DNA of 64,000 nucleotides, taken from NCBI GenBank assembly GCA_965116885.1, contig OZ220741.1, positions 2,912,001 through 2,976,000 of the forward strand, written 5' to 3'. The position numbers and the translations under genes were made by a program. The notes beneath the pieces were generated by a model. The model saw only the letters and a program-made list of their open reading frames with translations. It made no database searches and had not been told where the DNA came from. Below, in pieces: positions 1 to 64,000 of the stretch (within the stretch, counting starts at the first letter, position 1; each line of letters starts with the position of its first letter). This stretch comes from Candidatus Latescibacterota bacterium. Lineage in GTDB: Bacteria > Latescibacterota > UBA2968.

Positions 1-109
1 AAAAAGCCTAAAATTTCGGCATTTTTAACTCCTGTGCAAAGATAGACTGAACATGTCGTTCAACTTCCCACTCTACATTTTGTAAATCTTGTTCTCGGAT
101 AGATTAATC

Positions 110-793
110 ATGAAAAAGAAAGCTGTTGTCTTGCTCAGTGGTGGTTTGGATTCTACTACAACTTTGGCTATTGCTACAAATCAGGGTTATGCCTGTTACG
201 CGATCACATTTCGCTACGGGCAACGGCACGAAATTGAATTCGAGTGTGCGAAAAAAATTGCCGCTCATTTTGGTGTGCGAGATCACGTTATTGCCACTAT
301 TGATTCGCGTGCTTTTGGTGGTTCGGCATTAACCGATGATATCGATGTGCCCAAAAATCGAGACGAGAGCGAAATGTCCGATGGTATCCCAGTCACTTAT
401 GTCCCTGCTCGCAATACGATTTTTCTTTCTTACGCGCTTGCAATGGCCGAATCTCTCGATAGCCGCGATATTTTTATTGGGGTCAATGCAATTGATTACA
501 GCGGTTATCCCGATTGCCGTCCCGAATATATCGCCGCTTTTCAGACCATGGCGAATTTTGCCACCAAAGCCGGTGTTGAAGGGGATGCGTTCACCATTCA
601 CACGCCGCTTATTGATCTGACCAAGGTCGAGATTATCAAATGCGGGTTAGAACTCGGCGTTGATTACGCTATGACCTGTACATGTTACGATCCCGATACA
701 GAAGGTCGCGCGTGTGGGCAGTGCGACGCCTGCTTGTTGCGCTTGCAGGGGTTTGCACAGAATGGTATGAAAGATCCGGTGGCCTATCGGTAA
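110..793 (+). CDS. queC: 7-cyano-7-deazaguanine synthase
   Basis: [14 protein letters not shown]-loop, YGQRH, TYVPARN, YPDCRPE and C-terminal [11 protein letters not shown] Zn motif; ATG at 110 preferred over upstream TTG. Confidence 0.97.
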
Positions 794-892
794 GAGGTGG
801 TTTTTCATTGCCGCAATGTACGCTTGCTAAATTTATGCGGATTTACGATCTTACAAAGTAGTTATCTCATTCACATTCAAAGAATTGTGTTT

Positions 893-2230
893 ATGCCCGC
901 TCTCTCACTCGACCAACTCATCGCCGATTATTGCGATCAAAACGCACACTCTCAACGCCTTTTCAAACGCGCACAAGAAGTTTTGCCCGGTGGTAATACG
1001 CGCACCGGTGTTTTTGTCAATCCCTTTCCGATTTACGCGGACCAGGGTGAGGGTGTTTATATCGATGATGTCGATGGCAACCGCCGTCTCGACTTTGTCA
1101 ATAACGCCACCGCCCTCATCCTCGGTCACGCCCATCCCGCTGTGAGCGATGCCCTGCGCGAACGTATCAATAGTGGCACGGCCTTTTTTGGTCCTACCCA
1201 ACTCGAAATCGAGTGGGCAGAACTCCTGCGCGAACGCGTCCCTTCCCTCGAACATCTGCGCTTTTGCAGTTCGGGTACCGAGTCTGTGGGCAATGCCTTG
1301 CGCGTTGCTCGCGCTTTTACTGGGCGTCAAAAAATTGCCAAATTTGAAGGTGCGTATCACGGTATTGACGATCCGGCTCTCATAAGCTATGTGCCACCTG
1401 TTACTCCCGATCTCGGTCCCGAAGACGCGCCTCATTCGGTGCTTTCTTCTGCCGGTCTTGCACCCGCGACGGCTGAAAATGTCGTTGTTTTGCCCTTTAA
1501 TAACGCACGCGCTTGTGAACATCTCATTCGCCAACACGCCGAAGAACTCGCGTGCGTCATTATTGATCCGCTTTCTACGGCTGCTGGTATGGCCCTGCCG
1601 GATCCCGAGTTTCTCACGCTTTTGCGCGATGTGACGCGGGAACTCGATATTCTTCTCATTTTCGACGAAATTGTCAGTTTTCGCATGACGTCAGGCGGCA
1701 CACAGGCGGCGTACAATATCACGCCCGATTTGACCTGTCTGGCGAAGGTCATTGCTGGCGGTACCCCGGCTGGTGCTTTTGGTGGGCGCAAAGATGTAAT
1801 GGCGCTGTACGATCCCACTTCTGGATCACCTGCTATCCCACAATCTGGTACGTATAATGGCAATCCGCTCGTGGCTATCGCTGGTCTTATGACTCTTAAA
1901 ACCATGACCTCCGATGCATATCGCCACATTGATTCCCTCACAGAGTACATTGCCGCTGGTCTCAAAGACGCTTTTAAGAGTGCCAGTATTCCTGCGACTA
2001 TTGTCACTGCTGGTTCGCTTTTTCGCATCTACTTTCTCGACTATACCCCTGCCAACTATCGCCAGGCTGCACGAGACAGCAGCGAAAAACACCGCTGGCT
2101 CTATTTCTATCTTTTAAACCACGGTATTGTCATCCGCCAGGGCGGCTGCGTTTCTCTTCCTATGACGAGCAAACACGCCGATGATTTGATCAACTGCGTG
2201 CGTGAGGGATTGCGCGTTTGGCCCTATTAA
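893..2230 (+). CDS. Class III PLP aminotransferase (glutamate-1-semialdehyde aminomutase-like)
   Basis: DVDGN, ILGHAHP, SGTE, KFEGAYHG, FDEIVSFR, DLTCLAKVIAGG (PLP lysine), SGTYNGNP. Start set at ATG 893. Confidence 0.88.
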   Translation: MPALSLDQLIADYCDQNAHSQRLFKRAQEVLPGGNTRTGVFVNPFPIYADQGEGVYIDDVDGNRRLDFVNNATALILGHAHPAVSDALRERINSGTAFFGPTQLEIEWAELLRERVPSLEHLRFCSSGTESVGNALRVARAFTGRQKIAKFEGAYHGIDDPALISYVPPVTPDLGPEDAPHSVLSSAGLAPATAENVVVLPFNNARACEHLIRQHAEELACVIIDPLSTAAGMALPDPEFLTLLRDVTRELDILLIFDEIVSFRMTSGGTQAAYNITPDLTCLAKVIAGGTPAGAFGGRKDVMALYDPTSGSPAIPQSGTYNGNPLVAIAGLMTLKTMTSDAYRHIDSLTEYIAAGLKDAFKSASIPATIVTAGSLFRIYFLDYTPANYRQAARDSSEKHRWLYFYLLNHGIVIRQGGCVSLPMTSKHADDLINCVREGLRVWPY

Positions 2231-2241
2231 TCCCAAAATAA

Positions 2242-2964
2242 ATGTCTGTATCTATACCAGATGGCCTCGTTATCCTCACCTTTGATGACGGCGTCAAATC
2301 ACAAAGGACCTTCGCTGTACCCATCTTGCGCGAATGCGGGTTCAATGCCACTTTCTATATCACAGAGGGCTTGAACTTTCTCACGGATAAGACGCGCTAT
2401 CTCACCTGGGAAGAAGTGCGCAAATTACACGATCTGGGCTTTGAAATTGGGAATCATACGCGGCAACACAAAAGCGTTGCCAACCAATCGCGGGAGGAAC
2501 TTTTATCCGATATCCGGTACATCGATCGGCAATGCAACCGCTACGGTATCCCGATTCCCACTACATTTTGTTACCCCGGCTACACCAATACCCCCGAAGC
2601 TGTTGATGTACTCAAAGAACGCGGTTTTACTTATGCCCGACGTGGGACTGTACCCGAATATCCTTATGATAGGGAAGGTGGCCGTGGCCCGGCTTATAAT
2701 CCCGAGCAACACGATCCGCTTCTCGTTCCGACTACGGGCGCGTCGGGGCCGCACTGGAACTTTGATGATTTCTTGTGGTCACTCGACCAGGCTCAAAACG
2801 GTTGTGCCACAGTCCTCACTTTTCACGGGGTACCCGATCTCGATCATCCCTGGGTGCATACCGAACCCGCATTTTTTGAACGCTGTATGCAGCATCTCAC
2901 AGATAATGGACACAGAGTAATCGCTCTGCGCGATCTCACAAATTATATCATCCCGGAGTCCTGA
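2242..2964 (+). CDS. Polysaccharide deacetylase (NodB/CE4) family protein
   Basis: LTFDDG, ATFYI, EIGNHTRQH, FCYPG motifs. Confidence 0.88.
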   Translation: MSVSIPDGLVILTFDDGVKSQRTFAVPILRECGFNATFYITEGLNFLTDKTRYLTWEEVRKLHDLGFEIGNHTRQHKSVANQSREELLSDIRYIDRQCNRYGIPIPTTFCYPGYTNTPEAVDVLKERGFTYARRGTVPEYPYDREGGRGPAYNPEQHDPLLVPTTGASGPHWNFDDFLWSLDQAQNGCATVLTFHGVPDLDHPWVHTEPAFFERCMQHLTDNGHRVIALRDLTNYIIPES

Positions 2965-2965
2965 T

Positions 2966-3766
2966 ATGGTCGATCCTCTTCCTCTTATTGCCTACGATAC
3001 GCTTGCAGAGCAAACCGAAGCTCTGTACCGCGATGGCTATGCGTATCTGCCAGGTGTATTGACGTCCGATCAAGTGGCAAAACTTCGCGATTATATGGAC
3101 GCTCTTACACCGATTTCGGAAAGTTTTGACAAAGATGGGCGTCCTGAAGACATTGGTTTTATCAATAAACACATCAACAATGCGTTCAACCGGCACGCTC
3201 ATTTTTTACAATTTCTCGACCGTCCCGGTGTGATTGAGCTCGCTGAAGCCATACACGGCGACGATTGCCACTGTATCGGCATGACCTCATGGATGACTGG
3301 TCCTGGCCGCCCCGATCAGAATCTCCATACTGACTGGCTTCCCCTGAGTCTGCCCGCAGATATACTTGAGGATTCTCGGGTGCGTATCCCCATTTTTATC
3401 ACTACGGCGCATTTCTATCTCGACGATATCACCGAAGAACTTGGTCCGACTAATTTTATTCCCGGTAGCCACCTTTCGGGCAGAAGTCCTAATGGCGATA
3501 CATCCTGGAAGGGTCAGACTGAAAAATCTATTATGTGCAATGCTGGCGATGTGGTCATTTTTCGCAGTGAGGTCTGGCATCGCGGTACGGCCAATACCAG
3601 CGATAAAACGCGCTATTTGCTTCAAGTCCACTATGCGAAACGCATGATTACGCAAAAATATCCCCCATATCTCAACCGGTTTCAGTTTGACCCCGAAATT
3701 ATCGAGCAGGCGACGCCGCGCCAGCGCCGCCTGATGGGCGATCACAAAAGCAGCAATTACGATTGA
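2966..3766 (+). CDS. Phytanoyl-CoA dioxygenase (PhyH) family Fe(II)/2-oxoglutarate dioxygenase
   Basis: YRDGY, HTD facial-triad motif, YLDD...GPTNFIPGSH, AGDVVIF...WHRG..N.S...R. Confidence 0.9.
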   Translation: MVDPLPLIAYDTLAEQTEALYRDGYAYLPGVLTSDQVAKLRDYMDALTPISESFDKDGRPEDIGFINKHINNAFNRHAHFLQFLDRPGVIELAEAIHGDDCHCIGMTSWMTGPGRPDQNLHTDWLPLSLPADILEDSRVRIPIFITTAHFYLDDITEELGPTNFIPGSHLSGRSPNGDTSWKGQTEKSIMCNAGDVVIFRSEVWHRGTANTSDKTRYLLQVHYAKRMITQKYPPYLNRFQFDPEIIEQATPRQRRLMGDHKSSNYD

Positions 3767-3776
3767 GGAGTACACT

Positions 3777-4211
3777 GTGACTTTCTTGATAGGATATTAT
3801 CTTTGGCTAAAAGTTATACATCTCATCGCCATGATTGGTTGGATGGTCGGTATTTTGTATTTGCCGCGGCTGTTTGCCTATCACGCCGATGCCTCTGCTG
3901 ATACGGATGAGACATTTCAACAGATGGAATACAATCTTATGCGGCTTCTGCTTATGCCCTGTATGATTGTCGTTTTTATTACGGGCATTCTCTTGATTTT
4001 TGCAACAGGGAGCCTGGCGAGCGGGTGGCTTCACACCAAATTTTTACTTGTTCTCATACTCGCGGGATTGCACGGTATGATGTCGCGCCAGCGCAAGAAT
4101 TTTCAACGCGGCGAAAATACCAGAAGCGCGGCGTACTTTCGCACATTTAGCCACGTTACAACGCTTATTGTGATTCTCGTTGTCGCGCTGGCTGTTCTGA
4201 AACCTTTTTAG
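3777..4211 (+). CDS. hemJ: Protoporphyrinogen IX oxidase HemJ (membrane protein)
   Basis: YLWLKVIHLIAMIGWMVGILYLPRLFAYH, WLHTK and terminal VLKPF are HemJ hallmarks; GTG start after GAGGAG. Confidence 0.9.
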   Translation: MTFLIGYYLWLKVIHLIAMIGWMVGILYLPRLFAYHADASADTDETFQQMEYNLMRLLLMPCMIVVFITGILLIFATGSLASGWLHTKFLLVLILAGLHGMMSRQRKNFQRGENTRSAAYFRTFSHVTTLIVILVVALAVLKPF

Positions 4212-4223
4212 TGGGAGCAAAGC

Positions 4224-4973
4224 ATGGCAAACGACGAATTTGTGATTCCGCGACGATTGATCAATTCGGACCGGGAGGAAACACCGAGGTCCTTGCTGGA
4301 TCTGATTGAACAGGGGCCATTTGATTTGGATACGGCGGCGTGGTGGATGTCGCATGTGACGAATGGGGCATCGTGGATCGTGGGGTCGGGTCCGGGTGGG
4401 ATCGGGAAATCGACGACGATGCGTTCCTTTCTGAGCGTTGTACCCGGGGACCGGGCATTTGCGATCGCGATGCCAGGGGAGATTCCACCGCTCGCGGATC
4501 AGAAACGCTGCACGATTGCGCTCGAGTTGAGCGATCATCGGCCGCCTGGCTACCTTTGGGACCAGGACCTGCGTGACTTTTTCGACCTGTCGAAGGCGGG
4601 ACATCAGCTTGTGGGGAACGTCCATGCGGATACGGTGGAAGAGACGCGTGAACAGATCGTCGGGGCGTGCAGCGTTCCCGAGGAGCAGTTTCATCACATC
4701 AATATTATCGCATTTGTCTGGCTGGAAGGTCATGAACGTGGACAAAGCAGGCGGATCAGGGATCAGACGTCGCGGCGGTTTCTGACAAGCGTGCATTACA
4801 CCGATGGTTCAGGTGCTCACGAGCAAGTCTATTCGGAAGGATCAGGACTCTCGCCCAACGCACCAAGAGATGTGGCGCACGAAGCAAAGTGCCGAACTTT
4901 TTTGGAGGAGGCACTGGGAGATGCGTCGCGGGATATAGATGAATTGAGGGAGCGATATCTGGCCTGGCATTAG
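4224..4973 (+). CDS. Small P-loop NTPase resembling the C-terminal domain of secretion/pilus ATPases
   Basis: Walker A GPGGIGKST, GHQLVGNVHADT similar to the GH....T.HA His-box of VirB11/CpaF/PulE ATPases. Confidence 0.6.
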   Translation: MANDEFVIPRRLINSDREETPRSLLDLIEQGPFDLDTAAWWMSHVTNGASWIVGSGPGGIGKSTTMRSFLSVVPGDRAFAIAMPGEIPPLADQKRCTIALELSDHRPPGYLWDQDLRDFFDLSKAGHQLVGNVHADTVEETREQIVGACSVPEEQFHHINIIAFVWLEGHERGQSRRIRDQTSRRFLTSVHYTDGSGAHEQVYSEGSGLSPNAPRDVAHEAKCRTFLEEALGDASRDIDELRERYLAWH

Positions 4974-5047
4974 GAACGGGTAGCTCATACCAAAATTCTA
5001 CCTCAGCAATCTTTCATAGTAAGAAACGCAACGCCCTCTGAGGACCG

Positions 5048-8000
5048 TTGATGGAACTTCCCAAAGATCTACGCTTCATCTCGCTGAAGTACGCTGGACT
5101 ATGCCGAGCATGCGCGACAAGTCTCAAAGTCGGTGAGAGAGCACACTGGTCACCATCGTCGAAAGAGGTCTGGTGTATTGACTGCGCGAGTGAGGAATCC
5201 TCGGCCCAAGTCGCATCAGATAGTGTAGTGGGTAGTTCTCGGAACGCGATAAAGAATGCAAGTTCTAATAGCGCGTTAAATCTGGCTGCTAACAGATCGC
5301 ATACTCCGTGGCAAAAACTGTGCACATATGCGCAACGGTGTATCGAAGCGGAAGCTGCGAAATCACTGGTCCCGTACGTCGAAGAGAATTCTTTGTGGTT
5401 CTTACATTCTGGACAAGAGAAACTGGTAGTCGGACAGGACGACTCGACACCGGCGTCCGGAAAACTTGCCAATCGTCTGTCTCGTACGCGATCACAAGAC
5501 GGGCGGTCAATCATATATGGCTGGCCAACGGTCGTCGTGATTGACCGCGACCATAAGCCTAAGGTCGCCCCTCTTTTTGTCGTCCATATCGAACCGGAAC
5601 GAAATCGCGGCGACAAGTGGGAACTCCATGCCACGGGGGAGCCGGAGTTCAACTTAGCCATCACGGCAAGCGGTATCTTCGACCCTTCAATCACCGAAGA
5701 CGTCAGCGACCTGTTAAGTGACAACTTGCCATTCGGAGATGCCGACGCTTTTGCCGCCCTCGCCGAACGAGTGGCTGGCCTGCTTGGACTCAAGATCCTA
5801 TCGCGACTCAATCCGAGAATGCTCGAAGCGCACGTAAGTCGCAACCAGGGTGTCTACAACGCCGGGGTCACGGTCATGGCCGAGGCGTCTGGATACACCG
5901 TCGCCCTTCGTGAGGAACTGCGACAACTACAGACCCGAAAAGACTGGGCGACTACTGCTGCGGCCTCTCTTATCCCCGATAGTTTCGCACAGAAGGAAAA
6001 CAATCGTCCTCCATCCGAGCCTCTTGCGGCACCGCTTGTATGCAACCAATCACAGGAGGAGACACTTGAGCGTCTCCGCAGAGAACCTCTGACGATTGTG
6101 ACCGGTCCACCAGGGACAGGAAAAACGCAACTCGTAGTGAATGCGGTTACAAACGCGTGGCTGGACGGCGACAAAGTCCTGGTGACCTCGACCAACAATG
6201 CTGCGGTTGATGTGGCCGTTGACCGTGCAGAGGAAGACGTTTGTAATGGCTTGTTGGTCCGCACCGGCAATCGCGATGTGCGCGAGCAGGTTCCGGATCG
6301 CATTACCGCTGCGTTGGCTCAGGCGGCAACGCAGCGCGGCAACCAAGCCGCAGCGCGCGCCCAATTGAAGCGAGTCACCACTGAGCGCACCCAGCTAATG
6401 GAGAAACTGGCGCGGCTGGACGAACTGGACGTGGAACTGTTGCAACTTGCAGAAAAACAAGAGGAACTCAGGCAAGCCTTGAAGGAGGCGGCGCAAACAC
6501 TCTGGACTAACGCGAGTCCTCCTGAACTGTCCATCAGTTCCCACGAAATAGAGCAACGAGCCAGCCAGTTGTTGAGAATGGAGAAAGAGAAATTGGCGCA
6601 GCTGGACGAACTGGACGTGGAACTGTTGCAACTTGCAGAAAAACAAGAGGAACTCAGGCAAGCCTTGAAGGAGGCGGCGCAAACACTCTGGACTAACGCG
6701 AGTCCTCCTGAACTGTCCATCAGTTCCCACGAAATAGAGCAACGAGCCAGCCAGTTGTTGAGGGTGTGGTTGTTCCGTCGTTTCCGTACGCGTCGTTTCC
6801 GCGTGCGACTCGGTTGCTGTGAAACCGCTCCATTGGAGCAACTCGTCGCTTGGGCTCGGATTGATCAGCGCCTAGCAGAGCTGACCGCCCAGTTGGAAAT
6901 TGGGCGATCAGAACGGCAACAACTGAAGGCCGCTGTGGGCGATCCGGCGACCCGTGTGCGAGAAGCGGACGAGAAATGGGCAGAAGCCAGCCTCTATGCG
7001 ATCCGTGCGGACACCGCGACGCGAATCTGCTCTGGTGCTGACCGCCTGGCAGCTTTCGGCACAATCTCTGCCAACATAGACCATTTCAAACGGGCCATTG
7101 GCAATTCGTTTCACTACTTACGAGGCTGGGCATGCACAGCACTGTCAGCGCAACATAACTTCCCTTTGGAATCAGGACTATTTGACCTTGTGATCGTTGA
7201 TGAAGCCAGCCAGTGCAGCCTGGCAGCCGTACTGCCCTTGGCATATCGCGCCAGACGTTTGGCTGTGGTGGGAGATCCATACCAACTGAATCCGATCATT
7301 TCCCTCAGCGATGGGCTCTTACAAGAAATCGTCACACAAACGGGATTCGACAACGACGATCTGCGCAAGCGCGGCATTCATCACAAGGACGGCTCGGCCT
7401 ATTCCGCGTTTGAGTTTGCAGCAAGACCTCAAACGCCAGTTCTTCTCAATGAGCACTACCGCTGCCACCCACACATCGCTCGTTGGTTCAACAAGACTTT
7501 CTACAGGGGCGAACTCACCATACTGACGGACATCTCCGATACGGTTCAGCGTGACCGTGCCATCTCCTGGTGCGATGTTGAGGGTACTGTAGAACGGCCC
7601 GCTTCTGGAAGTTGGCTAAACCGATTCGAGGCGGAACAAACGGTAAAACAAATTCAGGACGTAATCGAGTCTGGTTACAAGACCGTCGGCGTGGTAACTC
7701 CATTCACCGCGCAGGCGCAACTCATCGATTGGCTCGCAAAAAGACAATTCGGCGAGGATTTTCTGTCCGACATCGGTTTTGTGAGCGGAACCGCACACCG
7801 CTTACAAGGAGATGAGCGTGAGGCAATCGTTCTTTCTTCCGTGCTTTCTCCCGGTATGTCCAAGAGCGGCATCCGTTGGGTGGAGAAAGAGAGAAACCTC
7901 CTGAACGTGGCTGTGAGCCGCGCCCGTCGAGCGCTGATCGTTCTCGGCCATCCGCTCATAGGAGATTTGGGGAGTCCAACTCTGGCCTCTCTGCGTGTCT

Positions 8001-8395
8001 ATCTGTGCGATGAGATTGCCCAGAATGAAGGTGTTGCTCAACCCTCAGCCGATTTTCGCACAGACAGCAGATCTGAGCAACTCCTGCTTGACGCCATGCA
8101 GATCAGGGATCTCTTACCCTATGCTAAGCTCAATGTGGAGGGGTATGAGTTGGACTTTGCACTACTGGAACAGGGAATCAAGCTAAACATCGAGGTTGAT
8201 GGCGATCAGCATTTCGACGCGAGAGGCCGACAACGGCGCCAGGACATCACCCGTGACCGTGTTCTGCTCAACCTTGGATGGACAGTCCTACGGATACCGG
8301 CGTGGCGATGTTACGAAGAAATTGACTCTGTGATTGAAGAAATCAAGAAAACACGGGAGCGATTGCTTGTCGAAGTCTCTCACTCGACGTTTTAA
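5048..8395 (+). CDS. SF1 (Upf1/DNA2-like) helicase with N-terminal Zn ribbon and C-terminal DUF559/Vsr-like endonuclease domain
   Basis: CRAC...CIDC at N terminus; GPPGTGKT, STNNAAVD, DEASQ, VGDPYQL, LNEHYRCHP, VVTPF, LQGDE, NVAVSRAR; C-terminal YELDFAL...IEVDGDQH...RD..L..LGWTVLR. Confidence 0.88.
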   Translation: MMELPKDLRFISLKYAGLCRACATSLKVGERAHWSPSSKEVWCIDCASEESSAQVASDSVVGSSRNAIKNASSNSALNLAANRSHTPWQKLCTYAQRCIEAEAAKSLVPYVEENSLWFLHSGQEKLVVGQDDSTPASGKLANRLSRTRSQDGRSIIYGWPTVVVIDRDHKPKVAPLFVVHIEPERNRGDKWELHATGEPEFNLAITASGIFDPSITEDVSDLLSDNLPFGDADAFAALAERVAGLLGLKILSRLNPRMLEAHVSRNQGVYNAGVTVMAEASGYTVALREELRQLQTRKDWATTAAASLIPDSFAQKENNRPPSEPLAAPLVCNQSQEETLERLRREPLTIVTGPPGTGKTQLVVNAVTNAWLDGDKVLVTSTNNAAVDVAVDRAEEDVCNGLLVRTGNRDVREQVPDRITAALAQAATQRGNQAAARAQLKRVTTERTQLMEKLARLDELDVELLQLAEKQEELRQALKEAAQTLWTNASPPELSISSHEIEQRASQLLRMEKEKLAQLDELDVELLQLAEKQEELRQALKEAAQTLWTNASPPELSISSHEIEQRASQLLRVWLFRRFRTRRFRVRLGCCETAPLEQLVAWARIDQRLAELTAQLEIGRSERQQLKAAVGDPATRVREADEKWAEASLYAIRADTATRICSGADRLAAFGTISANIDHFKRAIGNSFHYLRGWACTALSAQHNFPLESGLFDLVIVDEASQCSLAAVLPLAYRARRLAVVGDPYQLNPIISLSDGLLQEIVTQTGFDNDDLRKRGIHHKDGSAYSAFEFAARPQTPVLLNEHYRCHPHIARWFNKTFYRGELTILTDISDTVQRDRAISWCDVEGTVERPASGSWLNRFEAEQTVKQIQDVIESGYKTVGVVTPFTAQAQLIDWLAKRQFGEDFLSDIGFVSGTAHRLQGDEREAIVLSSVLSPGMSKSGIRWVEKERNLLNVAVSRARRALIVLGHPLIGDLGSPTLASLRVYLCDEIAQNEGVAQPSADFRTDSRSEQLLLDAMQIRDLLPYAKLNVEGYELDFALLEQGIKLNIEVDGDQHFDARGRQRRQDITRDRVLLNLGWTVLRIPAWRCYEEIDSVIEEIKKTRERLLVEVSHSTF
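6415..6762 (+). repeat. In-frame tandem duplication, 186-bp period, inside helicase gene
   Basis: 6415-6576 reads identical to 6601-6762; peptide LDELDVELLQLAEKQEELRQ...EQRASQLLR occurs twice. Confidence 0.95.
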
Positions 8396-8481
8396 CGTGA
8401 GGAGGAATGCCGCGTGTCGTCTGCATGAGAAACGGCGCGGAGAAGGTGTAGATCGCCAAGGCGTCACCAGCCTTTTTTCTA

Positions 8482-9612
8482 TCATGCGTGGATCTGATTC
8501 AGCCAGCCTTCCAGAGTGTAGCTCGGGTCGCCTATTTCCTCCGGGCGAAGGCATGCCAGATCGGTGCGGTGTATGGGGCGGATGCCGAGGTCGGGAAGGG
8601 TGGCGCCGCGCTGGTGAAGGTCGGTGCCGTAGAGTTTTTCCAGGATGATGCCGTTGGCGTCGCACCAGTCGCCCGAGTTGAGGGTGGGCAGGCTCTCTTC
8701 GGGGTCGAAACCAGGGGCGCCGAGGTGGCGGTGGATCCATTTCAGGGCGACGGTGTAGCCGAAGTAGGGGCGATGCCCTCCCGCCGGTTCGAACCAGCAA
8801 GCGATGTGGCCGTCCGGGAAATTCGGAGCTGCGCAGGACACGGTGTTCCGGGTACCTTCCCACGCGGCACCGTCCCCCTCTGTGTCGATGATGACGTCGG
8901 CGTCGCCGTTGAGGATGAGGACGGCGCAGTGAGGCGCAGCCAGAGAGAGGAATTCCGGCCAGGTACAGAGAGTGCGCAGGCGCTGGTTCGGGACGCGGGT
9001 GCAAAATTTGCCTGTGACCGTCATGGTGTCACACAGTGCCCAACCGGAGACCAGAGCCAGCTTGAGGCGGGTGTCGAGGGCCAGCATCCAGGAGGCCTTG
9101 GCGCCGCCGAGGGAGTTTCCCGCCACACCGACGCGCTCCCGGTCGGTGTCGTTCCGGGTGAAGAGAAAATCGATGCCCCGCATTGTGTCGAAGACGAGCT
9201 TGCCCATGATGAGCCGGCCAGCCCCATCGGCGCAGGTGTGGACTTCTTCAGGATCGTGCGCCCGGGTACCCAGGTCGCCGCGGATGTGCCGCTCTTCTTC
9301 TCCGACCGGGTCGAGAACCAGGCAGGCCAGTCCGAGTTTGGCGTAGAGTTGGGGGATGTAGGTGTACTGCCACTGGCTTTTGCTGCCGCCGTGGCCGCAG
9401 GTGATTACGATGGATGGCATGGGTGCGGTGGGGTGTGCTGGTCGATAGAGTACGGAGGGGACGCGGGAACCGGGTTCGCTCGTCCAGATCCATTTTTCGA
9501 CGACGATTCCATCCCGTTCGATCTGTCCGCGGGACTCCGGAGCCAGGTCGCAGCGGACCGTGGGGATGCCCAGGAGGTCGTGCAGGGCGCGGCGCAGGGA
9601 TTCGGTTTGCAT
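8482..9612 (-). CDS. Alpha/beta hydrolase (acetylxylan esterase/dienelactone hydrolase-like)
   Basis: CGHGG, DPVGEEER, RGIDFL, nucleophile motif GNSLGG, GGH; start set at ATG 9612 because the longer ORF runs into the tmRNA. Confidence 0.82.
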   Translation of the reverse strand: MQTESLRRALHDLLGIPTVRCDLAPESRGQIERDGIVVEKWIWTSEPGSRVPSVLYRPAHPTAPMPSIVITCGHGGSKSQWQYTYIPQLYAKLGLACLVLDPVGEEERHIRGDLGTRAHDPEEVHTCADGAGRLIMGKLVFDTMRGIDFLFTRNDTDRERVGVAGNSLGGAKASWMLALDTRLKLALVSGWALCDTMTVTGKFCTRVPNQRLRTLCTWPEFLSLAAPHCAVLILNGDADVIIDTEGDGAAWEGTRNTVSCAAPNFPDGHIACWFEPAGGHRPYFGYTVALKWIHRHLGAPGFDPEESLPTLNSGDWCDANGIILEKLYGTDLHQRGATLPDLGIRPIHRTDLACLRPEEIGDPSYTLEGWLNQIHA

Positions 9613-9699
9613 GGGAATGTTCTTTGGCAGAGTAACGGGATGGCAGCGTGCCGTGAGACGGTGAAGGTCCGTCTTGTAGATCGGCCCGCTACAAAAGAA

Positions 9700-10084
9700 T
9701 GGTGGAGGCGGCGGGAATCGAACCCGCGTCCGAAAGCAGTTTGATAACGGCATCTACGTGTGTAGTCTATTCACTTAGAATCTCGCATCCCGCGCCCCAA
9801 CAGACAGGGTCGCTGAGATGCCAGCCCGATGGTTGGGGCTGTGGCCCGCTCTCATCCGGAGGCCCTCGAGCGGAAACCCCCGCACCAGCCTGCTCTCGTC
9901 GGCGCTCTGCCCAGACCACGCAGGCAAGGTCTGAGAGAACGGACTGCGTAACGGTTAGTTAGGCAGCCATTGCGTACGTGTTATCGTCCGCAGTTGCGTT
10001 TTTTCCCAATTGTTTTACGAGGTGATTGGGCACCTCGACACGCAGCTATTATCTCCCCACCCCCGTCGAAGCCGTGTCGCCCCC
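9700..10084 (-). ncRNA. ssrA: tmRNA (transfer-messenger RNA)
   Basis: Minus strand begins GGGGGCGACACGGCTTCGAC and ends GACGCGGGTTCGATTCCCGCCGCCTCCACCA (alanyl acceptor stem with G3:U, T arm, CCA); internal tag frame 9991-9959 encodes ADDNTYAMAA*. Confidence 0.96.
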
Positions 10085-10095
10085 AGCACGTTCAA

Positions 10096-10124
10096 AATAT
10101 ATCTAAGTTAGTACTTCCAGTCAA
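10096..10124 (-). promoter_or_regulatory. Sigma70-type promoter of ssrA
   Basis: TTGACT-N17-TATATT on the minus strand, 11 nt before the mature 5' end. Confidence 0.65.
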
Positions 10125-10152
10125 GCGGTCAGTATGCCAACCACCCACCCCC

Positions 10153-10187
10153 AATTCTTAATTCCTAATTCCTAATTCCTAATTCTC
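10153..10187. repeat. Heptamer tandem repeat (AATTCCT, about 5 units)
   Basis: aattctt aattcct aattcct aattcct aattctc; overlaps the TAG of the gene ending at 10179. Confidence 0.85.
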
Positions 10188-11114
10188 CCTGAACCATTCA
10201 ATTGTCTGTCGCAATCCCTGCTCTGGCGTCACCTGAGGTTTCCATCCCAGGAGTTTTTTGGCCAGGGTGATATCGGGTTGTCGCATTTGGGGATCGTCGC
10301 CGATTTGCGCGTTGGGCATCAGCGCGATTTCGCTTTTGCTTTCGGTTAGTTCAACGATCTTTTTTGCCAGATCCAACATCGATGTTTCACTCGATGGATT
10401 GCCGATGTTTACGGGCGCGTGATAATCCGTGTGCATCAATCGATAGATCCCTTCAATCAGGTCTGAGACATAACAAATACTGCGCGTTTGACTGCCATCG
10501 CCATATACTTTTAGTGGTTCACCTGCCAGTGCCCGATTGACAAAATTGGGGATGGCTCGTCCATCGTTTTTGCGCATGCGGGGGCCATAGGTATTAAAAA
10601 TCCGCACAATCCGCGTATCGATCCCGCTTTCGCGGTGATAGGCCATTGTCATGGCTTCGGCAAAGCGCTTGGCTTCGTCATAGACACCGCGTACGCCCAG
10701 TGTATTGACATTGCCCAAATACGATTCTGGCTGCGGATGCACCAGCGGGTCGCCGTAAATTTCGGATGTTGAGGCCAAAAAAAACTTCGCTTTTTTTGCA
10801 CGCGCCACACCGAGCGCGTTGTGCGTGCCATGTGCGCCCACTTTCAAGATGCGGATGGGATAGCGCGAAAAATCATCGGGGCTGGCCGGGCTGGCGAAAT
10901 GCAACACATAATCCAATGGCCCCTTCACATAGATGTATTGCGTCACATCGTGTTTGATAAATGTAAAACCATCTCGTCCAAACAGGTGTGCGATATTTTT
11001 TGCACGTCCAGTCAATAGATTATCCATGACAATTAGTTCGTGCCCTTCACCCAGCAAACGGTCACACAAATGCGACCCCAAAAACCCCGCGCCACCTGTT
11101 AGTAATATACGCAT
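10179..11114 (-). CDS. UDP-glucuronate decarboxylase family NAD-dependent epimerase/dehydratase
   Basis: [60 protein letters not shown]. Confidence 0.92.
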
Positions 11115-11124
11115 ATAGTTCCTG

Positions 11125-12471
11125 TTACAGTTTAAAGACGTGATCTTTCTTTCCAGATACAGCCTGCGTGGCATTGCGCGTATCGACAATACAGCGCGCG
11201 TGCCTTACAATCCATTCATAATCCCAATTGCTGTGATGGGTCACAATCACCACACAATGGGCTTCAGTTATATTTTTTTTATTTAAAGAGGTATTTTTAA
11301 AATCCAAATTTTCTGTCTGCAAGTGATCTACAAACGGATCGCAATACGAGACTTTCGCCCCTTTCTCCTGAAGCATTTCTATAATATCCAATGCCGGCGA
11401 CTCGCGAATATCGCGCACATCGGGTTTATACGTCACGCCCAATATCAGGATGTTCGAGCCTTTCAAACACCGCTCGTATTCGTTGAGTGCGTCGGTGATT
11501 TTTTCGACCACATAGCCCGGCATACTGCGCGTGACTTCACTGGCCAATTCGATAAAGCGCGCATTGTAATTCAAGGTCTTGAGCTTCCAGGCCAGAAAGT
11601 GCGGATCAACCGGGATACAATGCCCGCCCAACCCAGGACCGGGATAAAACGGCATAAACCCAAACGGCTTGGTCGCTGCGGCATCGATTACTTCCCAAAC
11701 ATCCACCCTCAGGCGATCACACATCAGTGCCACTTCATTGACCAGGCCGATATTTACACTGCGAAAAGTATTTTCGAGCAACTTGGTCATTTCAGCAGCC
11801 TGGGTTGATGAGACCGGTACGACTTCGCCGATCAATTGCCGGTAAAAATGCGTGCCTATTTCTGTGCAAGACGGGGTAATACCCCCCACGACTTTGGGCG
11901 TATTGGTGATGGTATAAACTTTATTGCCCGGATCGACGCGCTCTGGAGAAAATACCAGAAAAAAATCTCGACCAACTTTCAAGCCACTTTCTTCGAGCAG
12001 GGGCAATACCAGTTCATGGGTCGTCCCTGGATACGTCGTGCTCTCCAAAATCACCAGTTGTCCGCAGCGCAGTCGGTCTTTGATTGCACCACATGCTTGC
12101 AAAATAAACGAGACATCCGGGTCGCGTGTTTTATTTAAAGGTGTGGGCACGCATACCACAATCACATCGGCCTCATTGAGCACATCGCATTCTCGCGTTG
12201 CTGTCAATTTTCCCACAGCTTTGAGACCTGCTACTTCAAATTCCGATACACCCTGCACATCGGACTTTCCCGATTCTACCAGATCTACTTTGCGCGACGA
12301 TATATCGATTCCCGTGACAGAAAACCCCACCTTGCCCAATTCCACGGATAGAGTCAATCCCACATATCCCAATCCCATCACCGCTATCCGCGCTTCGTGC
12401 GATGCGATTTTTTCCTCCAGCATCTGTCTGGGGTTGGCGATTTCCCGAGGTAATCTTTCCGGTATAGCCAT
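11125..12471 (-). CDS. Nucleotide-sugar dehydrogenase (UDP-GlcNAc 6-dehydrogenase, WbpA/WecC-like)
   Basis: [52 protein letters not shown]. Confidence 0.92.
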
Positions 12472-13400
12472 TATGTTATCCGCTCTGGTCCGATCATTTG
12501 AAGCAATACGGCCTTTTGAATGTGCATGCGATTCTCAGCTTGGTCCACAGCAATGCATCGCTCACTTGCCATGACTTCATCTGTCACTTCATATCCCTTG
12601 TGTGCTGGCAAGCAGTGCATCACATAAGCGTCGGTCTTTTTGAGCAAATCGCCATTGATCTGATATGGCATGAACACTTTGGTGCGTCGTTTTTTTTCTT
12701 CTGAAAATTTTGGATTGTTAAAAAATTCCATATCAATCCACGTATCGGTATAAAGAAAGTCTGCATCGGCAACAGCGGCTTCCAGATCCAGCGTTTCTTC
12801 AAACAATCCGGTTGCACGCGCTGCTTTGACGAGTTCGGGGTCTGCCGATGGCTTGTTGATCTCTGGCGTCACAGCCGTTATGCGTACGCCTGCTTTTGTA
12901 CACGCTGTCACCAGCGAATTGCACACATTGTTCCATATGCCCACATAAACTACATGTGTTCCCGCGAACTTGCCTCGCACTTCCAGGATCGATAGCAGAT
13001 CGCCCAGAGCCTGGCAGGGATGATAGCGGTCACAACATCCGTTGATTACAGGGACTTCGGAGCCAAGGGTCAGCCGCAGTAAATCCTCGTGGTTGAGCAT
13101 GCGCGCCATAATCACATCTGCATATCGCGATAGGACCTGTGCTTCATCGCGTACATCGGCCAATCCAAAATTGGTGGTCATCCAGTCCAAAAATACGGCC
13201 TGCCCCCCCAATTGATGCATGCCTACTTCAAAAGCTACGCGGGTGCGCGTCGATGTTTTCTGAAATAACATCGCCAAAGTTTGTCCCTTTAACAAACCTT
13301 CATAGCGCTCGGGATTCTTTTTGATCACCAGACCCATTTCTACCGCGCGCAAAATATCATCTGGCGACCACGTCTTCAGTGTCAAAAGATCCATGTCCAT
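12471..13400 (-). CDS. argF: Ornithine carbamoyltransferase family (variant substrate loop)
   Basis: STRTR, HPCQAL, HCLPA and QAENR motifs; the usual SMG loop reads DTWIDMEF. Confidence 0.85.
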   Translation of the reverse strand: MDMDLLTLKTWSPDDILRAVEMGLVIKKNPERYEGLLKGQTLAMLFQKTSTRTRVAFEVGMHQLGGQAVFLDWMTTNFGLADVRDEAQVLSRYADVIMARMLNHEDLLRLTLGSEVPVINGCCDRYHPCQALGDLLSILEVRGKFAGTHVVYVGIWNNVCNSLVTACTKAGVRITAVTPEINKPSADPELVKAARATGLFEETLDLEAAVADADFLYTDTWIDMEFFNNPKFSEEKKRRTKVFMPYQINGDLLKKTDAYVMHCLPAHKGYEVTDEVMASERCIAVDQAENRMHIQKAVLLQMIGPERIT

Positions 13401-13483
13401 TTCCTTTCAGTTGAACCGCTGCTACAGCCTGCTCCTGCTGGAATCGTGCAGGGGTTTGCCAGGCCAGGGGGAGTTTCACCGAT

Positions 13484-14437
13484 TCACAATTGTTCGCGCA
13501 CAAGAGATATCAAACGCGCTTGCACTTGACCGACAGAGCCTTTAATCTCGCATCCCGATGCGCGGATATGACCGCCACCATCAAATTGACGGGCAATGCG
13601 GTTGACATCCACTTTTCCCCGCGACCGCAAGCTCACGCGCTGTTGTCCAGGCTCTTGTTCTTTAAAAAATAGTGCGACTTCAACGCCGTCAATCGACATC
13701 GCGTGATCGATCACTCCGTCCAGATCGCCATTCATCGCATGTGTTTTGTGATCGACGTACAATGTGCTGATCTGTCCGTTTTCGTGTAACATTAGATTCG
13801 ACAACGCAAATCCCAGGGTTTTCACCGTTTGATATGTCTGGTGCGAAAACATGTTTTCTGCAATTTGCTGCGGGTCAGCGCCGTGCCCAACGAGTTTAGC
13901 AGCGGCGCGGAGTGCGCGTTCTGGATGCGAATGTTTAAATAGCTTTGTGTCAAATACAATTCCAGCATATAAACACGTCGCGATTTCGGGTGTAAACCCC
14001 GAATTACTACCATACCAGTTTATGAGCGAATAGATCAATTCACTGGCAGAGCTGGCATCTGTATCGATCACCCGTACATCGCCCTTCTTATCTGTATCTA
14101 CATGGTGATCAATCACCAGCGTTTTTGTCGCAGGCCCAATCAGGTTCGCGACATCGCCAATGCGTTTTTTCGATGTCGTTGTATCCACCACCACGAGGCG
14201 CGGTACTACTGGAATCGAGCGGTACACCGATTCTATGCGATCATAGCCCGGCAAAAACCGATATTTGCGATCCGGCGTCTCGTCCGCCACCACAATGCGG
14301 TGCTTTTGGTCCTGGCGCGTCAACCAGTGGCTCAACCCCAACAGAGCACCGAGGCCATCGCCATCGGCATGCACATGCGTTGTCAGCACGAGTTCCTCGC
14401 CTGCCAACAAAAAATTCAGAGCCGCTTGAAAGTTCAT
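13484..14437 (-). CDS. nrnA: DHH/DHHA1 phosphoesterase (bifunctional oligoribonuclease/pAp phosphatase NrnA-like)
   Basis: H..ADGDGLGA, IDHH, GIVFDT, VSLRS, GGGH..ASG. Confidence 0.88.
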   Translation of the reverse strand: MNFQAALNFLLAGEELVLTTHVHADGDGLGALLGLSHWLTRQDQKHRIVVADETPDRKYRFLPGYDRIESVYRSIPVVPRLVVVDTTTSKKRIGDVANLIGPATKTLVIDHHVDTDKKGDVRVIDTDASSASELIYSLINWYGSNSGFTPEIATCLYAGIVFDTKLFKHSHPERALRAAAKLVGHGADPQQIAENMFSHQTYQTVKTLGFALSNLMLHENGQISTLYVDHKTHAMNGDLDGVIDHAMSIDGVEVALFFKEQEPGQQRVSLRSRGKVDVNRIARQFDGGGHIRASGCEIKGSVGQVQARLISLVREQL

Positions 14438-14482
14438 TGTTATATCCAAATGTACATATCAATGCAAGAGGATAGCTATTAG

Positions 14483-15052
14483 TCAATGCTTTGAAATCTG
14501 CTCGTGTTGGCGTTTGCGTTGCAGCAAAATTTGCTGTCGCCGCTTCTGCGAACTGAGTATGGTGAACAGAATATTTACCCGTTTGCGCGCCGCTTGCAAT
14601 ACCTGAACATCCCGCTGGTCCTGATCCTTTAATCGGGACAAATACAGCAGACGCTGGGCCGCATCTTGTAGCGACTTCGCCGAAAACAATACTGATAGTA
14701 TTCCCTGTCGTCCTATTTTGTATATTTCACGCGCACGTTGTGCTATATTCTGTTCGCGATCTATAAGCTGTAACCGGGCCTGCCGAAGCTGTTGTTCGGT
14801 ACGGTCGATTTCATCACTTAGACTATTAATTTTATCAGCGATATTTAGAGATGTGTCCTTCGTCTCTTCACTTTCGCTTTCAGTTTGAGCCGATGCTTCC
14901 TGCGAAGGTTGAGGATTCAAGTTTAAGCTGTCCATCGCCGCTCGCTCAGCTTTCAGGCGCGCTTCTAATGCTGTTATTGTCTGCGCGCTTCCATCGGGTG
15001 ATAATGCGATTAGAAAAGCCATGATATACAATATATACACTGGTTTTTGCAC
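14483..15052 (-). CDS. Secreted coiled-coil protein, EnvC/PcsB-like N-terminal region only
   Basis: Signal-peptide-like start (GTG 15052 after GAGG), heptad-rich, RAREIYKIGRQGILSVLFSAKS motif typical of EnvC/PcsB coiled coils; directly follows ftsX. Confidence 0.62.
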   Translation of the reverse strand: MQKPVYILYIMAFLIALSPDGSAQTITALEARLKAERAAMDSLNLNPQPSQEASAQTESESEETKDTSLNIADKINSLSDEIDRTEQQLRQARLQLIDREQNIAQRAREIYKIGRQGILSVLFSAKSLQDAAQRLLYLSRLKDQDQRDVQVLQAARKRVNILFTILSSQKRRQQILLQRKRQHEQISKH

Positions 15053-15069
15053 GCTATACCTCAACCATT

Positions 15070-15927
15070 CTAAGCGATTTCTCTTAACAGGCGGCTCAGG
15101 GATGCCCAACTGCCTATCGCGCCCAGCACGGTGCCCAATACCACCAGACCGAATGCCAGTTCAACCGTTGGTGCGATTGTCAAATCCGGTACGCGAACAG
15201 CCCACCACGGTGATATATAAGCCATCATCAGAGGTGCCAAAAATCCACCTACAAAGCCCAATAGTGTCCCCCCAACTCCAAAGATCATCCACACAGTCGT
15301 ATTTGTCGCGCCGACCAATCGCATAATCTCAAGAGCATCGCGCTGCGCCAGCACCATCAACTTGGTTGCATGGCTCACTGCAAATGCACACGCAAAACAC
15401 AGCATACACCCAAGTGCGAGCCCAATTCCGGTGATTACTTCAATAAAATTCTCTAAAGAATCCGCCCAAACTTCACCTACGTTTACACCTTCTACAGCAC
15501 TATGGCTGGCTACAGATCTTGCAACGGCTCGAGCGCGGCGCAGCATATTCTCACCGGGAGAAATGCGTACTCTAAGCGAAGCGGGCAATGGATTGCTCGA
15601 AAGCGCATCGACCGTACCCAAACCAAATAGTGACCGAAATTCTTTGGCAGCCGCTTCTGGATCCATATATACAATCCCGCCTACCTCGGGTCTCGCTTCT
15701 AACCTGCGCCGCAACGCGAGTATTCGCTGAGATGAAACACCATCTTTCAGGTAAATGTCTATCTCCACCCGCGCGCGCAATCGGTTAGCCAGCGCGTTTC
15801 CACTCTCGATCACCTGCCAAAAGAACCCCAATACCAGCAGTGAGGCTCCAATGGTCGCCACTGAAATCACACCTGTGATTCCCGTGTACCTGATCCCTTG
15901 CAACGCCTCGCGCAATACTATATTCAT
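15070..15927 (-). CDS. ftsX: Cell division ABC transporter permease FtsX
   Basis: One N-terminal TM, periplasmic domain with NPLPASLRV, EIMRLVGAT, three C-terminal TMs; adjacent to ftsE. Confidence 0.9.
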   Translation of the reverse strand: MNIVLREALQGIRYTGITGVISVATIGASLLVLGFFWQVIESGNALANRLRARVEIDIYLKDGVSSQRILALRRRLEARPEVGGIVYMDPEAAAKEFRSLFGLGTVDALSSNPLPASLRVRISPGENMLRRARAVARSVASHSAVEGVNVGEVWADSLENFIEVITGIGLALGCMLCFACAFAVSHATKLMVLAQRDALEIMRLVGATNTTVWMIFGVGGTLLGFVGGFLAPLMMAYISPWWAVRVPDLTIAPTVELAFGLVVLGTVLGAIGSWASLSRLLREIA

Positions 15928-15944
15928 TTCACTTTTCCATTTGC

Positions 15945-16610
15945 TCAACTTGCAATCTGTTCAATGGCCTCATTTTCCAATTGCAATATTCGCCGCGAAT
16001 ATCGGTCTTCCAACACGGTATCATGTGTCGCTATGAGCACAGCTATTCCACGCACATTTATTTTTTGAAAAATAGCCATCACATGTTCTGTCGCTTCGGA
16101 ATCCAAATTGGCGGCTGGTTCATCTGCCAACAAGATAAGGGGATCATTTACCAGTGCCCGCGCTATTGCTACCCTCAACCGTTCATAAGCCGACAACTCA
16201 TCTGGATACGCATTGCGTTTGTGAAGCAAACCCACATCTGATAATATTGCCTGAGTTTTGCGCTTGATCATGCGCCGCGAAACGCCTGTTACTTCAAGCG
16301 CGAAGGCCACATTTTCAGATACTGTGCGATGGTGCAATAGTTTGAAGTCTTGAAATACTACGCCCACTTGCCTTCGCAACCGCGGGATATCCATTTTTCG
16401 AATTTGCTGCGAGTCGTATTCTCCCACAGATACCACGCCCGAACTGGGTAATTCCTCAAATATAATCAGCCCGAATAGCGCGCGTTTTTCCGCCTCTGTG
16501 TGTCCAGTCAGATAGACGAATTCGCCTTGATTGATCTCTGTGTTGGCATTGATCAATATCGGCTGACCTCGCTGCTCGACTCGCACGTTTTGTAATTTAA
16601 TCACTGGCAT
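15945..16610 (-). CDS. ftsE: Cell division ABC ATPase FtsE with degenerate Walker A and signature motifs
   Basis: IPRLRRQVGVVFQDFKLL, ENVAFALEV, IARALVNDP.ILLADEP, IATHD; Walker A reads GHTEAEKR and signature LSAYE. Confidence 0.88.
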   Translation of the reverse strand: MPVIKLQNVRVEQRGQPILINANTEINQGEFVYLTGHTEAEKRALFGLIIFEELPSSGVVSVGEYDSQQIRKMDIPRLRRQVGVVFQDFKLLHHRTVSENVAFALEVTGVSRRMIKRKTQAILSDVGLLHKRNAYPDELSAYERLRVAIARALVNDPLILLADEPAANLDSEATEHVMAIFQKINVRGIAVLIATHDTVLEDRYSRRILQLENEAIEQIAS

Positions 16611-16652
16611 GATGTACAACTGCATCAGCAGTTCCAATATCCATCTCTTGAA

Positions 16653-17402
16653 TTATTTTTTTAGAACAAAATGCACCCGGTCCGAAAATTTTGTCGGTGG
16701 TGCATATCCAAATCCCCCGTAAGCTCCTACCCTTTCAAAAGGCGATTTATCCACAATTTCTTCAATCGCTGCCAAAGAATAGATCCGCTGTTGATGTACT
16801 TCTTTGACCACTTCATCCGTGTCTTCAAAGTGAATATCAAATTTGTTGTATTGTACACCCTGTTCGTAATAACTGTGCCGCCGATATGAAAATCCATCTC
16901 CCGAATCTTCTGACTCCATATTGCTGAAGTATTGCCTCGAATTGCTCTCTGTACAGATATCGACCACAAAAATCCCGTTGGGATTAACAATGCGATGCAC
17001 TTCATTCAGAGCACGCGCGATCATTTCAGGTGACATCAAATAGTTGATGCTATCGTACAAACACAACACCGCATCACACGGGGGTAAATCGTCTAAATCG
17101 AGCAAATTGCGGTGGTAAAATGGAATGGGATAGTGCAACTTACGCGTCTTTTCTATAGCTACATCCAGCATTTCCCGGCAACCATCTGCACCCATTACAT
17201 CGAACTTCTGACGGTGTAACTCAATTGCCAGACTGCCCGTGCCGCAGGCCAGGTCCAATACGCGATTGGGTTTCACTTTGTGTCGTGCGAGCAGTGATGA
17301 AACATAATGCGCCCAATGCACGTAATCCACATGTCGCATTACGTAATCGTAAATGGTCGCCAGGCGGCTGTACGGGGTTGCCCCAGTTTCGAAGTTTTGC
17401 AT
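16653..17402 (-). CDS. Class I SAM-dependent methyltransferase
   Basis: VLDLACGTG, CLYDSINYL, NPNGIFVVD. Confidence 0.9.
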   Translation of the reverse strand: MQNFETGATPYSRLATIYDYVMRHVDYVHWAHYVSSLLARHKVKPNRVLDLACGTGSLAIELHRQKFDVMGADGCREMLDVAIEKTRKLHYPIPFYHRNLLDLDDLPPCDAVLCLYDSINYLMSPEMIARALNEVHRIVNPNGIFVVDICTESNSRQYFSNMESEDSGDGFSYRRHSYYEQGVQYNKFDIHFEDTDEVVKEVHQQRIYSLAAIEEIVDKSPFERVGAYGGFGYAPPTKFSDRVHFVLKK

Positions 17403-17471
17403 AAAATGAAAAACGGCCAGCCCGTGCCGGCCTTTGCCTTTCTATTTTTTGGGTTCTGACGGGATCGCGTT

Positions 17472-17744
17472 TTAAAAAAACTCTGGTGCCTGTGCTTCAT
17501 CTCGAATAACGCGATAATATTCAGGTGCTCGCTTCCGCGATACATTACCTCGTGGAATCGCCAATACTTCAAATTCCAACAGACGGTCGGAAAACGCAAT
17601 GTTCACCCTTTGCCCTGCGCGCAAAACGCGACTCGCTTTGGCTTTTTGCCCATCTACTGTCACAATTCCATTGTCACACGCTCGTTTGGCTTCTGAACGT
17701 CGTCGCACCAGACAACATGTATTTAGATAGATATCTAATCTCAT
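17472..17744 (-). CDS. S4-domain RNA-binding protein (Hsp15/RqcP-like)
   Basis: MRLDIYL..LVRRRSEAKRACDNG.V.VDG..AKAS. Confidence 0.88.
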   Translation of the reverse strand: MRLDIYLNTCCLVRRRSEAKRACDNGIVTVDGQKAKASRVLRAGQRVNIAFSDRLLEFEVLAIPRGNVSRKRAPEYYRVIRDEAQAPEFF

Positions 17745-17750
17745 ACTATC

Positions 17751-18994
17751 CTATTCCAACCGCACATCCACGTATAATTTCGCCCGCGTTTCTGCCAGTT
17801 TTTCACGGAATAATTCCTGCAAGCGTTCCTGTCCTGCAAATTTCTCTATTGTTGCGGCATCGTCATTGATGCGGAATATATTCCAACCGCCTTCCATTTT
17901 TACGGGCAAACTCACATCACCCGGTTTGAGTGACCGCACCACATCTGCAATTTCGGATGGAAGATTTTCCCTGGGAAGGTCGTCCCTCCAAAATCCGCCG
18001 CGCGATGCTGTTTCTTCAAAGTCGGAATGCTCACGCGCAAGTTCGGCAAAATCAGTTCCGTCTTTAATCTGTTGATACAACGCCATTGCCTTTTGCTGAC
18101 CGGCTTTTTCGTCTTTTTGCAACAAAAACAAAATATGACGCGCCCGCACCTGATCGCCCGAAATTTCCTCGACGAGAATAATGTGAAAGCCAAACTGCGA
18201 TTGTACGAGGTCACTAACCTCGCCGACTTTGAGACTAAAGGCAACGTCTTCAATGCAGGTACCATGGTGCCGCGCCCAAAAAAGCCCAAATCCCCGCCTT
18301 GAGACGCGCTGCCAGGATCTTGTGAGTATTCTTTTGCCAGTGCTGCAAAATCTTCACCTGTCCGAATGCGTTCTAAAACCGCTTCTGCCTGGGGGCGAAT
18401 TTTGTCCTGCTGTTCTGTCGATGCAGCAGGTTCAATAAAAATATGGCTCAATGACACGCTACTCGACTCACCACGGCGGTATTTTTCTTCAAATTCTTTT
18501 ATCTCCCGAGGCGACACACTGACCTGTTGCGCCAGCATTTGACTCATACTGTCTTCTAAATACTGATTGCGAAAGTGTTCTCTGTATTGGTCTCGCATCT
18601 GCCGCTCGGTCAATCCTTCCTTTTTTAATTCTTCGGCAAAATCCGCTGCGCCAAACTGTTCCTTAATGTAGCGAATCTGTGCGCGCACCATTTCTTCCAC
18701 GCGCTCGTCATCTACTTCAATGCTATCTTCACGCGCTCTGACCAATAATAAGTTGCGCTGAATTTCATTTTCCAGAATCTTATTAAACATATTCTCAAGC
18801 TCTGCCTGCGGTACGGTTCGCACATCAATTCTTCGACCGATCAATTCCATCCGCAGCTTGTTTTCCACATCGGAGCGCAACACAATTTTGTCATCTACCA
18901 CTGCTATAATTTTATCCAATAAGATAGGCTCTACATGCGCTGTGCCCGTGAGCAGGAATAATCCGATTAGCAAGTTGATAAATAGCGTTTTCAT
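17751..18994 (-). pseudogene. surA: SurA-like chaperone/parvulin PPIase, frameshifted (or sequencing error)
   Basis: [11 protein letters not shown]-domain and two parvulin domains (SHIFI...[14 protein letters not shown]...GGDLG; ARHILF...[10 protein letters not shown]) split across two frames; one extra T at 18252-18253 would restore [30 protein letters not shown]. Confidence 0.85.
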
Positions 18995-19039
18995 ATCGAT
19001 AAATTCCTCGAAATTGGTGAGACGTCAGCAGCCCAGTTC

Positions 19040-19897
19040 TCACTGTGCTCTATTCAATTGCTTCCAATCCACTGACCATTCAATCCGCTCTTTGAGTTCG
19101 GTCAGCAATTTGGCGCGTTGCTCGCGTCGTCGTTCAGTCAGGATGCGTTTCTGAATCTCGCCGCGCACATCGACCAGGTCGCGTATTGATCCCTCGTCGT
19201 CCCGATCCATTACCTCGATGATATGGTAGCCCAATTCAGTGCGTATGCGTATCCGGTGCCCCAGTTTGGCTTCCCGACAGGCCTCCCAGAAAGAGGTGGT
19301 GACCATATCTTCGGTAAAATATCCCAGATCGCCGCCATTTACAGCCGACTGATCGATAGAAACTTCGCGTGCCACCTGCTCAAAAAATTCACCCTTTTGC
19401 AGCCGGTCCCACGTCCGATTCATTGCATTCCTATCTGCCACAACGAGATGCCGTACTCTGAGTTCGAGTTGATTGCGTTCAAAATCTGCCCGATGTTCTT
19501 CGTAATAGGTGAGAATTTCATCCTCTGAGATTTCGGCGTTGCGTGCGTATGTGCGGGTCATTAATTCGTTTGCCAACAGTTGTCTAACAGCGCGATCAAT
19601 GCGATCCGATAGTTCGGAATCCCGGTCGAGTTTTTGTCGCAGGGCTTCTTGGTGGAGGAGTTCTTCCTCAATCCAATTTTCGACCAATCTTTGTTTTTCT
19701 TTAGGCGAAAGTGTGTCTGCAAACGGGGCGGGAATACGCTTCTCCAATGCTTCTATGGTCAGATAGCGATTTCCCACCTGTGCCACGACGGAAGCTTTTT
19801 GTGGCCCCTCACAGCCCCATATGCCAATCAGGCAGATTATTGTGCCGATTTTCAAACACCGCGCTCGTTTCAAAACGCGATCCCCCATTGCGGTCAT
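19040..19897 (-). CDS. Parvulin (PpiC)-type peptidyl-prolyl isomerase, probable lipoprotein
   Basis: IWGC lipobox-like, VRHLVV, FEQVAREVSID...GGDLGYF, GYHIIEV. Confidence 0.88.
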   Translation of the reverse strand: MTAMGDRVLKRARCLKIGTIICLIGIWGCEGPQKASVVAQVGNRYLTIEALEKRIPAPFADTLSPKEKQRLVENWIEEELLHQEALRQKLDRDSELSDRIDRAVRQLLANELMTRTYARNAEISEDEILTYYEEHRADFERNQLELRVRHLVVADRNAMNRTWDRLQKGEFFEQVAREVSIDQSAVNGGDLGYFTEDMVTTSFWEACREAKLGHRIRIRTELGYHIIEVMDRDDEGSIRDLVDVRGEIQKRILTERRREQRAKLLTELKERIEWSVDWKQLNRAQ

Positions 19898-19961
19898 ATC
19901 CCCGCATGTGGCTCTAAACTATTGACAATAAAAAAGGTTCCGACTAATCGAATATACGCCT

Positions 19962-22900
19962 TCAAATTAGGCTCTGCAACACATTTTTAGCCGATTCTAA
20001 CCGCGATTGTGGTCCCTTGCCCATTAGCGCGACTTCGATTTTTGGCGGATCTCCCAGGGCAAATTCCAGGGGGAGTGGTGATTGTGTCACCATCCGTTCA
20101 ATATCCGTTCGCATCAGCGGTTTGTCTGGCGATAGGGTCATTGTCATGATCTGTCCGATTTGCAACTGCGACAACCTGAGTTGGCGGGCCAGGATTTTGA
20201 CCTGTAAGATGTCTAATAATGCAGTTGTAGGATCGGGCAAAGGTCCAAAGCGGTCCGCGAGTTCTTCCTCTATTGCCAGGACTTCCACAGTTTGCCGTAT
20301 CTGGCCCAATCGCTGATAAAACTGCATTTTTTGATCTGTATCCGGAATATAGTCGTCCGGAATATACGCCGAAACGGCTATCTGTACATCTGGCTCAATC
20401 GCGGGTTCGGTCTCATCGCCCTTAATTTGCCGCACGGCTTCGTCCAGCAATCGCGTGTATAAATCAAATCCCACGGCTGCGATATGTCCGTGTTGCTGGG
20501 CGCCGAGCAAGTTGCCCGTGCCCCTGATTTCCATATCTCGCATTGAAATGTGGAAACCCGATCCCAAATCCGAAAATTCTTCGATGGCCCGCAATCGCCT
20601 TACCGCTGGTTTTTTGAGTGCTTGCCACGACGGTACAAATAAATATGCATACGCTCGCTTATTCGATCGCCCCACCCGACCGCGCAATTGATACAACTGC
20701 GCTAATCCGAGGCGATCTGCCCGATTTACGATTAGCGTGTTCGCGTTGGGAATGTCCAGTCCTGATTCCACGATCATGGTGGAGACCAGAACATCGTATT
20801 TGTGCTCGAAAAAGTCCATCATCACTTTTTCGAGTTGCCGTTCGGGCATCTGGCCGTGTCCCATGCCAAAACGCACCTGTGGCAACAGGCGAGTGAGAAA
20901 ACCCATCATCGCGTGCATGGACTGGACCCGATTGTGTACAAAATAAACCTGTCCACTGCGATCTACTTCCCGTAAGATCGCTTCGGCTATGCGGTCTTCT
21001 TCAAAGGCCAGCACTTCAGTCTGAATTGGCAATCGGTCTTTGGGCGGGGTTTGTATGACCGACATATCGCGTGCGCCCATCAGCGACATGTGCAGGGTGC
21101 GTGGAATTGGCGTGGCGGTGAGCGTCAACACATCCACCAGACGCCGCATTTCTTTTAACCGCTCTTTGTGCCGCACCCCAAAGCGGTGTTCTTCGTCTAT
21201 GACCAGAAGGCCGAGGGATTTGAAGTTGACATCTTTTGACAATAACCGATGCGTGCCCACCACAATATCTACGGTGCCTTTCTTCATCGCCTCAAGAGTT
21301 CGCATTTGTTCGGCCCGCGTGCGGAAGCGGCTCAGGACCGCTACATGGATGGGAAATTCGGAAAACCGTTCGCAGAATGTGCGATAATGTTGCTGCGCCA
21401 AAATGGTTGTGGGGGCGAGCACTGCTATTTGTTTGCCGTCTAAAATCGCCTTAAACGCCCCGCGAATCGCCACTTCTGTTTTACCATATCCCACATCGCC
21501 ACAAATCAAGCGGTCCATGGCGGACTGTGCTTCCATATCTTTTCGCACGGCGTCAATCGCTTCTTGTTGATCTCGAGTTTCGCGATAGGGGAACGAGGCT
21601 TCCAGTGCATTCATTTCTGATCCATCAGGTGAAAATGCCGTGCCCGGTTGCGCCTTGCGTTCGGCGTATAATGACACGAGTTCTGCCGCCATTTTGAATA
21701 TGGCTTTGCGCGTCTTTTCCTTTAGCCTCTCCCATGCTACTGTACCCAATTTGCTCAATATGGGTACTACGCCATCTTGTCCAGAATATTTTTGCACCTG
21801 ATTCATCTGATCTACCGGCACAAAAACCCGATCCCCATCTCGATATCCAATGGTCAGACAATCGCTGGATATGCGGCCTATTTCAATTCGCTTCACGCCT
21901 TCAAACCGACCGATTCCGTGATCTACATGCACGACAAAATCGCCGCGCTGAAGAGCGGACACTGTCTTGATTGGCTGTGCATCTTGAAAGCGGCGATACC
22001 GTCGTCTGCGATGTACGCGGCTGTAAATTTCGTGGTCATTGATCAAAAAGACTTTGCCGGGACGGTATGTAAATCCGGATTGTAGTGTGCCTACGTACAG
22101 AGAGACTACATCGGCACTTTCTTCCAGAATTTCTTCCAATCGCGCTTTTTGCCCATCACTTTCACACAGAATGACCACTTCATAAGCGTCCAACCAGTAC
22201 TTTCGCAAATCCTCTTTTAATAGCTGTACATGGCCTTCGTAGTGTCGCCCACTCTGCCCACCCAATTCTACCACTTCTTCAGATATTCCTCCCAGTGCGC
22301 GGTTCAAGACCCGGGGCCTGTGTTCCATTTGCCGAAGTATGATTTTCGGTTGTCGGAGTACGCACCGCGCTGGCAGGGGTTCTGTTTCCGCCCGCCGTTT
22401 TTTTTGTCGCTGCGCGATTTGTTCACACGCGTGCCATGCGTTATCTGCAGCAGCAGCGATACCATCCGGGTCATCGAGGACGAGCCAGCATCCTTCGGGC
22501 ACGTAATCCAACAGGCCCGTTCTCTCGCCGTATAACACACTCAGGTAATGTTCCTGTCCTTCAAAAATGCCTTCGCGCTCCAATAAGTTTCGCACCTCGG
22601 GTAACTCAATGCCCAGATTCCGTTCTGCTATTTCCAGATTTTCCAAATAAATATCTGCCATTGTCAGCGGGAGTACGCTTTCCCGGCAGGGTAAAATGCG
22701 CGTTTCTTCCAATTGCGCGATAGACCGCTGGGTGCTCAGGTCAAATGCCCGGATAGACGAGATTTCATCGCCCCAAAATTCCAGCCTGACCGGGTGTGCA
22801 TTGCCAAATGAACAGATATCCAGGATGCCGCCGCGCATCCCAAATTGCCCCACACCTTCTACAGTTGTTACCCGTTCATATCCGATTTCCACCAGATGAT

Positions 22901-23369
22901 CGGCCAGTTGTAGAGGCGAGATTTCCTGCTCCAGGCGAAGGGTTTTTATACTCAAGTCAAAGAGGTCCGGAGGCAAGGTGTGTCCCATCAAGGCTTCGAT
23001 GGGTGTGACCACAATGCCACCGGCTTTCCGGTGCAACTGGTCCAGTGCCTCCATCCGCAAGCCCACGACATCGAGGTGCGGCGAGCGCCCGTCAAAATGC
23101 GCCACATCCCAACCTGGAAAGTAGCCCACGTGTTCTTCGTCTAATAGCCGCTCCAAATCATTGCGCAATGCCTCGGCGCGGTCCTCATCTGCACATACGA
23201 CTACCACAGGACCAGGTACGGTTTCTTCAATCCATGCGATTGCAAATGCCGATAGCGCCCCGGCGCCGCCGCGCATGGTTACGACCCGCTCTCCCGATTC
23301 CAGTTTTTGCGACAGGTCCTTAAATGGCGTCGAGTTTTTTATTCTGTTGTACAATCTATCAACCGACAT
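19962..23369 (-). CDS. mfd: Transcription-repair coupling factor
   Basis: RGGILD, GDFVVHVDHGIGRF (CarD-like), GDVGYGKTEVA, DEEHRFGV, TATPIPRT, QLRGRVGRS, TRCF tail. Confidence 0.98.
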   Translation of the reverse strand: MSVDRLYNRIKNSTPFKDLSQKLESGERVVTMRGGAGALSAFAIAWIEETVPGPVVVVCADEDRAEALRNDLERLLDEEHVGYFPGWDVAHFDGRSPHLDVVGLRMEALDQLHRKAGGIVVTPIEALMGHTLPPDLFDLSIKTLRLEQEISPLQLADHLVEIGYERVTTVEGVGQFGMRGGILDICSFGNAHPVRLEFWGDEISSIRAFDLSTQRSIAQLEETRILPCRESVLPLTMADIYLENLEIAERNLGIELPEVRNLLEREGIFEGQEHYLSVLYGERTGLLDYVPEGCWLVLDDPDGIAAAADNAWHACEQIAQRQKKRRAETEPLPARCVLRQPKIILRQMEHRPRVLNRALGGISEEVVELGGQSGRHYEGHVQLLKEDLRKYWLDAYEVVILCESDGQKARLEEILEESADVVSLYVGTLQSGFTYRPGKVFLINDHEIYSRVHRRRRYRRFQDAQPIKTVSALQRGDFVVHVDHGIGRFEGVKRIEIGRISSDCLTIGYRDGDRVFVPVDQMNQVQKYSGQDGVVPILSKLGTVAWERLKEKTRKAIFKMAAELVSLYAERKAQPGTAFSPDGSEMNALEASFPYRETRDQQEAIDAVRKDMEAQSAMDRLICGDVGYGKTEVAIRGAFKAILDGKQIAVLAPTTILAQQHYRTFCERFSEFPIHVAVLSRFRTRAEQMRTLEAMKKGTVDIVVGTHRLLSKDVNFKSLGLLVIDEEHRFGVRHKERLKEMRRLVDVLTLTATPIPRTLHMSLMGARDMSVIQTPPKDRLPIQTEVLAFEEDRIAEAILREVDRSGQVYFVHNRVQSMHAMMGFLTRLLPQVRFGMGHGQMPERQLEKVMMDFFEHKYDVLVSTMIVESGLDIPNANTLIVNRADRLGLAQLYQLRGRVGRSNKRAYAYLFVPSWQALKKPAVRRLRAIEEFSDLGSGFHISMRDMEIRGTGNLLGAQQHGHIAAVGFDLYTRLLDEAVRQIKGDETEPAIEPDVQIAVSAYIPDDYIPDTDQKMQFYQRLGQIRQTVEVLAIEEELADRFGPLPDPTTALLDILQVKILARQLRLSQLQIGQIMTMTLSPDKPLMRTDIERMVTQSPLPLEFALGDPPKIEVALMGKGPQSRLESAKNVLQSLI

Positions 23370-23401
23370 AAATTTTTAACTTTTCCTCCCAAACAGTACA
23401 C

Positions 23402-23442
23402 GCCAAAAAGCTCGACACATTGTTTGCGTCGAGCTTTTTGGC
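23402..23442. terminator. Intrinsic terminator hairpin after tRNA-Asp
   Basis: GCCAAAAAGCTCGAC...GTCGAGCTTTTTGGC inverted repeat. Confidence 0.75.
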
Positions 23443-23446
23443 AAGA

Positions 23447-23524
23447 TGGCGGGGTAGACGGGGCTCGAACCCGCGACCACCGGCGTGACAGGCCGGTACT
23501 CTAACCAGACTGAGCTACTACCCC
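23447..23524 (-). tRNA. tRNA-Asp(GTC)
   Basis: GGGGTAGTAGCTCAGTCTGGTTAGAGTACCGGCCTGTCACGCCGGTGGTCGCGGGTTCGAGCCCCGTCTACCCCGCCA. Confidence 0.97.
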
Positions 23525-23569
23525 AGGTTTAATTGTAAAATAATCTTCAAAATTCTATGAAGGTGTGAA

Positions 23570-23598
23570 AATTTAACAAGGTGTCTTTTCAGTGTCAA
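23570..23598 (-). promoter_or_regulatory. Sigma70-type promoter of tRNA-Asp
   Basis: TTGACA-N17-TAAATT on the minus strand. Confidence 0.65.
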
Positions 23599-23688
23599 GC
23601 AAATTTAATACATTATACCCCTTGTTTTTAGCATCTCATCTCATTATGTTAAGGCGATTTTGCGCCAGAACTTTCAAAGGAGAATTTT

Positions 23689-26600
23689 ATGACTCGACGC
23701 GATGCTGTATGGGTTGTTTGCTTCCTGATCGCAGGTGCGCTCGGTCTTACCTGTTATATTCAGTTTTTTGATCGCGCGCTTCCCGTTGCTTCGCTCAATT
23801 TTCGCGTAGATCGCGAACAAGCATATCAATCTGCTGAAGCATATCTTCACCGTCTGGGTTACGATCTCACAGATTACGAAAGTGCTCAGGTCTTCTCGTA
23901 TTCCAGCCTGCCCCAGGTGTTTCTCGAACGCACCCTGGGTCTTGAGGAAGCCAACCGACTCGTGCGCGAATGGGTCTCGGTATGGTATTGGAACATCCGC
24001 TGGTTTAAGCCACTGCAAAAAGAAGAACTCCGCGTGCGTATTGATCCCGGCGGACGCATCGTAGGGTTTACGCACAGTATCCTGGAGTCTGACGAAGGCG
24101 CGAGTCTTTCAGAAGAAGATACCCGTGTTATTGCGGAGACTTTTTTGACCGATGTGCAGGGCTTTCAACTCGACGATTACGAACCTATCGAAGCGTCGAG
24201 TACTGAGCGTCCCAATCGTATAGATCACACCTTTACTTACCGCAAAAAAGATTTTGTCGTGGGCGATGATGGGCACTACCGCTTGCGCGTTACAGTTAAG
24301 GGCGACAAAGCAGGTTATTTTGCCGAATATCTCAAAGTGCCCGAAACTTTTTCGCGCAATTATCGAGAAATTCGCTCGCGTGCGGGCCTGCTCACCAATA
24401 TTGCTTCGGTTTTCTTTTTTGCGCTGGGTATCGCAATGGTTGTCGTGCTCGTGCGAAAATATCGCCAGCGCACATTGATATGGCATGCTGCTCTTGGCGT
24501 GGGCATTCTCGTGGCTGCTACCAGTTTCCTCGGTGCCGTCAATGGATATCCGATCACGCGCTTTGGTTACGATACCACGCAGTCCTTTGTTTCTTTTATT
24601 CTCACCTTTATCTTCGGTGGTCTGTTGAGTGCTGTGTTGAGCGGGGTTATTATCGCGCTGTCCGGTACAGCCGGGGGAGCTGCCGCCCAGGATGTGGAAG
24701 GCTGGAAAAATCCGCTTGCGCGGCTATCTCTGCGCGGCTGGCGATCCGCGAGTTTTGCTCGCATCACCCTCATCGGTTATGGGCTTGCATTTGCCCACCT
24801 GGGATATGTGACCATCTTTTACATTTTGGGCAATGACTATCTGGGGGTCTGGTCTCCTGCGGCGATGACACAGTACAGCAATACGTATAGTACTTATTTG
24901 CCGTGGATTTATCCCCTGCTTATCGGCCTGCTCGCCGCGACGATGGAAGAATTTTTCTTCCGCCTGCTCGCTATTTCACTGCTCATTCGGTATTTAAAAA
25001 AGACCTGGTTGGCCGTGCTCATTCCCGCGATTGTGTGGGCATTTTTGCACGCGAATTATCCGCAGGAGCCTATTTATATTCGCGGTCTCGAACTCACAGT
25101 AGTCGGGGTCATCTTTGGTATTGTGTTTTTGCGCTACGGTGTTTGGGCAACGATTATTTCGCATTATGTGTACAATTGCTTCCTCGGCATCTATCCGATG
25201 GTGCAGTCCGATAGTCTCTACTTCAAGGTCTCGGGCATTCTGGCGGTTGCGATTATCTTTATTCCGGCGATTCCCGCTATTTTTGGTGTGATTACAGGGC
25301 GCTATAAAGAGATAGAGGAGCCCGAAGAGGTGTCGCTCCCTGAAGCACCAGAGGAGCCAGTATCTGAAACACCGATTTCCGAACCCGAACTACCCCCTGA
25401 ACCCGAGGTCGAGCGCAAAACCCCTTCGGATTATATCATTCCAAAGAGTGGTCTCGTCGTCTTTGGCATTCTCGGTCTGATTGGTTGGTCTGTGTATTTC
25501 ATATCCGACCTCCCGGGATTTGCCAAATACGCCCGCGAGTCCGTTATCACGCGGGCTGAGGCGATTGAGATGGCAGAGGACATCCGGCGTCAACTGGGGC
25601 TCGATCTCGAAGGCTATCAACGCACCACGTCATTTTCCAGCGGTTTTGGATCCGGCCATTTTACACATCTCATTCGAAATGTCGATCTGGCGCGTGCGGA
25701 CACGCTCGCTGCTGAGCATACAGCCTCGTGGCGCTGGAGGGTGCGCTGGTTCAAACCTCTGGAAAAGGAAGAACTCACCATCAGTATTGATGGCAATGGC
25801 GATTTTTGCCGCATATCGCATTATGTCCCCGAAAATCGGGAGGGCGCAGAACTCAGTACTGAAGAAGCGCAAGAGATCGCCGAGGCTTTTCTGTCTGAAT
25901 ATTTACAACGGGATGTGACCGATACGGTCCTTTACAAACGCCTTGAAGCTCGTTCGCAAAAGCGCGAAAACAGAATGGACCACAGTTTTGTGTGGGAACG
26001 CATAGATATCAAAGTTGAAGAGGGCGAATTTCGCATTACTGCCTCTGTACAGGGCGATCAAATCGGTCAGACAAACGCATACTACAAAGCACCTGAAGAG
26101 TTTTTGCGCAAATTGCGAGAACGCACGGCAAAAAGTACCATTGTCTCTACTGCCTCGACAATCGCCGTCATTGTTACGGCTGTACTTGCCATTATTTTCT
26201 TTTTACGCGCCTATCGCGATGGACATGTCAACTGGCGATTGCCCATTTGGGTTGGCATTCTATCTGGTGTGTGCTTTGTGCTCGCAACACTCAATAATCT
26301 GCCTGCGTTCTACGCAGGTTATAATACCAGTGAAGCAATGAGTACTTTTCTCGGAGATAAACTCATTGGCTTCGTCATAGGACTTGTTACTGCTGCGATC
26401 ATGGTTTTTTTACTTTGTGCATTTGGCGATACGATGTATCGCCGTGAACGGCCCGGCGAGATGCAAATTTCCGATTGGATCGATGTGCTTCGCCTGAAGA
26501 TAAATAGCACAGCGCTCTGGTGGCAGGTTGCATTTCTGGTCGTATGCTGTTTGGGTATTGCCAGGGGGAATGGCATTTTTTCATCTTATATCAATCTCAC

Positions 26601-27087
26601 CTATCTCGGCGATTATCTCGTAGCAGGTGGTGGCAGGCCCCCTGAAATCAATAGCTATTTCCCCGCATTTGGGGAGCTAATTGACGAAGTCAACGGTATG
26701 CTCATAGCTCCCTTTGCCATTCTGGGTATTCTGTTTGTCTTTTGGCGCGTGATAGGCAAGATAAATTTGCTGATTCTCGTCGTATTACTCGTGCTTATCT
26801 TCCAATCTGTGGTCTCGCCAGCAAAAGACTTTTACCACGCGGGCATTCTTCTCGCCAAAAGCATCCCCTATTGGGTGATTATGGCTTTTCTCATTTTGAA
26901 GTATATTCGCTTCAATCTGCTCTTTTACGCCGTGATGGCCTGGTGTTCAATTATTTTTGTCGGCATTCGCTATCTCAAATACGATCCCGGTATTTATCAG
27001 GTCAATGGCATTCTCATGATTCTCTTTGGTCTCGTTCCTCTCATTCTTGCCGTTCTCGCAGGGTACAAAGCGCGATCCTCGGCGTAG
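23689..27087 (+). CDS. Large internally duplicated membrane protein with CPBP (CAAX/Abi) intramembrane glutamic protease domain
   Basis: EEFFFR, WAFLH and SHYVYN CPBP motifs in the first half; WFKPLQKEEL and WFKPLEKEEL mark two homologous halves. Confidence 0.85.
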   Translation: MTRRDAVWVVCFLIAGALGLTCYIQFFDRALPVASLNFRVDREQAYQSAEAYLHRLGYDLTDYESAQVFSYSSLPQVFLERTLGLEEANRLVREWVSVWYWNIRWFKPLQKEELRVRIDPGGRIVGFTHSILESDEGASLSEEDTRVIAETFLTDVQGFQLDDYEPIEASSTERPNRIDHTFTYRKKDFVVGDDGHYRLRVTVKGDKAGYFAEYLKVPETFSRNYREIRSRAGLLTNIASVFFFALGIAMVVVLVRKYRQRTLIWHAALGVGILVAATSFLGAVNGYPITRFGYDTTQSFVSFILTFIFGGLLSAVLSGVIIALSGTAGGAAAQDVEGWKNPLARLSLRGWRSASFARITLIGYGLAFAHLGYVTIFYILGNDYLGVWSPAAMTQYSNTYSTYLPWIYPLLIGLLAATMEEFFFRLLAISLLIRYLKKTWLAVLIPAIVWAFLHANYPQEPIYIRGLELTVVGVIFGIVFLRYGVWATIISHYVYNCFLGIYPMVQSDSLYFKVSGILAVAIIFIPAIPAIFGVITGRYKEIEEPEEVSLPEAPEEPVSETPISEPELPPEPEVERKTPSDYIIPKSGLVVFGILGLIGWSVYFISDLPGFAKYARESVITRAEAIEMAEDIRRQLGLDLEGYQRTTSFSSGFGSGHFTHLIRNVDLARADTLAAEHTASWRWRVRWFKPLEKEELTISIDGNGDFCRISHYVPENREGAELSTEEAQEIAEAFLSEYLQRDVTDTVLYKRLEARSQKRENRMDHSFVWERIDIKVEEGEFRITASVQGDQIGQTNAYYKAPEEFLRKLRERTAKSTIVSTASTIAVIVTAVLAIIFFLRAYRDGHVNWRLPIWVGILSGVCFVLATLNNLPAFYAGYNTSEAMSTFLGDKLIGFVIGLVTAAIMVFLLCAFGDTMYRRERPGEMQISDWIDVLRLKINSTALWWQVAFLVVCCLGIARGNGIFSSYINLTYLGDYLVAGGGRPPEINSYFPAFGELIDEVNGMLIAPFAILGILFVFWRVIGKINLLILVVLLVLIFQSVVSPAKDFYHAGILLAKSIPYWVIMAFLILKYIRFNLLFYAVMAWCSIIFVGIRYLKYDPGIYQVNGILMILFGLVPLILAVLAGYKARSSA

Positions 27088-27096
27088 GAGGTATCT

Positions 27097-28311
27097 GTGG
27101 ACCATATCCGCACGGCCTGGCCGACTTCGGTGGCGGAGGAGGCGTACTGGCAGTCGATTCGCAAGCAGTATATGATTGCGTCGGATGAAGTTTATCTCAA
27201 TACTGGCTCTTTTGGTTCACAACCCAGGCCCGTGTTTGAGAAGATGCTGGAAATATTGGAGGATGTTGAACGCAATCCTACGCGACATCGAGCGGAATAC
27301 AACAGCGTTGTAGATAACTCTCGTGCCAGCCTGGCGGCGTTTGTCAATGCGCCGGCAGAGGATATTGCTTTTGCCACCAATGTTACTATGGCTATCAACA
27401 TGGTGGTGCATGGGCTGGATTGGCGTCCGGGCGATGAAATCCTGGCTTCCAATCAGGAATACGGCGCGATTGACAATTGTCTGCATCTGGCTGAACGCCG
27501 CTATGGCGTGGTGGTCAAGCGCGCCGAAATTCCCATTCCTCCCGAACAACCTGAAGATATTCTGAAAGTTTTTGAGGATGAATTTACAGATCGTACAAGG
27601 CTGGTTTTTTGCAGCCATATCGCCACTCGTACTGGTTTGATCACTCCGATCAAAGCTATTGCCGAACTGGCGCACGACCGCGGTGCGCTGATTGCAGTAG
27701 ATGGCGCGCACGCTCCTGGGATGATCCCGCTGAACTTGCGGGATCTCGGTTGCGATTTTTACGGCGGCAATTGTCACAAATGGCTCTGTGCGCCCAAAGG
27801 CACTGGTTTTCTTTATGCTTCGCCTTCGATGCAAGAACGACTCAATCATGTTGTTGTGAGTTGGGGATATAGCCAGGAAGGCACAAGGAGGGGAGCAGAC
27901 GGCATTTTGCGGATCAATGACCGTCCGTTTATGTGGGGGATTGAGAACTGGGGTACCCGGGATCAGGCCTGTTTTGCAGCGGTGAGCGCAGCGGTTGAAT
28001 TTCAAGAGGCGGTTGGCAAAAAGCGGATTCGGGAACGGGGACAGCAACTGGCGGCGTATCTGCGGGATCGTTTGGCAGCAACTGGTTGGGCAAAACAGCT
28101 CACGCCTTCCGTGCCAGACCTATCTGGATCGATCTCGGCTTTCCATCTTTCTGGATTTGACGATCTGGATCTTTATGAGCGATACCGGATTACTGTACCG
28201 ACTGCAAAGAGCGATGACGTTTACTGGATGCGCGTTTCCACCCATATCTGCAATGGTTTTGATCATGTAGATCGTCTGATAGATGCTTTAGGCGAAGAGA
28301 GAAATGCCTGA
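27097..28311 (+). CDS. Class V PLP aminotransferase fold enzyme (isopenicillin N epimerase/C-S lyase-like)
   Basis: YLNTGSFG, QEYGA, VDGAHAPG, GNCHKWLCAPKG, GTRD, RVSTH. Confidence 0.88.
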   Translation: MDHIRTAWPTSVAEEAYWQSIRKQYMIASDEVYLNTGSFGSQPRPVFEKMLEILEDVERNPTRHRAEYNSVVDNSRASLAAFVNAPAEDIAFATNVTMAINMVVHGLDWRPGDEILASNQEYGAIDNCLHLAERRYGVVVKRAEIPIPPEQPEDILKVFEDEFTDRTRLVFCSHIATRTGLITPIKAIAELAHDRGALIAVDGAHAPGMIPLNLRDLGCDFYGGNCHKWLCAPKGTGFLYASPSMQERLNHVVVSWGYSQEGTRRGADGILRINDRPFMWGIENWGTRDQACFAAVSAAVEFQEAVGKKRIRERGQQLAAYLRDRLAATGWAKQLTPSVPDLSGSISAFHLSGFDDLDLYERYRITVPTAKSDDVYWMRVSTHICNGFDHVDRLIDALGEERNA

Positions 28312-28323
28312 CTTGTTTTGTGT

Positions 28324-30108
28324 TCAAGAACCTACCTCGCGGAATCCTTTGGGTAAATCTTCTCCTTTCACAAGTGCAGCCTTCAATGCGCGTGAATGCT
28401 GACAATTTCCCCTGTATTGAAATCCGCGGCATGCACATGACACGTCGTTTCCATCTACTTCCAATTCGTAAAAAGCCCCTGGCCGTGACGAACTTTCCGC
28501 GCGATACTTTGCAATTTTTGGTCCACTCAACACCCGCGCCAAAATTTCAATAGCTTCTTGCGATGGTTGTTGGCGTTCAACAGGTTTACCCGTGCCCAAT
28601 GCTTCTGCATGCGCTTCCCGAAAGGCCGCGCTTGCCTCGCGCAATACATCGCCCATTTCCGCGCTGTCTATATCTCCTGGCAAGGCATTTTGCAATACAT
28701 CCATAATGCGTCGCATTTCTCCCATTACATCGCGATGGAAATCTTCGGGCAGCGCGCGGCCTTCTACCATCTGGTCGATCAAATCCGCTTTTGTTTCCAA
28801 CACTGTGCGCACAAATGTATCGACGGTATCGCGTCCAACCATATACGTTACATTTACCATACCCGTTTGCCCAATGCGATAAGCCCGATCTTCGGCTTGC
28901 CAGTGATTGACGGGTACCCAGTCCAGATCGTTAAAAATGATCTGGCGAGCTGCTGTCAGGTTTAGTCCCACGCCGCCTGCTGTGATATTTGCCAGTAATA
29001 ATCGCACGTCATCGTCTTCCTGAAACCGGTCTGCCCGTTCCTGTCGTTGTGCTACCGGCACTTCACCTGTGATGACCACGGCCTGGTCGCCGAATTTTGT
29101 TTTTAAAATTTCCAGTGGGCGCAAGAAGCACGAAAATACTATCGCTTTTTCCCCTTGATCCACCACATTTTCTACAAAGGGCAATGTCGTTCGCACTTTG
29201 GATGTCGCCAGGCGAAGTCTTGCTCTTGTCAACTGCCCCAGCGCGTGTCCCCGTTCTTCAGATGAAGGAGATTCCTCTAAAGCCTCTCGCGCACTTCGCC
29301 GAGAATATTTTTGCAGGAGATCCAGGACGGCTGTGCTCATTCGATGCGCGACCCGACTCGATACATCTACGTCCAACCACGTCCGTATTTTAGGTGGCAA
29401 ATCCAGGACCTGATTCTTTGTCCGCCGCAGCATAATTCCGTGCAAATGCACGGTTAATTCTTCGATATTACTCGCGCCATCAGTCACCCAGCCATATTCT
29501 CCTTTGTACGCATCGCAATACCGTTTTGCAAATCCCATAAAGCTACGTCCCAGAGCGTGTCGAGCAAGTTGTAGCAATGGAAAAAGATCTCTTGGCCGAC
29601 TCGTCAGGGGGGTGCCTGTCAAGAGATGTACCACTGTTTCTTCGGGCAATTGCTTTACCAGTTGCATAGAAAATTTGTGCCGCTGACTGCGGTGGTTTTT
29701 CAAATAATGCGCCTCGTCAAAGACAACGCCTTTCCAGTCCAGCGCGCAAAATGCATTGATGTGCTTGCCCAGGATATCGTAGTTGACAATCGCCCAACCC
29801 TCAAACTCCGCTTCAGGGGGATCGCCCGGTCCAATAATCCATGTCTGTACACGAGGTAGAACAACCGCAATTTCTCTCGCCCAATTGCGTTTCACCGTCG
29901 CCGGACAAATCACCAGATACGGTCCTTTGGGTTCGGTTTGTGACATGGCAATCACGGACTGCCGCGTTTTGCCCAGTCCCATGTCGTCGGCTAAGATCGA
30001 TCGCCGCCGCCCCATCAAAAATGCGATGCCCTCTACCTGATGTGGATAAAGTCCTTTGGCAATATCTGTTGCGCGGTTGAGTATTGCAGTGTCGAATGTT
30101 TTTGCCAT
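28324..30108 (-). CDS. SNF2-family helicase with C-terminal SWIM zinc finger
   Basis: LADDMGLGKT, DEAHYLKN, LTGTP, GVGLNL, QAEDRAYRIGQ; terminal CAC...CQH. Confidence 0.9.
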   Translation of the reverse strand: MAKTFDTAILNRATDIAKGLYPHQVEGIAFLMGRRRSILADDMGLGKTRQSVIAMSQTEPKGPYLVICPATVKRNWAREIAVVLPRVQTWIIGPGDPPEAEFEGWAIVNYDILGKHINAFCALDWKGVVFDEAHYLKNHRSQRHKFSMQLVKQLPEETVVHLLTGTPLTSRPRDLFPLLQLARHALGRSFMGFAKRYCDAYKGEYGWVTDGASNIEELTVHLHGIMLRRTKNQVLDLPPKIRTWLDVDVSSRVAHRMSTAVLDLLQKYSRRSAREALEESPSSEERGHALGQLTRARLRLATSKVRTTLPFVENVVDQGEKAIVFSCFLRPLEILKTKFGDQAVVITGEVPVAQRQERADRFQEDDDVRLLLANITAGGVGLNLTAARQIIFNDLDWVPVNHWQAEDRAYRIGQTGMVNVTYMVGRDTVDTFVRTVLETKADLIDQMVEGRALPEDFHRDVMGEMRRIMDVLQNALPGDIDSAEMGDVLREASAAFREAHAEALGTGKPVERQQPSQEAIEILARVLSGPKIAKYRAESSSRPGAFYELEVDGNDVSCACRGFQYRGNCQHSRALKAALVKGEDLPKGFREVGS

Positions 30109-30203
30109 CGAAGCGGTCTGTTCCGTGAATTTAGTTGCTTTTAAGATAACTCTTTTCTTTTTTTAATATAGTTTATACTTTGCTTTTTGCAATCTGCAAA
30201 TAA

Positions 30204-31697
<1,494 letters not shown>

Positions 31698-31719
31698 GTT
31701 ATCTGTTTTTGTACATGAC

Positions 31720-31757
31720 AAAGCGCTGTGCAGAACGATCTGCACAGCGCTTTTTTT
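31720..31757. terminator. Bidirectional intrinsic terminator between ilvC and RND gene
   Basis: AAAGCGCTGTGCAGA...TCTGCACAGCGCTTTTTTT. Confidence 0.85.
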
Positions 31758-31771
31758 GATGTTGGTGCGAT

Positions 31772-34700
31772 TCAGGCCCTTTTTGCCACGGCCACAATCC
31801 GTTTTGTATATCCCGACAGGTCATCCATGAGCGAATATATGGTGGGCAGAATGACGAGGGTGAGGATGGTAGAGATCGAGAGGCCAGAGATAATGACCAG
31901 CCCAATTGGGCCCCAACGCCTGGCATTGCCTTCGGCATTGCCGTAAATCATCGGAATAACCAGTGGCGTAAGCCCCAAAATGGTCGTGGTTGCGGTCATC
32001 AAAATGGGACGCAGGCGATCTTGTCCGCCGCGCAAGATCGCATCTCTGCGATATAGCCCCTGTTTGCGATAGCGATTGATGTGGTCGATTAATACAATGC
32101 CGTTGTTGACCACAATGCCAAATAAAATGAGCAACCCATAAGTCGCATTGCTATCCAGCGCAATGCCGAATATGTAAAGTCCCAATGCGACGCCTATAAA
32201 CGCGAAGCTGATAGAAAACATGATGGTAAATGGATGGATGTACGATTCAAATAGGGAAGCCATGATGAGATAAATGAGCAGGGCGGCAAATATCATGGTG
32301 AAATTCGTTTCGCCCTCTTCTGAAGCCATATAGCGGAACCGCCGATCCATCTGCCAGCTATACCCATTGGGCAATGGGATGGCATCCATGCGGTCGCGCA
32401 TTTCATAACCGACCGTTTGGACTTCGGATGCTTCCGTGTTTGCGAACACGGTTACGGTTGACATTCGGTCCTGACGCTCGATGGATCGGGGACCTTTGGT
32501 CAATTCGAAATCCGCCAGGCTGGCAAATGCAATCATAGTGCCGCGGTTGTTTTCAAAGGAGAGGGTCTTGAGCTGATCCAGCGTGGCGCGGTCTTCCTCT
32601 CGCAATTGCAGCGCGATATCAATTTCTCCATCTGGTGTCTTGAATTTGCTATTTCCACGAGAACCCAATGCCGTGGCAACAGTTGTGGCAATTTGCTGGG
32701 GTGAAAGGCCGTATTGTTGCGCGCGTTCTCTCCTCACCGAGACCCTGATTTCTTCTGTGCCACTTTCCAGACTGGTTTCCACGTCGTGAATGCCTTCAAT
32801 ATCGTCCATTCGCAGCCGAATATCTTCAGCCAGGATAGCCAGCACTTCGGGATTTCGCCCTTTGATTTCTACTCCGACGCCCGTGCCACTGCTGCCACCA
32901 CGCCTGTAGCCAGCCTTAAAACGCACGCCCGGGATGTCTTTGGGCAGCAAAGCACTTACCTTTTTTTTCACATCGTCTGTGCTCAACGGACTTTCTTCGA
33001 CGGGTTTTAGGTACAAATAAATCGTATTGCCGCGTCGGGTGCTAAATCGCGTTTTTATCGCTTCGATATCCAGTTCTTCCTTTTGCGGGATGATAATGGC
33101 TTCAATCTGTTTAAAAAGCGCGAGGGCGTCGTCGATATCGTACGTTCGCGGCATTTCCACCATATAGCTCACCCTGCGGTCGGGTTGATAGCGATAGCGC
33201 TGTACTTCAATTTTGGTAAAGATGTATATGCCGCCAAAGAGGATAAATGTCGCGACGACAACGGTGGTCCAGCGATAGTGTAGCGTGGTGCTAATTACGC
33301 GCGTGTAAACACCTTTGAGGCCAAGATGTCGAAATCGGAAATAGAGATAGCCGATTGTGGCGACGAACGCCCCCAGCACGATCCACACGCCTATCGGCAC
33401 GGTTGAAAGTCCGCCCAAAATCCACAGGGTACTATCTTTGAGCCAGGTAGCCGATTCGACAATACCCTCCTGGTAAATGAGATACGCCGCGCCTGCGGCA
33501 AATAAAGTACCCAATCCAATTTTCAAAAAGAGATCGACGCGGGTACCCGCATTTGAAAATGCCCGAGAGCAGGCCAGGGGTATGAGTGTTAAAGCCACGC
33601 ATAGTGCGGCTACGACTGCAATGCATACGGTGATGGCAAAATCGCGCATCCACATTGTATTGTACGAGCCAGAAATGAAGATGAGGGGGACAAAGACACA
33701 TATTGTCGTCAGTGCCGCCGCCAGTACGGGTATGCCGATTTCACGGCTGCCCACAATCGCTGCGGTTCGCGTGCCATCGCCTACATCAAAACGCCTGCGA
33801 TAAATATTTTCCAGAGCCACGACCGCTGGATCGACCAGCATCCCAATGGCGACCATCAGCCCCATCATCGAGATCATGTTCAGCGTGATAGTCGATCCAA
33901 ACACTTGCCGCATCAGATACATGATCATAAAAACGCACAATACCGAAATGGGAATGGCGGACCCCACAATGAGCGTGCTGCGGAAGTTTCGCAAAAACAC
34001 AAAAATGATGCCAATAGCCAGCATGCCTCCCAACATGGCGGATTGCCCCAGGCTGGCAATGCCCCTTACCACTGCTTCTGATTGGTCTCGGCGCAAGTGC
34101 AATCGCAATTTGTCGTGCCCAATTTCATCTTGAAGAGCGTCTAACTCTGCCCGGACCAGGCGGCAGGTTTCTACCAGATTGGCTGCCGAGGTTTTGCGAA
34201 TTTCCATAGAGACCACATCGCGCCCGTCCATGCGTTCAAAATATCGCTTTTCCGGATAGTCGTAACTCACCTGCGCCACATCTTTTATTTCCAGACCATT
34301 GGGAAGCGTGAGATCGCGTATTTGATCCACTTCGTCAAATTCGCCCACTGCCCGCACCGCGAGGCGTTTGTCGCCTTCGGTGACGTAACCGCCAGAAATA
34401 TTGATGTTGTTGGAGCGTATCGTTCTGTTGAGGGTGCGGATGTCCAGGCCATGGGCGTGCATGCGATTTTTATCGACATCGACTCGGAGTATTCTTTCAT
34501 CGACACCTTCCATTTCGACATTGCCCACCCCGGGGATGCGCTGCAAGCGCGGCAAGATCGTGTTTTTATAGACTGTGGCGAGTTCAGATTGATCATCGCC
34601 CAGCCAGATCATGTTGTAGTCCAGAATTTCCCAATCCGACGAGTCCCATCGGCGCATCTCAATGCGTTCGAGGTCTTCGGGGAGTCTGCCGCGAACCTGA

Positions 34701-35038
34701 TCTATGCGATCTCGTACCTGAATAGATTTGAGATCCATGTCGGTACCGTAGTCAAATTCCATGAACACATAACCCCGACTGTCATAGGATCGCGCGCGGA
34801 GTGATTCAACGCCGGGAATCGTGCCCAGCATCTCTTCCATTGGCTTGGTAATTTTCTTTTGGATCTCTTCGGGCGATGACGAGGGATATGTATAGCTCAC
34901 ATACATTCTGGGATACTGCAAGTCGGGCGCGTATTCGAGGGGCAATCTGAATAGAGAAATAAAACCCATGACTATGAGACTGAGCGCTATCATTACAGCA
35001 GTAATGGGTTTTTTGATTGCGTATTCCGAGAGTTTCAT
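31772..35038 (-). CDS. RND efflux transporter permease (AcrB/AcrD/AcrF family)
   Basis: FLRNFRSTLI, GMLVDPAVVALENI, LFESYIHPF, GIVVNNGIVLID, RLRPILMT; 1088 aa. Confidence 0.93.
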   Translation of the reverse strand: MKLSEYAIKKPITAVMIALSLIVMGFISLFRLPLEYAPDLQYPRMYVSYTYPSSSPEEIQKKITKPMEEMLGTIPGVESLRARSYDSRGYVFMEFDYGTDMDLKSIQVRDRIDQVRGRLPEDLERIEMRRWDSSDWEILDYNMIWLGDDQSELATVYKNTILPRLQRIPGVGNVEMEGVDERILRVDVDKNRMHAHGLDIRTLNRTIRSNNINISGGYVTEGDKRLAVRAVGEFDEVDQIRDLTLPNGLEIKDVAQVSYDYPEKRYFERMDGRDVVSMEIRKTSAANLVETCRLVRAELDALQDEIGHDKLRLHLRRDQSEAVVRGIASLGQSAMLGGMLAIGIIFVFLRNFRSTLIVGSAIPISVLCVFMIMYLMRQVFGSTITLNMISMMGLMVAIGMLVDPAVVALENIYRRRFDVGDGTRTAAIVGSREIGIPVLAAALTTICVFVPLIFISGSYNTMWMRDFAITVCIAVVAALCVALTLIPLACSRAFSNAGTRVDLFLKIGLGTLFAAGAAYLIYQEGIVESATWLKDSTLWILGGLSTVPIGVWIVLGAFVATIGYLYFRFRHLGLKGVYTRVISTTLHYRWTTVVVATFILFGGIYIFTKIEVQRYRYQPDRRVSYMVEMPRTYDIDDALALFKQIEAIIIPQKEELDIEAIKTRFSTRRGNTIYLYLKPVEESPLSTDDVKKKVSALLPKDIPGVRFKAGYRRGGSSGTGVGVEIKGRNPEVLAILAEDIRLRMDDIEGIHDVETSLESGTEEIRVSVRRERAQQYGLSPQQIATTVATALGSRGNSKFKTPDGEIDIALQLREEDRATLDQLKTLSFENNRGTMIAFASLADFELTKGPRSIERQDRMSTVTVFANTEASEVQTVGYEMRDRMDAIPLPNGYSWQMDRRFRYMASEEGETNFTMIFAALLIYLIMASLFESYIHPFTIMFSISFAFIGVALGLYIFGIALDSNATYGLLILFGIVVNNGIVLIDHINRYRKQGLYRRDAILRGGQDRLRPILMTATTTILGLTPLVIPMIYGNAEGNARRWGPIGLVIISGLSISTILTLVILPTIYSLMDDLSGYTKRIVAVAKRA

Positions 35039-35132
35039 AAATGGGCCTCAAAGGGGCAAAAATTGAAGGTTGAAGTAAGAAGTGAGACGCGAATCTCAGG
35101 GTGCGTCTATCAGTGACTGAGACAGATTTCGC

Positions 35133-35150
35133 TAAGTAACCATTTACTTA
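35133..35150. promoter_or_regulatory. Palindromic operator candidate upstream of RND gene
   Basis: TAAGTAA-CCAT-TTACTTA perfect 7-bp inverted repeat in the divergent intergenic region. Confidence 0.45.
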
Positions 35151-35302
35151 CTTATGGATAATATACCACATTTTATCACAAAAGCAACCACAGTTTTAAA
35201 AAATTTCACCGTTACAGAAAAGACTTGCGATTTTGTTTTAATAGATATTTCATGCTGAAGTCTGGAACATAATCACATATTCACTTTTCAAAGGAGACTT
35301 CC

Positions 35303-36184
35303 ATGGGCAATCGCGTCAATCGCGCAGTTGAGTTGCTTTCAGAAGATCAACCGATCTATTACACGGGCGCACATACCGGGCATGTGCTTACGTTTGAACA
35401 GGGACAGAATGATGCCAGTACCTGGGCGGATTATATCAATGTTGGTATGGAACACGGGGCTTTTAATCTGGGAGGTCTCGACGATTATATGCGCGGTCTG
35501 GTGAGTGGAGGACCTACAAATAGTGGGCACAGGACGCCAGCCGTTATTGTCGAAGCGCCTGTGGAGGGCGCATCGGAAAATATTGTGCGCTACAATGCCT
35601 GGCAATTTCGACAGATTCTCGCGCGCGGTGTACACGGCGTTTTGCTCTGTCAGGCGGAATCGCCCGATGCGATACGCGCTTTTGTCGAATCGTGTCGCTA
35701 TCCCATTAACAAAAGCGGCGTTGGACACGGCCTCAGTACAGGTACTCGAGGCGTGGGGTCCGAATCATCGGCATCAGCGATATGGGGTGTTAGCCGCGAC
35801 GAGTATATTCAGAAGGCCGATCCCTATCCACTGAATCCCGATGGCGAACTGTTGCTGGGCATCAAGATTGAGAATGTGCGCGGTGCATCCAATATCGAAC
35901 AGATTCTCAAGGTGCCCGGTATTGGGTTTGCCGAAATGGGACCGGGCGATTTGAGTATGTCGATGGGGTATTTGCACCGTCCAACGCCTTTTCCTCCCGA
36001 AATGCAGGAGGTGAGGGATCGCGTGAAGGCCGCGTGTGCAGAAAACGGCGTTGCTTTTCTCGAGGGGGGTAGTCCCGAGACGGTTGCCGCAAAAATAGAC
36101 GAGGGCGTGCGCGTGATTTCCGGTGGCAGGGAAGAGATCGCGCGTATTGGACGCGAATATTCAGGCCGTCGCATGCCGGTTTAA
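35303..36184 (+). CDS. HpcH/HpaI aldolase/citrate lyase family protein
   Basis: MEHG, FVESCRYP, GTRG, KIEN..G..NIEQILKVPGI...GPGDLSMSMG. Confidence 0.85.
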   Translation: MGNRVNRAVELLSEDQPIYYTGAHTGHVLTFEQGQNDASTWADYINVGMEHGAFNLGGLDDYMRGLVSGGPTNSGHRTPAVIVEAPVEGASENIVRYNAWQFRQILARGVHGVLLCQAESPDAIRAFVESCRYPINKSGVGHGLSTGTRGVGSESSASAIWGVSRDEYIQKADPYPLNPDGELLLGIKIENVRGASNIEQILKVPGIGFAEMGPGDLSMSMGYLHRPTPFPPEMQEVRDRVKAACAENGVAFLEGGSPETVAAKIDEGVRVISGGREEIARIGREYSGRRMPV

Positions 36185-36233
36185 AGGCGAATCAGCGGAA
36201 CGGGGTACAACTGGTTCGGGACAGTTCATCAAT

Positions 36234-36279
36234 GTAGGGGCGGTGCCCCTGTGCCCGCCCGTTGGGTGGTAGGGCGGGG
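36234..36279 (+). repeat. GTAG-type REP-like palindromic element plus partial second copy
   Basis: GTAGGGGCGGTGCCCCTGTGCCCGCCC (GTAG foot plus GGGCGG/CCGCCC stem); GTAGGGCGGGG at 36269. Confidence 0.55.
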
Positions 36280-36319
36280 TTCGTCTATTCGTCTATTCGT
36301 CTATTTGTCTATTTGTCTA
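36280..36319. repeat. Octamer tandem repeat (TTYGTCTA x5)
   Basis: ttcgtcta x3 then tttgtcta x2; the last unit holds the TAG of the minus-strand gene. Confidence 0.9.
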
Positions 36320-36790
36320 AAATGGATTGCCCTGGCGGGCCAGCTCAAATTTTCGCCAGCCGACTTGTTTGCCATTTTCGAATACTTTTTCCAGTGTGTA
36401 AAAGGAGGACGGGTCGTATTCGCGCCAGACGCCCGTTTTTTTATCTTCCAGATATAGACCTTCCTCTTTTTTCACACCGCTTCTAAAATAGGAAGCCCAA
36501 TACCCGTCTTTTTTTCCGTTTGTCCAGTTGCTTTCTGTGTTTTTTTGTCCATTGCTGTAAAATGTGATTTCAAGCCCGTCTTGCATGACGCCATTTTTGT
36601 ATGTGCCCTGTCCGCGCACGTTGCCCGCAGCATCGTAATATGTCCAAATCCCAGTGCGATCACCGCTGTCGTATTGTCCTTTTGCCACTACGCGGCCGTA
36701 TTGTTTTATTTCTGTCTGTCCTTCAAATAGCGAGGGCATCTGACACCCGGCTGTGAGGATTGCCACGAGAAGAATTACAACTTTGATCAT
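36317..36790 (-). CDS. MORN-like repeat lipoprotein (YwqK antitoxin-like family)
   Basis: Lipobox LTAGC; repeats G.Y..G.K.G.W..Y; start set at ATG 36790. Confidence 0.78.
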   Translation of the reverse strand: MIKVVILLVAILTAGCQMPSLFEGQTEIKQYGRVVAKGQYDSGDRTGIWTYYDAAGNVRGQGTYKNGVMQDGLEITFYSNGQKNTESNWTNGKKDGYWASYFRSGVKKEEGLYLEDKKTGVWREYDPSSFYTLEKVFENGKQVGWRKFELARQGNPF

Positions 36791-37012
36791 TTTTTTCTCC
36801 TGTTTCTTTGATGGATATTTTAATGTAATATAACTAATATACAAAACTGCTTTCATAAGGCAAAGATGAAATGACAAATGACTTGTTTAGTGTCTGTGCG
36901 TAAATTGGATCTCAACCAAAAAGCGATTGCACTCAACGATCTCTTTATTGTTACCACCATCCTCTCATAGTATTTTGTAAACAGTTCGCCCATTGGGATA
37001 ACAAGTCCAAAT

Positions 37013-37738
37013 ATGTTACTCACCGAACTTGGCCAACGCCTTCGCGCTCAACGGGAACGCCTTGGCCTCAAGCAAAACGACGTTGCCAATGCCCTGCAGG
37101 TAAGCCCACAGGCCGTTTCCAAGTGGGAAAGGGGTGAAAACGGTCCCGACATCGCTACTCTGGGACCTCTTGCCAGATTGCTCGGCGTTTCTACGGACTG
37201 GCTTTTGGATGCACATGGCGAAAATCAAGATGTTTTTGATGCCACTATCTTCACATCCACAGTTGTCGGTGCATACCAAAAATCATTGCAAATGGAGGCG
37301 CGAGAGTTTGCAGCATGGGCAAATGGTATTTTGTTTCAATTGACCGAAGCTGTGTTGCGCCATGATGGCGTTCCGCTCAGATATATGGGAGACGCATTTT
37401 TGTGTTTTTTTTCCGGCGTTCACCATCAGCTTCGCGCTGCCCAGGCAGCGGCATTTTCCCAGCGGCTCATCAGCGAAGATCTGGTCATTGGCTTGAGCAG
37501 TGGTGAGATTTATTTGGGGGCAATGGGGCATCCCGATTACGCTCATCCGGATGTGACCGGAGAAGTGGTCAACATCGCATTTATTGTTCGAGAATGGGCA
37601 GAAACGAATGTCCGCAAAGGGATTGCAGCAACGACATCCGTGTCAAACAATCTCGATGAGGTTTTTGATATTTCCCAACCCACAGAAATCAATTTTCGAG
37701 GCATCGAAACGCCTATTTCAATTTGCGAGATCAGATAG
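37013..37738 (+). CDS. XRE-family HTH regulator fused to a class III nucleotidyl-cyclase-like domain
   Basis: LRAQRERLGLKQNDVA..LQVSPQAVSKWERG...PD......LARLLGVSTDWLL; then RYMGDAFLCFFSG and IGLSSGEIYLG...DVTGEVVNIA resembling adenylate/guanylate cyclase motifs. Confidence 0.82.
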   Translation: MLLTELGQRLRAQRERLGLKQNDVANALQVSPQAVSKWERGENGPDIATLGPLARLLGVSTDWLLDAHGENQDVFDATIFTSTVVGAYQKSLQMEAREFAAWANGILFQLTEAVLRHDGVPLRYMGDAFLCFFSGVHHQLRAAQAAAFSQRLISEDLVIGLSSGEIYLGAMGHPDYAHPDVTGEVVNIAFIVREWAETNVRKGIAATTSVSNNLDEVFDISQPTEINFRGIETPISICEIR

Positions 37739-37768
37739 GGGTATGCCAACCGAGAGAAAGGATAAAAT

Positions 37769-39220
37769 ATGGCCGATGTAGTGTTGCCCGATAGCGCGAT
37801 TGATATTCAAATTCCCGATTATTCGCACCTGCCCTATAAAGTCGCCGATATGTCTCAGGCAGATTTTGGACGGAAAGAGATCACAATTGCCGAGCAGGAG
37901 ATGCCCGGTTTGATGGCTGTGCGCGAAAAATACGCAGACCAGAAACCTCTGAAGGGTGCCCGCATAACGGGCTCGCTTCACATGACGATTCAGACCGCTG
38001 TGTTGATTGAGTCGCTCAAAGTGCTGGGAGCCGATGTGCGTTGGGCGTCGTGTAATATTTTTTCAACACAAGACCACGCTGCTGCCGCGATTGCAGAAAC
38101 GGGTACGCCGGTCTATGCGTGGAAGGGCGAGTCGCTGGAAGAGTATTGGGAATGCACTTTGCAGGCACTCAATTTTGTGGAGGGCGGACCGACACTTATT
38201 GTCGATGATGGAGGAGATGCGACGTTGCTGGTTCATAGGGGGTATCAGGCAGAAGACGATCCTTCAATTCTCGATGAGCCGACCGATAATCGCGAATTGG
38301 AGATTGTCAATGCCGTGCTGAGGCGGCAACTCGAGCGCGATCCGCGTTTTTGGCATAATATGGCTGTGGATATTCAGGGCGTGTCAGAGGAGACTACAAC
38401 GGGTGTTCACCGCCTGTATCAGATGCGGGATGACGGCACGCTTCTCTTTCCCGCGATAAATGTCAATGATTCGGTGACCAAATCGAAATTCGATAATCTC
38501 TATGGCTGCCGCGAATCGCTCGCCGATGGTATTAAGCGCGCGACGGATGTTATGGTCGCTGGTAAGGTCGTTTGCGTGTGCGGTTACGGTGATGTGGGCA
38601 AGGGATGTGCCCAGTCTATGCGGGGATTTGGCGCGCGCGTGTTGGTGACGGAGATCGATCCGATATGTGCTTTGCAGGCGGCGATGGAGGGCTTTGAAGT
38701 GACGACTGTGGAAGATGCCCTTTCCGAAGCCAATATTTTTGTTACGACGACGGGAAATACAGATATTATCCGCATTGAGCACATGAAAAATATGCTCGAT
38801 CAATCCATTGTGTGCAATATCGGGCATTTCGACAATGAGATTCAGGTCGATAAGCTGGTCGATTATCCGGGTATTGAGCACGAAAATATCAAGCCGCAGG
38901 TCGATAAATACACGTTTCCAGATGGGCATGCGATTTTTTTGCTCGCAGAAGGCCGTCTGGTCAATCTCGGCTGTGCAACCGGGCATCCTTCTTTTGTGAT
39001 GTCCAATTCTTTTACGAATCAGGTGCTGGCGCAGATGGATCTGTGGGCACAACAGCGCGAAGTCGGCGTTTATACGTTGCCCAAACACCTCGACGAGGAG
39101 GTTGCGCGCCTTCATCTTGAAAAACTCGGTGTAAAGTTGACTCAACTCACGCAGAAGCAGGCCGATTATATTGGCGTGTCTGTCGAAGGTCCGTATAAAC
39201 CCGGTCATTACCGGTATTAA
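37769..39220 (+). CDS. ahcY: Adenosylhomocysteinase
   Basis: [54 protein letters not shown] terminus. Confidence 0.99.
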
Positions 39221-39261
39221 CGCTCAGGGGCTGGGAGCTTATTCCCAGTCCCAACTTTTTT

Positions 39262-40140
39262 ATGCGATTTTTAGACTATTTTACCGGCAATCAACCGGTC
39301 ATTTCGTTTGAGATTTATCCGCCGCAGACGCCGGGTGGTATGCGCGCGCTCAAAGCGCGGATTGTGCCCAATTTGCTCAAGTTGAATCCCAGTTATATGA
39401 CGGTTACGTATGGCGCTGGTGGCTCTACTCGCGCTAAGACGCTGGAGATTGCCTCGCTTATCCAGAACGAATTTGGTCTGACTTCGGCGTGTCATCTCAC
39501 CTGTGTGGGATCGTCCCGAACGGATATCGATGATATTTTGAAGGCGATTCGCACAGAGGGTATTCGCAATATTGTCGCGCTTCGCGGCGATCCTCCGCGT
39601 GGCGAAGATACTTTTGTGCCTGCCAAGGATGGATTTGCTTATGGCAATGAGCTTGTGGCGCATATTCGCAGTACGGAACCGAAAGACGATGGGTTTGGGT
39701 TGGCTGTTGCGGGGTATCCCGAGAAACACCTCGAAGCGCCCGATTTCGATACGGATATTGCAAATTTGAAGCGGAAGGTTGAGTCTGGTGGAGATATTGT
39801 TATTACGCAGCTTTTTTATAATAACGATAACTTTTTTCGTTTTGTCGATCGCGTGCGTGCAGCCCGTATCACAGCACCTGTTGTTCCGGGTCTGATGCCG
39901 ATTCTCGCGGCGGGACAGATCCAGCGCATCGCATCTCTGTGCGGGGCTGAGATTCCTCAGGATTTGCAGGATCAACTCAGGGGGGCTGTGGATGATGAAG
40001 ACAAGGCGATGAAAATCGGTATTGATCAGTGTATCGCGCAGGCGACTGAATTGCTCGAACAGGGCGTGCCGGGTATTCACTTTTACGTGCTGAACAAATC
40101 CACTCACATGCGCCAGATTATCAAAGCACTTCCTCTCTAA
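39262..40140 (+). CDS. metF: 5,10-methylenetetrahydrofolate reductase
   Basis: SFEIYPP, VTYGAGG, HLTC, ALRGDPP, AGYPEKH, ITQLF, HFYVLN. Confidence 0.97.
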   Translation: MRFLDYFTGNQPVISFEIYPPQTPGGMRALKARIVPNLLKLNPSYMTVTYGAGGSTRAKTLEIASLIQNEFGLTSACHLTCVGSSRTDIDDILKAIRTEGIRNIVALRGDPPRGEDTFVPAKDGFAYGNELVAHIRSTEPKDDGFGLAVAGYPEKHLEAPDFDTDIANLKRKVESGGDIVITQLFYNNDNFFRFVDRVRAARITAPVVPGLMPILAAGQIQRIASLCGAEIPQDLQDQLRGAVDDEDKAMKIGIDQCIAQATELLEQGVPGIHFYVLNKSTHMRQIIKALPL

Positions 40141-40738
40141 GTGGAAATTTTTCAGTGATCAGCATGATTGGCTTTTTATTGGCGAGCACTCTGTAGGTGC
40201 GGCAGAGAAGAGGTTCCCCTTCAAGGTGTGCGATGTTCTGTGGCATATCTCGTGCGGTTTCATAGCAGCACCACAACAATTCACGGCGGGTTTCCAGTCC
40301 GCTGTTTTGCAAGATCCCTCCCAGTCCCGCAGGATCTGATTCCAATTCGTCCAAGATGCCTTTGGGCAAGTGTTGTGGTACAATGAGAGATGTGGCATAT
40401 GCCTGAATTTTTGGCGTTTCTTTGCCGATTGAGGGGGTTTGTAGTACTACTTGTCGCGCGATGACTGGTGCCCCTGATGGCAGACAGAGCCAGATGTGCT
40501 CGGTGCAGAGTGTCTGTTCCTCCTGGTGGAGAATCGTGACTTCTACCGGTGCGAGTGTATAGGCTTCGATGAGCCTTGTGACGGTGCCGTCGGTGACGAT
40601 TAATGCCCGCTGAAAGGGCGTTAATTGCGCGATGTTGATTTCTCCAGACATTGCTGGCCTTTCGGCTTGTGCGATAAATATATTTTTTACGTGCGTGTCA
40701 GCAAAGGTTGCCGAATTGAAAATTGGATCTGTCTTCAT
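40121..40738 (-). CDS. Chorismate pyruvate-lyase-like (DUF98/UTRA-fold) protein
   Basis: QRALIVTDGTVTRLIEA, RQVVL, AYATS, ETRREL, RTY......PIMLITEKFP. Confidence 0.75.
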   Translation of the reverse strand: MKTDPIFNSATFADTHVKNIFIAQAERPAMSGEINIAQLTPFQRALIVTDGTVTRLIEAYTLAPVEVTILHQEEQTLCTEHIWLCLPSGAPVIARQVVLQTPSIGKETPKIQAYATSLIVPQHLPKGILDELESDPAGLGGILQNSGLETRRELLWCCYETARDMPQNIAHLEGEPLLCRTYRVLANKKPIMLITEKFPLREEVL

Positions 40739-40866
40739 CGAGCTATTGTCCTTTCATATATACAGTTGTTGTGTAACGCAATGCACTTTAGACACATAAG
40801 GACAAAAAAAGTTCTGAAACATTGCATGTGTGATTCTAATCCGTTATTTTGATGGGGAAGAGCGCA

Positions 40867-41631
40867 ATGAGAATAGTTACATGGAATGTAAATGGATTGC
40901 GGGCTGCACTTCGCAAGGGGTTTATGGATCATATTAAAACGCTAAACCCCGATGTGATCCTTTTGCAAGAAATTCGCGTTTTGCCCGAGCAACTATCTGC
41001 GAGAGAACGCAATCCCGAGGGATGGCATGTTATCTGGCATCCGGCCGAGCGCAAGGGCTATGCGGGTACAGCGGTATGGTCTCGCACGCCGTTAAGTGAG
41101 GAAGAGCGCGGTGTGGGAGAGGGCGATTCCGAAGGCCGGATTTTGCGGGTGAGCACTCTGGGGATTCAATTTGTCAGCGTGTACCTGCCTTCGGGATCTT
41201 CAGGCGATGAGCGCCAGGCGATCAAGGAATGCTGGATGGATCGCTTTCGCCTCTGGGCCGATGGCCTGGTCAAAAAACGGGTTCCCATAATTATGGGCGG
41301 TGATTTTAATATCGCGCATACCGAACGCGATATTTTTTATGCTAAAAGCAACGAAAAGAATTCGGGTTTTTTGCCGCATGAACGTGCGTGGATAGGCGAT
41401 CTCATCTCATCGGGCTGGCGCGATTTTACGCGAGAACACTACGGCGATATTCAGGGGCCGTATTCCTGGTGGTCCAATCGGGGAAGAGCGAGGGAATTGG
41501 ACCGCGGCTGGCGCATTGACTATTTGTTGGGCAATGCAGCAGCCGCAAAGCGCGTTCAATCTGCCCATGTTGACCGCGAAGGCGGTTTGACCATATCTGA
41601 TCACGCACCGGTTGTTGTAGATTTGAAATAG
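40867..41631 (+). CDS. xth: Exodeoxyribonuclease III
   Basis: TWNVNGLRA, LQE, GDFNIAH, SGFLPHER, YSWWS.R, GWRIDY, SDHAPV. Confidence 0.95.
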   Translation: MRIVTWNVNGLRAALRKGFMDHIKTLNPDVILLQEIRVLPEQLSARERNPEGWHVIWHPAERKGYAGTAVWSRTPLSEEERGVGEGDSEGRILRVSTLGIQFVSVYLPSGSSGDERQAIKECWMDRFRLWADGLVKKRVPIIMGGDFNIAHTERDIFYAKSNEKNSGFLPHERAWIGDLISSGWRDFTREHYGDIQGPYSWWSNRGRARELDRGWRIDYLLGNAAAAKRVQSAHVDREGGLTISDHAPVVVDLK

Positions 41632-41653
41632 CTAATACACACAGGAGATTTCC

Positions 41654-43084
41654 ATGCACACTCTTGAAAAACATCCTTTTGCAGCGTTATTTGGCATTGA
41701 TGAAAGTGTGTCAGCGCAGGCATTGTCCGAAGCGATGTCCCGAGGTGCCGAATTTGCCGATCTGTATTTTCAGTATGTGCGTACGACGTCTCTCAGTTTA
41801 GAAGATGGCATTATTTCCAGTGCCAATACAGGTATTGATCAAGGCGTGGGGATTCGCGCGGTGATTGGAGATCAGGTTGGCTATGCTTTTTCCGAGAGTT
41901 TAGAAGCAGACGCGATTTATAAGGCTGCCCGGACAGCAGCTGCGATAGCAGAGGGTACAAAGAATATGCCGCCGCAACACTTGCAGGGTAGTGAGGTTGA
42001 TAATTATTACGCGATTGACCGCGATTGGGATGAGGTCAATATTACCGAACGTCTGCCATTGGTGCAAAGTGCAGAGACGATGACTCGCGCAATGGATCCC
42101 TCAATAGAAAAGGTGTCTGTAGGATGGATGGACAGGGATGAGCGCGTGCTCATTGTGACCAGCGATGGTGTTTTCAGTACGGATCGTCGGCCTATGGCGA
42201 CGCTGTATTGCTCGGTGACTGCGAACAAGAATGGCGTGCGGCAGAGCAATGGGGCTTCGGTCTCTCGGCGCGAGGGTATTGACTATTTCACTGGGGAAAA
42301 CATCAGAGCGGTCTGTCAAAAGGCAGTTGATCGCACGATGATTCTCTTTGAGGCGCAGCGCCCACCTGCTGGCGAAATGCCGGTGGTGCTTGCAGCAGGT
42401 GCTTCGGGTATTTTGCTCCACGAGGCGATTGGTCACGGTCTGGAAGCGGATTTCAATCGCAAGGGTACTTCTATTTACGCGACGATGATGAATGAGAAAG
42501 TCGCCCCGGATTTTGTGACGATTGTCGATGATGGTTTGCAGGAAAATGATCGCGGGGCTCTCAATGTAGATGACGAAGGCCAGGCTACTGCGTGTACGAC
42601 GCTTATTGAGAACGGCGTCTTAAAAAGCTATTTGCACGACCGCATTTCGGCAAAACACTACGGGGTTGCGCCCACGGGGTCGGGCCGCCGCGAGAGTTTT
42701 CGGCATGTTCCTATGCCGCGTATGCGATCTACGTATATGCTCGACGGACCCCACACCCGCGACGAGATTATCGGTGCTGTCGATTACGGCATTATTGCCG
42801 ATACCTTTACCAATGGACAGGTGCAAATTGGCGCGGGAGATTTTACTTTTTATATTAAGAATGGATGGCTTATCGAAGGCGGCAAAATTACTGCGCCGAT
42901 CAAGGATGTCAATATTATTGGCAATGGTCCCGAGGCTTTGAAAAATGTGGTTATGGCAGCAGGCGATGCCGTGCTGGACGATGGCAGCTGGACGTGTGGA
43001 AAAAATGGACAGGGTGTGCCCGTTTCGATGGGCGTTCCGACGATGCTGGTGGAAGAGAGTATGACTGTGGGTGGGGTGAACTAA
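41654..43084 (+). CDS. tldD: TldD metalloprotease
   Basis: ILLHEAIGHGLEADFNRKG, DDEG, GRRESF...PMPRM, CGKNGQ.VPV..G.PT. Confidence 0.93.
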   Translation: MHTLEKHPFAALFGIDESVSAQALSEAMSRGAEFADLYFQYVRTTSLSLEDGIISSANTGIDQGVGIRAVIGDQVGYAFSESLEADAIYKAARTAAAIAEGTKNMPPQHLQGSEVDNYYAIDRDWDEVNITERLPLVQSAETMTRAMDPSIEKVSVGWMDRDERVLIVTSDGVFSTDRRPMATLYCSVTANKNGVRQSNGASVSRREGIDYFTGENIRAVCQKAVDRTMILFEAQRPPAGEMPVVLAAGASGILLHEAIGHGLEADFNRKGTSIYATMMNEKVAPDFVTIVDDGLQENDRGALNVDDEGQATACTTLIENGVLKSYLHDRISAKHYGVAPTGSGRRESFRHVPMPRMRSTYMLDGPHTRDEIIGAVDYGIIADTFTNGQVQIGAGDFTFYIKNGWLIEGGKITAPIKDVNIIGNGPEALKNVVMAAGDAVLDDGSWTCGKNGQGVPVSMGVPTMLVEESMTVGGVN

Positions 43085-44401
43085 ATGGAACGAGAACTTC
43101 TCCAACAGGCAGAACGAGCGATCGAGCAGGCGCGCAGGGCGGGGGCAAATGATGCGATAGCGCGGGTGCGGGATGAAAACAGCACGGAGTACACGTATCG
43201 CGATGGCAATATCGAGCAGGTTCAACAAAGTGCTACCCGCGGCTTGAGCATTCAATTGTATGTCAATGGGCGGTATTCGACACATCAGACCTCGGATTTG
43301 CGCGCGGCGTCAGTTGCCCGGTTTATCGAAGATGCGGTTGCGCTGACGCAACATCTGGCCGAAGATCCGCATCGCGTTATTCCCGATGCTGCGTTGTATG
43401 CAAATCGTCCGGATACCGATCTTCAATCCGATGATGCAGTGGTGCGCGATTTGCCCCGCGAAGCGTGTATTGATTGGCTAAAAAAGATGGATGCTGTCAC
43501 CCATATAGATGACCGCGTGGTGAGTGCTTCCGCTGGTGCCTACTATGGTTGGAATACGTCGGCTCGGGTGAGTTCAAATGGATTTTCGGGGATACAGAGC
43601 GGGACTTCGATAGGCTATGGTGCGAGTGTGACGCTCAAAGAGGGCGAGCATGGGCGTCCCGAAGATCATCGCTATGTGCGGGCACATCATTTGTCGGATT
43701 TGCCCGATCCTGAGACGGTTGCGCGCGAGGGCCTCGATCGCGCGATTTCCCGATTGGGCAGTGAAAAAGCACCGAGCGAGCGGGCGACTATGGTGGTTGA
43801 TCCCGAAGCGGGCGGGCGTTTGATTGGCGCGATATGGGGCGCGTTGCAGGCGCGCAGCGTTCAGCAGAACCGGTCTTTTCTCGCTGATAAAAAAGACGCG
43901 CAGATTGCCAGTTCGCTCCTGACGGTGACAGATGATCCTCTGATGGTGCGCGGTCTCGCATCTCGGCATTACGATGGCGAGGGCATTTCGACAAAGTGCA
44001 GATGCGTCATCGATCAGGGCGTTTTGCAAATGTATTACGTCGATACGTATTACGGGCGCAAACTCGGCTGGGAGCCTTCAACGGGAACGTCGTCCAATCT
44101 CGTTTTTGCGCCGGGCAATAAAGATCTCAATGGCCTGGTTTCAGAGATTAAAGACGGCTTTCACGTCACGTCGTGGCTCGGCGGCAATGCCGATACGACG
44201 ACTGGAGATTTTTCTTATGGTTTTCGCGGCTTTCGCATTGCCAACGGGCAGAAAACAGGTGCGGTATCGGAAATGAATATCGCTGGCAATTTTCTCGATC
44301 TGTTGCAAAATCTCGTCGCTGTGGGCAATGATCCCAATGTCTATTCCAGTATGCAGACGCCCACTTTGGTTTTTGACAATGTGGCGTTTAGCGGGAAGTA
44401 A
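43085..44401 (+). CDS. pmbA: PmbA/TldE protein
   Basis: DGEG, TGDFS.G..GF, EMNIAGN; lacks HExxxH; directly follows tldD. Confidence 0.9.
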   Translation: MERELLQQAERAIEQARRAGANDAIARVRDENSTEYTYRDGNIEQVQQSATRGLSIQLYVNGRYSTHQTSDLRAASVARFIEDAVALTQHLAEDPHRVIPDAALYANRPDTDLQSDDAVVRDLPREACIDWLKKMDAVTHIDDRVVSASAGAYYGWNTSARVSSNGFSGIQSGTSIGYGASVTLKEGEHGRPEDHRYVRAHHLSDLPDPETVAREGLDRAISRLGSEKAPSERATMVVDPEAGGRLIGAIWGALQARSVQQNRSFLADKKDAQIASSLLTVTDDPLMVRGLASRHYDGEGISTKCRCVIDQGVLQMYYVDTYYGRKLGWEPSTGTSSNLVFAPGNKDLNGLVSEIKDGFHVTSWLGGNADTTTGDFSYGFRGFRIANGQKTGAVSEMNIAGNFLDLLQNLVAVGNDPNVYSSMQTPTLVFDNVAFSGK

Positions 44402-44429
44402 TAAAGAGTGGCATTAGAGAGGGAAAATA

Positions 44430-45710
44430 ATGTCTGCCGCAAAAACGCCGCGCCATATTGCATTGGATATTCTCTGCCGCGTTGAACGGGGCGCATATCT
44501 CGACCGCTTGCTCGACGCACAACGCGAGCATATTCGCGATCCCGATGGCGATTTGCTTCAACATCTCGTGCGGGGTACGCTGACCTATCGGGCGCGGCTC
44601 GACCATATTTTGACGCCCTATCTCAAAAAATCCCTGTCCAGACAGCACGCAAAACTCCGCAATCTCCTGCGCCTGGGGGTTTATCAACTCCAGTATCTCG
44701 ACCGCGTGCCGCCTTATGCGGTTGTTTCTGAATCTGTTATTCTCGCCCGTCACATTCTCGGGGAGCCGATTGCGAAATTGGTCAATGCCGTGTTGCGCGG
44801 TGTGGCCGAAAATCGCAAGCCTGTTGTTTTTCCCGATTTTGATCGCAATCCCGTCGAATATCTCGCCATCGCGACATCACATCCCCGGTGGCTCGTTGCG
44901 CGGTGGGTCAAACGCTATGGCGTGGATGAAACACGCGCCCTGTGTGAATTTGACAATGCCCAACCCGCCCTCACTGTTCGCCCCAATGCGTTGCGAACGA
45001 CGCCCGATGCCCTGCGCGAACAACTCGCGCTCGAAGGGATTGACACCGAATTTGCAGCGTCCGATCTTCTCACAGTATCTCAGGCGGGCCACCTTTTTCA
45101 GAGCAGGGCTTATTGCGATGGCCTCTTTAGCGTTCAAGGCGCGGGGGCTGCGATGGTTGTTCCCCTGCTCGATCCCCAACCCGGCGAGGCTGTTCTCGAT
45201 TTGTGTAGTGCGCCCGGTGGTAAAGCCACTGCTATGGCGGAGCGCATGAAGAATCGGGGTTTTATTTTCGCTATAGATCTCTATCCGCGCCGTCTCGAAA
45301 TATTAAAACAAAACACGCATCGGCTCGGAGTTAAATGTGTTTATCCACTCGCTGCCGATGCGCGTTATCTGGCTGTCAACCGCTTATTTGATCGGGTTCT
45401 GGTCGATGTGCCCTGTTCTTCGCTGGGTATTTTGAATCACCATCCCGACTTGCGCTGGCGGGAGTGTGATATTCACGGTCTTGCGCGTTTGCAGCGTGCC
45501 CTTATCGAACGCGCTGCCGATTACATGCGCCCGGGCGGTGTTCTCGTCTATAGTACTTGTACCCTTGAACCGGAGGAAAATGAGCGCGTTGTCGAAGGCT
45601 TTTTAAGCGATCATCCGGGCTTTCAGATTACCCATCCCTATCTGCAATTGCTACCCCATCAAACTGGTAATGACGGTGTTTTTGCCGCGCGGTTGGAGCG
45701 CTCCGTTTAG
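44430..45710 (+). CDS. rsmB: 16S rRNA m5C967 methyltransferase
   Basis: NusB-like N terminus (VNAVLR), SHPRWL, DLCSAPGGK, DVPCS, YSTCT...EEN. Confidence 0.93.
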   Translation: MSAAKTPRHIALDILCRVERGAYLDRLLDAQREHIRDPDGDLLQHLVRGTLTYRARLDHILTPYLKKSLSRQHAKLRNLLRLGVYQLQYLDRVPPYAVVSESVILARHILGEPIAKLVNAVLRGVAENRKPVVFPDFDRNPVEYLAIATSHPRWLVARWVKRYGVDETRALCEFDNAQPALTVRPNALRTTPDALREQLALEGIDTEFAASDLLTVSQAGHLFQSRAYCDGLFSVQGAGAAMVVPLLDPQPGEAVLDLCSAPGGKATAMAERMKNRGFIFAIDLYPRRLEILKQNTHRLGVKCVYPLAADARYLAVNRLFDRVLVDVPCSSLGILNHHPDLRWRECDIHGLARLQRALIERAADYMRPGGVLVYSTCTLEPEENERVVEGFLSDHPGFQITHPYLQLLPHQTGNDGVFAARLERSV

Positions 45711-47191
45711 GTCAACTCGTAGTGTCTGGAGTCAGGTCGAGGCACTGGCCGGGCATCTTCGGTGTTGATACTCCAGTCGGCCAGTCGCAGTCGCATGTCG
45801 GCGAGTTCGTCGCGATGTTGTTCTTCATCGATCACATTGACCAATTCGCCTGGATCGGCGACGAGGTCATAGAGTTCGTCGCGATCTCCCATGGGGTCGT
45901 GGACGTACTTCCACTGGCGGGTGCGGACCATCTTGCACCGACCGGCTGCCTCGCGCCACTGCAAGGTGTCAATCAGGGTCTTGCGGCCCCAGGGTTGGGG
46001 TAGCTTTTCCAGGTCGGCCGTGGTAAAGAGCGGTCCTCCACTTCCGTATTCGGAAAAAGTCGCGTCTCGAGGTGCGGCTTCGGTTACAGTGGGCAGCGGT
46101 ATTCCGTGCATGGAATGCGGCTGTGCCAGCCCTTGCAATTGTAACAGCGTGGGGACCACATCGATCAGATTGGCCATGCTCTGATCGCGTACCCCGGCGG
46201 TGACCTGTCCGGGCCAGGAGACGATTAGCGGCACCCGCGTCAGGCTGTCGTAGAAGACCCCACCCTTGCACTGCATGGCGTGTTCCCCCATAAAGTCGCC
46301 GTGGTCCGAACAAAAGACCACAATCGTCTGTTCTCGCAGCCCCAGTGCGTCGAGTTTGTCGAGTATTTGACCGAGCGCGTCGTCGATAAAGCGCACCATA
46401 CCAAAATACGAGGCCATAACGCCGTAGAGATCTTCAATCGAGTCGCGGCGCACCCCCAGCATTTGGTAAAGTGCTCGGTTGCGCTCGGGGGCGCGTTCAT
46501 CGTCAAATTCGTCGTCACGCCAGGGGGGAAGGTCAATGTTCTCGGGCGGAAACAAGGCCGCGTATTCGGCCGGGCACAGCCACGGTTCGTGTGGATCGGG
46601 AAAGGAAACCCACAGGGCAAAGGGCTGATCGCGATGCTTTTCGATAAAGCGCGTCGTCTGTCCAGCGATCAGGCCGGTGGAGTGATCCTCTAACGGCAGT
46701 TCGGAGGTGCCGTAGCTGAAGCGGGGGTTCTGATGGGGGAGTTGGCGATGTGCGGCGGCGACTTTGCGACGACCTTCTGCAGGCCGGAACCAGTCCATGC
46801 CCCGCGTCTCTTCGCCGCGACCGCCGTGGGTAAAGGGGTTCCACACGTCGAAGAGTGCCAAATCCTCCTCCTGCTGGAAGCAGTGGTTTTTGCCGATCAG
46901 GCCCGTGGCGTAGCCCGCCGCTTTCCAGAGTTGCCAGGCGTGTTCGGCACCGGCTGGCATCAAGGTCTGGTTGCGTCGGCCCCCGTGCGAGTGGGGAAAT
47001 TGCGAGGTCCAAAATGAGATGCGCGCCGGCACACAGAGCGGGTGTGGGGTGATGGCGTTTTCAAAGAGCACGCCGTCGGCTGATAGGCGTTCCATTGACG
47101 GGGTTTGGCAAAAGGTGTTGCCGTAGAGGTGGCTGGCCGTGGCGCGCTGTTGGTCGGTCATGATTACCAGGATGTTGGGGCGGTCAGTCAT
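45707..47191 (-). CDS. Formylglycine-dependent sulfatase family hydrolase
   Basis: RPNILVIMTDQQR, CVPAR (CxPxR), GKNH, PDPHEP, SDHGD, ELYDL..DPGE. Confidence 0.93.
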   Translation of the reverse strand: MTDRPNILVIMTDQQRATASHLYGNTFCQTPSMERLSADGVLFENAITPHPLCVPARISFWTSQFPHSHGGRRNQTLMPAGAEHAWQLWKAAGYATGLIGKNHCFQQEEDLALFDVWNPFTHGGRGEETRGMDWFRPAEGRRKVAAAHRQLPHQNPRFSYGTSELPLEDHSTGLIAGQTTRFIEKHRDQPFALWVSFPDPHEPWLCPAEYAALFPPENIDLPPWRDDEFDDERAPERNRALYQMLGVRRDSIEDLYGVMASYFGMVRFIDDALGQILDKLDALGLREQTIVVFCSDHGDFMGEHAMQCKGGVFYDSLTRVPLIVSWPGQVTAGVRDQSMANLIDVVPTLLQLQGLAQPHSMHGIPLPTVTEAAPRDATFSEYGSGGPLFTTADLEKLPQPWGRKTLIDTLQWREAAGRCKMVRTRQWKYVHDPMGDRDELYDLVADPGELVNVIDEEQHRDELADMRLRLADWSINTEDARPVPRPDSRHYELT

Positions 47192-47210
47192 GGTGTTCTG
47201 CCTCGTTTTT

Positions 47211-48473
47211 TTATGCGGTTGCCGACATGGCTTTGCTCAATATTTCCGATGTGCTCGGGCGCATGATTCGGGGATCGACTTGTTCGCCATTGCTGAGTGT
47301 GTCGCGCACTTGAGAGCCTGAGATAAAGACCGGTTGTTCATCGGGGTGATTTTCCATCAAATCCACGCGCCCGAGTGATTCGTAATAGGCGGCAAATCCC
47401 ACGTTTACGGGCTGAATTTGGAGGTCGCCATTCAGTTGCTCAAAAATTTCCTGTGCATCGAAGTCCCCCCAGATCGCGCTGCCGTCGTGATAGGGGGCAT
47501 CGGCGTGTTTGCGGCCGATAATGATGTCGGTAAATCCAAAGTTCTGGCGATAAATGGCGTGCATGACGGCTTCTTTGGGGCCAGCGTAGAACATTTTGAT
47601 ATCCAGTCCGAGCAAGATTACTCTGTCCGGTACGGATTCCCCGCGTTTTTGCCAGAGTTCCACATCGCTATCCCCTTCGCCCAGTCCCCGAGATGCGATG
47701 AGTGCTTCGTAAGTTTGCATGCGAATTTCTGCGTTCACGTCGTCCGATTTGGTTTCGCCCACGAGGGGATTTAAGCACGCACCTGCGTTGTGTCCCTGGC
47801 GCAGGAGGGTTTCCAGGCCATATACCAGCGCGTATTCGTGTGCCCGATGCAGGGCATTGCGCGTTTGAAATGCCACAACGCGGTTCCAGCCTTTCTGGAC
47901 CAGGAGGGGTCTGACTTCTCGCGGGCTGAGTACGTATTGTCCAAAATGTGGGTTTTTGGGTTGGGGAAGTACCTGAATTTCACCGCCTATGAGATGGGTT
48001 TTGTCGGCATCGCCATTCAGAACCATATCGGCACCTGGATGGTCTGTGCGGTCCGTTAAATATACGCGCTGGAGATATTTGGTTTTATCCCATTCGAAGA
48101 TGTCGCTGATGTCCAGTACCGCCACTATTTCGCCAGATGTGTTTTCCAATGCGACTTTCTGGCCAATCGAAAGTGTTTGGGCAAGATTGGGACTCACGGG
48201 TAGTGATATTGGGATCGTCCAGGCATAGCGCTTGCCATCTACTTCGATGACGGATTCGTCGAGCACTCGATGATATGTTTGTGCATCCATCGGTCCTGTA
48301 AGCGGACTCAATCCGCCGTCGCCAAAACGATAGACCGAGGATAGATCTGCATCGCTGACCGGGACGCGCGTCAGTCCGTTTGCTCTGGATAAAAATGTTT
48401 CAACATCTACTACCAGACGATTGACCGGTTCGGATAGACCACCGTGGGGTGCAATCAAGGGTGTGTCGGACAT
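47211..48473 (-). CDS. sat: Sulfate adenylyltransferase (ATP sulfurylase)
   Basis: [55 protein letters not shown]; start set at ATG 48473. Confidence 0.93.
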
Positions 48474-48576
48474 TTGGGTAAACCTCCAGTGTTGTTTTTG
48501 ATATTCTTGATTCACTAAGTAATGAATATATCTTTGACCTGTTTTCTGTCAAGAAAGAAAGCGGTTTTTGGCTTCT

Positions 48577-49632
48577 TCAACGCAATTCATCCCATTTGAA
48601 TTCCAGGCGGATGAGATCCGGGGGCGATTCGCGGAGGTGGAGAGATTTATAGGTTATGACGTTGAAATACACTTTTTGGGCGCGCGTTGTGAAATAAGGC
48701 ATCGCATAGTACCCGTCGGGTACAATCGCGCCTTCGTAATTATCCAATATGGCATAGGTGAGGATGCCGAGTGATTCGGGATCGAACTTGAAGAGACACA
48801 ATTTCATGCCGCGTATCGCTTCCATGTAATTTCTACCGATGAAGTAGTAGCCGCCATCTCGCTCGAAAAGTCGCGGTCTGCCTATCTGGGCGCGTATGAA
48901 TTTGTAGGTTTCCGTCAGGTTCACTTCTCTGATTAATCGGAACGATTCATCGGTAAAATGCATTCGCTGGATGCCGTCCAGCCCCCGCGTGTTGAAGATG
49001 TATCCGTCTTCATATCGCAGGAAGGATGTTTCGTTGATGGGGGCGTTACCAAAGGTTTGTGTGAGGTTTGCCACAAACTGCCAGCTTTTTCCATTGTCAT
49101 CGGATCGAATCACATCCACATTCGGACTGTTATTCCGATAATGCCGGTAGGGCGTCAGGAGCATATAGGTCGTTTCTCTTTCTGTCAGGGATTCAAACGC
49201 ATAGACATATTCCGTACCGTTGATGGGACCGAGTTTTTCGCCCCCTTCAAAATGCACGCCATTATCTGAAGACCGATACGCAAGTAGCCCGAATTTGTCT
49301 TTTGAATTTGGGAAATGGGGATCTACGTACAGGCCAATATCCCCATTGGCGAATCGGACAAATTCTCCGTTCTGGATCGTGAATCCATTCAGGTGTGCGA
49401 CAATTTTTCGATCTGAAATTGTTCCCGTGGTGGGATTGTAGCGAAACATCTCCCAGTCAGCCGCTGGTTCTGTGTTGTGCCGGGTGCCGCGTTTGTAGGC
49501 GATCAGGACATTATTCTCGTCCAGAAACAAGAGGTGTGGGGCTTTCACATAGGGTAGCGTTTTTTGTTCTGCTGCCCGTATCAGGATTTCCTGGGTTTTG
49601 TAATGAGGCAGGATGGGGATATGAGGTCTCAT
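48577..49632 (-). CDS. Asp-box (BNR) sialidase-like beta-propeller protein
   Basis: SSDNGVHF and SDDNGKSW Asp-box motifs, NETS. Confidence 0.6.
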   Translation of the reverse strand: MRPHIPILPHYKTQEILIRAAEQKTLPYVKAPHLLFLDENNVLIAYKRGTRHNTEPAADWEMFRYNPTTGTISDRKIVAHLNGFTIQNGEFVRFANGDIGLYVDPHFPNSKDKFGLLAYRSSDNGVHFEGGEKLGPINGTEYVYAFESLTERETTYMLLTPYRHYRNNSPNVDVIRSDDNGKSWQFVANLTQTFGNAPINETSFLRYEDGYIFNTRGLDGIQRMHFTDESFRLIREVNLTETYKFIRAQIGRPRLFERDGGYYFIGRNYMEAIRGMKLCLFKFDPESLGILTYAILDNYEGAIVPDGYYAMPYFTTRAQKVYFNVITYKSLHLRESPPDLIRLEFKWDELR

Positions 49633-49641
49633 AGTATTTTT

Positions 49642-50250
49642 CTACTGACAGTTGTCGCCCGCAAAAAAGGGGATGCCCTGAAGCCACGCCTGAAAGGCAG
49701 TATTGAGCGGCGCGCATAGCTCCGTGTCTTGAAAGATGAATTCCTTCAGGTTCGTCAGGTTTGTCAGGCTCTGCGGGAGTGGACCTGTCAGGCCATTCTG
49801 GTCGAGATACAGTCCCGTGAGGTTGGATAGGTTGCTCAATTCAGAGGGGACTGATCCGCTCAATGCATTTTGGGAAAGATACAGGTCCGTGAGGTTGGCC
49901 AGATTGCCCAATTCGGATGGGATCGGGCCGTGCAACTGATTGTCGGAAAGATTCAGTGTTTTGAGGTTGGACAGGTTGCCCAATGCCCCGGGGAGTTCGC
50001 CCGTCAGGTTATTGTTGGCGAGGTCCAGGGATATGATCTGTTCGTTAGAAATTGTGATGCCATGCCAGGTCGAAAGGTCGCTGTCGCTCAGCCAATTTGT
50101 CCTGTTCGTCCAGTTTGCTCCATCGGTGGCATTATACAGGACCACCAGTACATCGCGGTCTGCCGCCAATGATTGTTCTGGTCCCGTGCTGTTATTTTTA
50201 CAACTGAAAAGGAGAAATACCAGCATAATGTAAGTGGGGAATGGTCGCAT
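49642..50250 (-). CDS. Leucine-rich repeat lipoprotein
   Basis: Lipobox LFSC; cap DRDVLVVLYNATDGANW...NW; 24-aa repeats L.L..N.L.G.IP.ELGNL.NL. Confidence 0.9.
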   Translation of the reverse strand: MRPFPTYIMLVFLLFSCKNNSTGPEQSLAADRDVLVVLYNATDGANWTNRTNWLSDSDLSTWHGITISNEQIISLDLANNNLTGELPGALGNLSNLKTLNLSDNQLHGPIPSELGNLANLTDLYLSQNALSGSVPSELSNLSNLTGLYLDQNGLTGPLPQSLTNLTNLKEFIFQDTELCAPLNTAFQAWLQGIPFFAGDNCQ

Positions 50251-50270
50251 TATGCCATCCTAATATAAGA

Positions 50271-50307
50271 AAACAGGCACTTGCGAGAATATGCGTAAGT
50301 GCCTGTT
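50271..50307 (-). terminator. Intrinsic terminator after tRNA-Lys
   Basis: AACAGGCACTTGCG...CGTAAGTGCCTGTT hairpin followed by a T tract on the minus strand. Confidence 0.7.
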
Positions 50308-50313
50308 GGATTA

Positions 50314-50389
<76 letters not shown>

Positions 50390-50410
50390 GTTTTTTTATG
50401 TGCGATTGGA

Positions 50411-50439
50411 AATGTAAAGAAGCCTTTGCGCGATGTCAA
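50411..50439 (-). promoter_or_regulatory. Sigma70-type promoter of tRNA-Lys
   Basis: TTGACA-N17-TACATT, overlapping the moaC stop codon. Confidence 0.65.
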
Positions 50440-50909
50440 GTCTTGCGAATGTAAGTTCCGCTGCGTCCACCGCTTTTTTGCAAGAGACAGATTTCTCCGA
50501 TGACCATGTTGCGATCTACTGCTTTGCACATGTCGTATATGGTCAATAGGGCGACACTTACCGCGGTGAGCGCTTCCATTTCGACACCTGTGCGGTCGGG
50601 TACGCGCACGGTTGCACGCGCTGTAATGCTCATGTCCTCGATTTCAAAATTGAGTTCGACGCCCGTAATGCCCAGTGGATGACACATTGGAATGAGTTCA
50701 GAGGTGCGTTTGGCGGCCATGATGCCCGCAATGCGCGCGGTTTCCAGCACATTGCCTTTGGGTATGTTTCCCCCAGTGACGAGTTGCAGGGTTTCGGGCT
50801 GCATTTCAATTTTTCCCGATGCGATTGCTTCGCGGTCTGTCACATCTTTGTCTGTGACATCCACCATCTTTACGGATCCCTTTTCGTCAATATGTGTCAA
50901 TTTTGCCAT
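50436..50909 (-). CDS. moaC: Cyclic pyranopterin monophosphate synthase
   Basis: LTH.D..G...MVDV, LIPMCHP, TGVEMEAL, IYDMCKAVD, KSGG.SG. Confidence 0.97.
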   Translation of the reverse strand: MAKLTHIDEKGSVKMVDVTDKDVTDREAIASGKIEMQPETLQLVTGGNIPKGNVLETARIAGIMAAKRTSELIPMCHPLGITGVELNFEIEDMSITARATVRVPDRTGVEMEALTAVSVALLTIYDMCKAVDRNMVIGEICLLQKSGGRSGTYIRKT

Positions 50910-50915
50910 GATCTT

Positions 50916-52139
50916 TTACCAGCTATTCAGTAAAATGAGGGCTAATTCGGTTCCCGCAGGTACATGGGCATCTTCGGCATTGACTACGAATAAGCTGTTT
51001 GCGCGGGCCATTGAGAACAGGTCCGCCGAGCCGTGGTGCCCGACCCAGGTGCTTTTCCAAATGCCATTTTTGCCCTGAACACTGTGCGCGGGTACAAATT
51101 GCTTTCGCCCGGGCGTTTGTCGAAAGTCAGCATTGAGTACTGTACGGACGATGGGGAGGTGCAGATCCGTCATGCACTGCATTTTTCTGATCGCAGGGCG
51201 CATGAGCAATTCCAGGCCGACTACGGAAGATACCGGATTGCCGGGTAGGCCAAAGACCTGTCGCGCGCCTTTTACGCCAAATGTCAGGGGTTTGCCGGGT
51301 TTCATGCGGATGCGGTCAAAGAGTACTTCGACGCCCAGATCTCGCATGCCGTCTTGTACCAGATCGTATTCGCCAGCAGAGGCACCACCAGATAGGGCGA
51401 CGATATCACAGGTCTCCAGACCTTCGCCGATGGTTTGTATCAAGGCATGGATGTCGTCTTCTACAATGCCGAGATAACGCGCCTGTGCCCCCGAGCGCAG
51501 GACTTGAGCTACCATCGAGTACCCATTGCTGTTTCGAATTTGTCCGGGTTTGGGTTTGTGCTGGGGTTCGACCACTTCGCTGCCGGTTGCCACAATGCCG
51601 ACTATTGGTTGGCGATAGGTCTCGACATGGACATGCCCCACAGCGGCGAGAATGCCAACTTCGGGAGGGCGTATGACTGTGTTGGCTTGCAATACGACCT
51701 GATTGACGCGCACATCTTCGCCGAGGCGGGCGATATTTCTGCCTGTTTCCGTGGTGTCGAGCACGCGCACCTTTTGGGCATCTGTGTGTGGTTCTGTGTC
51801 TTCGATCATAATTACCGTGTCTGCGCCATCGGGTACAGGTGCGCCCGTCATAATTTGAGCGGCTTGCCCGCATTCCACGCGCTTTTGCGGTACTGTGCCC
51901 GCAGGGATCTCTTCGATCACATCGAGTATGATGGGTGTATTATTGGACGCGGATGCGATATCTGCTCCCTGAAGGGCATAACCATCCATGAGGGCTTTGT
52001 CAAAGGGTGGCATGTCGATATCTGATCGCACGTCTTCGGATAAAACGCGCCCGAGCACGTCGTCCAATCCAACGCGGATTTTGTCAATTGGCCGGGTATT
52101 TTCCATTACAATGCGAATGGCATCGTCCATTTCAATCAT
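50916..52139 (-). CDS. moeA: Molybdopterin molybdotransferase
   Basis: PPFDKALMDGYA, IMTGAPVP.GAD, TGSEV, IRNSN, MKPGKP, LPGNPVS. Confidence 0.95.
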   Translation of the reverse strand: MIEMDDAIRIVMENTRPIDKIRVGLDDVLGRVLSEDVRSDIDMPPFDKALMDGYALQGADIASASNNTPIILDVIEEIPAGTVPQKRVECGQAAQIMTGAPVPDGADTVIMIEDTEPHTDAQKVRVLDTTETGRNIARLGEDVRVNQVVLQANTVIRPPEVGILAAVGHVHVETYRQPIVGIVATGSEVVEPQHKPKPGQIRNSNGYSMVAQVLRSGAQARYLGIVEDDIHALIQTIGEGLETCDIVALSGGASAGEYDLVQDGMRDLGVEVLFDRIRMKPGKPLTFGVKGARQVFGLPGNPVSSVVGLELLMRPAIRKMQCMTDLHLPIVRTVLNADFRQTPGRKQFVPAHSVQGKNGIWKSTWVGHHGSADLFSMARANSLFVVNAEDAHVPAGTELALILLNSW

Positions 52140-52228
52140 AACTTTACTCCTTGTCTATTTTCCTCATCGCGCATAATATACGCAAACGGGTCAAAACATC
52201 TGCGATTTTTTTCTTGTATTTTTTGTAT

Positions 52229-52255
52229 AGTATGTCGATATTTCTTCGACATACT
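52229..52255. promoter_or_regulatory. Inverted-repeat operator candidate upstream of AbiE pair
   Basis: AGTATGTCGA-N7-TCGACATACT perfect 10-bp arms. Confidence 0.6.
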
Positions 52256-52291
52256 GTGTTAAAAATGACAATATTTTTGACGGGAAAAATC

Positions 52292-52951
52292 GTGATAGAG
52301 TGTATCAGGCGACAGATTCCACACGAAGAGTTTGATTATCTGGCTCTTTTGGACTGTTTGAAATGTTATGCCCACCCTCGGGACAAGATCACGGACTTGC
52401 TGCGGAAGGGGTGGATCATTCGCGTGAAAAAGGGGTTATACGTCTTTGGCGATTCTTATGCACGCGGTGCTTACGCAAGAGAAGTGCTGGCCAATTTGAT
52501 CTATGGACCTTCTTATATTTCAATGGACTACGCCCTGTATTATTACGGTCTGATTCCCGAGCGCGTTGAAACGGTCACTTCGGTTACGTGCGGTTACAAC
52601 AGGACGTTTTCCACACCTGTGGGAAAATTTACGTACCGCGGAGTGCCCCTTTTGGCCTATCAGACGGGGGTGCAGCGCATTGAATTGGAATCCAAACGCG
52701 CCTTTTTGATAGCAACACCAGAAAAAACTCTTGCGGATAAAGTGCGCAATCAACGCGGGTACGCGATTCGCTCGCAGCGCGATATGAAAATCTATTTGTT
52801 TGACGACCTGCGCGTTGACGAAGATCGGTTCTACCGTCTCGATGCAGACAAATTGCGCGATATTGTCGAGCGCTATCGCTCTCAAAAACTTCGACTGTTG
52901 CAGGCTCTGCTCTATCGACACCAGCGTTCAGAGGATGTTGTTTATGCATGA
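52292..52951 (+). CDS. AbiEi-like type IV toxin-antitoxin antitoxin
   Basis: IIRVKKGLY, PSYISMDYAL.YYGLIPERV, IATPEK..AD; overlaps the toxin start; GTG start inferred. Confidence 0.82.
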   Translation: MIECIRRQIPHEEFDYLALLDCLKCYAHPRDKITDLLRKGWIIRVKKGLYVFGDSYARGAYAREVLANLIYGPSYISMDYALYYYGLIPERVETVTSVTCGYNRTFSTPVGKFTYRGVPLLAYQTGVQRIELESKRAFLIATPEKTLADKVRNQRGYAIRSQRDMKIYLFDDLRVDEDRFYRLDADKLRDIVERYRSQKLRLLQALLYRHQRSEDVVYA

Positions 52952-53801
52952 GGCTATCCGTCAAATGTTGGAAAAATACGATTGCCGACGGCTCGAGGAT
53001 TATGTGCAGGCACTGCGAGAAATATTGCAGGAAATTGCCTTACTCGGGTTGTGGCGCAGCAAATTTTTTGAGCGGGCAGCTTTTTATGGCGGCACATCAC
53101 TGCGAATTTTGCATGGGTTAGACCGTTTTTCAGAAGATATGGATTTTTCGCTTTTAAGTTCAAAAAAAAATTTCAATTTGGGCAGGTATGGCGATGCGTT
53201 ACAGCGGGAAATGCGTGCTTATGGCTTTGATGTTTGGGCGGAAACAAAAAGCAAGCGAACCACGAGTGCGATACAATCGGCATTTCTCAAAGCAAATACG
53301 CTCAAACAACTCCTGATTATTGAAGCAGGGGAAGAAATTGTGCGCGAACTGCCCAAAGGACAACAGGTGAAAATCAAAGTGGAAGTGGATACCGATCCTC
53401 CCGGGGGATTTGAAACAGAAATCGCGTATTTGTTACAGCCTATTCCCTTTTCTGTGCGCGTCTATACTCTACCCGATTTGTTTGCTGGAAAAATGCACGC
53501 TTTGTTGTGCAGAAAGTGGAAGCAAAGGGTCAAGGGACGCGACTGGTATGATCTGATCTGGTATGTGACGCATCACCCTACATTGCATTTATCGCACCTG
53601 GAGCAGCGCTTGCGACAAAGCGGTGACCGGGATGTTATAACGCCGCAAATATTCAGAAAAGACTTGCATGATGCCATTGATGCGTTAGATGTCGATCAAG
53701 CCAAAAGAGATATAGAACCTTTTGTCAAAAATCCCGAAACACTGGGCGTCTGGTCTCACACTTTTTTTCACACGCTTGTAGATCGCATTCAACTTATATG
53801 A
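52944..53801 (+). CDS. AbiEii/AbiGii-family nucleotidyltransferase toxin
   Basis: FYGGTSLR..HGLDRFSEDMDF, K.EVD, AGKMHA, KGRDWYD. Confidence 0.92.
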   Translation: MHEAIRQMLEKYDCRRLEDYVQALREILQEIALLGLWRSKFFERAAFYGGTSLRILHGLDRFSEDMDFSLLSSKKNFNLGRYGDALQREMRAYGFDVWAETKSKRTTSAIQSAFLKANTLKQLLIIEAGEEIVRELPKGQQVKIKVEVDTDPPGGFETEIAYLLQPIPFSVRVYTLPDLFAGKMHALLCRKWKQRVKGRDWYDLIWYVTHHPTLHLSHLEQRLRQSGDRDVITPQIFRKDLHDAIDALDVDQAKRDIEPFVKNPETLGVWSHTFFHTLVDRIQLI

Positions 53802-54529
53802 GGAGCAATATGTCCAAGACAGCAATTATTACTGGCGCAGGCACCGGAATTGGTGCGGGTATTGCCATTGCATTTGCCGAAGCGGGCTATAATCTCGCGC
53901 TCGCGGGGCGGCGCGTAGAACCGCTTGAAGAGACAGCGCGGCAATGCGGCTCTGCCAATATTGAGATCTGCGCTGCCGATGTTGGTGACCGCCAGGCGGT
54001 TCAATTGCTTGCCGAACAAACAGTCGCGACATTTGGTCGCATCGATATTTTAGTGAACAACGCGGGTATCAATACCAAAAAACGCCACTTGATCGATATT
54101 GCGGATGAAGACTGGGACCGCGTTATGGAGATCAATCTCACGGGTGCTTTTAATGCGTTTCGCGCTGTTTTGCCGCAAATGAAAGTGCAAAATGACGGTC
54201 TGGTTATCAATATTTCATCTATGGCCGGCAAAAGAGCGGGTATGATCAGTGGTGTGGCTTATTGCGCGTCCAAATTTGGCATGGCCGCACTGAATCAATC
54301 GATCAATGTCGAGTTTCGAGAGGCGGGCATTCGCGCCTGCTGTATTTATCCCGGTGAAGTCGATACACCTATCTTAGACCACCGTCCCAATCCCGTCTCT
54401 GATGAAAAACGCGCCGCCGCTCTTTTGCCCGAAGACATTGCCGCCGCCGCACTTATGGTCGCTCAGATGCCAGACCGCGTCATTGTCGAAGATATTACCA
54501 TTTTTCCACGCCGGGTGGTTGGGAGATAG
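53798..54529 (+). CDS. Short-chain dehydrogenase/reductase
   Basis: TGAGTGIG, NNAG, YCASK, PGEVDT. Confidence 0.92.
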   Translation: MRSNMSKTAIITGAGTGIGAGIAIAFAEAGYNLALAGRRVEPLEETARQCGSANIEICAADVGDRQAVQLLAEQTVATFGRIDILVNNAGINTKKRHLIDIADEDWDRVMEINLTGAFNAFRAVLPQMKVQNDGLVINISSMAGKRAGMISGVAYCASKFGMAALNQSINVEFREAGIRACCIYPGEVDTPILDHRPNPVSDEKRAAALLPEDIAAAALMVAQMPDRVIVEDITIFPRRVVGR

Positions 54530-54581
54530 TCTGTTATCTGTCCGCTTATGTGCGTGTGTTAGAATTAGTAAGGAAAATAAA

Positions 54582-56123
54582 ATGAAAACGGAAATCATTA
54601 TCAATGTCGCTTCACACGAGTCGAGAATTGCCATTCTCGAAGATGGTCGGCTCGCGGAGATTCTCGTTGAACGCGCTGAAAAAGAACGCATGGTTGGCGA
54701 TGTTTATCAGGGTGTTGTAACCGCTGTTCTGCCTGGCTTACAGGCAGGTTTTGTCGATATTGGGCAGGAAAAAGCGGCTTTTTTGCACGTTTCTGATATG
54801 CCTGGCTCGCCCGGCTCAATGGTCGAACTCGACTCGGAAATTCTCGATGATATCCGGGATCAGACCAATGGACAGGGCAAATTCTCTATTGATGAGCTGT
54901 TGCATAAAGGCCAGGAGATCATTGTGCAGATTAAAAAAGAGTCTATCAACACAAAAGGACCGCGCATTACTGCCGTGCCATCACTCGCCGGTCGATTTAT
55001 GGTGCTGGTACCCGATGGCGATAAAGTGGGGGTCTCGCGCAAAATTACCAATTGGCGCGAAAAACGGCGCCTTCGGGATATCGGGGGCAATATCAAGCCC
55101 GAGGGTTTTGGCCTTATTGTGCGTACCGAAGCCCGTGGCAAGGGCGAGCGGGAACTCAGGCGCGATCTCAAGCAGCTTTTGACAACGTGGAGAAGAATTC
55201 AGAAACAAGGGATGAAAAACAGCGGCCCCAAATTGCTGCACAAAGAAGTGGGCATGACATCTGGCCTTATCCGCGATTTGTTCACGGAGGATGTTCATCG
55301 TCTCGTCGTTGATTCGAAACGCGAATACAAGGAAATTCAGGCATATCTCAAGGGGGTCTCGCCGGAGTTGCGCCAGACTGTCGAATACTATGGCGATACG
55401 CGACCGATTTTCGATGCTTTTGGCATTGAAGCCGAAATTGAAAAATTCACGGAACGCAAAATCTGGTTCAGGGGCGGTGGTTATCTGGTTATTGATCCGA
55501 CAGAAGCGCTGGTTGCCATCGATGTCAACAGCGGGCGCAGCGTGGGCAAAGGGCGTGCCAGGCAGGATGAGACCGTGTTGAAGACCAATTTGGAGGCTGC
55601 CCGAGAGGTTGCCCGACAACTCCGTTTGCGCGATATGGGCGGGCTTGTGGTTGTCGATTTTATCGATATGGATCATGCGCGAGATCGCAAGCGCGTTGAA
55701 GAAGAAATGCGCCAGGCTATTCGCCGCGACCGGTCCAGGATCCGGTATTCGCGTATTACGGAGTTTGGTCTGATGGAGATGACTCGCCAGCGGGTGCGTC
55801 CCAGTTTGATGTCCACTTATTCTGCGCCCTGTCCGCAGTGCCATGGTACGGGTCACATTCCGAGCCAGGAAACCGTGCTGTCGCGCATCGAACGCTGGCT
55901 CAAACGCTCTCGCGCAGCCGCGCTCGAACGACGTCTCACCGTGCAGGTTCACCCCACACTCGGTTTCTATTTGCTCGAAAACCGCAGAGAACGCCTCAAA
56001 GCTATTCGCAAATCCACGCGCGTTTGGCTCGATGTCGAATCGGCTCCGGATTTGAGTGAGGAAGATTATCGCGTTTTTTCTCGGAAGCGCAAGATCGATG
56101 TGACAAATGAAGTTCAAACTTGA
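54582..56123 (+). CDS. Ribonuclease E/G family
   Basis: S1 domain VLPGLQAGFVDIG, KGPRIT, IDVNSG, RQLRLRDMGG..V.DFIDM, EMTRQR, CPQCHGTG; start set at ATG 54582. Confidence 0.95.
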   Translation: MKTEIIINVASHESRIAILEDGRLAEILVERAEKERMVGDVYQGVVTAVLPGLQAGFVDIGQEKAAFLHVSDMPGSPGSMVELDSEILDDIRDQTNGQGKFSIDELLHKGQEIIVQIKKESINTKGPRITAVPSLAGRFMVLVPDGDKVGVSRKITNWREKRRLRDIGGNIKPEGFGLIVRTEARGKGERELRRDLKQLLTTWRRIQKQGMKNSGPKLLHKEVGMTSGLIRDLFTEDVHRLVVDSKREYKEIQAYLKGVSPELRQTVEYYGDTRPIFDAFGIEAEIEKFTERKIWFRGGGYLVIDPTEALVAIDVNSGRSVGKGRARQDETVLKTNLEAAREVARQLRLRDMGGLVVVDFIDMDHARDRKRVEEEMRQAIRRDRSRIRYSRITEFGLMEMTRQRVRPSLMSTYSAPCPQCHGTGHIPSQETVLSRIERWLKRSRAAALERRLTVQVHPTLGFYLLENRRERLKAIRKSTRVWLDVESAPDLSEEDYRVFSRKRKIDVTNEVQT

Positions 56124-56148
56124 CATAAAGCGATACTTCGGATAAATT
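56120..56148 (+). promoter_or_regulatory. Sigma70-type promoter of rplU-rpmA-mdh
   Basis: TTGACA-N17-TAAATT overlapping the RNase E/G stop codon. Confidence 0.65.
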
Positions 56149-56260
56149 TAGCCCTCTTTGGATTTCTCGATCCACGCCGGGTCGGGAAGTTTGTTTGTAA
56201 ATCAAAAGTGGGGTGGGGACTGGGCGTTGGGGACTGGAACAGTTTCTGGAGGTTTTGAGT

Positions 56261-56578
56261 ATGTATGCAGTGGTCGATATCGCTGGTAGCCAATACAAGG
56301 TGGAAGAGGGCGATCATATCCGCGTGGCCCGGCTCGATGCGGAGGAGGGGGATTCACTTACTTTTCCCCAGGTGTTGCTCGTAGGTGACAGCGATGAAAT
56401 TAAGGTGGGTACGCCTCAAGTTGAAGGGGCTGCCGTCGAAGTGAGTGTTAAAGGACATGGTCTCGCAGACAAAATTACGGTTTTTAAGATGAAGCGCCGC
56501 AAAAATTATCGCCGAAAAAATGGGCATCGACAATCCTATACCGAACTTCAGGTTGAAAAAATTGTAGCGGAAAGCTAA
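56261..56578 (+). CDS. rplU: 50S ribosomal protein L21
   Basis: MYAVV...[26 protein letters not shown]. Confidence 0.97.
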
Positions 56579-56595
56579 AATCAAGGAGGCTTTTC

Positions 56596-57791
<1,196 letters not shown>

Positions 57792-57826
57792 ATGTTGATA
57801 TAAAAAGATAAAAGCGATTTCACAAT

Positions 57827-57861
57827 CAGCCCGTCCAGAAAGTTGGATGGGTTATTTTTTT
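57827..57861 (+). terminator. Terminator after mdh; left copy of an imperfect direct repeat
   Basis: CAGCCCGTCC-AGAAAGT-TGGATGGGTTATTTTTTT. Confidence 0.8.
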
Positions 57862-57871
57862 ATTCGCAGTC

Positions 57872-57900
57872 TTGAATATGCGGACAAAGTTGGCTATACT
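57872..57900 (+). promoter_or_regulatory. Sigma70-type promoter at the left edge of the insert
   Basis: TTGAAT-N17-TATACT, bracketed by GCAGTCTTGAA direct repeats at 57866 and 57905. Confidence 0.6.
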
Positions 57901-58015
57901 AAATGCAGTCTTGAAGCCGGTGTGCTGGTAGTTTTCATTTGAAATGTTACGCGAACTTAAGGCCCGTTTTCACTGGGGGCATTCTCCAGGACCACTTTGC
58001 CATGAGTTTTCATCC

Positions 58016-58242
58016 GGTAATTGACGGGTAATTGATAGGTAATTGATATAAAGCGGGTTAAGAAGTTGTAAATTTTACTTAACTTATTTATTTTATTGAA
58101 ATTATGTTAATTGACGGTCATTTGCTTGACGGTTGTTTGATAGAAGACCAGAAAAATGATTCGGCGGGACAGGTTTAATTTCGTAAATTTTTGTTATACA
58201 AATACTTACTGTATTTCAATTTGTTTGATGGAAACCAAATGA
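58016..58242. repeat. Non-coding module of 11-bp repeats upstream of first AlbA_2 gene
   Basis: GGTAATTGAYR x3 (58016-58048); TTGYTTGAYRG at 58122, 58133 and 58221. Confidence 0.85.
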
Positions 58243-58333
58243 GCACCGACACCACCGAACACAGTTTGGAAGTTTGTATCGGCGATATGAGGATGTAGAA
58301 AAGCCTGATTTTGACGAAAGCGAGCACGTTAAC

Positions 58334-60022
58334 ATGAGTGAAAGCCAGGACATCGCGCTCATTGACGAGTTGCGCAGTCTGCCGACAGAAACCGAATGGT
58401 TAGAGTTCAAGCGCAATCGCTATGAATCTGAACAGATCGGGGAATACCTGTCCGCGCTTGCGAATTCGGCCTGCATCGCTGCCAAGACGGCTGGCTATCT
58501 TGTCTTCGGTATTGACGATGAGACACATGAGGTCGTCGGCACAAATTTTGATCCTTATAATACCAAAGCGAAGGGCAATCAAGACCTGCTGCCCTGGGTT
58601 GGGGCGGGGTTGCATCCGAATGCAGGATTCGAGCCACGTATTGTTAATCATCCGGATGGTCGGGTCGTTGTCTTCGAGGTTGGCCCCGCGAGAGATCAAC
58701 CTGTTAGCTTTCGCGGAAAAGCTTATGTTCGCGTAGGTTCCAGCAAGACCGAACTTAGCAAGCATCCCGAGAAGGCTCGCGTGATTTGGACGCGCGGGAG
58801 CGACTGGTCCGCAGAGGTGTGTGAACAGGCGCGGCTTGATGATCTTGACCCCAATGCCCTGGTCAAGGCGCGCGAGCAGTTCGTCGTCAAGCATCCGGCG
58901 CAGGCGGATGAGGTCAAGGAGTGGGACGATGCGACGTTTCTCAACAAAGCCCGGGTTTTAAGACAGGGTGCTGTGACGAATACGGCACTGCTTTTGCTGG
59001 GACGGCCGGAATCGTCGGCTCTACTCTCGCCGATGGTGGCTAAAATTTCCTGGATACTCAAGGACGATCACAATATCGAGTTAGATTACGAGCACATTGG
59101 GCCGCCGTTCTTGCTTGCAGGAGACCGCCTTCTGAAGCGCGTCCGCAACCTCACTGTGCGCGCCCTGCCGAGTGGGACACTGTTCCCTCAAGAAATTACT
59201 CAGTACGACCCCTGGGTAATCCGCGAAGCCCTGCACAACAGCATCGCACATCAGGACTATCGTCTGCACGGACGGATTGTTGTCGTCGAATTTCCCGACC
59301 GCATTTTGCTGACCAATGTTGGGGATTTTCTGCCCGGCGATGTCGAGACGGTCATTCAACAGGACGCCCCCCAGGCCATCTACCGCAATCCATTCCTTGC
59401 TGATGCCATGGTTGAATTGAACCTGATTGACACACAGGGCGGCGGTATTAAGCGCATGTTCGATACACAGAGGAAGCGTTTCTTTGCGCTTCCAGACTAC
59501 GATTTGACGCGGACAAATAGCGTGGCCGTGAGCATCCACGGCCGCATTCTTGATGAGCGCTATACTCGGCTCCTGATGGAACGAACTGATCTGAACCTCA
59601 GTCAGGTTATGCTCCTTGACCAGATGCAAAAGGGAATGCGTATCAGCCGGGAAGATCATCGCGACCTGAAGGCCAGTGGCCTTGTTGAGGGCCGTTATCC
59701 TAACTTAATGGTCGCTGAATCGATTGCTAAGGTGACGGATGACACTGACCGTTACCTCATAGAACGCGGATTCGACAAGCAGTACTACCTGGATATGATT
59801 TTAACCTTGATCCGCGAACATGGCTCGGTCAGTCGCAAAGAAATCGATCAGGCCCTGATTTCGAAGCTACCTGATCGGTTGACAGAGGAGCAGAAGCGGT
59901 GGAGGGCTCAGAATCTCATACAGGATCTGCGTCGCTCCGGTTTGATCGTCAACCAGGGGACCCGTGCCCAACCTGCATGGATGCTCTCAGACACACATCA
60001 GGGAAGGACATTTCATACATAA
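58334..60022 (+). CDS. Schlafen/AlbA_2 domain + HATPase-like (RecG C-terminal-like) + wHTH protein
   Basis: ETEWLEFK, SALAN...GYLVFGIDD, REALHNSIAHQDY, YRNPFLADAM, IDTQGGGI; start set at ATG 58334. Confidence 0.88.
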   Translation: MSESQDIALIDELRSLPTETEWLEFKRNRYESEQIGEYLSALANSACIAAKTAGYLVFGIDDETHEVVGTNFDPYNTKAKGNQDLLPWVGAGLHPNAGFEPRIVNHPDGRVVVFEVGPARDQPVSFRGKAYVRVGSSKTELSKHPEKARVIWTRGSDWSAEVCEQARLDDLDPNALVKAREQFVVKHPAQADEVKEWDDATFLNKARVLRQGAVTNTALLLLGRPESSALLSPMVAKISWILKDDHNIELDYEHIGPPFLLAGDRLLKRVRNLTVRALPSGTLFPQEITQYDPWVIREALHNSIAHQDYRLHGRIVVVEFPDRILLTNVGDFLPGDVETVIQQDAPQAIYRNPFLADAMVELNLIDTQGGGIKRMFDTQRKRFFALPDYDLTRTNSVAVSIHGRILDERYTRLLMERTDLNLSQVMLLDQMQKGMRISREDHRDLKASGLVEGRYPNLMVAESIAKVTDDTDRYLIERGFDKQYYLDMILTLIREHGSVSRKEIDQALISKLPDRLTEEQKRWRAQNLIQDLRRSGLIVNQGTRAQPAWMLSDTHQGRTFHT

Positions 60023-60099
60023 AAATTAAAGAAAACGAGTCTAAAAAAGGGTAGTATATAAAAGAATAAATATATAAATATTTGTTTTAAAAAGATTTG

Positions 60100-60176
60100 T
60101 CCTTTAATAAATTTTAGAATATTTTGAGAGTTTATTAAAGGATTTATTAAAGGATTTATTAAAGGATTTAGCAAAG
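60100..60176. repeat. 12-bp tandem repeat TTTATTAAAGGA x3 with one upstream inverted copy
   Basis: Copies at 60131, 60143 and 60155; TCCTTTAATAAA at 60100-60111. Confidence 0.88.
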
Positions 60177-60227
60177 CCGCGTTGTTTTTCAAGCTCTCAA
60201 TTGACTATGAGCCTGAATCTTTTAACT

Positions 60228-60454
60228 TTGTTTGACGGTTGTTTGATGGTTGTTTGATGGAAAACCCGAAAAATGACACGGTAGAGCAGATTTGATGGCG
60301 AGCGACGAATTGATCCGGCCTTCGGTAGCTGGTGGATGGGACATCACCAATCTTTGATTTTCGAACCTAAATTATTGTTATTAAGATGCTTACTGTTTTG
60401 TAATTTGTTTGATGGTTGCTTGATGGTTGTTTGATGGAAAACCCACAAAATGAC
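60228..60454. repeat. Non-coding module of 11-bp repeats upstream of second AlbA_2 gene
   Basis: TTGYTTGAYGG x3 at 60228-60260 and x3 at 60405-60437, each followed by AAAACCC..AAAATGAC. Confidence 0.9.
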
Positions 60455-60478
60455 TTGGTGAGATAGGGTAGTTTATAA

Positions 60479-62353
60479 ATGGTAGAATTACGATTCGACA
60501 TCACGCCGTTTCTGGATCAAGACGAAGGCCAGCACTTTGATCGCAAGTCGTTGTATGAGGGAGAAGATGGTGCCAAACGGTCACGTAACCGCCGCGCCGT
60601 GCGGGATCAGGTCGCGGAATATGTGGCGGGCTTCGCCAATGCCGAAGGTGGTGTGCTTGTCCTGGGCATAGAGGATGACCGCACCATTACTGGGCACCAG
60701 CTACCTCAGGATGCTTTGAACAGTATCCTGAAGACCCCGAGTACTCGCTTGAAGCCCGTACAGCCCGATGGCTTTGTTATGCCGATTGAAGGGTGCGAAC
60801 TGATTGTTTTTGATGTTCCGGCTTCAGATGTTCCCGTTCAGGTAATCGGGGATGGCTTCCCGTTGCGAATGGGCGATCAGACAGTGCAATCCAGCGAGAG
60901 CCAAATCAATACGCTCAAGTTTGAAGGCATGGCGGAGAGTTGGGAAAGCCGACGATCATCAATGACTTTGGCTGATCTGGATGAGCGACTGTTAGAACGT
61001 GCACGACAAGGAGCGGGTTTATCCGCTTTGACTGATGAAGAGTATTTGCTCAAGCGCAAATTGGCCGATCGCCGAGGGCGAGGGATCGTGCTTCGAAATG
61101 CTGCGGAGTTGCTCTTTGCCCGTTATGGTCCGGACCATCCCAATGCCGGCGTCCGTCTATTTCGCGTTATTGGCACCGAGCGCTATACCGGCCCCGAACA
61201 CAATGTCGAAGAACGCCCACGCTGTGAAGGCAACTTGCCTGCGGTCATATCGGAAATTCGCAGTGTCATCAGCAGTTTGCTGCGACGTCCTATGCGACTC
61301 GTGGGGAGTCGCTTTCAGGAATCCGCCGAATATCCGGATTTCGCATGGCTGGAGGCGTTGCTCAATGCCATCGCGCACCGCGATTACAGGGTTGAAGGCA
61401 CCTGCATAGAGGTCTGGCTATTCGATGATCGCATGGAAGTGGTCAGCCCGGGCGGGCTGGTCGGCAACTTGACCACAGAAGCGTTGCTCACGCTCAAGCG
61501 CGTCCATCACAGCCGCAATCCCCGCATGATCCGGGTGCTTGTGGATCTCGGTCTCGCACGCGACCAGGGCGAGGGTATTCCGCGGATGTTTGCTGAGATG
61601 GAAGACGCTTTTTTGCCAAGGCCAGATATAGATGCGACCAACCGCAATGTCACGGTCACGCTTCGGAATACGCTTACCCTGAATGCGATGGATCGAGAAT
61701 TTATCTCGGCTCTCGGTGATATTGAGCTTTCCCGCAATGAGTTTCGGGCATTGCTTTACACGTATCGCCACGGTCAGATAGACAATGCGAGGTTGCGTGC
61801 TTTATCCGGTCTGGATACCTTAAATGCCAGTTATCTTTTGCGCGGCCTCCGTGACCGGGATTTGTTGGCACTTCATTCTCATGGCCCCAACAGCTACTAC
61901 ACATTGACTTCTGTACTGACATCGCGAGTTGGAGAGTACAAACTGGAAACCGGGGAGTCCAGAGCAAAAGATGGGGAGTTCGACACGGATGGGAGGGAGT
62001 TCGATACGGATACAGGTAAGCTTAGTGCGGATGAGGGGGAGCTCTGCGTGGATGGGAGGGAGTTCGATGCGGATGGGGGGGAGCTTCCAGGTTATATCAG
62101 AGCGCGTATTGCAAAACTTGGAAAGCGACCGCGTCGTGTGCGTGTACGTCCCATTATCTATTTAATATGCAATCAAGGAAAATGGGTAACTTCCGCTGAA
62201 CTTGCCGGTTTCCTCAACATCGGTCAAGAGAAACTAACGGCGGGTCATATTACTCCTATGATGCATAGCGGAGAACTTGTGTCACGCTTTCCAGACAAGC
62301 CCAACCACCCTCGCCAGGCTTACCGAGCCGTTGCATCCCAACGCCCGGAGTAG
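60479..62353 (+). CDS. Schlafen/AlbA_2 domain + HATPase-like + wHTH protein with low-complexity linker
   Basis: EGQHFDRKS, GFANAEGGVLVLGIEDD, EALLNAIAHRDY, FDDRMEVVSPG, SRNP, GEGI, PDKPNHPRQAY. Confidence 0.88.
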   Translation: MVELRFDITPFLDQDEGQHFDRKSLYEGEDGAKRSRNRRAVRDQVAEYVAGFANAEGGVLVLGIEDDRTITGHQLPQDALNSILKTPSTRLKPVQPDGFVMPIEGCELIVFDVPASDVPVQVIGDGFPLRMGDQTVQSSESQINTLKFEGMAESWESRRSSMTLADLDERLLERARQGAGLSALTDEEYLLKRKLADRRGRGIVLRNAAELLFARYGPDHPNAGVRLFRVIGTERYTGPEHNVEERPRCEGNLPAVISEIRSVISSLLRRPMRLVGSRFQESAEYPDFAWLEALLNAIAHRDYRVEGTCIEVWLFDDRMEVVSPGGLVGNLTTEALLTLKRVHHSRNPRMIRVLVDLGLARDQGEGIPRMFAEMEDAFLPRPDIDATNRNVTVTLRNTLTLNAMDREFISALGDIELSRNEFRALLYTYRHGQIDNARLRALSGLDTLNASYLLRGLRDRDLLALHSHGPNSYYTLTSVLTSRVGEYKLETGESRAKDGEFDTDGREFDTDTGKLSADEGELCVDGREFDADGGELPGYIRARIAKLGKRPRRVRVRPIIYLICNQGKWVTSAELAGFLNIGQEKLTAGHITPMMHSGELVSRFPDKPNHPRQAYRAVASQRPE

Positions 62354-62418
62354 CCCTTAGTTTTCTTTTCCACGGCTGCAAATAGCGTGTTTGAACTAAG
62401 CCAGGTACTCAGCGTACT

Positions 62419-62457
62419 AAAAAACAGCCCGTCCTGAAAATGGATGGGCTATTTTTT
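62419..62457. terminator. Bidirectional terminator; right copy of the direct repeat
   Basis: AAAAAACAGCCCGTCC-TGAAAA-TGGATGGGCTATTTTTT; overlaps the stop of the minus-strand gene. Confidence 0.8.
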
Positions 62458-62847
62458 GTCAAACCCGCCTTCACGCGCCTGGCGGGTCATTTCTTTTATG
62501 AGTTTGGGCGCGGGGTCTTCCCATCCTTCGGGTTTGAGTATTTTGCCGTCTTCCCGGCGAATGACTTTTCCGTTTACGACTTTTTGCATGTTTGCATTGT
62601 GGACGATGTCGAAGAGCGGGTCGAGGTTGATGCCGTTGCGTACGGCGAAGTCGCAGATGTAGTAGATCGCATCGACGAGCGCGTCAGCCTGTTCTGTGAC
62701 GGTCTGCGCGGCCATTAACTCGTCCATTTCATCGTTGACCATTTCTCGTATGAATGCGATGCCTTCTGCGGTCATGTTTTGCGGATGCGCTGGCAGGTCG
62801 TCGTTACAGGCCATTGTAAATTCGCGCACTTGAGCTGTGTATCCCAT
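62449..62847 (-). CDS. All-alpha NTP pyrophosphohydrolase (MazG/PRA-PH-like)
   Basis: DEMDEL, DALVDAIY, VHNANMQK, RREDGKILKPEGW. Confidence 0.85.
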   Translation of the reverse strand: MGYTAQVREFTMACNDDLPAHPQNMTAEGIAFIREMVNDEMDELMAAQTVTEQADALVDAIYYICDFAVRNGINLDPLFDIVHNANMQKVVNGKVIRREDGKILKPEGWEDPAPKLIKEMTRQAREGGFDKK

Positions 62848-63032
62848 GCGTACTCCTGGTGAATGGTAAGATACAAGATGTGTACATTAGAAATTACTAA
62901 AGTACAAGATCAAAAACAAATGCAATGGTTCGTCTATTCGTTTTTGGTCTTTGACTTTTGGGCGTTGCGTCTATATTTTTGGCGCGATATGTTGTTGATT
63001 GGTGAACTATGACGCGAAAGGATTTAGATTAT

Positions 63033-64000
63033 ATGGCGAGTATTAATGCAAATTATGACAAATTGGCTGCGGGATATTTGTTTCCCGAGATTGCGCGGAG
63101 GACGCAGGTTTTTCTCGATGCACATCCAGAGGTGTCCGTGATGCGGTTGGGCATTGGCAATACGACCGAGCCGCTGACGAGGAGCGTGATTGCCGGTTTG
63201 CACGATGCGGTGGACCAGATGGCGCGTGTGGAGACGTATCGCGGCTATGCCGATGGTGGAGAGGGCGAGCCTGAGATGCGGGAGGCTCTGGCGAAGCGCT
63301 ATGCAAAGTACGGGGTTGATCTCGATGCGTCTGAGGTTTTTGTGAGCGATGGCGCCAAGTCAGATTCGGCGAATATCCAGTCGATTTTTGGTATGGATAA
63401 TGTGATTGCTGTGCAGGATCCGGCATATCCGGTATATGTCGATAGCAATGTGATTTCCGGACGGACGGGCGAGGCGGTGAACGATCAGTATGCAGGACTG
63501 GTTTATATGCCGTGTACGGAAGAGAATGGTTTTATGCCCGAGGTGCCAGATGAAAAAGTGGATTTGATCTATATTTGCAGCCCGAATAATCCAACGGGTG
63601 CTGTGGCAACCCGAGCGCAGCTTCAGGCGTTTGTGGATTATGCGATAGAACACAGGGCGGTGATTATTTATGATGCGGCTTATGCCGGGTATATCTCCGA
63701 TGCGGATTTGCCGCGAACGATTTACGAGGTTGAGGGGGCAAAGTCCTGCGCGATTGAGATCAATAGTTTTTCCAAAGATACCGGGTTTACGGGTGTGCGC
63801 CTGGGATGGACAGTTGTGCCGATGGATCTGGTGGTGGAAGACGCGGAGGCGGGCAAATTGAATACGCTGTGGGGCAGGCGTCAAAATACGTTTTTTAATG
63901 GTGCTTCTAATATTGTGCAATTGGGTGCTTTGTCGGTGTTTACCGAAGAAGGCGAACGCGAATGCCAGGAGATGATTGCGTATTATATGGAGAATGCGCG
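63033..64000 (+). CDS. dapL: LL-diaminopimelate aminotransferase (runs off the window end)
   Basis: Hand translation from ATG 63033: MASINANYDKLAAGYLFPEIARR, LGIGNTTEP, FVSDGAKSD, DPAYPVYVD, CSPNNPTG, YDAAY, SFSK..GFTGVRLGW; no stop before 64000. Confidence 0.93.
   Translation, partial: MASINANYDKLAAGYLFPEIARRTQVFLDAHPEVSVMRLGIGNTTEPLTRSVIAGLHDAVDQMARVETYRGYADGGEGEPEMREALAKRYAKYGVDLDASEVFVSDGAKSDSANIQSIFGMDNVIAVQDPAYPVYVDSNVISGRTGEAVNDQYAGLVYMPCTEENGFMPEVPDEKVDLIYICSPNNPTGAVATRAQLQAFVDYAIEHRAVIIYDAAYAGYISDADLPRTIYEVEGAKSCAIEINSFSKDTGFTGVRLGWTVVPMDLVVEDAEAGKLNTLWGRRQNTFFNGASNIVQLGALSVFTEEGERECQEMIAYYMENA

Follow-up and report, generated by a model that had tools for sequence, protein, structure and literature searches.

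A putative cis-regulatory module of paired 11-mer arrays upstream of type I restriction hsdR and restriction-linked defence genes in Latescibacterota and other phyla

Two genes for AlbA_2 proteins in a Candidatus Latescibacterota bacterium are each preceded by a non-coding module of short direct repeats around an AT-rich core, and the question raised by the locus is what these modules do there. The window analysed is a stretch of 64 000 nucleotides (contig OZ220741.1, positions 2 912 001 to 2 976 000, assembly GCA_965116885.1); coordinates are those of the window unless stated otherwise. The module region sits between mdh (56865–57791) and an aminotransferase gene (63009 onward). A preliminary description, made from the letters alone, had offered two answers: recombination sites of a cassette array served by an integrase in trans, or operator arrays for the wHTH domains of the AlbA_2 proteins.

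The repeats were found as described. TTGYTTGAYGG occurs nine times, always on the + strand, in two paired arrays, one per AlbA_2 gene: eight copies are exact (starting at 58122, 58221, 60228, 60239, 60250, 60405, 60416 and 60427) and the ninth, TTGTTTGATAG at 58133, carries one mismatch. When up to one mismatch was allowed the window gave 13 matches, the remaining four being dispersed 1-mismatch matches outside both modules, against a shuffle mean of 5.74 (s.d. 2.01, largest 12); 0 of 100 shuffles reached 13. Period-11 arrays were reported by Tandem Repeats Finder at 58016–58048 (GGTAATTGATA, 3.0 copies), 60228–60260 and 60405–60437, the first of which bears out the GGTAATTGAYR variant that had been noted at 58016–58117. 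The GC content of the module region is 0.32–0.37, compared with about 0.55 in the genes. In the repeat alignment the segments 58103–58165, 60220–60282 and 60397–60459 (array plus tail) are mutually 68–86% identical and the AT-rich core 58184–58231 is 83% identical to 60368–60415. The preliminary description had aligned 58122–58242 with 60228–60454; this holds for arrays, tail and core, but between distal array and core module 2 is longer by a net 67 bases, and because of these its last distal and first proximal copies start 155 nt apart instead of 88. The repeat search found no inverted pair within the modules. A MITE or transposon was considered and rejected, terminal inverted repeats being absent. 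The features of the region are collected in Table 1.

Table 1. Features of the module region, in window coordinates.
Feature	Position	Strand	Details
mdh terminator hairpin and T run, then promoter-like TTGAAT-17-TATACT	57828–57853; 57872–57900	+	scan
Variant-b module	58016–58117	+	GGTAATTGAYR x3 (58016–48), AT-rich spacer, TTAATTGACGG (58107–17)
Module 1 distal array	58122–58143	+	TTGCTTGACGG TTGTTTGATAG
Module 1 spacer, 77 nt, promoter-like core	58144–58220	+	GTAA 58183–86, TGTTAT 58192–97, TTA 58206–08
Module 1 proximal array, one copy	58221–58231	+	88 nt past last distal copy
19-codon ORF MSTDTTEHSLEVCIGDMRM*, relic of the hsdR 5' end	58239–58298	+	gap-free alignment to hsdR starts
Gene 1: AlbA_2, HATPase_c_4 and C-terminal wHTH-like end (fam8)	58334–60022	+	
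12-bp tandem repeat TTTATTAAAGGA x3.3, downstream of gene 1	60131–60176	+	perfect inverted partner TCCTTTAATAAA at 60100–60111
Module 2 distal array, 3 copies	60228–60260	+	repeat and pattern scans
Module 2 spacer, 144 nt not 77	60261–60404	+	core TGTTAT 60376–81; hairpin 60330–60349
Module 2 proximal array, 3 copies	60405–60437	+	repeat and pattern scans
Beginning of another module unit (AAAACCCACAAAATGACTTGGTGAGATAGG...), joined to the gene 2 start region	60438–60478	+	comparison with G017, G004, G009
Gene 2: AlbA_2 and HATPase_c_4 (fam1)	60479–62353	+	

Genes 1 and 2 both match PF04326 and PF13749 over the curated cut-offs. The earlier remark that they show no comparable DNA similarity is correct at that level, yet as proteins they are related (27% identity over 399 aa, E = 4e-17). 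The ATG at 58334 is the likelier start of gene 1 and a TTG at 58274 the less likely one. No name is given by NCBIfam for fam1, fam8 or fam9, the three AlbA_2 families discussed below. Gene 2 matches the first ~420 positions of the PADLOC pAgo model (E = 5.8e-26), which is the Schlafen-like (SLFN) plus GHKL ATPase part without the Argonaute core; it also contains an internal period-21 tandem repeat (61974–62083) coding for G-E/K-F-x-A-D-T-like heptads, the count of which varies among the genus orthologues. The 12-bp repeat behind gene 1 is of a type (TTTA[GT][TC]AAAGGA, 2–4 copies; also written TTTAKTAAAGGA) that follows nine of nine fam8 genes of the genus islands at 75–145 nt past the stop codon, and fam8 may therefore possess a downstream repeat array of its own. 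A crude detector found no period-11 arrays at the other HATPase_c_4 genes of the window's genome (seven loci). Three adjoining HATPase_c_4 genes were seen on one strand at G000:C1:4928742–4932135 (frames of 424, 495 and 509 aa), with no period-11 arrays nearby in a crude scan.

The double 11-mer was found in the window's genome (one contig, 5.56 Mb) at this locus only (5/5 matches, control 0), and pattern and blastn-short searches of that genome gave no further module copies; a query of 57795–58340 returned one 38-nt match at C1:3812667–3812704. The relatives were richer. Seventeen of 20 other genomes of the genus have the module, on one strand in each and always in a variable island after mdh, and many other phyla have it with the 88-nt array spacing conserved; the explanation that the preliminary description had set against itself, a module occurring only here with no phasing elsewhere, does not apply. 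The reversed-pattern control gave no match in any of the 168 genomes searched, and beyond the genus a single 1-mismatch match.

From these relatives the canonical unit was deduced as n 11-mers, a 77-nt spacer AAAACCCGAAAAATGACTCGG...GTAACTTATTGTTAT.AAA..ACTTACTGTTTTGTAAT and the next array, so that the last distal and first proximal copies start 88 nt (8 × 11) apart. Module 1 of the window is such a unit. Of 27 aligned units of the genus, 26 are exactly 99 nt long; invariant columns number 18 of 22 in the 11-mers versus 27 of 77 in the spacer, and TGTTAT is invariant. The copy number of the 11-mer among congeners ranges from 1 to 9; at 8586–8684 of one locus (L046, genome G014) the array has grown to nine tandem TTGCTTGACGG copies. 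The insertion in module 2 lies at about 60293–60359 (net 67 nt), with TTTGAT at both bounds, a CCGGCCTTCGG hairpin and the terminator-like hairpin at 60330–60349. The relatives lack this insert, and so does a metatranscriptome contig of a relative, in which the spacer is canonical. The 155-nt spacing of module 2 is within 1 nt of 14 × 11.

Seventeen islands, from about 1.4 to about 22 kb, were compared. An island consists of a type I restriction–modification (R-M) locus (HsdM, HsdS, HsdR) plus cargo defence genes, among them DarT/DarG, ThsB-type TIR, OLD/AAA_15, KAP and STAND NTPases, a 5mC methylase with HATPase_c_3 and Peptidase_M78-DUF4411; the AlbA_2 families in the islands are fam1, fam8 and fam9. 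The window's genome has lost hsdM, hsdS, hsdR and fam9. The cassette-like look that had been remarked on is real: the 28 gene-proximal arrays of the 17 islands precede fam8 (nine), Peptidase_M78 (seven), fam9 (five), fam1 (one), a 159-aa ORF (one) or no ORF of at least 90 aa (five), G001 having been excluded from this count because its arrays differ. Only in the window's genome does fam1 stand behind a proximal array. Two further observations concern island genes. Between the counterparts of genes 1 and 2 in G004 (L054) hsdR is absent and a ~75-aa ORF (MKRDIKLTQSEKEELDALAALPDDQIDTSDIPE...) stands behind c-type arrays; its sequence elsewhere forms the first part of a 1059-aa 'HsdR' frame, which may accordingly be two genes or a fusion. 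Six islands encode, after hsdS, a 212-aa protein (L047 9252–9890 and orthologues) whose similarity to DarG is confined to the C-terminal half (NCBIfam 181 bits, under the cut-off of 250; PADLOC DarG E = 1.3e-52); it has no macro domain, and no DarT partner was seen in those islands.

The origin of the module is indicated by the short ORFs behind the proximal arrays. In the genus these start M-I/T-T-D-T-T-E-R-G-L-E and align without gaps with the first 50–57 nt of true hsdR genes (in G007, G002 and three other phyla), and the module is in essence the upstream region of hsdR. The length of the relic depends on the cargo: about 8–9 codons are left before M78, 14 before fam9, 19 before fam8 and 29 before a fam8 variant (fam8'). 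In fam9 cassettes the relic ORF overlaps the fam9 ATG (ATATGA or ACATGA), and in G009 and G017 the relic start is shifted by one codon with the frame kept. From the cargo-dependent lengths it follows that module and hsdR start were duplicated at each entry of a gene between promoter and hsdR and that the junctions are not fixed; no single crossover point is common to all of them. In the genus the module and the first 8–29 hsdR codons have been duplicated before genes inserted between hsdS and hsdR, and the genes so inserted belong to two AlbA_2 families and to Peptidase_M78-DUF4411.

The junction between gene 2 and its module is unique to the window's genome. Homology to the relatives resumes 7 nt before the ATG, and the fusion lies 41 nt before it; it looks like a fusion at short similarity (microhomology). 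In G009, G017 and G004 the ~92-nt terminator–promoter segment found here at 57828–57900 lies after hsdR, directly upstream of the gene 2 orthologue. Gene 2 would then have lost its own terminator–promoter segment, now after mdh, and have been joined to a module unit. What the window holds is a derived, partly orphaned copy of the module, kept before gene 1 and placed before gene 2 by a genome-specific fusion.

A scan of GTDB (one genome per species, 596 Gb) gave 113 stretches with an exact double 11-mer, where about one is expected by chance according to our own arithmetic (22-mer, four two-fold positions, 596 Gb). Eighty stretches were retrieved, 19 titled Latescibacterota and 61 other by record title; the latter titles include Acidobacteriota, Binatia, Methylomirabilota, Planctomycetota, Gamma- and Alphaproteobacteria, Deinococcus, Spirochaetes, Desulfobacterales, Haliangium and Caldilineaceae. 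Spacings between neighbouring arrays in these 61 were 88 nt (28 cases), 89 nt (six), 77 or 78 nt (nine) and 98 nt (four), of which the 77 and 98 classes may partly result from the counting of degenerate copies. Across phyla, the spacer of 26 distinct 88-spaced units is essentially free save for TAAC, TG, A and TTA, whose columns coincide with those of the genus units. The ORF ending upstream encodes an AlbA_2/HATPase_c_4 protein of ~490–500 aa at 22 of 51 loci (ten loci without a candidate and one duplicate locus having been removed), and the ORF starting downstream is HsdR at 16 of 43 and AlbA_2 at two of 43, the others including Fic/RhuM, DUF433, DUF3800 (twice) and SMC_N/AAA_15. The N-terminus of HsdR in the other phyla reads MTTDTSEKGLE.LI. 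Viral contigs yielded 17 stretches with the double 11-mer, none with a paired array, AlbA_2 or hsdR nearby, and these are probably unrelated. The a-type fam9 L170 of the genus is 77–79% identical to L059 and L126, from records titled Binatia, and groups with Binatia-titled homologues (100/100), not with the other fam9 proteins of its own phylum; this grouping suggests inter-phylum transfer of the gene plus the module.

At least five variants of the 11-mer were distinguished, all with TTGAY at positions 5–9 (xxxxTTGAYxx): type a, TTGYTTGAYGG; type b, TTAATTGACGG GTAATTGACTG, to which the variant at 58016–58117 belongs; type c, CTACTTGACGG GTACTTGACTG, which in the genus precedes hsdR itself; type d, AAGTTTGATCG GGTTTTGATTY; and type e, TTTCTTGACTG TTATTTGATTG. 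In other genera of the phylum homologues of fam9 are flanked by the same module architecture with different 11-mers. Each of the variants a to e lies immediately behind a fam9 gene whose recognition helix is of the corresponding type. Within the genus the a-, b- and e-type fam9 genes have arrays of their own type directly behind each, and b-type fam9 genes are followed at once by type b arrays both in G002 and G003 and in other genera. In clade d a gene other than hsdR stands downstream, and the bracketing repeat comprises the last 13–22 nt of AlbA_2, the module and the first ~14 codons of the next gene. In the upstream flank of L195 and L196 (G135, G117) CRISPR-like repeats (GTGTTCCCCGCACACGCGGGGATGA[AG]CCG) abut a remnant of the AlbA_2 3' end, which is followed by a d-type module.

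The fam9 protein has ~495 aa in the order AlbA_2–HATPase_c_4–wHTH, presumably the COG2865 architecture, and a mean column identity of 66% over 35 sequences. Its model (pLDDT 88.1) shows helix–helix–helix–strand–strand at 416–485, a succession of secondary structure that points to a winged helix at the C-terminal end; the best structural matches of the model are 3LMM (uncharacterised), Schlafen N-domains and GHKL ATPases. Between operator types the putative recognition helix varies (at four type-a loci, L079, L095, L085 and L091, its sequence is divergent), and the last ~70 aa follow the operator type, unlike the remainder of the protein, which has a different history. Thus two b-type proteins (L175 and L192) are 70.2% identical in the N-part and 83.8% in the C-part, compared with 79.3 and 52.9% for a b–e pair (L175 and L176) and 85.0 and 61.8% for a b–c pair (L192 and L180). 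Such tracking would be expected if wHTH and operator must match; it can also be explained by adjacency, one recombination tract covering both. The operator labels cluster on the fam9 protein tree with five changes versus 15.7 when shuffled, a difference to be read in the knowledge that relatives share labels anyway.

Searches for fam9 found none, despite intact arrays, in the window's genome and in G007, G008, G011, G013, G019 and G001 (E ≤ 1e-30), nor in three of five other-phylum genomes that have the module plus hsdR (E ≤ 1e-20). Since several genomes with intact arrays are without it, fam9 is only a candidate binder; fam8, fam1, another protein of the locus or a host factor are possible alternatives. 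Of the two answers offered at the outset the operator reading is the favoured one, but not in the form proposed, as operators of genes 1 and 2: the module derives from the hsdR upstream region, and its 11-mer type follows the wHTH of fam9, a third AlbA_2 family that is missing here.

The explanation to which we give slightly better than an even chance is that the module is a promoter flanked by helically phased operator arrays and copied, together with the hsdR start, before inserted defence genes. Its native site would be before hsdR, the gene of the nuclease/motor subunit, in a widespread type I R-M family in which the fam9 gene would usually lie between hsdS and the module. Arrays separated by whole helical turns (88 bp) would flank a promoter-like core, TAAC...TGTTAT...TTA, with the proximal array overlying the presumed transcription start. 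Both arrays would be bound head-to-tail on one face by a protein specific for their sequence, the likeliest candidate being the C-terminal winged helix of the fam9 protein encoded upstream; once bound it may loop the promoter and so gate transcription of the toxic downstream gene. The direct repeats do have a period of about one helical turn and a fixed orientation, and the arrays are a whole number of turns apart across a diverged spacer. The putative promoter between them was assigned by consensus; a simple sigma-70 scan did not call this core, and two −35/−10 assignments are possible. The repeated copies of about 100–190 bp may then act as homology for gain, loss and shuffling of genes, and homologous recombination between module copies most simply accounts both for the cassette shuffling and for the state of the window's genome.

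It is unlikely that nothing more than a promoter and leader was duplicated, with no dedicated binder, and that the 11-mers were kept by recent duplication, gene conversion or horizontal transfer or act as curved DNA or as −35-like (TTGAC) sigma decoys. The −35-like TTGAY common to all variants would suit such a role, as would the intact arrays in genomes without fam9 and the drift of the copy number from 1 to 9, but recent copying fits poorly with an exact 11-mer and an 88-nt spacing that are kept across phyla while the spacer has almost fully diverged, and the 11-mer variants are discrete, not drifting.

We consider an RNA-level element improbable, in which a 5' leader made up of the proximal array and the short ORF would control translation or stability by way of a uORF or of a protein that binds RNA. 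A permissive Rfam search of 57700–60600 returned only two chance snoRNA matches (E > 4), the consensus fold of the 27 aligned units reached −1.06 kcal/mol with no compensatory pairs, and a 4-bp CCGA/TCGG hairpin, 84% paired, is too weak (it was matched by 14–48 of 500 shuffles). The proximal array does lie between promoter core and start codon, the fam9 relic ORF overlaps the ATG and the moved relic start of G009 and G017 stayed in frame, all as a leader would have it; the distal array, on the other hand, precedes the core, a spacing in multiples of 11 makes no sense for an RNA, and length and sequence of the relic ORF vary with the cargo. Contigs from an RNA library cross the arrays, which favours a leader weakly as they may derive from DNA: the metatranscriptome contigs (small shares only) span genes and cross arrays in relatives and are uninformative on starts, strand and even transcription.

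Little probability is likewise left to site-specific cassettes, in which the arrays would be arm or attachment sites of a recombinase in trans that works through integron-like circles. Module copies do bracket unrelated genes, cassette content varies between close relatives, and in clade d the repeat of AlbA_2 3' end, module and ~14 codons of the next gene stands on both sides of AlbA_2. The recombinase is what fails to appear: PF00589 matched none of the 51 representatives of island proteins that were tested (standing for 51 of 64 clusters, the other 13 being short ORFs or ORFs with antisense overlap), and of its four matches in the window's genome the nearest is more than 850 kb away. The modules contain no inverted repeats or hairpin of the attC type, the cassette junctions fall after different numbers of hsdR codons according to the cargo (8–9, 14, 19 or 29), and the gene 2 junction resembles a microhomology fusion. 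The proposal of tyrosine-recombinase sites is accordingly not supported; the scan of genome and relatives that had been suggested to decide it revealed recurrence before diverse genes, with no tyrosine recombinase among the island proteins tested.

The favoured reading, a promoter between operator arrays, was compared with known systems. The closest published one is RptR, a 79-aa repressor encoded by the first gene of a type I R-M/DarTG2 island, which binds three 9-bp direct repeats whose palindrome TAGCTA overlies the −10 box (PMC12255303). The present module resembles it in that short direct repeats lie at the promoter, here a putative one, of a type I R-M island with cargo genes between hsdS and hsdR, and in being conserved along with type I R-M. 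In contrast to the RptR sites so described (PMC12255303), the repeats here are 11 bases long, have TTGAY as their core and form two arrays at a distance of 88 bp before hsdR and cargo genes, and the candidate protein differs. The RptR motif TTTAGCTAA is not enriched in the window (six matches at up to one mismatch versus 8.3 expected, one of them in the island at 60167).

The C proteins of type II R-M systems are encoded in the locus and determine when the restriction gene is expressed; as small HTH dimers they bind to inverted repeats, the C-boxes. A locus-encoded candidate DNA-binding protein is common to both cases, whereas the present arrays consist of direct repeats and the candidate protein is large and multidomain; no small C gene was seen in the islands. 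In parC/ParR of plasmid R1 and in omega-type operators two clusters of ~11-bp direct repeats flank the promoter core and are bound cooperatively on one face. That repeat layout is alike, but the islands have no partition or replication genes and their context is restriction and defence. The Pho box of the OmpR-PhoB family consists of tandem 11-bp direct repeats, each with seven conserved and four variable bases, on which winged helices bind head-to-tail; tandem 11-bp repeats are shared, whereas fam9, the candidate protein, is devoid of a receiver domain and the arrays flank the putative promoter. As in the attI/attC arrays of integrons, unrelated genes are each bounded by the same short element and relatives vary; unlike them, there is no integrase, no hairpin-forming inverted repeat and no fixed crossover, and each module has a promoter-like core. 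BrxR/CapW proteins combine a WYL wHTH with a sensor, are encoded beside diverse defence systems and are predicted to gate their expression. A wHTH with a sensor part near defence genes is common ground, but fam9 joins AlbA_2 to a GHKL-like ATPase and the site architecture is different. No description of the module was found in the literature searched, which excluded bioRxiv supplements and subscription journals, and the 11-mer string occurred there in unrelated primers or genes only.

The module is a real, widely conserved and apparently undescribed element, whose probable cis-regulatory function is deduced from its layout and company. A more speculative extension, possible rather than probable, is that fam9-type AlbA_2–HATPase_c_4–wHTH proteins represent a previously unrecognised class of controllers, acting on type I restriction enzymes and on cargo defence genes, with at least five co-evolving specificities, and that the module with the hsdR start is an integrase-free gene-capture platform for cross-phylum homologous exchange and co-regulation. 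To our knowledge, type I restriction enzymes were long considered to be without transcriptional control and RptR (2025) is the first regulator described for them; the module would be another such control element after RptR, not related to it and phylogenetically far more widespread. It would give a DNA target for the large uncharacterised family of bacterial Schlafen-like AlbA_2/HATPase_c_4 proteins, and it would account at the sequence level for the hsdS–hsdR gap as a hotspot of defence cargo, because each insertion carries or duplicates the hsdR promoter–operator and start codons. The 22-base signature with the 88-bp spacing is a simple marker by which such loci can be located, and the layout of the module points to an undescribed control and shuffling of restriction-linked defence genes.
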